Both the position numbers and the translations under genes were made by a program. Under the pieces are notes generated by a model, which was not told the DNA's origin, ran no database searches, and saw only the letters and a list, made by a program, of their open reading frames with translations. This document shows, in pieces, positions 1 to 29,022 of a stretch of DNA of 29,022 nucleotides. This DNA is from Promethearchaeota archaeon (lineage in GTDB: Archaea; Asgardarchaeota; Lokiarchaeia; Sigyniarchaeales; SOKP01). The stretch's first letter is position 1. Each line of letters starts with the position of its first letter. Location of the stretch: contig JAHLWP010000042.1 of assembly GCA_019057865.1 (NCBI GenBank), positions 1 through 29,022 on the forward strand. The letters run 5' to 3'.

Positions 1-36
1 ATTATAAATGATTTTAAAAAATCTTTTAAATTCATC

Positions 37-66
37 TCTATATTTTTAAAAGAAAAAAAATATAGA
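37..66. terminator. 11-bp inverted repeat (TCTATATTTTT...AAAAATATAGA) with T-tract just downstream of the acyl-CoA dehydrogenase stop
   Basis: Arms at 37-47 and 56-66; the A-run at 53-60 reads as oligo-U on the minus-strand transcript; about 20 nt past the stop at 85. Confidence 0.4.
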
Positions 67-84
67 TTTTTATTAATCTAACAT

Positions 85-546
85 TTACAATAATCTCATA
101 AATCTTCGAATTTGTGATTGAATGAGAAGTAATTGAATATTCCTTGCTCCACCGATGACTTCTTCTATTTTACTTACATCCATTAACTCATCAACAGGTG
201 TATTATCGGTTACTGACACTCCGCCCATATGTTGCTGAACTTCATAACAGATATCATGTGTTAGTTTAGATACATAATACTTACCTTGAGACGAGATAGA
301 GGCAACCCATTTTTCTGCTTCTTTTGAAGATTTTTCAGCGAATAAAATCTTATCATCATAAACAGTAGCAGCTTGTAAAGCTAATGATGTCGCCGCTGTA
401 GCCTTACTTAATAAGTCTGCTAATCCATATCCCACTCCCTGGTATCTAATTACGGGCTTACCAAACTGTTGTCTTAAATTAGTGTAAATTATTCCATTAA
501 TCAATCCTGCCCAGCAGATACCGATTCCTGAACCCATTATAAGCAC
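85..546 (-). CDS. Acyl-CoA dehydrogenase, C-terminal helical part of an interrupted gene
   Basis: RQQFGKPVIRYQGV (R.QFG.PI..FQ motif), VQQHMGGVSV (Q..GG.G) and EEVIGGARNIQ. The listed GTG start lies inside the 44-nt insert. Confidence 0.85.
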   Translation of the reverse strand: MLIMGSGIGICWAGLINGIIYTNLRQQFGKPVIRYQGVGYGLADLLSKATAATSLALQAATVYDDKILFAEKSSKEAEKWVASISSQGKYYVSKLTHDICYEVQQHMGGVSVTDNTPVDELMDVSKIEEVIGGARNIQLLLIQSQIRRFMRLL

Positions 547-585
547 GGTGCGGAATTCGCAACTTAATTTTTTTAACTCATTATA
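535..585. other. 44-nt insertion (37-nt core plus one copy of the 7-bp direct repeat CATTATA) interrupting the acyl-CoA dehydrogenase
   Basis: CATTATA at 535-541 and 579-585. Deleting 44 nt joins the two ORFs in frame as ...VPERLSIMGSGIGICWAG... Internal hairpin TGCG-GAATT-CGCA at 549-561. Confidence 0.85.
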
Positions 586-1388
586 CTTAAGCGTTCAGGA
601 ACTAATCCCTCAAAGAGTCTTGTATATCCGAGTCCGTCATCTGCGAGTACGTATTCTTTTGGAACTTTAACATTATCCAATATTGTATGTGCAATATGAA
701 CTCGAGGAACAGAATTAATCTTCAATCGTTCAGTTTTTACACCAAATTCACGAGCAATCATTCCTTGAACCATTGTATCTCTTGGATTACCTGTATCATA
801 AACGCCATAACAGCAGAAATAATCCGCTTTAGGTCCATTTGTAGTATAAACTTTTTCTCCATTATAGATAACCCCTTCATTTGTTTTTGTACATCTTGTT
901 GTCAGATTTACTGCATCAGAACCTCTCTCAGGTTCTGTTATTCCAATACAGCCAACTTTTTGCCCCGAAAGTAGTTCATCTTGAACTTTATATATTGTAT
1001 CTCCAGTACCTCCATAATGATAGTAATGAAAGGTAGGATTAGCACATAGAATTCCGCTTGCAACTCGTCCTAATTCTAATTGAGGGTCTAAAATAGAAAT
1101 ATGAGTACCTAGTAAAATTTCTTTTTTCATTCCATACGGTTTAAAGTCCTTCCACTCATTAATCCTTTGTAAATATCCATTTTTCCCTAATTCAGGAAAG
1201 AGAACATACACATCTTTAGATTTATCAATTTTTGGATGTAACTCTATACAAAATTGTTGCAATTCCTCACAATATTTCCGTTCTTCTTCATTTAACATTG
1301 GAAAAACATTGTCATTGAATATTTTGAAGATATTTTCCAATGACATTTTTGCAAGAATTTCATCGTTGATAATTTTCTCTTGAAACAT
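573..1388 (-). CDS. Acyl-CoA dehydrogenase, N-terminal and middle domains of an interrupted gene (full gene 85..1388, 419 aa after removing the insert)
   Basis: GCIGITEPERGSD (FAD-binding TEP..GSD), YNGEKVYTTNG (NG.K.W.TNG), LDNVKVPKEYVL, GLGY...ERL. The TAA stop is supplied by the insert. Confidence 0.9.
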   Translation of the reverse strand: MFQEKIINDEILAKMSLENIFKIFNDNVFPMLNEEERKYCEELQQFCIELHPKIDKSKDVYVLFPELGKNGYLQRINEWKDFKPYGMKKEILLGTHISILDPQLELGRVASGILCANPTFHYYHYGGTGDTIYKVQDELLSGQKVGCIGITEPERGSDAVNLTTRCTKTNEGVIYNGEKVYTTNGPKADYFCCYGVYDTGNPRDTMVQGMIAREFGVKTERLKINSVPRVHIAHTILDNVKVPKEYVLADDGLGYTRLFEGLVPERLSIMS

Positions 1389-1510
1389 TTTTTCGTCAAT
1401 TTTAATAGTGTTTTTTATAATTTGAAAGAAAATATATTAATTAGTCTAAATTTTTTATTGCAATTAAATTTTTGATATTGATAAAAATAAGTTAAAACTA
1501 AAAAAAAGAT

Positions 1511-2275
1511 TTAATTTTTAGTATCTACAGTTTCGATTATTTTACCATCTCGCATTTTTAGTATTCTTTCAGCAAGAGCACCAACCATAGGGTCGTGGCT
1601 TACCATTAAAATCGTTTGATCAAGCTCCAAATTAAGTTCTCGCAATAATTTAACAATCTCCATCCCCTTTTTAGTATCAAGTTCGCCTGTCGGTTCATCA
1701 GCAATTAATATAGAAGGTTCATTACATAATGCTCGTGCAATTGCAACTCTTTGTTGTTCTCCACCTGAAAGCTCAGATGGGAGGTGATCTTTCTTGTCAC
1801 TTAGACCTACAAGATCGAGGAATTTATTAGCATTTCTTTCTATTTCCTGTTTAGTCCTAGCTGCAAATAACATTGGTAGTTCAACATTTTCATAAGCTGA
1901 AAGAACGGGTACTAAATTATAAAACTGAAATATGAATCCTATTTCCTTGAGTCTTAAATTTGTCCGTTGTTTATCATCCATATGAGCTATATTTGTTCTA
2001 TTGATATATACAGCACCACTTGTGGGATTGTCGAGAGCTCCAATCATATTTAAAAGTGTAGTTTTTCCGGAACCTGAAGGTCCCATAACTGATACAAATT
2101 CACCCTTCTTAATATCTATACTAACACCATTTAAGGCTCTAATTTCAATCCCTTCGGTTATATTATAAATTTTAGTTAAATCAAAAGTTTGAATCATCGA
2201 ATCAGGGTCTAGTTCATAATCTTTTGGCTCCTGAAATACTAAACCTTGTTGTTTACTCTTTTTGGCTTTTCTCAT
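1511..2275 (-). CDS. ABC transporter ATP-binding subunit, LolD/MacB family
   Basis: Walker A GPSGSGKTT, IGFIFQFYNL Q-loop, LSGGEQQRVAIARAL signature, ILIADEPTG Walker B, VSHD H-loop; GAGG upstream. Confidence 0.95.
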   Translation of the reverse strand: MRKAKKSKQQGLVFQEPKDYELDPDSMIQTFDLTKIYNITEGIEIRALNGVSIDIKKGEFVSVMGPSGSGKTTLLNMIGALDNPTSGAVYINRTNIAHMDDKQRTNLRLKEIGFIFQFYNLVPVLSAYENVELPMLFAARTKQEIERNANKFLDLVGLSDKKDHLPSELSGGEQQRVAIARALCNEPSILIADEPTGELDTKKGMEIVKLLRELNLELDQTILMVSHDPMVGALAERILKMRDGKIIETVDTKN

Positions 2276-2293
2276 TTTTTATATACCTCTGAA

Positions 2294-3106
2294 TTAGAAT
2301 TTATATATTTCTTCAATTGATTTTCCACCAGTCTTTTCACCAGTAAATTCTCCATCAGTAAGAGTAATAACCCTATCTGCCACTTCTGCTATTCTTACAT
2401 TATGGGTAACCATTAAAATTGATTCTCCAGCTTTCTTTAAGTCGAGGAAAATTTTCATAATATTTGTTGTTGTCTCCGTATCTAGTTCACCTGTAGGTTC
2501 ATCAGCAAGAATGATAAGAGGATCGTTAACTAAAGCTCTAGCTATAGTTACTCTTTGTTGCTCTCCACCCGACATCTGTGTGGGTAAATGTTCCATACGC
2601 TCCTCAAGTCCAATTCTTTTTAAAAGGCTTTTAACTTTTTCTTTTCTCACTTTAGAATCCTTTTTATCAATCACCATTGGAAGCTCTACATTCTCGTAAG
2701 CTGTAAGAATTGGAAAAAGATTATAGAACTGAAAAATTAATCCTATCTTTCTCAATCGCATTTTTTTATGTTGTTTATTGGTCATTTGGGTAACGTCAAG
2801 TCCCATCCCCTCAGCATCAACATTATAAATGATCTTACCTGAGTCTGGGAAGTCAAGAGCACCCAAGCAATTTATTAAAGTTGTTTTCCCTGCACCAGAT
2901 GGACCAACAATAGCAATAAATTCACCCTTCTTGATTGTAAGATTTACTTTATTGAGTGCTGTGATTGTTGAATTACCTACAGTGTAAGTTTTAACAAGAT
3001 CATGCACTTTTAGAACTATATCAGGATCTATCCTCACTGCTTTTGCTGTGGACCTTTGTTCTTTGTTCATTCTCACTTTTTTCTTTTTAGTCGATATTTT
3101 TAACAC
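2294..3106 (-). CDS. Second ABC transporter ATP-binding subunit, LolD/MacB family (true start may be the downstream ATG of MNKEQ)
   Basis: GPSGAGKTT, IGLIFQFYNL, MSGGEQQRVTIARAL, ILADEPTG, VTHN. Confidence 0.95.
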   Translation of the reverse strand: MLKISTKKKKVRMNKEQRSTAKAVRIDPDIVLKVHDLVKTYTVGNSTITALNKVNLTIKKGEFIAIVGPSGAGKTTLINCLGALDFPDSGKIIYNVDAEGMGLDVTQMTNKQHKKMRLRKIGLIFQFYNLFPILTAYENVELPMVIDKKDSKVRKEKVKSLLKRIGLEERMEHLPTQMSGGEQQRVTIARALVNDPLIILADEPTGELDTETTTNIMKIFLDLKKAGESILMVTHNVRIAEVADRVITLTDGEFTGEKTGGKSIEEIYKF

Positions 3107-3131
3107 CTTTTTTTATATTATATTATTCTAA

Positions 3132-6100
3132 TTATCTCGTTCTCACAGCATCTATAATATTTAAGTTGGCAGCCCACTTTGCCGGATATCGTGAACTCAG
3201 AATTACAGTGATTAAAACCGTTAATACTAAAATGCCAATAGTTAGCCATGGAATGGTCCAGGTGACTGTAATGAGTCCACCTGCAGGCATCGTATCTACC
3301 ATTAAATAACCTTGGACTAGACCAGCGAATATACCTGTAAATACACCTAGAAGTGCTAGAATTAATGTCTCTCCTGATATTGATCGTATCACACCCTTTT
3401 TACTTAATCCTATTGATCTGAGCATTCCTATCTCCCTCCTACGTGCCATGGTTGTTAGTAGACTATGAAGCGTTAATCCAATCATTGCAATTATTATTGA
3501 AAAAATTAGTAAGCCATTAGTTATGAAGGTAATTAAATTAATCATAGTTCTGAAAATAGAACTTGCAAATGATTTGGTAAAACCAAAAATCACGAGATAG
3601 CCTCTATCTTCTATGTATCCTAATATTTCTTCTAAGACATCCTCATCACTTACTCCCTTTTCCACCCATGCAAACCAATCATATACATTAGTTCTAATTA
3701 CAAGAGTGAAAGTTTTGAGATCGATTAGTGACCAAGAACCTCCTGGAGGAGGAGAAAATAGATCTGGCAATAGTAGATCCTTAATAGTTGTAATATTTTC
3801 TGGTTGATCACAATGAACTAGCACTGAAGTTACCTTATCATTGGAATAGTTGGATCCCTTATAATCTGAATATACAATATCTCGTGCTTTTTCGTAATTT
3901 ATATATATAGAATTTCCACTTACATCATAACCTATTTCATACGCATCATAACCTGTTTCATATGCATAACTGGCATACCAATCATATCTTTCTGTATTAT
4001 ACAAAGTTGGTGCTTCTATAATACCAATAATTTCAAACTTTGACGATTCCGGCCAAGATAAAGGGTTGGTTGGGGAATAAGTTGAGGTAGCTACTCCAAA
4101 TTTTAAACTATCAATAGTTAAATTATAATTACCATTATATGTGGCATTATGCCCTATTATTCTTAATTTGATATTATTCATCGAATCAACATAATAATGG
4201 TTTAAATCGAAAATAAAAGTATTATTAGCTTCTTCAGTATTATTAATTGAACCTAGTTCTTCAAATGTGTTAGTGTTAATGTTAAGCGCTTCCAATTCGA
4301 GGTGATCCACAGTTGAATTTACAGAAGTTTCAATTGTAACATTAATAGCTTTATAAATGTTAGGTGTTAGAAAACTGGTAGTAATGTTAAATGCAAGCCA
4401 CTCCTGATTACTCACATATGATAAGTAAACATTATCAGAAAAATATAAATCTGTCGCGCTACCTGATGTTGATGTATAATTATTCATATAAGGAACAATA
4501 GTTGTATTATAAGGAAGAATTCCTACGGAAACCGTTTTCAAAATGAATTGTTGTGGAAAAATACTTATATTATTACCAATCCCTAATAAGGGATGATTTT
4601 TTATGAAGGTTTCATCAACTACACATATACTTTCCGTTGTTGTATTTAGGATTTCTTCCATTGTTGTTCCAACATATCCAATTTTCTGTTCAATAAGACT
4701 ATTGTTTCCAAAATAAGAATCAGATTTTAAATTTCCGCTTGATTCTGTGTGAATACCAACAACTGGGGTTTGAAAATCTATTCCTAAACCATCAAATATA
4801 GGTGTATAATAGTCCATTCTTGTTGTATAATATTCAATTCCGCTAATGCTATTTAAAATTGATTCCACGGTTGAAAAATTAAACCAATTTGGTTGAACTT
4901 TATCCACCGTAGGATTTCCAGTTTGAGTTAGTTGTCGGAAAGCCATATCTGTTCCTCCACCAGGTAGGTTTCTATCCGCTATTTCTTCATAAGTCCCCCA
5001 AGAGATAAACATATTATAAGTTTTTCCTTCACTTGAAAATCCCATGAGATCAAGCGTCGAGAACCCTTGAATACTTCTAACAATTGCAATTACACTCATA
5101 TTTATTGCAACTGTATCTTCATGCGCATTATAATTATCTCTATCAAGGAAGGCGGTAAAATTTGCGTAAGTTATACCGAGAGAGAATTTAACAGATAAGT
5201 TTTCACCAACTTTCACATCATAGTCATCAGCAAATTCTTCATCAATTATAATTTTATTTCCAATTTCGATTTCATCCATCATTTCACTAAGAGACATTGA
5301 TGAAGGGGATACAATTGCAGTTTTAGTCATATGTTCCTTAATCTTTGCTGGATCTATTATGTTTATCATAATAGATTGATTCCATTTACTATCAAGTAAG
5401 CTATGTCCAATCCAATCACTATCTATTTGAATAAGGGCATTTTGATGACTCACACCCATTACATCTTCTACTCCCGATTGATTGAGAAGTCCATCTTCGA
5501 AAGATCTGGGGGTATTATATGTATATACTCGAATATCAGCACCCATAAAGTTATTAACAGTAGTGTTAATACCTGCTCTCATTGAGTCCATCATAACACT
5601 TATCCCGATAAGAAAACTGGTTGCTAAAGCAATCATAGTGTATGTAAGGGTAGTCCTTTTGCGGTGTCTTAAGATGTTCTTTTCTGTTAATAATTTAGTT
5701 TTCCGGAGATATGGAGAGAAAATTATTACAAAAGCTTTATTAAGCGGTTTTATGCTAAGTGCCAATAACCAAATGATCCCAAATAAAATTAATACAGGGG
5801 CAAACATTGTTAGTACCACTCCTTCGGGTGGACCTGGACTTGCCTGAACTTCAGTTGTAGTTTCAGGGGCAGAATACATAAGCCAAAAACCAGAGAAAAT
5901 AAGTAAACCCCCTAAAATAAAGAAGAGTAGTTTTTTCCAATAATGTTTTCTCTCCCTTTTAGACTTTTCTTCAAGGGGGTTTAAATTCTCAATAATGGGT
6001 TTGCGACTTGCTTTCCAACTAGGATACAGAGAGGCTACAATACAAGAAACTAAACCTACAATAAATGTTAATGCTAAAGTTGTTGGATATAAAACGATAT

Positions 6101-7337
6101 TAAAATCTGAAATTTCTAATCCGCCCATTTGAGCTACAATATCTTGAATAGCTTGTAATGTGACTGAAAAGATTACGTACGATATGAAGTAAGAACATAT
6201 TGTTCCTAATAACGCTCCAATTACCCCCATTACTACACCTTGAGTTAAGAACATCCTAAAGGTTTCTGCTTTAGATGCCCCTATTGCTTGGAACATCCCC
6301 GTCTCGTACTCTTGTTCTTTTTTAATAATGTTAAAGATATTCCACATAAGTATGATTGAAAGGATTAATGCGATTAGACTAAACATCATAAACATAGTAC
6401 GCATCGTGCTCATTGTAGTGTCTATCCTCTCTAAACTATCAGATTTTAAGTCATTAACTTTCCAATCCCTTCCATCATCAAAATCTTCTAATCGGGTTTC
6501 AATATTCTTAACAACAGAAGCAACTTTGTATATGTCGTCAACACCTACAACACCTAGATTATATTCACCAGTATGATTTTCTGTACCATCTGCTAGTTCA
6601 TGTGTATTATTAATATTTGCAAAAATACCTGTTCCTTGTGTAAACATTGTAGACTCTGAGGGGTTTTCTGGATCGAAATCGCGTGCTTCCCCAATATCCC
6701 GTATTATAGCAACAACAGTATATTCGAGCCAAGTCCCTGTGTTTCTAGGGTCATATTCCGGTAATTCTCCTTCATTTGGCAAAATCCAAATACTATCATT
6801 TGCTTTAAAATCTTTCCCTAATTGAATTTTTAATGATTCTGAAATAACTACTACTTTATCGCCATTAATTGAATCGCTGTATTCAAGAAGCTCTTCAATT
6901 GTGTCTTCACTACTAACTGAATCTAATATAAATGGTTTCCCACCTAATTTTCGCTCATCTGCATCTTGATGATCAATACCGTAGATCCCCGTTCTAGTAC
7001 TATTATCAACTTGGTTTCCACTATCAGTTGCACTTGCATAAACATTAAAACCTGAAATCCTGTAAGCTATTGACTCGACATGTTTTACATCCTCGAGTTC
7101 ACTATTAATTTCATCGGAATCAAACCAACCATCAGTACTATTTGCAGATCTAATTAATATGTCTGCAGTACCCATTTGTTCATCAATAGTTTCTAGCATC
7201 ATTACTTCGAAAGAATCAGAGACAATCATAACTCCTCCAAATAAGGCAACACTAATGACTAATGTGATAGTTGTCAAAATATAACGTATCTTTCGTCTTC
7301 TCATATTACGTAATGCAATCTTTAGTACTACACCCAT
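3132..7337 (-). CDS. Giant FtsX/MacB-family (type VII) ABC permease, two fused halves with expanded extracellular domains
   Basis: IALRNMRRRKIRYILT and KNILRHRKRTTLT helix starts; ETGMFQAIGAS and RRREIGMLRSIGLS FtsX motifs; YPSWKASR and YPAKWAA ends; GGAG SD; co-oriented with two LolD-type ATPases. Confidence 0.92.
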   Translation of the reverse strand: MGVVLKIALRNMRRRKIRYILTTITLVISVALFGGVMIVSDSFEVMMLETIDEQMGTADILIRSANSTDGWFDSDEINSELEDVKHVESIAYRISGFNVYASATDSGNQVDNSTRTGIYGIDHQDADERKLGGKPFILDSVSSEDTIEELLEYSDSINGDKVVVISESLKIQLGKDFKANDSIWILPNEGELPEYDPRNTGTWLEYTVVAIIRDIGEARDFDPENPSESTMFTQGTGIFANINNTHELADGTENHTGEYNLGVVGVDDIYKVASVVKNIETRLEDFDDGRDWKVNDLKSDSLERIDTTMSTMRTMFMMFSLIALILSIILMWNIFNIIKKEQEYETGMFQAIGASKAETFRMFLTQGVVMGVIGALLGTICSYFISYVIFSVTLQAIQDIVAQMGGLEISDFNIVLYPTTLALTFIVGLVSCIVASLYPSWKASRKPIIENLNPLEEKSKRERKHYWKKLLFFILGGLLIFSGFWLMYSAPETTTEVQASPGPPEGVVLTMFAPVLILFGIIWLLALSIKPLNKAFVIIFSPYLRKTKLLTEKNILRHRKRTTLTYTMIALATSFLIGISVMMDSMRAGINTTVNNFMGADIRVYTYNTPRSFEDGLLNQSGVEDVMGVSHQNALIQIDSDWIGHSLLDSKWNQSIMINIIDPAKIKEHMTKTAIVSPSSMSLSEMMDEIEIGNKIIIDEEFADDYDVKVGENLSVKFSLGITYANFTAFLDRDNYNAHEDTVAINMSVIAIVRSIQGFSTLDLMGFSSEGKTYNMFISWGTYEEIADRNLPGGGTDMAFRQLTQTGNPTVDKVQPNWFNFSTVESILNSISGIEYYTTRMDYYTPIFDGLGIDFQTPVVGIHTESSGNLKSDSYFGNNSLIEQKIGYVGTTMEEILNTTTESICVVDETFIKNHPLLGIGNNISIFPQQFILKTVSVGILPYNTTIVPYMNNYTSTSGSATDLYFSDNVYLSYVSNQEWLAFNITTSFLTPNIYKAINVTIETSVNSTVDHLELEALNINTNTFEELGSINNTEEANNTFIFDLNHYYVDSMNNIKLRIIGHNATYNGNYNLTIDSLKFGVATSTYSPTNPLSWPESSKFEIIGIIEAPTLYNTERYDWYASYAYETGYDAYEIGYDVSGNSIYINYEKARDIVYSDYKGSNYSNDKVTSVLVHCDQPENITTIKDLLLPDLFSPPPGGSWSLIDLKTFTLVIRTNVYDWFAWVEKGVSDEDVLEEILGYIEDRGYLVIFGFTKSFASSIFRTMINLITFITNGLLIFSIIIAMIGLTLHSLLTTMARRREIGMLRSIGLSKKGVIRSISGETLILALLGVFTGIFAGLVQGYLMVDTMPAGGLITVTWTIPWLTIGILVLTVLITVILSSRYPAKWAANLNIIDAVRTR
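3923..3964. repeat. 21-bp tandem duplication inside the permease (AYETGYD/AYEIGYD)
   Basis: catcataacctatttcatacg followed by catcataacctgtttcatatg, 19/21 identical. Confidence 0.8.
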
Positions 7338-7601
7338 TTTTCACTTGCTCCTTTTTTCATTACTTGATATATCTGTTCTTAATAACATTAAAGTTATTAT
7401 TTTTATTTCCATAGAAATAAACATCTTTTTGTTTTTTGTAGAATTTTTAGGTATATAGTTACATATCTCATATAAATTTATTGAGAGTAAAAAATAGGTT
7501 TATCTAAATAGCCAATTTATGTAATTTCCTATGAGCTAATTAAAAAAATATTGAAAATAGTGCGCTAGAAGTAAGTAGATTTAAAGAATTTTGTTGAATA
7601 A

Positions 7602-9371
7602 TTAATAATATTTGAAATTATTGTCTATATAATTCATTACTGTGTGTATTTCTTCTAAATGGGTTTCTTTTTTACCAAAAATGTAGAATCTAACATCTGG
7701 CCCTGTTCCACTTGGTCTGAAGTAGAGAGTAGAATCTTTGCTCTTTAATTGAAATATATCAATTGCATCAGAATTATCTGATAATACATGTATTTCATAA
7801 TCTTTTCCTTTAATGCTTATAATTTTATTATCATTTTTTTCGAAATTTTTCATAATACGTACCTTTTCTTCATCAATAGCTGGAATAGTACGGTTAATCC
7901 CCTTAATAGTCCAATCTATTGATTCTGAAATAACATGTCCACGACAAATTAGCTCTGCAATTAATACTAATGCAGGAACAGGATATTTATCTGCAATTAG
8001 AGGAAAATCTGTTGAAAACTCAAATGTTCTTGTATCTGGATTCTTGGATACATTTAATATATTTAAAGTATGTCCACCAGATTCTTCCCACATAACAATT
8101 AAGAATTGTTCTTTATCTAGACCATTTCTATCCATTAAATTTATAATCTTTTCTTTTAGAGGAGTAGAGCTATTAATTTTTTTCAAACTTTTATCTTCCT
8201 CTTCAATGTAAAGTATTGCAGTATCCACTTTTGATTGATCAACTTCAACACCAAAAAGAAAATATAAAATAATTCCCAAGTGCTTATAGCCAACACCTGT
8301 TAAAATGTTTAAGACGCTAGTGTGGTCTCCTCTTAAATCACTTGGGATCGTTCGAACATTTATAATTTTCTTATTATATTCCTTAGCTAATATATTATGC
8401 ATTGCTGAGTAGATCTCATTAGGGATATAGGTGAAATATTTTCCATTTTGTTTTACATATAACGCAATTCTGTCTCTGTCAGCATCTAATAACAATGCTA
8501 AATTAGAATTGCCCTTACTCATAACATCTTGTAATTTTTCTTCGCGAATTTCTTTTATGGGGTTTGGAGGGTTAATTTCTTCTTCAATTAAAATTACATT
8601 TACTCCAAGTTGTTTAAATAGGTTACCAATTCCTCTAGCCTTTCCGAGATATGGCCAAATTACAATATTCTTTCCCTTTAGACTCTCTATCTCTAAAATT
8701 TTTGATAAGAGTTTTATTGTATAATCATTATTTATTTGTTCAGCATCAATTTGTATAGGGATTATATCAGGTTTAAGATGAACTTCTTTAATTTTTAATG
8801 CTCTCCTTGATACATCCTTGAATAAATCTCCGGACATTGGAATAGGATAATCGATATAAAATTTAATTCCATTCCAAGATAATTCATTATGAGATGCCGT
8901 TAATACTATTATCAAATTGATATCTTCTAACAAAGCTACTGAGGCAGCACCGTAAGGCGCTGAAAGTTTAGATTCTCCGGGATCATCTGTTTGATAACAG
9001 ACCTGATAACCATCATACCCAAATATCTGAGATGTATAATTTAATAGAGTATTTCTACTTGGACGATTATCAGTGACAATTAAAACTTTTAAATTTTGAG
9101 CATTTTTCATCTCTTTAAATTTTTGACTAATGGCTTTAAAGACTCTGAGAAATAGAAATAATTTACGGTTAGTTAATACATATTTTTTTTTACCATTTTC
9201 TTCTATAATATCAAAAATTTGAATTCTCAATCCAGATGTAGGAGCAACAATAGGATCTATAATATTTTTTTCTTCTTCAGTTAATTCTGGTAATTTTATG
9301 ATTTTTATACCTTCTTCCAATTCTTCTAATTCAATTTCCTTTACTTCAAAGTTAATCAGAATCCTCACCAT
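7602..9371 (-). CDS. Alpha-D-phosphohexomutase family protein (PGM/PMM-like), divergent
   Basis: PTSGLR, catalytic LTASHN...NGIKF, metal loop DADRDR, GVGYKH, sugar loop WEESGGH, phosphate loop RPSGTGP. Confidence 0.9.
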   Translation of the reverse strand: MVRILINFEVKEIELEELEEGIKIIKLPELTEEEKNIIDPIVAPTSGLRIQIFDIIEENGKKKYVLTNRKLFLFLRVFKAISQKFKEMKNAQNLKVLIVTDNRPSRNTLLNYTSQIFGYDGYQVCYQTDDPGESKLSAPYGAASVALLEDINLIIVLTASHNELSWNGIKFYIDYPIPMSGDLFKDVSRRALKIKEVHLKPDIIPIQIDAEQINNDYTIKLLSKILEIESLKGKNIVIWPYLGKARGIGNLFKQLGVNVILIEEEINPPNPIKEIREEKLQDVMSKGNSNLALLLDADRDRIALYVKQNGKYFTYIPNEIYSAMHNILAKEYNKKIINVRTIPSDLRGDHTSVLNILTGVGYKHLGIILYFLFGVEVDQSKVDTAILYIEEEDKSLKKINSSTPLKEKIINLMDRNGLDKEQFLIVMWEESGGHTLNILNVSKNPDTRTFEFSTDFPLIADKYPVPALVLIAELICRGHVISESIDWTIKGINRTIPAIDEEKVRIMKNFEKNDNKIISIKGKDYEIHVLSDNSDAIDIFQLKSKDSTLYFRPSGTGPDVRFYIFGKKETHLEEIHTVMNYIDNNFKYY

Positions 9372-9459
9372 TTAAATGAAAATATAATTAGGAATAATTT
9401 TTTTATAATGATTTAATAAGTTAATTTATTCAAATAATAAATTTCTTTTTTATTGTAAA

Positions 9460-10359
9460 TTAAGTAGCTTCGGATATTTTACTTATAGCATCTCTCAAAA
9501 TTGCATGTATTTTCTCTCGATAATTAAGATTTATGGCTATCATACCATGTGTTTTTATTTCTCTCCCCCTATCAGAAAGTATTTTCTGGCAAAATTCAGG
9601 AGTAAGCTTATTTACCAAATCTTGTTTATTTGCAATACCAATTACTAAGGTATCTTTATAAAATTTATCAAGGATATCATGAATGATCTCTTTTGAAGAA
9701 TTAACATTCTCAAAGCTAGAATCTAATACTAATAAAGCTATGTCTGTTCCATCGAGTAAACTCTTCCAGAGAGACCTGAAGTTACTTTGACCAGCGAAGT
9801 CCCAGAATACAATTTCACGGTGAATATCTTGAGATATTTCCTCGCCATCATAATTTGTAATATCAGCAGTAATTGTTGGAACATATTCTAAATCGATATC
9901 TTGCCCACATATCAATTTTAATAATGTGGTCTTTCCAACACCCCCTAATCCAATAATAGATACTTTAATTGCGCCTAATATTGTATTATCCAATTCTTTT
10001 TCAAAATCAGTAAAATAAGCACGATTTCCCGCCCAACTGCCATCCTCTAAGATTTTTCCATACTTCTCAATAAATCTTGCTCTTATAGTTAATATTTTTG
10101 AATTAATTGTTGCATCATCATCTTGTAAATCTGAACAAACAACTATGATGATTTTATCAATAATAGTATAAAAATATTTAAAATCTTCAGTTGCAGTAGA
10201 TTTAATGTCACTTTGACTGATTTCTTTCATAAAACCTGAAAAAGCACTTAAAAATCCAGCCAGTAGATCACGATCAACTTCAGAACTTCCATAATTCCTA
10301 AACAACAATGATTTTCCGTCCTTAGTTAGAATATTGATATACTGTATCAACTTTTCCAC
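9460..10359 (-). CDS. Longin-domain plus Arf-like small GTPase fusion (Asgard eukaryotic signature protein)
   Basis: N-terminal INILTKDGKSLLFRNY...LLAGFLSAFSGFMKE longin pattern; G1 GLGGVGKTT, G2 PTIT, G3 WDFAGQ, G4 ANKQD. Confidence 0.85.
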   Translation of the reverse strand: MEKLIQYINILTKDGKSLLFRNYGSSEVDRDLLAGFLSAFSGFMKEISQSDIKSTATEDFKYFYTIIDKIIIVVCSDLQDDDATINSKILTIRARFIEKYGKILEDGSWAGNRAYFTDFEKELDNTILGAIKVSIIGLGGVGKTTLLKLICGQDIDLEYVPTITADITNYDGEEISQDIHREIVFWDFAGQSNFRSLWKSLLDGTDIALLVLDSSFENVNSSKEIIHDILDKFYKDTLVIGIANKQDLVNKLTPEFCQKILSDRGREIKTHGMIAINLNYREKIHAILRDAISKISEAT

Positions 10360-10447
10360 TTGAGAAGTTTTTTATAATTGTACAATATTAATTAAATAAT
10401 AACTTCGGATAAAAAATAATTTTGTGTATAATACTTCACCTTTTGTT

Positions 10448-10465
10448 TTAAGGATTAATCCTTAA
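10448..10465. promoter_or_regulatory. Perfect 18-bp palindrome TTAAGGATTAATCCTTAA in a divergent promoter region; candidate operator
   Basis: Self-complementary over 18 bp; lies between the divergent starts at 10359 (-) and 10491 (+). Confidence 0.55.
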
Positions 10466-10490
10466 GTAAAAAATAACTAGAGGAATTTGA

Positions 10491-11090
10491 ATGACAAACA
10501 CAGAAAATTCGAATAAAGAAGAACTTAAGAAATATATAGAAGAAACTAACGAAAAACTCTCAATTTTCTCATCCATACTTGAAAAATTTGGATTAGATTT
10601 AATTACAAAAATGGGTCAAACAAATTTGAAATTAAATATGTTGACAGATAAAATCGATGAATTAAGTAAAGCAACAATCGATGTTAAGGCATTAATACCT
10701 CAACTAAATAATGTAATTGAAAATCAAAAAATTCTAGAAGCTGAAATTAATTTAATTAGAACCTTAATACAGAAGTCAAGTATCTCAGTTCAACCTAAAG
10801 AAATGGAAAATGAGGTTGTTGAAAGAGATATAGCTGCTACAGATAAAAAAGAATCAATTATAAATCAACTTATAAACTTAAAAGACGAAGTTGACAATAT
10901 AGATGAACCAATAAAAGTTATTAAAACACTAGAAAATATAAAGGAAGATATATTTGTATTCACAGGTGGCCATAGAATCCTCTATGATATCTCACAAATT
11001 ATTAATAATTTAAATGAGAAAGAAACAATTCCAGAAGATTTAAAGGAAACAATTAAAGAAAAGACTGTATTTTGGAAAAATAAGTTATAA
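10491..11090 (+). CDS. Hypothetical soluble coiled-coil/helical protein
   Basis: 199-aa ORF with GAGG SD; E/K/N-rich heptad pattern; no recognisable catalytic motif. Confidence 0.8.
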   Translation: MTNTENSNKEELKKYIEETNEKLSIFSSILEKFGLDLITKMGQTNLKLNMLTDKIDELSKATIDVKALIPQLNNVIENQKILEAEINLIRTLIQKSSISVQPKEMENEVVERDIAATDKKESIINQLINLKDEVDNIDEPIKVIKTLENIKEDIFVFTGGHRILYDISQIINNLNEKETIPEDLKETIKEKTVFWKNKL

Positions 11091-11157
11091 CTTAAATATT
11101 GAATTATATTGTGTTAAGAAATTTTTTGTTTCAAATTTTTGAAAAAAATTTTCTAGA

Positions 11158-11171
11158 GAAACCTTTATTAA
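11158..11171 (+). promoter_or_regulatory. Candidate archaeal BRE-TATA promoter (GAAACC-TTTATTAA)
   Basis: Purine-rich BRE directly before a TTTAWWAA box, upstream of the 11275 gene; AT-rich background limits specificity. Confidence 0.35.
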
Positions 11172-11274
11172 TAATTGTAGTAAAATTATATTTAATAAAA
11201 ATCGATATCCAGAATTATAAAAATATTAAATTCAATATAGAAAATAAATAAAAAAATAAATTAAAAAAAAGGTT

Positions 11275-11823
11275 ATGAATATGGGAAATGGAAAATTTGT
11301 TGCTATAATTGGTGGTATTATTGGAATAGTGTTCGTTCTCCTTAGTTTAGTTGGAGGCAAATTTTTGTCTTGGTACCAATTTAGCGGAGAAATAGTTGGT
11401 ATTTATGGATCTTCATCAGGTGGACTTTATCTTACAGCATTTGGAGATATTATTTCTGATCCTACAGGAGGACCTGAATTTGAAATAGCTACACTAGTAT
11501 TGCTTGGAGGTATCATGGTATTAGCAGGAGCTGGTTTATGTATCGTCGGTGGTGCTACAGAAAAGAAACCCCTTGGGATCATTGGTGGAATTTTGATGAT
11601 ATTAGGCCCAATGATGATAATTTTTGACCTAGTGGGTGAAGTAAGTGAGTTTTCTGAATATATAAATGATTTGAGTACTGCCTATGATAGTAATGTTTTT
11701 TTTGGTTCATTTAGCGAAACTTATGGTTACTATTCACTAGACTTTACGTGGAGCCTAACGATTGGTTTTTTCATTACTATAGGCGGTGGAGTTGTGGGGC
11801 TGATAGGTGGAGCATTAATATAA
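11275..11823 (+). CDS. Gly-rich four-TM membrane protein, unknown function (claudin/PMP22-like topology)
   Basis: Four hydrophobic segments with loops after TM1 and TM3; C-terminus IGFFITIGGGVVGLIGGALI. Confidence 0.8.
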   Translation: MNMGNGKFVAIIGGIIGIVFVLLSLVGGKFLSWYQFSGEIVGIYGSSSGGLYLTAFGDIISDPTGGPEFEIATLVLLGGIMVLAGAGLCIVGGATEKKPLGIIGGILMILGPMMIIFDLVGEVSEFSEYINDLSTAYDSNVFFGSFSETYGYYSLDFTWSLTIGFFITIGGGVVGLIGGALI

Positions 11824-11937
11824 TTTAAATTTTAATTTTTCTTTTTTTTTTCTAATTTTTTACGAAATTAACTTAACTAAAGTTAAATTAAGAAAAATTT
11901 AAAATAAGAGTTAGAAAATTTGAAAAGCTAAAGTTAT
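11824..11937. terminator. Probable bidirectional terminator region between convergent genes
   Basis: Long T-tracts near 11836-11861, A-tracts near 11894-11918, and a central inverted repeat TTAACT-AA-AGTTAA. Confidence 0.45.
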
Positions 11938-12510
11938 TTAATCAGCTAATTTTGACTGATACGTCAGGTCTGCAATTTTTTGAAAAATGGTTTTAACGCC
12001 CTCTCCTGTTAACGCAGAGGTTTCAAAAAAAGGAGCACTTAGTTTTTCACTTAAATGATCAGCCATAGGATGGATAATTTTTCTCTCATCTTTTAGATCT
12101 ATTTTGTTACCTACTAAAATACGGGGAATTCCGCTAAGACCGTACCGAACTGCCGAATTATACCAGTTGTTTACATTAGAAAATGAACTTGAACGTGTAA
12201 TATCATATACTAAGATCATACCATCTGCACCATTGAAATATGGACGATGAAGCATATAAAATTGGGGTTGTCCTGCGATATCCCAGAACATGAGAAATAC
12301 ATTAACATCACTTCCTTTTTCATCAACTACATTAAGTTTTGCTTTCAAAATGTTTACGCCAACGGTGGGTATATATTCTCCTTTGATTTGTTTACCTAAA
12401 AAATTGTCAAGGAGAGATGTTTTACCTACTGCTGGGTCTCCGATAACAATTATTTTATAGACTAATTCATCTCGAGATGTGAAAATGAGTCCTTCTCTTT
12501 CTTCAGTCAT
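11938..12510 (-). CDS. Rab-like small GTPase
   Basis: G1 GDPAVGKTS, G2 PTVG, G3 WDIAGQ, RabF4-like YFNGA, RabF5 LVYDIT, G4 GNKID, G5 ETSAL; no C-terminal Cys. Confidence 0.93.
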   Translation of the reverse strand: MTEEREGLIFTSRDELVYKIIVIGDPAVGKTSLLDNFLGKQIKGEYIPTVGVNILKAKLNVVDEKGSDVNVFLMFWDIAGQPQFYMLHRPYFNGADGMILVYDITRSSSFSNVNNWYNSAVRYGLSGIPRILVGNKIDLKDERKIIHPMADHLSEKLSAPFFETSALTGEGVKTIFQKIADLTYQSKLAD

Positions 12511-12594
12511 ACTAAATTCAAATTTTTATAGATAATTTTAGAATTAATTATATAAAATATGAAATTGACATATAAAAACTTTAATTATTCGTAA

Positions 12595-13137
12595 TTAGTT
12601 AGATAAAGGAAATTGTTTTTCAATTTCAAATTTCGCAATTCTACTTTTTTCACGGGCGATAAAAAAGATATCATTCACGAGAAACTCTAATTGTATCCAA
12701 GAACTTTGTAATTCATTTATCACTTTAAATAGCTTTTCTTTTCCCTTTATTTGCCCTACACTTAGATGAGGAGTAAATCCCTTTTTGTGTTTGTTCACAT
12801 CATTACAATCAGGAACTAGTTTTAATATTTCAGCTTGAAGGGTAATAATTGATTCATTTAGTTCAGGTTCTAACCAGATTGTATAATTCTGATGTCCATG
12901 ATTATAGAATTTAAAGCTTTTTAATAAAAGCTTAAATGAGTTGATTTGTGAACAGATTTCTGAGAATTTATCTTCAATTTTATAATAAGAGCTTTTTGGT
13001 CTAAATGGATATAATAGTGTTATGTGCGGCATCCATCTATCGACATTTCTATCATATTTTAGTCTAATTTCTTGGATGGGTTTCCATTTTTCTTTTGGAG
13101 GGATAATAACTACAGCAGAGGTATAAACTTTACTCAT
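12595..13137 (-). CDS. 2H phosphoesterase (2'-5' RNA ligase / cyclic phosphodiesterase superfamily)
   Basis: Two H-x-T/S-hydrophobic motifs: PHITLLYPF and PHLSVGQ. Confidence 0.9.
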   Translation of the reverse strand: MSKVYTSAVVIIPPKEKWKPIQEIRLKYDRNVDRWMPHITLLYPFRPKSSYYKIEDKFSEICSQINSFKLLLKSFKFYNHGHQNYTIWLEPELNESIITLQAEILKLVPDCNDVNKHKKGFTPHLSVGQIKGKEKLFKVINELQSSWIQLEFLVNDIFFIAREKSRIAKFEIEKQFPLSN

Positions 13138-13224
13138 TAGTTTAAAAAATCATATTTATTAATTTCTAAATACGTTAATTTTTATTTATATATGATAATT
13201 TTAAAAAGTAAATATATTGTTCTG

Positions 13225-14451
13225 TTATCCTTCAAATAAGAATATCCATAGGTAAGATACAATTGTATTAAAGAAATATAAAGCCAAAACGCTAGTCAGA
13301 ATGTAAATTAAAATTCTATATACTTGAAAATCAAATATTTTTCTGTAACTTTTCTTTTTACTCTTTTTTACAGCCTTAGTGAATTGTACAGTTTGATATA
13401 TTATGCCAAAACAGATTAACAAAAATGGGAACGCCCAATTGTAAGGAAACCCTATTACATGAATAACCGCCTCTGAATCATAATCGATAAATAAAATATT
13501 GCCCCCCAACATATTTCCTACTAAAATTTGTCCATTATCTAATAAATCTGACTCATAGGGGGTTGATAACCAAGGATTTCTTATCTCTTTTATAATTTTT
13601 CTAGATTTGGTATCATAAACTAATAAACGATTATTACCTGAATCTGTAATTAATCTTAAACCATTTCCGATATCATCACAATCTCTTACCCATCTAAATT
13701 TACCATAAGGAAATTTTAATTTTAATTCCCATACAATTTCTTTTGTTGTACTATTAATTTCAATAACCCTATCATTTTCAGAATCGCATATAATTGTATT
13801 TCCATTATCAATTCGATCTGGTTCATGCTGATGATTGAGTAATGTTAAATTATTTGGTTGTCCATACCACCACACTATTTCTTTTGAATCACTATAATTT
13901 ACTTCTATAACTAAATCAAGATTTCGTAATGAAAGTAAAAGTGAATCATAATTACGCCCAAATTTAGACCCATTAATAAAATCTACATCATTAACATAAG
14001 CCCACGGTCCTAAAATAGGTTTATTACTTTCATAGGAAGGGAAATCAGACCATCCTCTATCATTCGCAAATTTCGTCCAATTTATATCAGATACATTTGT
14101 AGCATTCCAACTCCAGAGAATATTTTTTGGATCATCGATATCTACCTCATATACGAGATCATTCCAAGTTGCTGCAATAATGAGGTTGCCATTTGGGAGC
14201 ATATCACTGTCATGAATAAAGAACCCAGGAGAACCCTTCCATTTTAAGTTTCCATATTTATCTATAATAACTACGGGTCCTGATACAGAAGTGACTAAAT
14301 AACATCCAGAATATTTACCTTGTTGAATGTAATCAACACTTAGCGGGTTATTGAAAGGGATGAATTTTGGGATTATACCATAAAAAGAGACCAAACTACA
14401 AGTTAGAATTACTATTGAACAAAATATCATTATTATTTTCTTTTTTTCCAA
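13225..14451 (-). CDS. Membrane-anchored arylsulfotransferase (ASST)-like beta-propeller protein
   Basis: N-terminal TM; repeated D.D.L.NG..LI blades; VNDVD, SLRN and QHEPD motifs; two C-terminal TMs; TTG start with GAGGT SD. Confidence 0.75.
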   Translation of the reverse strand: MEKKKIIMIFCSIVILTCSLVSFYGIIPKFIPFNNPLSVDYIQQGKYSGCYLVTSVSGPVVIIDKYGNLKWKGSPGFFIHDSDMLPNGNLIIAATWNDLVYEVDIDDPKNILWSWNATNVSDINWTKFANDRGWSDFPSYESNKPILGPWAYVNDVDFINGSKFGRNYDSLLLSLRNLDLVIEVNYSDSKEIVWWYGQPNNLTLLNHQHEPDRIDNGNTIICDSENDRVIEINSTTKEIVWELKLKFPYGKFRWVRDCDDIGNGLRLITDSGNNRLLVYDTKSRKIIKEIRNPWLSTPYESDLLDNGQILVGNMLGGNILFIDYDSEAVIHVIGFPYNWAFPFLLICFGIIYQTVQFTKAVKKSKKKSYRKIFDFQVYRILIYILTSVLALYFFNTIVSYLWIFLFEG

Positions 14452-14474
14452 AAGTTCTTAACCTCGTTATAAAC

Positions 14475-14870
14475 TCAAAATCCAAGATAATATGTAATAC
14501 AGGCACTTAGTAAGAATAAACTAAAATATATAAAAAAATATCTCAATGTGAAAATCCAAATATTTTCATTTTGAAGGTTAAATCTGTTAGAATATGATTT
14601 AACGATATATATTATGAATACGATAAGCAGATGTATAATAATAAAATATCCAAAAATCACAAGTGCTATTAAAATAACTCGTAACGATGTATCTATGTTA
14701 AAAAACTCTCCTGAATATAAAGCAACTTGAATAAAATAATGTGTACTTCCACTCACTATTCCTAATATAATTTTTAGCCAAAATAGAAGGATTAATAATG
14801 AATAGTTTTCATAAGAATCATCCTTAATACTAAATTTTTTCCCTTTGAGATCCACTTTTTTCCCTTCCAT
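14475..14870 (-). CDS. Small three-TM membrane protein, possibly EMC6/Rab5ip-like
   Basis: FWLKIILGIVSG (TM1), central TM, and FFIYFSLFLLSACITYYL (terminal TM). Confidence 0.7.
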   Translation of the reverse strand: MEGKKVDLKGKKFSIKDDSYENYSLLILLFWLKIILGIVSGSTHYFIQVALYSGEFFNIDTSLRVILIALVIFGYFIIIHLLIVFIIYIVKSYSNRFNLQNENIWIFTLRYFFIYFSLFLLSACITYYLGF

Positions 14871-15061
14871 CTAATGGCAATATTTAATTAAGTTAGTTAT
14901 TAATAAAATCTCTATGTCTTTTTATTAAAACAAAATATTTAGATGAATTAAAAGATTTTTATTTTAAAAAACTTTATTTCTTTTCTATTAGGAGATTTTT
15001 ATTATTGAATTAAATTTAATTAAAAGATTTTTATTTCAGAAAATTAATTGTAATTTGAAGA

Positions 15062-15568
15062 ATGAAAATTAAACATCGCCATTTTATTAGGAAATCCGAA
15101 TTAAAACCCCTTAAGGAAGAAATCTTAAAACAATATAACCAAAAATTCATTGATCAAATATTTCCTAAGAACTCTAAAGTAGAAGTCATTCAAACGGAAG
15201 CAGGAGATACACTATACGCAATTAATAATGAGTTAAAGCTTTGGAAATCAAATGAAGGATATATTCCCGTTTTAACGCTTCTTTTAAACAAAAGGGTCGA
15301 TTTAAAAAAGATTATAGTTGATAAGGGTGCAATTAAATATGTGGCTAATGGAGCAGATGTTATGCGTCCAGGAATTACAGAAATTGATCCAACTATAAAA
15401 AAAGGAGATATTCTAGTAATTGTAGATGAAACTCATGATAGAGCTCTAGCAATAGGAAAAGCACTATTTGATGCTAAAGTAATGAAAGGAAAAGATTCAG
15501 GTAAAGTGGTTAAAAATTTACACACAATTAATGATTCCGTTTGGGAATTCGAGAAACTATTTAAATAA
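15062..15568 (+). CDS. PUA-domain RNA-binding protein, archaeal MCT-1/Tma20 family (pre-PUA plus PUA)
   Basis: RHFIRKSE N-terminus; IIVDKGAIKYVANGADVMRPGI; GKVVKNLHTINDSVW. Confidence 0.92.
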   Translation: MKIKHRHFIRKSELKPLKEEILKQYNQKFIDQIFPKNSKVEVIQTEAGDTLYAINNELKLWKSNEGYIPVLTLLLNKRVDLKKIIVDKGAIKYVANGADVMRPGITEIDPTIKKGDILVIVDETHDRALAIGKALFDAKVMKGKDSGKVVKNLHTINDSVWEFEKLFK

Positions 15569-15848
15569 TTTCTACTTTTAATGTTGATAATAATATTTGT
15601 CTATCTGATTCTACTAAATCATCAATTACTTTACTCTCACATTCATAAGAATCTATAAAATTATCATTAAATAGAGACATTATAAATATGAGTGAATTCT
15701 GAATGAATTTATGATAATGTATTTTTTCCGAAATTTTCATCAGTTCAATGATTTTCTCGTTTCTCCATAACTCTCTTTGATAAACGTCATTACAGATATA
15801 TGAGAATTCTTTCATTAAATCTGAATAGTACTCTGTTTCATTTATCAT
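15561..15848 (-). CDS. Hypothetical protein, 95 aa
   Basis: GAGGT SD 10 nt before ATG; convergent 8-bp overlap with the PUA gene. Confidence 0.7.
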   Translation of the reverse strand: MINETEYYSDLMKEFSYICNDVYQRELWRNEKIIELMKISEKIHYHKFIQNSLIFIMSLFNDNFIDSYECESKVIDDLVESDRQILLSTLKVEII

Positions 15849-16304
15849 ATTCAGAGATACCTCAATTCATAAATAAAAGTACTTATTATTCTACAATCTT
15901 TTTTAGACATTTTTGAGATTTAAATGATTTTTTTTTTAAGATTTTACGTTGCTGTATTACAAACTTAACAATTTGTGTGTAAAAAATTGATTTCAACATC
16001 TAAAGGCTTGTTATTAATGTTTTATGATTATTATTCCAAATGAAATTGACCCCAAGTAAATTTTTTTTAGTTAGTAGTTCATAATCCTTTACTTCATGAT
16101 TTAAAAAGGAATTTGAGGTGACCATATCTTATGTGATATAAAGTTAAGAATTTGTAATATCTCCATAATATGTTATACAAATATTACACGATATTATTAT
16201 AAAACTTGCTTTTATATTACTTTGGACTATATCATGATGATATTAACACGTATATTGTTGAATATATCGTGATAACTCATCATAATTAGAGAAAATAAGA
16301 GGTT

Positions 16305-16616
16305 GTGTGTGAAAGTATGAGCATGTATCGATCATATTTACTGAAAAATAATTTTTGGGCAAAAAAAGGTAATGAAAAGAATCCAGAAGCCGACAAGGTA
16401 TTTATCAAACATGATTCAGAAGTAGGAGGTATTTACGCTATTATTCATAATGATAAAAGAGGAGTTAAAATTATTGCTGAAGGGAATGAATACTTCTTCA
16501 ACAATTTTGATAAATTAGACACTTTTTTAAATCGACTTCAACAAAGAAGAGACGATTTCATGAAAATTCTCAGAAGAAAAAATATTTCTAAAAGATTGAG
16601 AATGTTAGATATTTAA
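16305..16616 (+). CDS. Hypothetical protein, about 100 aa, basic C-terminus (start may be ATG at 16317)
   Basis: GAGGT at 16299; codon usage typical for the window. Confidence 0.7.
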   Translation: MCESMSMYRSYLLKNNFWAKKGNEKNPEADKVFIKHDSEVGGIYAIIHNDKRGVKIIAEGNEYFFNNFDKLDTFLNRLQQRRDDFMKILRRKNISKRLRMLDI

Positions 16617-16641
16617 ATATAAATTTTCTATTTTAAACACG

Positions 16642-16669
16642 ATTAACTTTAAGTAAGATTAAAGTTAAG
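16642..16669. repeat. Inverted repeat with 10-bp arms and 6-bp spacer (TTAACTTTAA-GTAAGA-TTAAAGTTAA)
   Basis: Perfect arms at 16643-16652 and 16659-16668 in an intergenic position. Confidence 0.7.
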
Positions 16670-16732
16670 ACTTACCTTAATTAATATTATTAAAGATAGT
16701 CTTTTGGAAGTACATTATTTGGAGATATATTT

Positions 16733-17176
16733 TTGAAAATTTTAATTAATAAAGTCCATCAAAATTATAAAGATGATAATTGCCATGAAGCATGGATACA
16801 AGCTCAGCTAACAAGTAATCGCGAAATTAAAATTTTCGACCCAGACTGTTTAATTCCTAAGGATTGTGAAAATAAAATTATTGAGTGTTTAATTTCACTG
16901 ATGATATGGGAAGACGCTCCTTATTTTACCGAGTTAAATGGGAAATATTTAGGAAAGTATAGAATCTCATCAATAGAGAGAGAGAAATATGTAATTCCTA
17001 CCTATTTAAAAGATCTTGATATAGACAAAAAAAATTATCTCGAAGGACTTTATGCTTTTCAAACTGAAGAGGGTTTATTTTTTGTAGAAAAAGATAGATT
17101 ACATGGAAAAGAAGGTGAAGAAATCAAGATTAAAGTGTTTAGATTTGATGTCTTTGCATGGTTTCCGAGTCAATAA
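16733..17176 (+). CDS. Hypothetical protein, 147 aa, beta-rich orphan
   Basis: TTG start with GGAG SD; ends 1 nt from the convergent tryptophanase stop. Confidence 0.7.
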   Translation: MKILINKVHQNYKDDNCHEAWIQAQLTSNREIKIFDPDCLIPKDCENKIIECLISLMIWEDAPYFTELNGKYLGKYRISSIEREKYVIPTYLKDLDIDKKNYLEGLYAFQTEEGLFFVEKDRLHGKEGEEIKIKVFRFDVFAWFPSQ

Positions 17177-17177
17177 T

Positions 17178-18788
17178 CTATTTAATATAAATTGGTTGAA
17201 GCCCTGTTTGAAAATGACGTAATCTGAGTTTGGCACCTCGAGATATCTTTACTTTAGGGATTTTATCTCGATTATAATATAATTCTGTTATTGCTGCTAC
17301 AGCATAATCTATATGTTCATTTCCATATAAATTTCTAGGAATTGCAAACCTTACTAAGTTTAGGATTCCTTCTCTTTGTTCAGGAGTTTTTTTATCCCAT
17401 TCAAAAGCAAACGGACCTAATTCACAAGCTCTAATCCCATAATGTCTTAGGAGTTCAATCGTAAAACCAACTCCCCCAAAGTCTCCGGTTTTTATATTAG
17501 TCCCCTCGAAAAATTTATCCATATTTAGGTATACTGCATGTCCCCCAGCAGGTAGAATTACAGGCAATCCATTAATTGCTAATTTTTGGGCAAAGTTCCT
17601 TACCTGCATTATTCTTTTTCTTAACGAATTTTGATGAATAGTTTCATAGAGACTTGTAGCTAGGGCCATTATATCTCGCCCACTTAAGCCCCCGTATGAA
17701 TCATTCCCAAATGTAAGTATTTGCTTTTCTTTTAATTTAATTCCAATATCGTCTTCAACTGAGAATTTTTGATGAAACATACCTCTATCTTTAAAGAACA
17801 ACCCTCCTCCAATGTTTGCCATTCCTTTTTTAAAGCTAATGGTGAAGCCGTCCACATAAGAAAACATTTCTCTCACGATACTTGGAATAGTTTTATTCTT
17901 ATACCCATTTTCAAATTCTTTAATAAAATTGGCATTTTCAGCAAATCTGCAAGCATCAAAGAAGAGAGGGATATTATATTTTTTGGCAATTTTATTAACT
18001 TCTTTAATATTACTCATCGAAACTGGTTGACCAGCAGCAGTATTATTAGTAATTGTTATATAGATTAATGGAATAGATTCTACTGATTTTTCTTGAATAA
18101 GTGTTTCTAATGCTTTAACATCCATATTCCCTTTAAATGGATTTCTAATATTCATCTCATCATAAGGAAAATCATCTAAAAGATTAGCCGAAAAAAAATT
18201 TATAGGAATGATACCATTAGCATTAATATTTGCTTCAGTAGTATCAAAATGGCCATTATTAGGTATAAAATATTCTTCTTCTCGATTTCTTTCCTTTAAT
18301 ATTGGGGCTATGGTCGAAAAAAGTAAATGTTCAGCACAGCGACCCTGGGGAACGATAAAAGCATTGGGGCGCGAAAGTTGGCTAACTCCACCGTTAACAA
18401 ATCCTCCTTGATAATCTGTTATATAAAGCTCATCCATCAATTTTTTAATATTAGTTTCACCAGAAAGAACTAAATCTATAGAATGTTTTGGTTTATCTCC
18501 TCTTTCAAAAGTGTCTCTAATGGCCTCAAGAAGAACATAATAACCTTTATTACGGGCATATGATTCATCTCCATGAAATAGTGCAGACCATTGTAAATCT
18601 GTCATTGTCCCAGAGCCAGAATCTGATAAAAAATCTACGAAAATTAAATCTGCTGGAAATGAGAACATATTATATTCAGTTTTTTTAAGCGCGTATTCAC
18701 GTTGTTCTTTTGTAACCTCTTTTATTGTTCTAACAACTAAAGGCTTATTTGCAGGAATCGCAACTCCTAATTCATTTTGAGATTTCAA
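17178..18788 (-). CDS. tnaA: Tryptophanase (tryptophan indole-lyase), PLP-dependent beta-eliminating lyase
   Basis: DFLSDSG, GDESY, QGRCAE, TNNTAAGQPVSM, DACRFAENA, PLP-lysine SFKK, YGGLSGRD, GGHAVY. HFDTT, CELG and LRHF match tryptophanase rather than tyrosine phenol-lyase (YFTTT, MERG, LRFF). TTG start with AGGTGA SD. Confidence 0.9.
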   Translation of the reverse strand: MKSQNELGVAIPANKPLVVRTIKEVTKEQREYALKKTEYNMFSFPADLIFVDFLSDSGSGTMTDLQWSALFHGDESYARNKGYYVLLEAIRDTFERGDKPKHSIDLVLSGETNIKKLMDELYITDYQGGFVNGGVSQLSRPNAFIVPQGRCAEHLLFSTIAPILKERNREEEYFIPNNGHFDTTEANINANGIIPINFFSANLLDDFPYDEMNIRNPFKGNMDVKALETLIQEKSVESIPLIYITITNNTAAGQPVSMSNIKEVNKIAKKYNIPLFFDACRFAENANFIKEFENGYKNKTIPSIVREMFSYVDGFTISFKKGMANIGGGLFFKDRGMFHQKFSVEDDIGIKLKEKQILTFGNDSYGGLSGRDIMALATSLYETIHQNSLRKRIMQVRNFAQKLAINGLPVILPAGGHAVYLNMDKFFEGTNIKTGDFGGVGFTIELLRHYGIRACELGPFAFEWDKKTPEQREGILNLVRFAIPRNLYGNEHIDYAVAAITELYYNRDKIPKVKISRGAKLRLRHFQTGLQPIYIK

Positions 18789-18971
18789 AACATTTCACCT
18801 AGTTTGAAAATTCAAACCAATTTTTTAATTATTTTGGTATTATCTGAATGGTGATTCATAATTTAGAAATATTATAAGAAATATTCTAAGGCATTTAGAT
18901 TAATTTTTCAATGTTTAAAAATTTAAATATAACTAGTTATTTATGAAGAAAGCAGATTATTGAAGAATCGA

Positions 18972-19502
18972 TTAAAAGATTGATTTTTCAATCATTATTC
19001 GACTTATCTTTTTAAAGACTTCTTCTACATTTTCACCAGTTTTAGATGAACACTCAATAAAATCAAAAAAATTATTCTCCTTGGCAAAATTTTTTCCTTC
19101 TTCTTTAGATACTGTTCTATTTTCTTCAAGATCGAATTTAGACCCTAATAGAATTGTAGAAACTTCCTGACTATATTCTTTATTGGCTTTAATAAATGCA
19201 GCTAACCACTCATTTAACGATTCAAATGTTGGATATCTGGTAATATCATATACAAATATGGTACCTTGTGCCCCAATAACAGCACTAGGTAAAAGAAATC
19301 TGAATTTTTCTTCTCCGGCAAAATCCCATATTTGTAAAGATATTTTATTTCCATCAAGTTCAAGTTTTTTCAAATAAAAATCCATACCAATTGTTAATTG
19401 ATATCTTTCTTCGAAAATTCCTGTTAAATATCGATTAGTTAGAGTTGTTTTACCAACTCCTCCATCTCCAAAAATACATACTTTATATTTTGTATAAGCC
19501 AT
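18972..19502 (-). CDS. Rab-like small GTPase
   Basis: G1 GDGGVGKTT, RabF1 TIGMDF, RabF2 SLQIWD, G3 DFAGE, FVYDIT, G4 GSKFD, G5 ECSSK. Confidence 0.93.
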   Translation of the reverse strand: MAYTKYKVCIFGDGGVGKTTLTNRYLTGIFEERYQLTIGMDFYLKKLELDGNKISLQIWDFAGEEKFRFLLPSAVIGAQGTIFVYDITRYPTFESLNEWLAAFIKANKEYSQEVSTILLGSKFDLEENRTVSKEEGKNFAKENNFFDFIECSSKTGENVEEVFKKISRIMIEKSIF

Positions 19503-19727
19503 TTTCTAGAGCTTTTTCTAAAATAGTTGGTTCTAATTTTTACCAATTTATAATGATAAAATCTAGCTTAAATAAATTGAATTTTTAATTTAAAGATTTA
19601 TTAATACATAGATTTATAAGTGTATAAACATAGGAGTGCTATTTAACTAAAATATCAAAATTTTAAATCGAATGAATATTCTATGATTTTAAAATAAAAA
19701 GAGTATGTAACAATAAGTGAAATAATT

Positions 19728-21419
19728 ATGGAGTTACCAGATTATATAAAAAATCAGTACTGGAAGGATTATTTACCTCCAGGAATATCTTTAGAAATCG
19801 AGATTCCAGAAGATATCTCTTTAGTTGAGATTTTTGAAAAAGGTGCTAAAGAATATAGCGATAATATAGCAATGGATTATTATGGAAGAGAATTTACGTT
19901 TAAAGAAATGGACAATTTAACAAGAAGATTTGCCAGTGTCTTATTGAATCTAGGTCTAAAAAAAGGAGATGTTGTTGCTCTATGGTTACCAAATTGCCCA
20001 CACTTTAGCATTTGTTATTTTGCTACATTAAGTCTTGGTGCAACCTTAACAGCTATTAGCCCTTTGTTTATTGCGAGAGAAATGGCTTATCAAATAAAGG
20101 ATTCAGGTGCTAAATTTCTAATAATGATTGATAGATTTTTTCCTCAATATAAACGAACTAAAGATGAGTTACCATTAGAAAAAGTAATTCTTGTTAATGT
20201 TGAAGGTAAAACTCCCGATATTCCTGAAGATGACAAAATTATCCATTTTAATACCTTAATGGATCAAAATCCCGAACCTATCAATGATTTTAAAATCGAA
20301 ATTAATCCTAAAGAACATATAGCTGTTATTCAATATACAGGAGGAACAACAGGTTTACCTAAAGGAGCAATGCTTACGCATTATAATATTATTGCAAATA
20401 TTTATCAAATGAAGCAAATTTCCGATTATATGAGAGAGGTATATCTTAAAGAAAATTTCATAAGTCTTTCAGTGCTTCCATGGTATCATATTTATGGGCA
20501 AACATGTGAACTTGCTCAAGGTCCTTTATTTGGTTCAAAAGGAATAATAATGGCTACATTCGATATCCCCAAAATCCTTGAAGTAATTCAGAAGCACAAA
20601 CCAAATTTAATGCTTGGAGTACCAACTATGTTTATAAATCTCCTAAATTATCCCCAGAGTAAAAATATAGATTTTTCTTGTTTAAAATATGTAAATGTTG
20701 GAGCAGGAGCTTTACCTACAGAATTATTTAAAGCGTGGGAAGAAAAGACGGGTTTTGCTATGGGAGAAGGCTATGGGTTATCAGAGACAAGTCCAACAGT
20801 CACAAATTCTCCACCTTGGGCAAGAAAAAAATTTGGAAGTTGTGGTCATCCAGTAGCAAACACTTTAGTAGGTATTGTGAATGAAAATTTAGAATTTTTA
20901 CCTATTGGTGAAGCTGGAGAACTTGTGGTTTCAGGTCCCCAAGTAATGAAAGGTTACCATAATAGACCAGAAGAAACCAAAAAAGTATTCTTTGAAGCGG
21001 GTGGATATCGTTGGCTTCGAACTGGAGATTATGCCAAACTTGATGAAGAAGGATATATATTTTTACTTGATCGTATTAAGGATATGATAAAGTACAAGGG
21101 ACACAGTGTATATCCGAGAGAAATTGAGGAAATTTTATATGAACATCCAGCTATTTTGGAATGTGGGGTAGTTGGAGTACCTGATCCAGTAAAAGGAGAA
21201 GAAATATTGGCTCATATAATACTTAAGCCAGATTATAGAGGTAAAGTTACTGAACAAGAAATTATTAATTGGACAAAAGAAAATATGGCAGCATTCAAAT
21301 ATCCTAGAATTGTAAAATTTGTACGCAGTTTACCTAAAAGTGCTGTTGGAAAAGTATTAAGACGAGTTATTAGAGAGAAAGAAGCTAAAAAAGCAGCAAA
21401 AAAAAAATTAATAAAATAA
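19728..21419 (+). CDS. fadD: Long-chain fatty acid-CoA ligase (FadD/LcfA family)
   Basis: YTGGTTGLPKG AMP-binding loop, EGYGLSETSP, GPQVMKGY, WLRTGD, DRIKDMI, LPKSAVGKVLRR. Confidence 0.93.
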   Translation: MELPDYIKNQYWKDYLPPGISLEIEIPEDISLVEIFEKGAKEYSDNIAMDYYGREFTFKEMDNLTRRFASVLLNLGLKKGDVVALWLPNCPHFSICYFATLSLGATLTAISPLFIAREMAYQIKDSGAKFLIMIDRFFPQYKRTKDELPLEKVILVNVEGKTPDIPEDDKIIHFNTLMDQNPEPINDFKIEINPKEHIAVIQYTGGTTGLPKGAMLTHYNIIANIYQMKQISDYMREVYLKENFISLSVLPWYHIYGQTCELAQGPLFGSKGIIMATFDIPKILEVIQKHKPNLMLGVPTMFINLLNYPQSKNIDFSCLKYVNVGAGALPTELFKAWEEKTGFAMGEGYGLSETSPTVTNSPPWARKKFGSCGHPVANTLVGIVNENLEFLPIGEAGELVVSGPQVMKGYHNRPEETKKVFFEAGGYRWLRTGDYAKLDEEGYIFLLDRIKDMIKYKGHSVYPREIEEILYEHPAILECGVVGVPDPVKGEEILAHIILKPDYRGKVTEQEIINWTKENMAAFKYPRIVKFVRSLPKSAVGKVLRRVIREKEAKKAAKKKLIK

Positions 21420-21459
21420 CTTTTGGTTTCCAAAATGACTATTGGTCATATATTTTAAT

Positions 21460-22881
21460 TTATTCGAATTTCTTAGATTCCAGAAATTTAGCCCGTTCAG
21501 TTAATATCTGTTTTATGTTTTCTCTATCACTTGGAAACCATTTCAATGCTATTAGCCAAAGTATAACACCAGGAACAATACATAAAACAACAATTAAGAC
21601 AGTAATTTGGTAATTTGTACTTGTGTAAGCTAAAAGAATTCCGCATAGTAGAGGTCCTATTCCACGCCCAAATTGTTCTAAAAATTGATTCCAGGAAATT
21701 ATTTGCCCTTGAGCTTCAGGTAAATTGATCTGTTGAATTATTGGACTTTGATTTACTAAATATAAAGAAAAAATAGATCTAGAAGTAAAAAATAAAGCTC
21801 CCATCACCCACATAGTTGGAAGGGACATTAAAAAACCAATATTTTTACCTTGTTCAGGAGTTAAATGAACCCAAGGAATAAAAAAGAAGAGAGCAAAAGT
21901 AAATAAACCTCCTATTATAGCAATAACAATTATAGGTAACCTTCTCACTGGATCTTTCAAAGCAATTTTGTCACTAATTCTTGATAAAAATATTTGTCCT
22001 ACTAATCCACCAGTTAAACCAAAAAAAACCATAAACACTCCTACTGAAAATGGAGCAATATTTATAGGTGGATTTTGAACGTAATTTAATATTAAAAAAG
22101 TAAGACTGCTCATAAGAATACAAGTAAATATTCCCTCAATAAGAGCCACAAGATTTGTTTTACTGAGCATTGTCTTATGCATCATTTCTCTATCAATCTG
22201 AAAATCATATTCAATGTTAGAGTCTTGCAGGATATGAAATAATTCTTCTTGCTGGGCACCTCTTTTAGGTTCTTTGTTATGAATTGCAAAGATGATACCT
22301 CCTAAAAGAATGAATACTCCTATACCCCAAAAAAATTCTCTCCATAGACCATTTTGAACTAAATAGGTTGCTATTAACCAACCGATTATATTTGTTGTAG
22401 AACGTACAATTTCATATACCCCAAAAAATCGAGAACGACGATCTCTAGCAACAACATCGTTTGATAATGAAATTACAGCAGGCCAAGTACCCCCTGAAAA
22501 AAATCCAAAAAGGGCAATGAAAGTAAAAAAGTACCACCAAGTATTAACTTCACCTCCTTTAATAGCAAAACCTAGCATAAACATTGAGATCCCCCTAAAG
22601 AGAGAGATTATGATTATAATTTTCTTTCTAGAGTATTTATCAATAAGTCGACCAAAATATAGCCCAGCAAAAGAAGAACTCCAAGATAAAGTTGTATAGA
22701 GAATACCCATTTCTAAAGCATGAATATCCGCTGGATCATTTGGCCAAATAATTAAAGCAAGGGGAACTACAAGTACAATTATTGCACCATAAGCTATACT
22801 TTGGAACCCATTTAATAGGTATAATGGCCAAAAGATTTTATTGAAAGATTTTTCAGAGTTTACTTTATCATCGTTAGCCAT
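21460..22881 (-). CDS. Major facilitator superfamily transporter
   Basis: About 12 TMs; motif A GRLIDKYSRK; second-half SRISDK; EPKRG after TM6. Confidence 0.92.
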   Translation of the reverse strand: MANDDKVNSEKSFNKIFWPLYLLNGFQSIAYGAIIVLVVPLALIIWPNDPADIHALEMGILYTTLSWSSSFAGLYFGRLIDKYSRKKIIIIISLFRGISMFMLGFAIKGGEVNTWWYFFTFIALFGFFSGGTWPAVISLSNDVVARDRRSRFFGVYEIVRSTTNIIGWLIATYLVQNGLWREFFWGIGVFILLGGIIFAIHNKEPKRGAQQEELFHILQDSNIEYDFQIDREMMHKTMLSKTNLVALIEGIFTCILMSSLTFLILNYVQNPPINIAPFSVGVFMVFFGLTGGLVGQIFLSRISDKIALKDPVRRLPIIVIAIIGGLFTFALFFFIPWVHLTPEQGKNIGFLMSLPTMWVMGALFFTSRSIFSLYLVNQSPIIQQINLPEAQGQIISWNQFLEQFGRGIGPLLCGILLAYTSTNYQITVLIVVLCIVPGVILWLIALKWFPSDRENIKQILTERAKFLESKKFE

Positions 22882-23020
22882 ATTTGTAAGCTTACTATAC
22901 TATATTCTTAAGTTGTTTTGTAAAATGAGTTTTGAAATTTTAAGATATTGAAATTGAAGAATTACGAATTCTTTTAAAAAAAAAATAGAAATAAAGCTAT
23001 TTATTAGATTTCATGAAAAT

Positions 23021-23533
23021 CTAACAACAGCCACCATGGTCATGGTTGTGATTATGATCGTGTCCACAACTACACATGTTTGGTGTATCAGGTTCACAAT
23101 TGGTTTCAACAATTTTAATTTTAAAATTTAAAACCTTACCTGCCATTGGATGATTTAAATCGATAATAACATCATTTTCCTCAATTGACTTAATTGAAGC
23201 AAGCATTTGACCTTGTGGTCCCATAACCATCAGCATCATACCTGATTGGGGTTCAGGACCTTTGGGAAATTGATCTTTTGGAACTCTTTGAGTGAGACCT
23301 TCCTTGTATTCTCCATACGCTTCGGAAGGTTTAAGTTTAATTGTATATTCTTCACCAGGTTCTTTTCCGATAACAGAGTTATCGAATCCCGTAATTAATT
23401 GCCCTTCTCCTACTTGAAACTTTAAAGGAAGCCCTTCGTTTTTTTCTGTACTATCAAAAACTGTCCCATTATCAAAAGTTCCTAAGTATTTAACTTTTAT
23501 CCATTCTCCTCTTTTAACTGCCATTCTAATCAT
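23021..23533 (-). CDS. slyD: SlyD-type FKBP peptidyl-prolyl isomerase with His/Cys-rich tail (start may be the Met of MAVKRG)
   Basis: VKYLGTFDNGTVFDST, LKPSEAYG, IDLNHPMAGKVLNF; tail CSCGHDHNHNHDHGGCC. Confidence 0.93.
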   Translation of the reverse strand: MIRMAVKRGEWIKVKYLGTFDNGTVFDSTEKNEGLPLKFQVGEGQLITGFDNSVIGKEPGEEYTIKLKPSEAYGEYKEGLTQRVPKDQFPKGPEPQSGMMLMVMGPQGQMLASIKSIEENDVIIDLNHPMAGKVLNFKIKIVETNCEPDTPNMCSCGHDHNHNHDHGGCC

Positions 23534-23735
23534 ATTTAAGAATTATTAAGAAGATAATTGAATCATAATTTATTAGTAAATTGATTATATTTTAAATACC
23601 AACTTTAGAAAGTAATTTTAATGTCTTAATTCATTTTTTATTCTAACTTCTATTAAAGTTCAATTAGATATTCTATTTATTTTTTAATTAATTAAATTTT
23701 ATAAAGAGAAGATATTTCTAAGGTGAAATAAGGAA

Positions 23736-24047
23736 ATGTCAAAAATAAAAATTACTGTTGTAAAACAATTTGGTCCTGAGGATGTGTTAGGGCATGAATT
23801 TATACGAGCTGATGGGACCCCAATTACGAAATGTGGTTTGAAAGAAGGTATGGAATTTATAGTGGATGAAACAGGCGACATGCCAGAAGGGTTCTGTCAT
23901 CATGCATGGTACGGATTATACAAGAATGTGTCAATTTTACAATACGGGGGTGGATTTCCCACTTGGACTGGAGAGAATATGATTTATACCGCATGTCCAG
24001 ATGGTATCCGACCTGTATGTTTCAAATTAGAACGAATTACTGATTAA
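23736..24047 (+). CDS. TIGR04076 family Cys-containing small protein
   Basis: KIKITVVK, CGLKEGMEF, PEGFCHHAW, ACPDGIRPVCFKLER; AGGTGA SD. Confidence 0.85.
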   Translation: MSKIKITVVKQFGPEDVLGHEFIRADGTPITKCGLKEGMEFIVDETGDMPEGFCHHAWYGLYKNVSILQYGGGFPTWTGENMIYTACPDGIRPVCFKLERITD

Positions 24048-24142
24048 ATCATTTTTTTTTTTTTGTAAATTAAACGTGCGAATGAATTAATACGAGCAAA
24101 AATTTACTTTCTTAAATAAATCTGTTTTAAGGTATTGGTTTC

Positions 24143-24832
24143 ATGGTTTTAAAAGAGTGGAAATCATGGTCATTTATTTTTATAATGGTTGGTAGTCTCC
24201 AATTTATCGTTTTAACACTCATCGCAATGTTCTATTATAAAGGGGGGACATACATTGACCAATCAACGTCAGGATATTTGTTCTGGAATAATTTGTTTAG
24301 TGATTTAGGTAGAACTATCGCACACTCTGGATTGACTAATAGAATTTCATTCATCATATTTACAGTAACACTTTTAATCTGGGGTTTTTCTCATATTCCT
24401 TTTTATATTGCATTTTCATTTATTTTAAGAGAAAATAAAAAACAAAAACAGCTTAGTAAGGCAGGATCTATTTTAGGTGTTCTTACAGGAATTTCATATA
24501 TGGGGATTGCACTTACACCATCAGATATTTTAAATGATGCCCATAATTTTTTCGTTCTTATGGCATTTTCACCTATATTTGTTAGTATTATTATATATTC
24601 TATTGTAATTTACCATAACAAATCCTATTCTAATTTTTACTCTTACGTTCTGGTAATCTCAGCAATAATTCTAGCATTATTTTATATTTCACTGCTTCTA
24701 ATGCCAGATAAGTCGATACAAATAGAATTATTTATTCAAGTATTAGGACAGAAAATAGCGATGTATACATTATTGATATCTGGTTTTATTCAAGGTTATG
24801 GAGCATGGAAGTATTTAGATAGAATGAAATAA
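24143..24832 (+). CDS. Five-TM membrane protein, DUF998-like
   Basis: TM1 followed by GY...NNLFSDLG; H after TM3 (DAHNFF); alternating TMs. Confidence 0.7.
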   Translation: MVLKEWKSWSFIFIMVGSLQFIVLTLIAMFYYKGGTYIDQSTSGYLFWNNLFSDLGRTIAHSGLTNRISFIIFTVTLLIWGFSHIPFYIAFSFILRENKKQKQLSKAGSILGVLTGISYMGIALTPSDILNDAHNFFVLMAFSPIFVSIIIYSIVIYHNKSYSNFYSYVLVISAIILALFYISLLLMPDKSIQIELFIQVLGQKIAMYTLLISGFIQGYGAWKYLDRMK

Positions 24833-24918
24833 TTATACACTTTTAGATAAAAAGTATAAGAATAGTGATAACTTATATTATAATTATATTTATAATAAAA
24901 AATTAAAGCGAAATTGTA

Positions 24919-26220
24919 ATGAATTCAAAACTAAAAAGAATAATTACTATGGTTTTTGGTATTTTTTTAATACTTATTATATCATTCTATTATCCAAATT
25001 TCTATTTTAATCAAGAACGGAGCAATAATGAATTATTAATTCCAGAGGATCATAATCCAAAGATTGCTGCTGGCGATTGGGATAATGAAATAAAAAAAAA
25101 TGTTGGACCCGAACCCACAAGCGTTTTTGTAGGAGATGCTAATAATGATGGGTATAATGATATCTTAACTGCTAATTGGGGTGGTAATGCTTACTCTGTA
25201 ATACTATGGAACCCAGTTAATAATGATTGGGATTTTCATTTTTATAGAGTAGTTGGAATACGACCATATAGTGTTTTTGTCGAAGATGCTAATAATGATG
25301 ATTTTAATGATATTGTAGTTTCTAATTCAGCAGATCGAGATGTTTCAATAACGTTATGGAATGAAACTGAAGGAGATTGGGATGACCAAATAAGGAGATC
25401 CGTTGGATGGTTGCCTAGAAGTGTTTTTATCGGGGACGCTGATAACGATGGATTTAATGATATTGTAACTTCCAATGCTAATGATAATAATGTTTCTATT
25501 CTACTGTGGAATGGAACAGATTGGGACCCCGAGATTACAAGATCAGTTGGAGTAGGTCCTTATAGTGTGTTCGTTGGAGACGCAAATAATGATGGATTAA
25601 ATGATATAATAACTGCAAATATACTTGACGCCACTGTTTCAATACTGAGCTGGAACACAACCCTTGTAGATTGGGATTCTCAGTTAACAACTTATGCCGG
25701 TTCCACTCCTCGTAGTGTTTTTGTTGGAGATGCAAACAACGATGGATATAATGATATTATAACTGCTAGTCAAAGTGGTGAATATGTTTCTATACTTATA
25801 TGGAATCCACTTTTTAAAAATTGGAGTTGGCCATACTTTTTAAGTAATATAAATGGTGCCTATTCTGCTGTTATTGGTGATATAGATAACGATGGCTTAA
25901 ATGATATAGTAACAACAGAAACACATAGTAGTAGGATCGCAATATTCTTATGGGACATAAATTTAGGGAATTGGTCTACCCGAATATCAAAGAATGTTGG
26001 AAGTGGTCCTGAAAGTATTTTTATAGGAGACGCTAATAATGATGAATATAATGATATTGTTATTGCTAACCGATGGGATGATGAAATTTCTATATTTTTA
26101 TGGCATGAGAAAACCAAAAAAGAACAAGTTATTCCCAGTTACAACTTAGCAATTATATTAGGTCTCTTATGTATAATATCCATAATCTTAATTAAAAAAC
26201 GACTTAAATCAAATATTTAA
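24919..26220 (+). CDS. Cell-surface FG-GAP/VCBS repeat protein (7-bladed beta-propeller) with C-terminal Loki-CTERM-like anchor
   Basis: N-terminal signal/TM; seven ~50-aa repeats P.SVFVGDANNDG.NDI.TAN; IPSYN-TM-KKR C-terminus. Confidence 0.9.
   Translation: MNSKLKRIITMVFGIFLILIISFYYPNFYFNQERSNNELLIPEDHNPKIAAGDWDNEIKKNVGPEPTSVFVGDANNDGYNDILTANWGGNAYSVILWNPVNNDWDFHFYRVVGIRPYSVFVEDANNDDFNDIVVSNSADRDVSITLWNETEGDWDDQIRRSVGWLPRSVFIGDADNDGFNDIVTSNANDNNVSILLWNGTDWDPEITRSVGVGPYSVFVGDANNDGLNDIITANILDATVSILSWNTTLVDWDSQLTTYAGSTPRSVFVGDANNDGYNDIITASQSGEYVSILIWNPLFKNWSWPYFLSNINGAYSAVIGDIDNDGLNDIVTTETHSSRIAIFLWDINLGNWSTRISKNVGSGPESIFIGDANNDEYNDIVIANRWDDEISIFLWHEKTKKEQVIPSYNLAIILGLLCIISIILIKKRLKSNI
25102..26103 (+). 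repeat. Seven ~150-nt intragenic FG-GAP-type repeats
   Basis: Units start near 25102, 25252, 25402, 25546, 25696, 25846 and 25996, each with a D.(N/D)ND..ND Ca-binding loop. Confidence 0.9.
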
Positions 26221-26316
26221 TATTTTTTTTTTCTATTTAGTCCATACATTATCTTTTTTTCAAAATCTTGCAAAGTACTCAAGAAAATATCATACTTTTG
26301 ATACTTGAATTGGATT

Positions 26317-26332
26317 AAAAATCTTTTTATAC
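26317..26332 (+). promoter_or_regulatory. Candidate BRE-TATA promoter for the HAD-plsC cluster
   Basis: AAAAATC-TTTTTATAC about 90 nt upstream of the HAD start. Confidence 0.3.
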
Positions 26333-26423
26333 AATAGATGAATATTTGAATAAATAACTGGATATCAAAACATTACTTTATTAAATTTTTCAACCATTTT
26401 TAATAAATCAATCATTTAATATC

Positions 26424-27212
26424 ATGAATAACGGGAATCAATTAATAAATCATCTTCGATCTGGGTCTCTTCGTGGAATCATTTTTGATTTCGATGGAAC
26501 TCTACTCGATGTTAGAGAACCTCTTGAAAAGTCAATAAATGAAGTCTTTACTTATTATAAGGTTGATGTTGATATGGATACTACTTTTCAAGAGATAGGT
26601 GCATTGTTAGAAACCATTCAAGGGTATCCACTCCCTAAAGTCTTATTAGAGTCTTATGAGATATTTAAACACATTACTGCACTTGAAGGTATAACTTATT
26701 TCAAACAATTGAGAATAGCAATCAAAACTTTCTCAAAATATTTAGAATATTCTAAAGATGCTACCTTATATCCCGGAGTAAAACCAATATTGAAAAAATT
26801 TAAAAAATCTAGTGATCTTTATATTGTATCCCATAATAAAACAGAAACTATTATGAATCACTTGGAGAATGAAGGAATAGATAAATTCTTTAAAGGTGTA
26901 TATGGGAGCGATAAAATTCCTGTTCAGAAACCAGATCCAATGGCACTTCAACCACCTATTGAAAATTATGAAACACGAAAGAGAAATGAATTTTTAATGA
27001 TTGGCGATATGCCATCAGATATTATGGCTGGTCGAGAAGCTGGTTTTTGGACAATTGGAATTTCAAGTGGGGTAAGTAAAAAAGAGATTCTGGCTGAACA
27101 AAGACCAGATTTATTAATTAATTCATTAGATGATTTATTAAAATTAGTTGAGAAAAAAACAATATCAGAATCGAATATTAAAAAATCTATAAAGATAAAA
27201 TCTGAGGAGTAG
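26424..27212 (+). CDS. HAD-superfamily phosphatase (subfamily IA, Gph-like)
   Basis: Motif I IFDFDGTL, II VSHN, III KPDP, IV IGDMPSD. Confidence 0.92.
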   Translation: MNNGNQLINHLRSGSLRGIIFDFDGTLLDVREPLEKSINEVFTYYKVDVDMDTTFQEIGALLETIQGYPLPKVLLESYEIFKHITALEGITYFKQLRIAIKTFSKYLEYSKDATLYPGVKPILKKFKKSSDLYIVSHNKTETIMNHLENEGIDKFFKGVYGSDKIPVQKPDPMALQPPIENYETRKRNEFLMIGDMPSDIMAGREAGFWTIGISSGVSKKEILAEQRPDLLINSLDDLLKLVEKKTISESNIKKSIKIKSEE

Positions 27213-27218
27213 AAATTT

Positions 27219-28883
27219 ATGCAACTTGAAAAGAAAGGATATCAAATAGCAGAAGAGCTTGAACGAAAGAAATCCACTGAACATAAGATGCAAGAAGAGC
27301 TAAAGTACCAAAAGCGCCATCAAGATTGGACTTATAAAATTATGAAATTCAACCCAATCGACCCTTTGAATGACCTTTATCGGTACATCATCAAAAGGCT
27401 AGATTTGAAGAAAATTGAAGGACGACTCCAATGGTGGGCTGCGTATATTTATATAAAACAAGCTGCCCGTATGTTCTGGAACTTCAAAGCAGAATATCCG
27501 AAGGGGAACATATTTCCAGAATATGGTCCGGGCATTCTCGTCGCCAATCACGAGTCACACATCGATCCCTTCTTCTATGGGGCCGCTTGCCATCGCCGTA
27601 TCCGCTACATGAGCAAGTTGGACAATTTTAAGACCCCCATAGTCAGAACGCTCTTCAATAATCTTGGAGCTTTCAAAGTAGACCGTGAAAATCCCGATCG
27701 GGCATGGGAAAAAGCAAAGGAAATTATCCGAGGAGGAGAATGGGTTGGAATATTTCCTGAAGGTACTCGTAGTACTGAGGAAAATGGATTTGCCTTAGGT
27801 GAATTCAAAACTGGTGCTGTTAGACTGGCAATTGAAATGGATGTACCAATCGTTCCGATGGCTGTAGTTGGTTCAAGGAATGCTTTATCTAAAGGTAAAC
27901 TAGTTATGAAACCAACTCAAGTAATTGTAAGAGTAGCCGATCCAATTTATTATCATGATTATGATATTAATATGATATCATATGAAGATATAAGAAGGTT
28001 AACTGATGAGTTAAGAACCATAATCTTTGAGCTACGTGAAGGTACTTATGGGAAAACAGAGGAAGAACTTTCAATAGGTTCACTTGAAGATGTTGAGAAA
28101 GAGCCAAAATTTAATTTTAAGACTTATTTAAAAGATATGGGAAAGGGAGTATTACAACTCATAGATGATTCATGGTATGTTCTTTTGAGAAGTCTAGAAG
28201 TGTTTGGCTTACGAGAACAATTTCAAAAGATTGTACAATGTTTCTCAGGAGATTTAGTTTGTGGTTGGTCTGACCTTATGATGCCGTATAAAGTAATCGA
28301 CTTTGAAAAATACATCCCACAAGAAGGTGCTGCGCTTATATGTCCAAGTCATAATTCAGAATGGGATGTACTTTTACTGGCTGCAAGTATGATACATCAT
28401 CCACCAAGGCGAGTAATGTGGCAGATGGCAAAACAATCGTTATTTAAAATTCCACTCGTTAACGCCTGGGTAAGAAATCATCATGCATTTCCCTTAAAAC
28501 GGGGAGAGCATGATGTAGATTCATTTAATTTTGCTAAAGAACTTCTTTCTTCAGGAGAAATTGTATGCACTTATCCTGAAGGAACTACTAATCTTGGAGG
28601 TGGTGAACTTTTAGAAGGTCACACTGGTCCCATGCGATTGGCAATAGAAACACAAGTACCTATAATCCCAGTTGGTATAACAGGGACAGAAACTACATAT
28701 CCTAAACATGCGAAAATGCTGAAATTTTACAAAGGTCAAATAATAAAAGCAGGGCCACCATTTATGGAACATCAACAGTATTGGGGTAAGCCAGTACCGG
28801 ATTATGATGAACTTAAACGATTAACTGACAACATGATGGATAGGATCCGAGATTTACTTGTATACGATACGCCTGATACGTGA
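27219..28883 (+). CDS. plsC: Tandem two-domain PlsC-family (lysophospholipid/glycerolipid) acyltransferase
   Basis: Domain 1: NHESHID (HX4D), GAFKVDR, FPEGTRS, VPIVP. Domain 2: SHNSEWD (HX4D), AFPLKRG, YPEGTT, VPIIPVGI. GAGGAG SD. Confidence 0.92.
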   Translation: MQLEKKGYQIAEELERKKSTEHKMQEELKYQKRHQDWTYKIMKFNPIDPLNDLYRYIIKRLDLKKIEGRLQWWAAYIYIKQAARMFWNFKAEYPKGNIFPEYGPGILVANHESHIDPFFYGAACHRRIRYMSKLDNFKTPIVRTLFNNLGAFKVDRENPDRAWEKAKEIIRGGEWVGIFPEGTRSTEENGFALGEFKTGAVRLAIEMDVPIVPMAVVGSRNALSKGKLVMKPTQVIVRVADPIYYHDYDINMISYEDIRRLTDELRTIIFELREGTYGKTEEELSIGSLEDVEKEPKFNFKTYLKDMGKGVLQLIDDSWYVLLRSLEVFGLREQFQKIVQCFSGDLVCGWSDLMMPYKVIDFEKYIPQEGAALICPSHNSEWDVLLLAASMIHHPPRRVMWQMAKQSLFKIPLVNAWVRNHHAFPLKRGEHDVDSFNFAKELLSSGEIVCTYPEGTTNLGGGELLEGHTGPMRLAIETQVPIIPVGITGTETTYPKHAKMLKFYKGQIIKAGPPFMEHQQYWGKPVPDYDELKRLTDNMMDRIRDLLVYDTPDT

Positions 28884-28904
28884 AAATTCTGAGGAATTTT
28901 TGAA

Positions 28905-29022
28905 ATGGAAACAAGCGAGCAAACAACTAAAAAAAAGATAAAAGTTGGAATACCAAGAGCCCTTCACTTTTATAGGTATTATCCTTTTTGGAAAAAGCTA
29001 CTTGAAGAATTAGATGTAGAAA
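28905..29022 (+). CDS. 5' part of a DUF2229 / acyl-CoA dehydratase activase-related protein, truncated by the window end
   Basis: Not in the ORF track. ATG at 28905 with GAGGA SD translates METSEQTTKKKIKVGIPRALHFYRYYPFWKKLLEELDVE, matching the KVGIPRAL..Y..YPFW signature. Confidence 0.75.
   Translation, partial: METSEQTTKKKIKVGIPRALHFYRYYPFWKKLLEELDVE

What the first reader, a model, noticed from the sequence alone, without database searches (positions are those of the whole stretch)
525..601. Removable 44-nt structured insert just after the catalytic Glu of an acyl-CoA dehydrogenase: candidate mRNA mini-intron, ribosomal bypass element or mobile-element scar
Seen: the minus strand reads CCT GAA CGC TTA AGT ATA ATG [AGT TAA AAAAATTAAGTTGCGAATTCCGCACCGTGCTT ATA ATG] GGT TCA GGA. 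The bracket is 44 nt, bounded by the direct repeat TATAATG (extending to 10/11: TATAATGAGTT vs TATAATGGGTT). Removing it gives an intact 419-aa enzyme (VPERLSIMGSGIG) with no other lesion. The insert has an immediate stop, an A7 run and a GC-rich hairpin (TGCG-AATTC-CGCA). The two coding flanks form a perfect 9-bp inverted repeat (TTCCTGAAC 525-533 / GTTCAGGAA 593-601), and UAAGUAU can pair with GUGCUUA, bringing the junctions together. Established: archaeal introns are cut by EndA at bulge-helix-bulge motifs (e.g. crenarchaeal cbf5); T4 gene 60 and yeast mitochondrial byps use matched take-off/landing codons, a blocking codon and a hairpin over similar lengths; a 7-bp duplication is also typical of transposon target duplications and tyrosine-recombinase overlaps. 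Inference: any of these could apply. An AAU at each junction would give an in-frame splice, but the central helix is 7-8 bp instead of the canonical 4, so this is not a textbook BHB.
Basis: partly seen in the sequence, partly recalled or inferred. Interest (0 to 1): 0.85.

Follow-up and report, generated by a model that had tools for sequence, protein, structure and literature searches.

The report
tRNA-type mini-intron in Asgard dehydrogenase gene
The 44 extra bases that break this acyl-CoA dehydrogenase gene of an Asgard archaeon are most likely a small tRNA-type (bulge-helix-bulge) intron; relatives carry matching inserts at the same spot, and this copy seems to have arrived recently by recombination, but no RNA data show the splicing.

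Summary
A 44-nt insert breaks an otherwise intact 419-aa acyl-CoA dehydrogenase gene, and removing it restores exact collinearity with 19 uninterrupted same-genus orthologues.

It is not a random lesion. Orthologues in at least three other Promethearchaeota lineages carry homologous inserts of 43, 33 and 31 nt at exactly the same site. All fit the archaeal bulge-helix-bulge (BHB) geometry: a 4-bp central helix, two 3-nt bulges, and cuts that restore the frame.

- Seven intron base pairs show compensatory double changes.
- Host genes are under strong purifying selection (dN/dS about 0.04-0.07).
- Nine synonymous exon positions that build the exon half of the motif are fixed in all intron bearers.
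- The genome encodes two EndA paralogues and RtcB, and its acs and rnhB genes carry similar 30-33-nt inserts.

An intronless allele is 99% identical outside a tract of about 170 nt centred on the insert, which is 80% identical (p = 4e-18). This suggests recent gain by gene conversion. A sister species keeps intron-type flanks without the intron.

Bypass, frameshift and transposon-scar readings are not supported.

Caveats: no RNA or read data could be obtained, this copy has a competing fold, and an assembly chimera is not excluded. This scan had already noted similar mini-introns in this genome and in other Asgard genomes.

The parts
583..1388 (-). Exon 1 of the acyl-CoA dehydrogenase gene (ATG at 1386-1388; ends ...TTA AGT AT)
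   Evidence: ORF list and Pfam Acyl-CoA_dh_M. Collinear with 19 orthologues. The splice register is shared with the L043, L049 and L055 homologues.
539..582 (-). Predicted 44-nt BHB-type intron (AAUGAG...GUGCUUAU). Unspliced reading hits UAA at 573-575.
   Evidence: BHB scan. Homologous inserts at the identical site. Covariance-model alignment and pair counts.
85..538 (-). Exon 2 (begins A ATG GGT TCA GGA; stop TAA at 85-87)
   Evidence: Pfam Acyl-CoA_dh_1. Collinear with orthologues.
593..601 (-). 5' arm of the outer exon-exon helix (UUCCUGAAC)
   Evidence: Perfect 9-bp complement of 525-533. Pairs are kept in 8 intron-bearing sequences, and synonymous sites are fixed in the 7 intron-bearing orthologues besides the window and variable in intronless orthologues.
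525..533 (-). 3' arm of the outer exon-exon helix (GUUCAGGAA)
   Evidence: As above.
585..588 (-). Central-helix 5' strand (AAGU, last exon-1 bases before the bulge)
   Evidence: Pairs 4/4 with GCUU 541-544. The second pair covaries: A-U here, G-C in L055 and L049, G-U in most 33-nt copies.
541..544 (-). Central-helix 3' strand (GCUU, inside the intron)
582..584 (-). 5' bulge A-U|A, with the predicted 5' cut between 583 and 582
   Evidence: Geometry checked against acs intron 1 of the same genome, a canonical BHB. Same position in all homologues.
538..540 (-). 3' bulge A-U|A, with the predicted 3' cut between 539 and 538
545..581 (-). Intron helix region. It comprises stem AUG(A)G 577-581 with CCGU 545-548, a 15-nt A-rich bulge 562-576, and the apical hairpin UGCG-AAUUC-CGCA 549-561.
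   Evidence: All 4 pairs of the lower stem and 3 of 4 pairs of the apical hairpin show changes on both sides among homologues. In the 33- and 31-nt forms the bulge is only 3 nt.
454..666 (-). Mosaic tract around the intron. It is 80% identical to the otherwise 99%-identical intronless allele P0001.
   Evidence: 35 of 54 differences fall in 169 coding nt, binomial p = 3.8e-18.
142..238 (-). Second, smaller mosaic tract relative to the intronless allele (12 third-position differences)
   Evidence: p = 7e-9.

Best explanation
The insert is a small archaeal bulge-helix-bulge (tRNA-type) intron inside the coding sequence of an acyl-CoA dehydrogenase mRNA.

In the pre-mRNA, exon bases UUCCUGAAC...AAGU pair with exon 2 (GUUCAGGAA) and with the intron's 3' end (GCUU). 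This leaves two A-U-A bulges on opposite strands, 4 bp apart. The intron's own stem carries an apical hairpin and a 15-nt A-rich bulge.

Inferred steps: the splicing endonuclease (two EndA paralogues, probably an (alpha-beta)2 enzyme that tolerates relaxed motifs) cuts in both bulges, and RtcB joins ...AGU AU|A AUG GGU.... This restores the 419-aa frame. Unspliced message yields a 271-aa fragment that ends at UAA.

Shown: the anatomy, the homologous inserts at the same site, the covariation, selection on host genes, and the enzymes' genes. Inferred: the cleavage and ligation themselves.

This copy probably entered the lineage recently by homologous recombination. A tract of about 170 nt would have carried both the intron and the exon half of its splice motif.
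For: 1. Removing 44 nt restores exact collinearity with 19 intact orthologues.
2. Orthologues P0108 (at least 9 contigs), P0112 and others are split at the same residue. Their inserts are 33, 31 and 43 nt, with cut sites identical to register 583|582 and 539|538 here.
3. All fit H1 - 4-bp helix - 3-nt bulges - intron helix. The window copy has 4/4 central pairs.
4. A covariance model aligns all 8 sequences. 97.4% of cells are paired, 7 pairs change on both sides, 0 of 500 shuffles reach this, and slid partners give 32-50% paired.
5. Insert lengths of 31, 33, 43 and 44 nt all block translation: each has an in-frame stop 2-3 codons after the 5' cut, and three of the four also shift the frame.
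6. Intron-bearing host genes differ at saturated synonymous sites (pS 0.5-0.85) but have pN of 0.04-0.16. dN/dS is 0.04-0.07 in both exons where it can be computed, and there are no other lesions.
7. Nine synonymous exon positions that build the exon part of the motif are fixed 7/7 in the other intron-bearing orthologues, and the alternative states are fixed 17-18/18 in intronless genus members. The window carries the intron-bearer states.
8. The genome has two EndA-domain genes and RtcB.
9. Its acs and rnhB genes carry 30-33-nt inserts with the same geometry.
10. Recent gain: the window gene is 99.2-99.5% identical to the intronless allele P0001 outside coding positions 720-895 and 80% inside (p = 4e-18). 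It sits as P0001's sister inside an otherwise intronless clade.
Against: In this copy the BHB fold is not the minimum-energy fold (-15.0 against -22.7 kcal/mol). In the 43-, 33- and 31-nt homologues the minimum-energy fold keeps the same helices and the 5' bulge.

The exon helix next to the core is weak. One pair is followed by U-U and G-G mismatches before the 9-bp stem, and the intron stem has only 3 pairs plus 1 after a bulged A. The motif is therefore relaxed rather than canonical.

The gene is one of about 13 acyl-CoA dehydrogenase-like loci in the genome, so its loss might be tolerated.

Covariation rests on only four independent intron types, and the alignment was fitted to the model.
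Confidence: 0.72

Rival explanations
1. Intron by descent but dead in this genome. The 44-nt copy derives from the BHB intron family, but it is no longer spliced, or only poorly. Its expanded A-rich bulge and weakened stem would be the cause, making this allele a very recent pseudogene.
For: The BHB fold is 7.7 kcal/mol less stable than a competing fold in this copy only. The lower intron stem has an A-C mismatch or bulged A. About 12 other acyl-CoA dehydrogenase-like loci could cover the function. No other record of this allele was found, although records of the window's own genome may be left out of those searches.
Against: The central helix is 4/4 and both bulges are intact. The 43-nt homologue L055 has the same long bulge in a gene with an intact frame. 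There is no second lesion in 1260 coding nt. Other inserts in this genome that must be removed (acs introns 4 and 5, rnhB) have equally relaxed or weaker motifs.
Confidence: 0.15
2. Assembly chimera. The contig joins a P0001-like backbone with a short stretch from a co-occurring, more distant intron-bearing population. The intron would then be real but would not belong to this allele, and the 'conversion tract' would be an artefact.
For: The genome is an 87-contig assembly with 5% estimated contamination. The gene lies at the very start of contig C24. There are two separate divergent tracts in a 99%-identical backbone. Reads could not be examined.
Against: A graph switch into and out of a sequence about 20% divergent, twice, needs long shared words at four boundaries. 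Natural recombination gives the same pattern and is independently suggested by L002, which has intron-type flanks without an intron. Both frames continue perfectly across all boundaries.
Confidence: 0.08
3. Translational bypass (T4 gene 60 type) or programmed frameshifting. In this reading the insert is read through or hopped over during translation.
For: In this copy only: matched AUA AUG codons 44 nt apart, a stop one codon after the first, and a hairpin in the gap.
Against: The 33- and 31-nt homologues lack matched take-off and landing codons and lack the direct repeat. What is conserved, with compensatory changes, is a set of helices that place two bulges 4 bp apart. The 33-nt form is in frame with an internal UAA, so no frameshift can rescue it.
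Confidence: 0.02
4. Scar of a transposon or MITE, or a random insertion with a 7-bp target duplication.
For: TATAATG flanks the 37-nt core.
Against: The core is unique in the genome even with 6 mismatches allowed, and its 22-nt centre has no exact match in the genome and metagenome collections. It has no terminal inverted repeats. Homologues at the same site lack the duplication. The repeat coincides with the bulge plus the first helix bases on both sides of a pseudo-symmetric motif.
Confidence: 0.01

Closest known systems
BHB intron in the cbf5 (pseudouridine synthase) pre-mRNA of Crenarchaeota (Desulfurococcales, Sulfolobales; Yokobori et al. 2009, PMC2738675)
   Same: Both are short introns (cbf5: 16-44 bp) inside an archaeal protein-coding sequence. 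Both have a bulge-helix-bulge motif built partly from exon sequence and encode no protein. Both disrupt the frame and so must be removed. Both show a patchy distribution read as gain and loss, in hosts with heteromeric splicing endonucleases of relaxed specificity.
   Different: The host is an Asgard (Promethearchaeota) archaeon and the gene is a metabolic enzyme. The intron occurs in several length forms at one site. Presence or absence differs between 99%-identical alleles and is associated with a recombination tract. Splicing has not been shown here, whereas it was shown by RT-PCR for cbf5.
Archaeal tRNA introns, including the abundant non-canonical tRNA introns of Asgard archaea (bioRxiv 10.64898/2026.10.13.758758; PMC11291895)
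   Same: Same predicted motif and enzymes (EndA, RtcB), similar sizes, repeated gains, and two EndA paralogues consistent with an (alpha-beta)2 enzyme.
   Different: The substrate is an mRNA coding region rather than a tRNA. The exon half of the motif is constrained by codons as well.
Other ~30-nt inserts in protein genes of this same genome (acs, rnhB)
   Same: Same geometry, A-rich bulges, frame-restoring cut sites and relaxed outer helices.
   Different: This one is longer (44 against 30-33 nt) because of a 15-nt A-rich bulge in the intron stem. It is also absent from all 19 same-genus orthologues examined.
T4 gene 60 translational bypass element
   Same: Gap of similar length, a stop near the take-off site, and a hairpin. 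Matched codons occur in this copy only.
   Different: The matched codons are not conserved in the homologous inserts. The conserved features are BHB helices, and no nascent-peptide signal was examined.

Membership tests
Archaeal BHB intron (EndA/RtcB-spliced) | [quoted passage not shown] | tested here: met
   AAGU (585-588) pairs with GCUU (541-544) at 4/4, with bulges A-U|A on both strands. The same layout holds in the 43- and 33-nt homologues at 4/4 and in the 31-nt homologue at 3/4.
Archaeal BHB intron (EndA/RtcB-spliced) | Flanking helices on both sides of the core (h and h') | tested here: inconclusive
   Intron side: 3 pairs, a bulged A, 1 pair, then a 4-bp hairpin. Exon side: 1 pair, U-U, 1 pair, G-G, then 9 perfect pairs. 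This is a relaxed motif, comparable to acs introns 4 and 5 and rnhB in the same genome.
Archaeal BHB intron (EndA/RtcB-spliced) | Cuts at the symmetric bulge positions restore an uninterrupted, orthologue-collinear frame | tested here: met
   The join ...AGU AU|A AUG GGU... gives LSIMGSG as in 19 orthologues. The same cut positions restore the frame in all four intron types.
Archaeal BHB intron (EndA/RtcB-spliced) | Structure conserved with compensatory changes among homologues | tested here: met
   97.4% of cells are paired, 7 pairs change on both sides, 0 of 500 shuffles reach this, and slid controls give 32-50%. Caveats: only four intron types, and the alignment was fitted to the model.
Archaeal BHB intron (EndA/RtcB-spliced) | Host encodes the splicing endonuclease and RtcB ligase | tested here: met
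   Two PF01974 loci (C71:81890-82114, C69:38574-38822) and one PF01139 locus (C75:110910-112217), all above the curated cut-offs.
Archaeal BHB intron (EndA/RtcB-spliced) | Excision observed in RNA (spliced junction, released or circular intron) | not testable with these tools
Translational bypass (T4 gene 60 type) | Matched take-off and landing codons conserved across homologues | tested here: not met
   Present only in the window copy (AUA AUG twice) and absent from the 33- and 31-nt homologues.
Transposon / MITE insertion with target-site duplication | Multiple copies at unrelated loci, and a duplication at each insertion | tested here: not met
   There is a single copy in the 4.26-Mb genome even with 6 mismatches allowed, and the 22-nt centre of the core has no exact match in the public collections. 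Homologues lack the repeat.
Programmed ribosomal frameshift | A single frame change before the stop restores the protein | tested here: not met
   Insert lengths of 31, 33, 43 and 44 nt give different frame offsets. The 33-nt form is in frame with an internal UAA. Read-through would add 10-15 residues to a motif that is invariant in orthologues.

The most novel reading that the evidence does not exclude
BHB mini-introns of Asgard protein genes spread between lineages by short-tract homologous recombination. The tract carries the intron together with the recoded exon bases that form the other half of its splice motif, so a new host allele becomes splice-competent in one step. This locus would capture all three states: gain (window allele against the 99%-identical intronless P0001), long-term maintenance (the 33-nt form, nearly invariant in hosts with saturated synonymous divergence), and precise loss (L002 keeps intron-type flanks without an intron).
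Probability: 0.45. Interest if true: 0.8.

Novelty: new member of a known kind. Interest (0 to 1): 0.62.

Why it matters
In the papers I could search, endonuclease-spliced introns inside archaeal coding sequences are documented for one gene, cbf5 of Crenarchaeota. For Asgard archaea only tRNA introns are described.

This locus adds an ordinary metabolic gene in the archaeal group closest to eukaryotes. It also offers something unusual: an intron-bearing allele and an intronless allele that are 99% identical apart from a short divergent tract around the intron. That makes the mechanism of intron gain and loss directly testable by recombination analysis, population sequencing and RT-PCR.

It also shows that part of the coding sequence is constrained at synonymous sites by an RNA motif.

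For annotation, such genes are currently called as two truncated proteins of 270 and 150 aa.

Tried and rejected
- **Mobile family.** A fuzzy search of the 37-nt core and the hairpin in the whole genome found only the locus itself. Exact 22-nt scans of genome contigs and metagenome contigs found nothing.
- **Exact-product look-up** of the 271-aa fragment: not on record.
- **Genome-wide BHB scan.** My numpy scans combined BHB geometry with an ORF-restoration filter. They were swamped by chance hits in this 29% GC genome and recovered only a few convincing cases, such as acs intron 1. I therefore give no genome-wide count of my own.
- **MAFFT alignment of the inserts** misaligned the apical hairpin of the 33-nt form. 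I replaced it with a covariance-model alignment.
- **150-aa C-terminal products P0123, P0127 and P0130** turned out to be intronless genes cut by contig ends.
- **A paralogue flagged with internal stops** (C41:20909-21649) is simply two adjacent genes.
- **Rfam** found no family in window 400-750, and ARAGORN found no tRNA in the window.
- **RNAfold z-score** of the local region is not significant (-0.79). Single-sequence folding alone would not have identified the element.
Full report
**Observation**

On the minus strand of window 85-1388 lies an acyl-CoA dehydrogenase gene in two pieces: 271 aa with Acyl-CoA_dh_M, and about 150 aa with Acyl-CoA_dh_1. The first frame ends at AGT TAA and the second resumes 44 nt later.

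Deleting 44 nt gives a 419-aa protein. The window is the whole of contig C24 of an 87-contig, 4.26-Mb, 29% GC genome, and the gene sits at the contig start.

**Orthologues**

A search of 40 related genomes found 19 same-genus orthologues at 81-93% amino-acid identity. All are uninterrupted, and all read ...LFEGLVPERL(S/A)IMGSG(I/V)GIC... across the junction. The joined product is therefore exactly collinear.

The insert core is unique in the own genome with up to 6 mismatches allowed, and its 22-nt centre has no exact match in the genome and metagenome collections. At this point a recent lesion seemed the most likely reading.

**Context from the scan, tested here**

Earlier notes of this scan state that this genome has many ~30-nt BHB-like inserts in protein genes. 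I treated these as leads and checked two of them.

- The acs gene (C82, minus strand) has five inserts of 30-33 nt, and rnhB (C75) has one of 30 nt inside DEAGRG.
- Each can be removed at positions that fit the archaeal BHB layout: exon helix, 4-bp helix, bulge cut after its second base, intron helix, and the mirror image on the 3' side.
- Quality ranges from canonical (acs intron 1: 4/4 central pairs, 5-bp and 10-bp flanking helices) to relaxed (acs introns 4 and 5, rnhB: 3/4 central pairs, 0-2 bp exon helix).

The genome has two EndA-domain genes and one RtcB. Two paralogues are what a recent preprint reports for 44 of 60 Asgard genomes and reads as an (alpha-beta)2 enzyme. My own genome-wide scans were too noisy to give a count.

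**The decisive result**

A protein search with the N-terminal piece returned three kinds of hit:

- an uninterrupted 419-aa allele, P0001, at 98% amino-acid identity;
- many intact orthologues;
- two products of exactly 270 aa: P0108 (14 members, at least 9 contigs from several samples) and P0112 (an NCBI MAG).

In the contigs of the 270-aa products the C-terminal 150 aa follow directly. Those genes carry inserts of 33 nt and 31 nt at the same place as here.

A pattern scan for the exon flanks with a gap of 24-54 nt found further hosts: E44_bin85, bin12, DZ3S.305, SDBT01123420 and a JGI contig. One of them has a 43-nt insert.

In all of them exon 1 ends ...UUA(A/G)GUAU and exon 2 begins (A/U)AUGGGUUCAGGA. 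For the window this is the register with cuts at 583|582 and 539|538. My blind BHB scan had already ranked it as the only collinear register with 4/4 central pairs plus a flanking pair on the exon side and three on the intron side.

**Anatomy**

The four types share one architecture:

- an outer exon-exon helix (UUCCUGAAC/GUUCAGGAA, reached after one pair and two mismatches);
- a central helix, A(A/G)GU with GC(U/C)U (ACCA in the 31-nt form, 3/4);
- 3-nt bulges on both strands;
- an intron stem of 4-5 bp;
- a 5' bulge of 3 nt in the 33- and 31-nt forms, and 15 nt and A-rich in the 43- and 44-nt forms;
- an apical 4-5-bp hairpin.

The window's intron is thus the long form of a family, not an orphan. 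Its sequence is clearly homologous to the 43-nt form and to the 33-nt form, sharing GCUU, xGCx-AxUUC-xGCx and UUAAG.

A covariance model built from the two long forms aligned all eight sequences at 49-108 bits. On that alignment:

- 97.4% of cells are standard pairs.
- Seven pairs change on both sides: all four of the intron stem and three of four in the hairpin.
- No shuffle of 500 reaches the observed values.
- Sliding the partners gives 32-50% paired.

Two caveats apply: the alignment is fitted to the model, and there are only four independent types.

Rfam has no match.

**The host genes are alive**

Between intron-bearing hosts, synonymous sites are saturated or nearly so (pS 0.52-0.85), while pN is 0.04-0.16. 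dN/dS is 0.04-0.07 where it can be computed, and it is alike in both exons. No host has another lesion.

All four insert lengths block translation. Each has a stop 2-3 codons after the 5' cut, and three of them also shift the frame. These genes can therefore only function if the insert is removed from the RNA.

Nine synonymous positions in the 21 nt around the splice site are fixed 7/7 in the other intron-bearing orthologues, and the alternative states are fixed 17-18/18 in the intronless genus members. They involve Arg CGN against AGR, Leu UUA against CUN, Ser/Gly (A/G)GU against Ser UCN, and Ser UCA against AGY. The window carries the intron-bearer states. These are the bases that build the exon half of the motif.

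**Recent gain by recombination**

Against the intronless allele P0001 (L050-L052), identity by coding position is:

| Coding positions | Identity to P0001 |
|---|---|
| 0-720 | 99.2% |
| 720-895 | 80.0% |
| 780-835 (55-nt core) | 69% |
| 895-1095 | 99.5% |
| 1095-1210 | 89.6% |

Thirty-five of the 54 differences lie in 169 nt around the intron (p = 3.8e-18). A second cluster has p = 7e-9.

A tree built without the tract puts the window gene as sister of P0001 inside the otherwise intronless genus clade. The 33- and 31-nt hosts fall on the other side.

I used the next relative, L002, as a reference for polarity. P0001 matches L002 at 15 of the 23 differing sites in the outer parts of the tract, and the window matches it at 6. 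The window allele therefore most likely carries the foreign DNA.

In the core, however, L002 itself has the intron-type states without an intron, and the model still finds its exon hairpin at 22.7 bits. This looks like the footprint of a precise loss.

More than one exchange has evidently happened at this site. No donor was found: the best tract identity is 80-83%.

The 33-nt intron differs at only 0-2 positions among hosts whose synonymous sites are saturated. This points either to lateral spread or to sequence-specific constraint, and I could not separate the two.

**Weak points**

- No reads or RNA could be examined. Neither splicing nor the assembly of the mosaic tract is verified.
- In this copy the BHB fold costs 7.7 kcal/mol relative to a competing fold that uses the A-rich bulge. 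In the other three types the minimum-energy fold keeps the same helices and the 5' bulge.
- The gene is one of about 13 acyl-CoA dehydrogenase-like loci, so an inactive allele could persist for a while.

**Other readings**

Bypass and frameshifting are not supported. The matched codons and the direct repeat are private to this copy, and the 33-nt form is in frame with a stop. A transposon scar is not supported either.

**Comparison with what is known**

The closest published case is the cbf5 pre-mRNA intron of Crenarchaeota. It is 16-44 bp, has a relaxed BHB cut by a heteromeric endonuclease, and shows gain in an ancestor with later losses, possibly via spliced RNA (PMC2738675).

Searches of the paper library found only tRNA introns described for Asgard archaea.

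I file this as a new member of that kind. All defining features I could test are met except a strong exon-proximal helix. The excision itself remains untested.

**Catalytic glutamate**

That the interrupted site lies just after the likely catalytic Glu rests on my own knowledge of the family. The reasoning is that the PERL motif resembles the helix-G glutamate of isovaleryl-CoA dehydrogenase, and that the usual C-terminal YEG position reads IGG here. It was not tested.

Noticed in passing
L002 (G012:C90), locus 1488-1526 minus strand: The closest species-level orthologue has no intron but carries the intron-type synonymous states in the exon flanks (CGT TTA AGT AT|T ATG GGT TCA). It has three changes that weaken the 9-bp exon helix. 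This looks like the footprint of a precise intron loss followed by relaxed constraint.
   Followed up: partly
G000 C82:1-1423 and C39:23990-24628 (minus strand): The acetyl-CoA synthetase gene is interrupted by five 30-33-nt inserts that fit BHB geometry. It is also split over two contig ends.
   Followed up: partly
G000 C75:81539-82168 (minus strand): The single RNase HII gene has a 30-nt insert inside the DEAGRG motif. It has AG|A and AA|A bulges but only 3/4 central pairs and a 1-bp in-register exon helix.
   Followed up: partly
window 142-238 (minus strand): A second cluster of 12 third-position differences from the 99%-identical intronless allele (p = 7e-9). This may be a second recombination tract in the same gene.
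   Followed up: partly
L043, L054, L056, L058, L059 (33-nt intron): The 33-nt intron differs at only 0-2 positions, including its unpaired bases, among hosts whose synonymous sites are saturated. Either it spreads laterally or its sequence is constrained beyond pairing.
   Followed up: partly
L049:4965-5702, L050:5785-6260, L062:1312-2052: An ERCC4-domain nuclease gene lies 1-2 kb downstream of this dehydrogenase in both intron-bearing and intronless loci. An earlier scan note links a nuclease gene to intron spread at a look-alike locus. The window's contig ends before that position.
   Followed up: no
G000 C71:81890-82114 and C69:38574-38822: There are two separate EndA catalytic-domain genes with open frames of about 210 aa. 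This is consistent with a two-subunit splicing endonuclease of relaxed specificity.
   Followed up: no
public protein records P0108 / P0112 and their 150-aa neighbours: Intron-bearing orthologues are annotated in public data as two separate truncated proteins of 270 aa and 150 aa.
   Followed up: yes

Follow-up and report, generated by a model that had tools for sequence, protein, structure and literature searches.

A possible Lokiarchaeial lipid gene cluster that begins with a HAD phosphatase, a double PlsC-type acyltransferase and a DUF2229 protein

Could an Asgard archaeon carry, side by side, genes for attaching fatty acyl chains to a glycerol backbone and for reducing the resulting esters to ethers? 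The question is raised by one end of a 29,022-nt stretch of Promethearchaeota archaeon DNA (the window; contig JAHLWP010000042.1), and it bears on an open problem, namely the bacterial-type fatty-acid membranes of eukaryotes as against the isoprenoid ether lipids of their archaeal ancestors. PlsC genes have been noted in Lokiarchaeota (PMC6737245) and, separately, so have "Ger homologues" (PMC13159169); our literature searches, which included the supplements of PMC13159169, found no paper describing a PlsC-DUF2229 linkage in Asgard archaea. Operon-level coupling of PlsC to a reductase would offer a concrete, clonable gene set for fatty-acyl plus ether lipid synthesis in these organisms. The added value of this particular window is smaller, because it holds the 5' part only and the partner genes are missing from the assembly.

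The window ends with three co-oriented genes on the forward strand: a HAD-IA type phosphatase (26424-27212, 262 aa), which is the first gene of the operon, a double PlsC-type acyltransferase (27219-28883, 554 aa) and the 5' end of a gene encoding a DUF2229 protein, here called Red1 (28905-29022, ATG at 28905). The genes are separated by 6 nt (27213-27218) and 21 nt (28884-28904). The window is an entire contig (C24 of the assembly, G000), so the fact that only 39 codons of the third gene are present reflects the contig end. The 29-kb window has exactly two copies of the Shine-Dalgarno-like motif TCTGAGGA, one at 27201-27208 (+), ending 10 nt ahead of the PlsC start codon, and one at 28888-28895 (+), ending 9 nt ahead of the DUF2229 start codon. 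Two or more copies were also found in 21 of 100 shuffled sequences; the count alone is within chance, and the weight of the motif rests on its placement, not on its number. The HAD, double PlsC and Red1 genes are translationally packed, and the open reading frames and both motif positions agree with the first-pass annotation, which had described three co-oriented genes with these gaps and a Shine-Dalgarno motif at each junction.

The phosphatase belongs to the HAD-IA group by its match to HAD_2 (PF13419, 1.4e-25, 90.9 bits) and carries the DxDxT nucleophile motif I as DFDGT at residues 22-26. No specific NCBIfam equivalog reached its cut-off, the best models, phosphoglycolate phosphatase and PpaX, both falling far below. 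Its dN/dS against the relative G179 is 0.08, and values across the HAD, double PlsC and Red1 genes lie between 0.04 and 0.16, a range that the double PlsC spans by itself.

The acyltransferase gave profile matches above the cut-offs, with 189.2 bits (3.2e-56) over two stretches for PF01553 (cut-off 23) and 160.9 bits for TIGR00530 (cut-off 102.95). Its N domain (27513-27866, +) has an HX4D motif at 27549-27566 (HESHID, residues 111-116) and a PEGT block at 27756-27767 (FPEGTRS at residue 180), and its C domain (28305-28679, +) has the same elements at 28350-28367 (HNSEWD, residues 378-383) and 28575-28586 (YPEGTTN at residue 453). The further PlsC blocks, FKVDR/FPLKR and VPIVP/VPIIP, are found as well. 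Both motif sets are intact, which bears out the earlier claim of two complete catalytic domains. The halves share 31% identity (E 5e-21), and the N domain aligns with Thermotoga maritima PlsC (PDB 5KYM, E 3.8e-13). In the Asgard family f3, two adjacent but separate PlsC genes match the N and C halves; by this correspondence, the double PlsC is a fusion of two adjacent genes, the pair still being present in f3. The protein resembles known PlsC enzymes in having HX4D, FxxR-type, PEGT and VPI(V/I)P blocks in both halves and in passing the profile cut-offs, but it differs from them in joining two complete domains in one 554-aa chain, in its archaeal host and in the PEGTT of its C domain, where the arginine of PEGTR is replaced. 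It also differs in its hydropathy, no hydrophobic span being found in the protein (highest Kyte-Doolittle mean over 19 residues, 1.47). The family search gave no PF01553 match elsewhere in the genome, the double PlsC being the sole source. A genome search did not find PlsY, so the first acylation would proceed without the standard enzyme. GpsA (PF01210) was considered as a sign of glycerol-3-phosphate supply; PF01210 matches occur in all 14 control genomes and therefore carry no information on that supply.

Two genes farther upstream bear on where acyl chains might come from. A long-chain acyl-CoA ligase-like gene (FadD, by sequence family match) lies at 19728-21419, and an MFS transporter gene lies at 21460-22881 (-; PF07690, 1.5e-39), the latter being a recurrent upstream neighbor for which we do not claim membership in the system. 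The first-pass annotation had FadD supplying acyl-CoA to the operon. This proposal was not supported: FadD is parted from the operon by opposite-strand genes, and it is not a conserved neighbor, being seen in 0 of 20 and in 1 of 80 loci, counts that come from short flanks. The same two genes could be read as part of a lipid salvage or remodelling route of the LplT-Aas kind, in which lysolipids or fatty acids of bacterial partners would enter through the MFS protein, be activated by the ligase and be used in re-acylation by the double PlsC, with no need for a reductase. In its favor, the Aas/LplT-Aas model PRK08633 aligns through its acyltransferase part with the acyltransferase domains (4.8e-31), the LplT-Aas type model PRK06814 gives a weak match of its transporter region to the MFS protein (2.2e-8), and MFS matches lie upstream of the HAD gene in 18 of 80 loci (counted by eye). 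The best matches of the MFS protein are nonetheless generic antiporter models, with all scores far below cut-offs, FadD does not recur as a neighbor, and salvage would leave unexplained the tight and conserved packing of PlsC with Red1 and the reductase partners described below. We consider such a route very doubtful.

The surroundings of Red1 were explored in a scan of 80 related loci with a Red1 alignment. Close homologues that carry names come from Promethearchaeota, Lokiarchaeota or other Asgard labels, and the titles of the 80 loci are such names or "uncultured archaeon"; all 80 being Asgard, the scan gives no bacterial context. In 72 of them the double PlsC precedes Red1 by less than 300 nt, in five it lies farther upstream, and in three it was not found; the HAD gene is upstream on the same strand in 57. 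Downstream of Red1, most relatives carry Red2 (a diverged second DUF2229-like subunit), a BadF/BcrA/HgdC-type ATPase that is one separate protein of ~340 aa, a 64-aa small ORF and a small PlsC-like gene. The Pfam order in genera g2, g10 and g11 is HAD, double PlsC, DUF2229, DUF2229-like, BcrAD_BadFG and small PlsC, and in f3 it is PlsC(-PlsC), Red1, Red2 and ATPase. A complete cluster of the G175 type, running from HAD through double PlsC, Red1, Red2, ATPase and small ORF to the small PlsC, lies at L069:5555-12289. Across six further families (f2-f7), PlsC precedes Red1-Red2-ATPase in 14 of 16 loci, and in the more distant Asgard families f13 and f18 Red1-Red2 occurs without PlsC. Red1 is present in 121 of 134 family genomes and Red2 in 108 of 135. 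The linkage of PlsC to DUF2229, on whose conservation in Asgards the first-pass annotation had made its case depend, is therefore kept. Lokiarchaeia-type Asgard archaea share a conserved cluster, and judged by this gene order the three window genes are its 5' end.

The partners themselves were not found in this assembly: searches of G000 gave no Red2, BBD or p474 (the last two are described below) and no ortholog of the cluster ATPase, the four BcrAD_BadFG genes of the genome being at most 38% identical to it. The activase for which the first-pass annotation proposed to read the adjacent contig was thus found in the clusters of relatives and not in this assembly. In G179 the ATPase gene is followed by a 64-aa ORF, and contig C15 begins inside the counterpart of this ORF (82% identity over 34 aa); the next gene on C15 is a small PlsC-like gene 92% identical to that of G179. 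A 5'-open frame at the C15 start was considered as the end of the ATPase gene and ruled out, as it is the end of the small ORF. All four relatives examined have Red2, ATPase and small PlsC followed by C15-like DNA. Because C15 starts just downstream of the point where the ATPase gene of relatives ends, an assembly gap between the C24 end and the C15 start probably accounts for the absence of Red2, the ATPase gene and the remainder of Red1.

A full-length Red1 of 353 aa was found on contig C78 (L003:206-1267), which carries a strain variant of the locus with an unrelated 222-aa gene 350 nt beyond Red1. This kind of flank is also seen in the relative G177, there with a p474 remnant, and it could mean that the reductase part is decaying in the lineage, Red1 being an orphan left by partner loss while only HAD and the double PlsC still cooperate. 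The failure to find Red2, BBD and p474 in G000 would fit such decay, as would the remains of Red2 and the cassette insertions that many loci show 3' of Red1 and the in-frame stops of BBD in 9 of the 43 matches listed. Decay seems quite unlikely to us when set against the dN/dS of 0.06 for Red1 between C78 and G177, both with the variant flank, the retention in G177 of Red2, ATPase and small PlsC on another contig, the position at which C15 begins and the frequency of contig breaks at the cluster locus among relatives.

BBD is a 985-aa gene in which two ATPase domains are fused to a DUF2229 domain, present in 42 of 135 family genomes, and p474 is a 474-aa gene 3' of it in relatives. Pfam and NCBIfam profile searches gave no family match for p474, which resembles Red2-type proteins only faintly (E 7e-4 and 0.005); its tree position is unreliable because of a long branch. 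When contigs of four sequencing runs were compared with the G179 locus, those of the possible source runs X1 and X2 covered HAD, double PlsC and Red1 up to L051:9404 at a depth of 194-219, and in these two runs only contigs of depth 13-16 covered BBD and p474; as depth figures for contigs do not tell which population a gene belongs to, they do not settle the sequence that follows Red1 in this lineage. Contigs of the RNA-library run X18 covered HAD and the 5' part of PlsC with 90-95% likeness, where DNA carry-over is possible, and none of them bridges the junction by 31 letters. A 6.8-kb spacer in G184 gave no match in a read-through Pfam scan.

What kind of protein is Red1? Even the 39-codon fragment in the window scores above the cut-off of PF09989 (33.2 bits against 29.4; 5.4e-8), which upholds its assignment as a DUF2229 protein, and the full-length protein reaches 158.3 bits (2.9e-46). 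PF06050 (HGD-D) matches only the C-terminal ~60 residues (274-332, 28.8 bits) and not the full length of the profile. Three cysteines, C61, C99 and C287, are invariant. The structure model (pLDDT 90.5) aligns with HadBC, DCCP and BzdNO (Foldseek E 3.6e-10 to 3.6e-7, probability 1.00, TM ~0.5), and the predicted fold of Red1 is that of the substrate-binding subunits of ATP-driven [4Fe-4S] radical enzymes.

Red1 gave no tblastn match to the HGD-D genes of its own genome at E 1e-3. A quick tree was built in which the verified PlsA and Ger proteins were replaced by fused bacterial homologues (Listeria, 1475 aa; Paraclostridium, 1282 aa) and other long representatives. All DUF2229-type sequences stood apart from the genome's HGD-D proteins (SH-aLRT 100), and the Red1-type sequences formed one clade (SH-aLRT 99). 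Red1 sits in a split-type clade (SH-aLRT 80) together with Clostridia and Omnitrophota homologues. This split-type clade is sister to the clade of fused PlsA/Ger architecture (SH-aLRT 93), and Red1 does not fall inside the latter. The first-pass annotation had regarded a grouping of the downstream gene with fermentation dehydratases as telling against a lipid role, and Red1 is separate from the HGD-D dehydratase/reductase proteins of its own genome. Its placement with respect to PlsA and Ger came out less favorably. The idea of a split PlsA/Ger-like reductase stood insofar as relatives have a Red1/Red2/BcrAD_BadFG ATPase set collinear in content with the fused proteins, and it was weakened by the position of Red1 in a sister clade.

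That position leaves room for a different chemistry. The Red1/Red2/ATPase set could carry out another ATP-driven radical reduction or dehydration, for example of a hydroxyacyl or unsaturated acyl thioester or of another lipid group, with PlsC moving the product; the cluster would still be linked to lipids, but not through an ester-to-ether step. The closest solved folds, 2-hydroxyisocaproyl-CoA dehydratase, DCCP and BzdNO/MbdON, come from a superfamily with several chemistries, the best 150 representatives among Red1 homologues are standalone (128-382 aa) or fusions of 690-770 aa, and the trio of Monoglobus, the one bacterial cassette examined, has neither a PlsC nor a HAD neighbor, unlike the Asgard cluster. 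We hold this alternative to be unlikely, given that the match of Red1 to PF09989 far outscores that to PF06050, that the linkage to a glycerolipid acyltransferase spans six families and that the tested DUF2229 proteins described in the available parts of PMC13159169 and PMC12838417 are PlsA/PlsR and Ger.

Our preferred reading is that the window holds the 5' end of a Lokiarchaeial lipid cluster, the middle of which probably lies in the assembly gap, and that the cluster may combine PlsC acylation, HAD dephosphorylation and an ester-to-ether step by a split reductase; we put its probability at roughly 50%. The double PlsC would draw on acyl-CoA or a different acyl donor to acylate a glycerol phosphate or lyso-lipid backbone with two fatty chains, and the HAD enzyme would take a phosphate off an intermediate. 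With low-potential electrons from the ATPase, the Red1/Red2 pair would reduce an acyl ester to the corresponding alk(en)yl ether, the reaction known from bacterial PlsA/PlsR and Ger. We infer the ester-to-ether function from sequence likeness and gene context. Counting against the preferred reading are the report of only archaeal lipids in the cultured Lokiarchaeon (discussion of PMC13400652), the search that gave no PlsY, the position of Red1 in the split-type clade, the PlsC-free loci of Monoglobus, f13 and f18, the failure to find the reductase partners in this assembly and the variant flank seen in C78 and G177. The broader idea that Lokiarchaeia-type Asgards make fatty-acid-derived ether glycerolipids, plasmalogen-like or alkyl, through a dedicated and vertically conserved PlsC plus Red1/Red2/ATPase cluster is tentative, and we lean somewhat against it. 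If true, a functioning pathway to non-isoprenoid membrane lipids would exist in the archaea most closely related to eukaryotes, and a single locus would exchange several paralogous reductase modules, namely the BBD-p474 genes and a FAD-fused cassette.

To our knowledge, PlsA/PlsR and Ger are the only DUF2229 proteins with a tested function. According to the available parts of PMC12838417 and PMC13159169, the anaerobic plasmalogen synthase PlsA/PlsR is encoded by CPE1194/1195 in Clostridium perfringens, with a single-gene PlsA in Enterococcus faecalis and Lactococcus cremoris, and the glycerol ester reductase Ger is Tmari_0479 of T. maritima. The available part of PMC13159169 further describes Ger as two PF01869 domains plus PF09989 and PF06050 pieces, and a "BBD" core kept by all alkyl-ether producers. 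The Asgard set shares the building blocks of these systems, namely a BcrAD_BadFG ATPase, DUF2229 (PF09989) and HGD-D-like pieces, and a lipid context is implied by its PlsC genes. On the fused 1475-aa bacterial protein of PlsA/Ger architecture, the cluster ATPase aligns with residues 312-634 (35% identity), Red1 with 666-983 (24%) and Red2 with 1035-1230 (25%), so that the three are collinear in content with its Act2, Red1 and Red2 regions. The Asgard set differs in consisting of three proteins with a single ATPase domain, where the BBD-type fusion has two, and Red1, a standalone protein of 353 aa, lacks the BBD core of two BcrAD_BadFG domains plus DUF2229. With an identity of 24-27% to PlsA/PlsR and Ger, as measured through fused homologues standing in for the verified proteins, the Red1/Red2/ATPase set is, on these alignments, a split and distant relative of them.

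With HadBC, HgdAB/HgdC, BzdNO and DCCP, the Asgard set shares the fold of the Red1 model, an HgdC-type ATPase partner and three conserved cysteines. It is set apart from HadBC, HgdAB, BzdNO and DCCP by the restriction of the PF06050 match to the last 60 residues of Red1 and by its separate clade, and from 2-hydroxyacyl-CoA dehydratases by the neighbors of Red1, which are acyltransferases and not fermentation genes. The nearest systems by sequence are the split three-gene cassettes of Monoglobus, Thermoanaerobacter and Omnitrophota, with Red1 identities of 31-41%. The T. ethanolicus member WP_003870530.1 is known to rise in stationary phase (tables S4 and S5 of PMC13159169). The Monoglobus trio is alike in gene order and split architecture, with identities to the Asgard proteins of 31% for Red1, 34% for Red2 and 53% for the ATPase.

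Three frames, all in the same direction, occupy the final 2.6 kb of C24, the 29,022-base contig that makes up the whole window in an assembly of 87 contigs (estimated 99.67% complete and 5.15% contaminated). The first (26424-27212, forward strand) encodes a HAD phosphatase of 262 aa (Pfam HAD_2, 1.4e-25) and the second (27219-28883, forward) a 554-aa acyltransferase in which the Pfam Acyltransferase domain matches two stretches (3.2e-56), here called the double PlsC. The third, from 28905 to the contig end (forward), comprises the first 39 codons of a DUF2229 protein (5.4e-8, above the Pfam cut-off) that we call Red1. The gaps between the frames are 6 nt and then 21 nt, and the window holds only two copies of TCTGAGGA, each ending 9-10 nt 5' of a downstream start codon; as at least two copies were present in 21 of 100 shuffles, only their placement is notable. 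Coordinates, motif scan and Pfam scores confirm the first-pass annotation in its co-oriented genes, its gaps, its Shine-Dalgarno-like motif before both downstream starts and its three protein identities. The HAD, double PlsC and Red1 genes are under purifying selection (dN/dS 0.04-0.16). FadD at 19728 had been proposed as the supplier of acyl-CoA; it lies 5 kb from the operon, with genes of the opposite strand in between, and is not conserved as a neighbour. The window also carries genes for a beta-eliminating lyase, a Ras-family small GTPase, an FKBP isomerase with a His/Cys-rich tail, a DUF998 membrane protein and an FG-GAP repeat protein (17178-19502, 23021-23533 and 24143-26220).

Each half of the double PlsC has the HX4D, FxxR-type, PEGT and VPI(V/I)P blocks, so that the two catalytic domains described earlier, with HX4D and PEGT each, are both located. 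The halves share 31% identity and are the counterparts of two separate adjoining PlsC genes in family f3 of the Asgard archaea; Thermotoga maritima PlsC (PDB 5KYM) aligns with the N half at E 3.8e-13. No hydrophobic span was found in the protein, and PF01553 had no match in any of four archaeal control genomes. Because no PlsY was found in the genome and its sole other PF01553-like gene, a small one on contig C15, has K-x4-D in place of the PlsC H-x4-D (the catalytic His being replaced, as read from the alignment), the data fit a double enzyme that performs both acylations, although this is not proof. The double PlsC would build acyl glycerolipids and the HAD enzyme would remove the phosphate from an intermediate. 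The window genes might instead serve lysolipid salvage, a rival to be weighed against the glycerolipid synthesis that we favor. Families f5-f7 have an acyltransferase of ~876 aa with three domains and a HAD protein of 488 aa (L060:2465-13122 of genome G128, family f7; loci L173-L178); in G128, the cluster further holds a LarA-like gene and one for a radical SAM protein.

The whole of Red1 is supplied by C78, another contig of the same genome, which opens with a copy of window positions 28700-29022 (92% identity). It is a standalone DUF2229 protein of 353 aa (PF09989, 2.9e-46 for the C78 copy), with an HGD-D match over its last 60 residues only, and its residues C61, C99 and C287 do not vary among 13 Asgard orthologues and 35 diverse relatives. 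The top structural matches of its AlphaFold model (pLDDT 90.5) are subunits of (R)-2-hydroxyisocaproyl-CoA dehydratase, of the double-cubane protein DCCP and of the benzoyl-CoA reductases BzdNO/MbdON. On these fold matches, Red1 is a substrate-side subunit of the superfamily of ATP-driven iron-sulfur radical enzymes. Together with Red2, a diverged DUF2229-like protein of 394-444 aa found in relatives, and an ATPase, it would reduce ester to ether. Another radical chemistry performed by the same three proteins is a rival explanation.

Close homologues with a named source are labeled Promethearchaeota, Lokiarchaeota or another Asgard name, and the titles of the 80 best related loci carry such names or "uncultured archaeon." In these 80 Asgard loci, Red1 is preceded by the double PlsC at less than 300 nt in 72 and at a greater distance in 5, and no double PlsC was found upstream in the other 3; the HAD gene is upstream in 57. 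On the 3' side of Red1, 20 of these loci show Red2 with or without the ATPase and a small PlsC (all three in 11), 10 show a gene for BBD, a fusion of two ATPase domains and DUF2229 (9 of them with p474, a 474-aa gene), and 25 the start of a FAD_binding_4-DUF2229 cassette (1 also counted under BBD). Nothing was recognized in 17 with less than 1.5 kb of DNA remaining and in 8 with at least 1.5 kb, and one has the flank seen in C78. The Pfam order is HAD, double PlsC, Red1, Red2, BcrAD_BadFG ATPase and small PlsC in genera g2, g10 and g11, and PlsC(-PlsC), Red1, Red2 and ATPase in family f3. All 16 further loci from families f2-f7 have Red1 and Red2, 15 have the ATPase (the remaining locus stops inside Red2) and 14 have PlsC upstream; PlsC is absent from two Red1-Red2 loci in families f13 and f18. 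By these counts, the linkage of PlsC with Red1 is conserved, as the proposed operon predicted. Within the window's family, Red1 is present in 121 of 134 genomes, Red2 in 108 of 135 and the BBD fusion in 42 of 135, figures that describe spread and not independent events, the genomes being kin and many of them incomplete. Metatranscriptome run X18 has contigs that match the HAD gene and the beginning of PlsC with 90-95% likeness (L051:6247-7042, genome G179), a weak hint that a relative expresses these genes, with DNA carry-over possible.

The first-pass annotation had suggested looking for activase and dehydratase-like genes on the adjacent contig. Relatives do carry Red2 and the BcrAD_BadFG ATPase in order, but neither these two nor BBD, p474 or the FAD cassette was found in the window's genome, whose four BcrAD_BadFG genes accompany HGD-D genes at other loci and share no more than 38% identity with the cluster's ATPase. 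The reductase part might be decaying in this lineage. We think, however, that Red2 and the ATPase are missing because of an assembly gap between C24 and C15. C15 opens inside a conserved 64-aa small ORF that in G179 sits after the ATPase gene and before the small PlsC (82% identity over 34 aa), followed by the small PlsC-like gene (92% identical to that of G179; Pfam 2.5e-7), which the family search of PF01553 had missed. All four relatives examined have Red2, ATPase, small PlsC and then C15-like DNA, and the orientation fits C24, gap, C15. Further along C15 (L162:1-9458) are genes for a GNAT acetyltransferase, a 465-aa protein of no known family, an AAT/CBAH-type Ntn hydrolase, a FAD oxidoreductase and an EamA transporter.

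Many relatives' contigs also break at the cluster. One likely cause is the FAD-DUF2229 cassette, since its DNA after Red1 is 95-100% identical in nearly all such loci even though their Red1 genes are only 72-79% identical, a pattern that suggests recent lateral spread. Cassette starts are found at contig ends in about 30 of the 80 loci (L075-L154), and contigs tend to stop inside it. Its three genes in G246 (L054:10319-15092) encode a FAD_binding_4-DUF2229 fusion of ~806 aa, an ATPase and a 444-aa Red2-like protein; several copies have one in-frame TGA. C78 looks like a strain variant in the same bin and is a real variant and not a chimera, because the DNA that follows Red1 recurs on a G177 contig in which a p474 remnant is retained; in G177, Red2, ATPase and small PlsC are still present on another contig. 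After Red1, C78 (L003:1-15629) encodes a 222-aa protein of no known family, a 298-aa protein and a 399-aa Gtr1/RagA GTPase with a Roadblock domain (L003:3174-4373). Gtr1/RagA-type GTPase genes also lie beside the cluster in two f3 loci (L058:5174-6112 and L059:4280-5233); the adjacency may be coincidence.

PlsC and PlsY have already been described in Loki- and Thorarchaeota, as have "Ger homologues" in Lokiarchaeota (PMC6737245, PMC13400652 and PMC13159169). Our literature search, supplements of PMC13159169 included, found no paper on operon-level PlsC-DUF2229 coupling in Asgard archaea; its reach did not extend to ~1.7 million PubMed Central articles or to subscription journals. According to PMC13159169 and PMC12838417, the bacterial plasmalogen synthase PlsA/PlsR comprises Act1, Act2, Red1 and Red2, and the glycerol ester reductase Ger has two PF01869 domains, PF09989 and short PF09989/PF06050 pieces. 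BBD, with its PlsA-like "BBD" core, lies directly 3' of Red1 in G179 as a 985-aa gene followed by p474, of no known family (L051:10019-14404), an arrangement seen in some members of the genus; in-frame TGA or TAA codons in 9 of the 43 matches listed could reflect decay or selenocysteine.

A fused 1475-aa bacterial homologue of PlsA/Ger architecture served as reference; it aligns with the Asgard Red1 over residues 666-983 (24% identity), with Red2 over 1035-1230 (25%) and with the ATPase over 312-634 (35%). Closest in sequence are split bacterial trios: one in a Monoglobus record, which has no PlsC beside it, is 31% (Red1), 34% (Red2) and 53% (ATPase) identical to the Asgard proteins. Representatives at 39-41% identity to Red1 carry Omnitrophota and Thermoanaerobacter names. 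A bacterial Red1 homologue of Thermoanaerobacter ethanolicus JW200 (WP_003870530.1, protein cluster of P0130), annotated "hypothetical protein," shows a transcript increase of log2 4.38 between late exponential and stationary phase and of log2 5.61 between mid-exponential and stationary phase (PMC13159169, supplementary table 4), and is not discussed in the accessible text of that paper. In a quick maximum-likelihood tree of 36 rows, where fused proteins were stand-ins by architecture for verified PlsA/Ger, Red2 proteins form their own clade (99) and the Red1-type clade (99) splits in two. The kinship proposed in the first-pass annotation holds insofar as all DUF2229-type rows stand apart from the genome's own HGD-D proteins (SH-aLRT 100), but the window's Red1 falls in the split-type group (80) and not in the fused-type group (93), which unites the bacterial fused proteins with the Asgard BBD domain.
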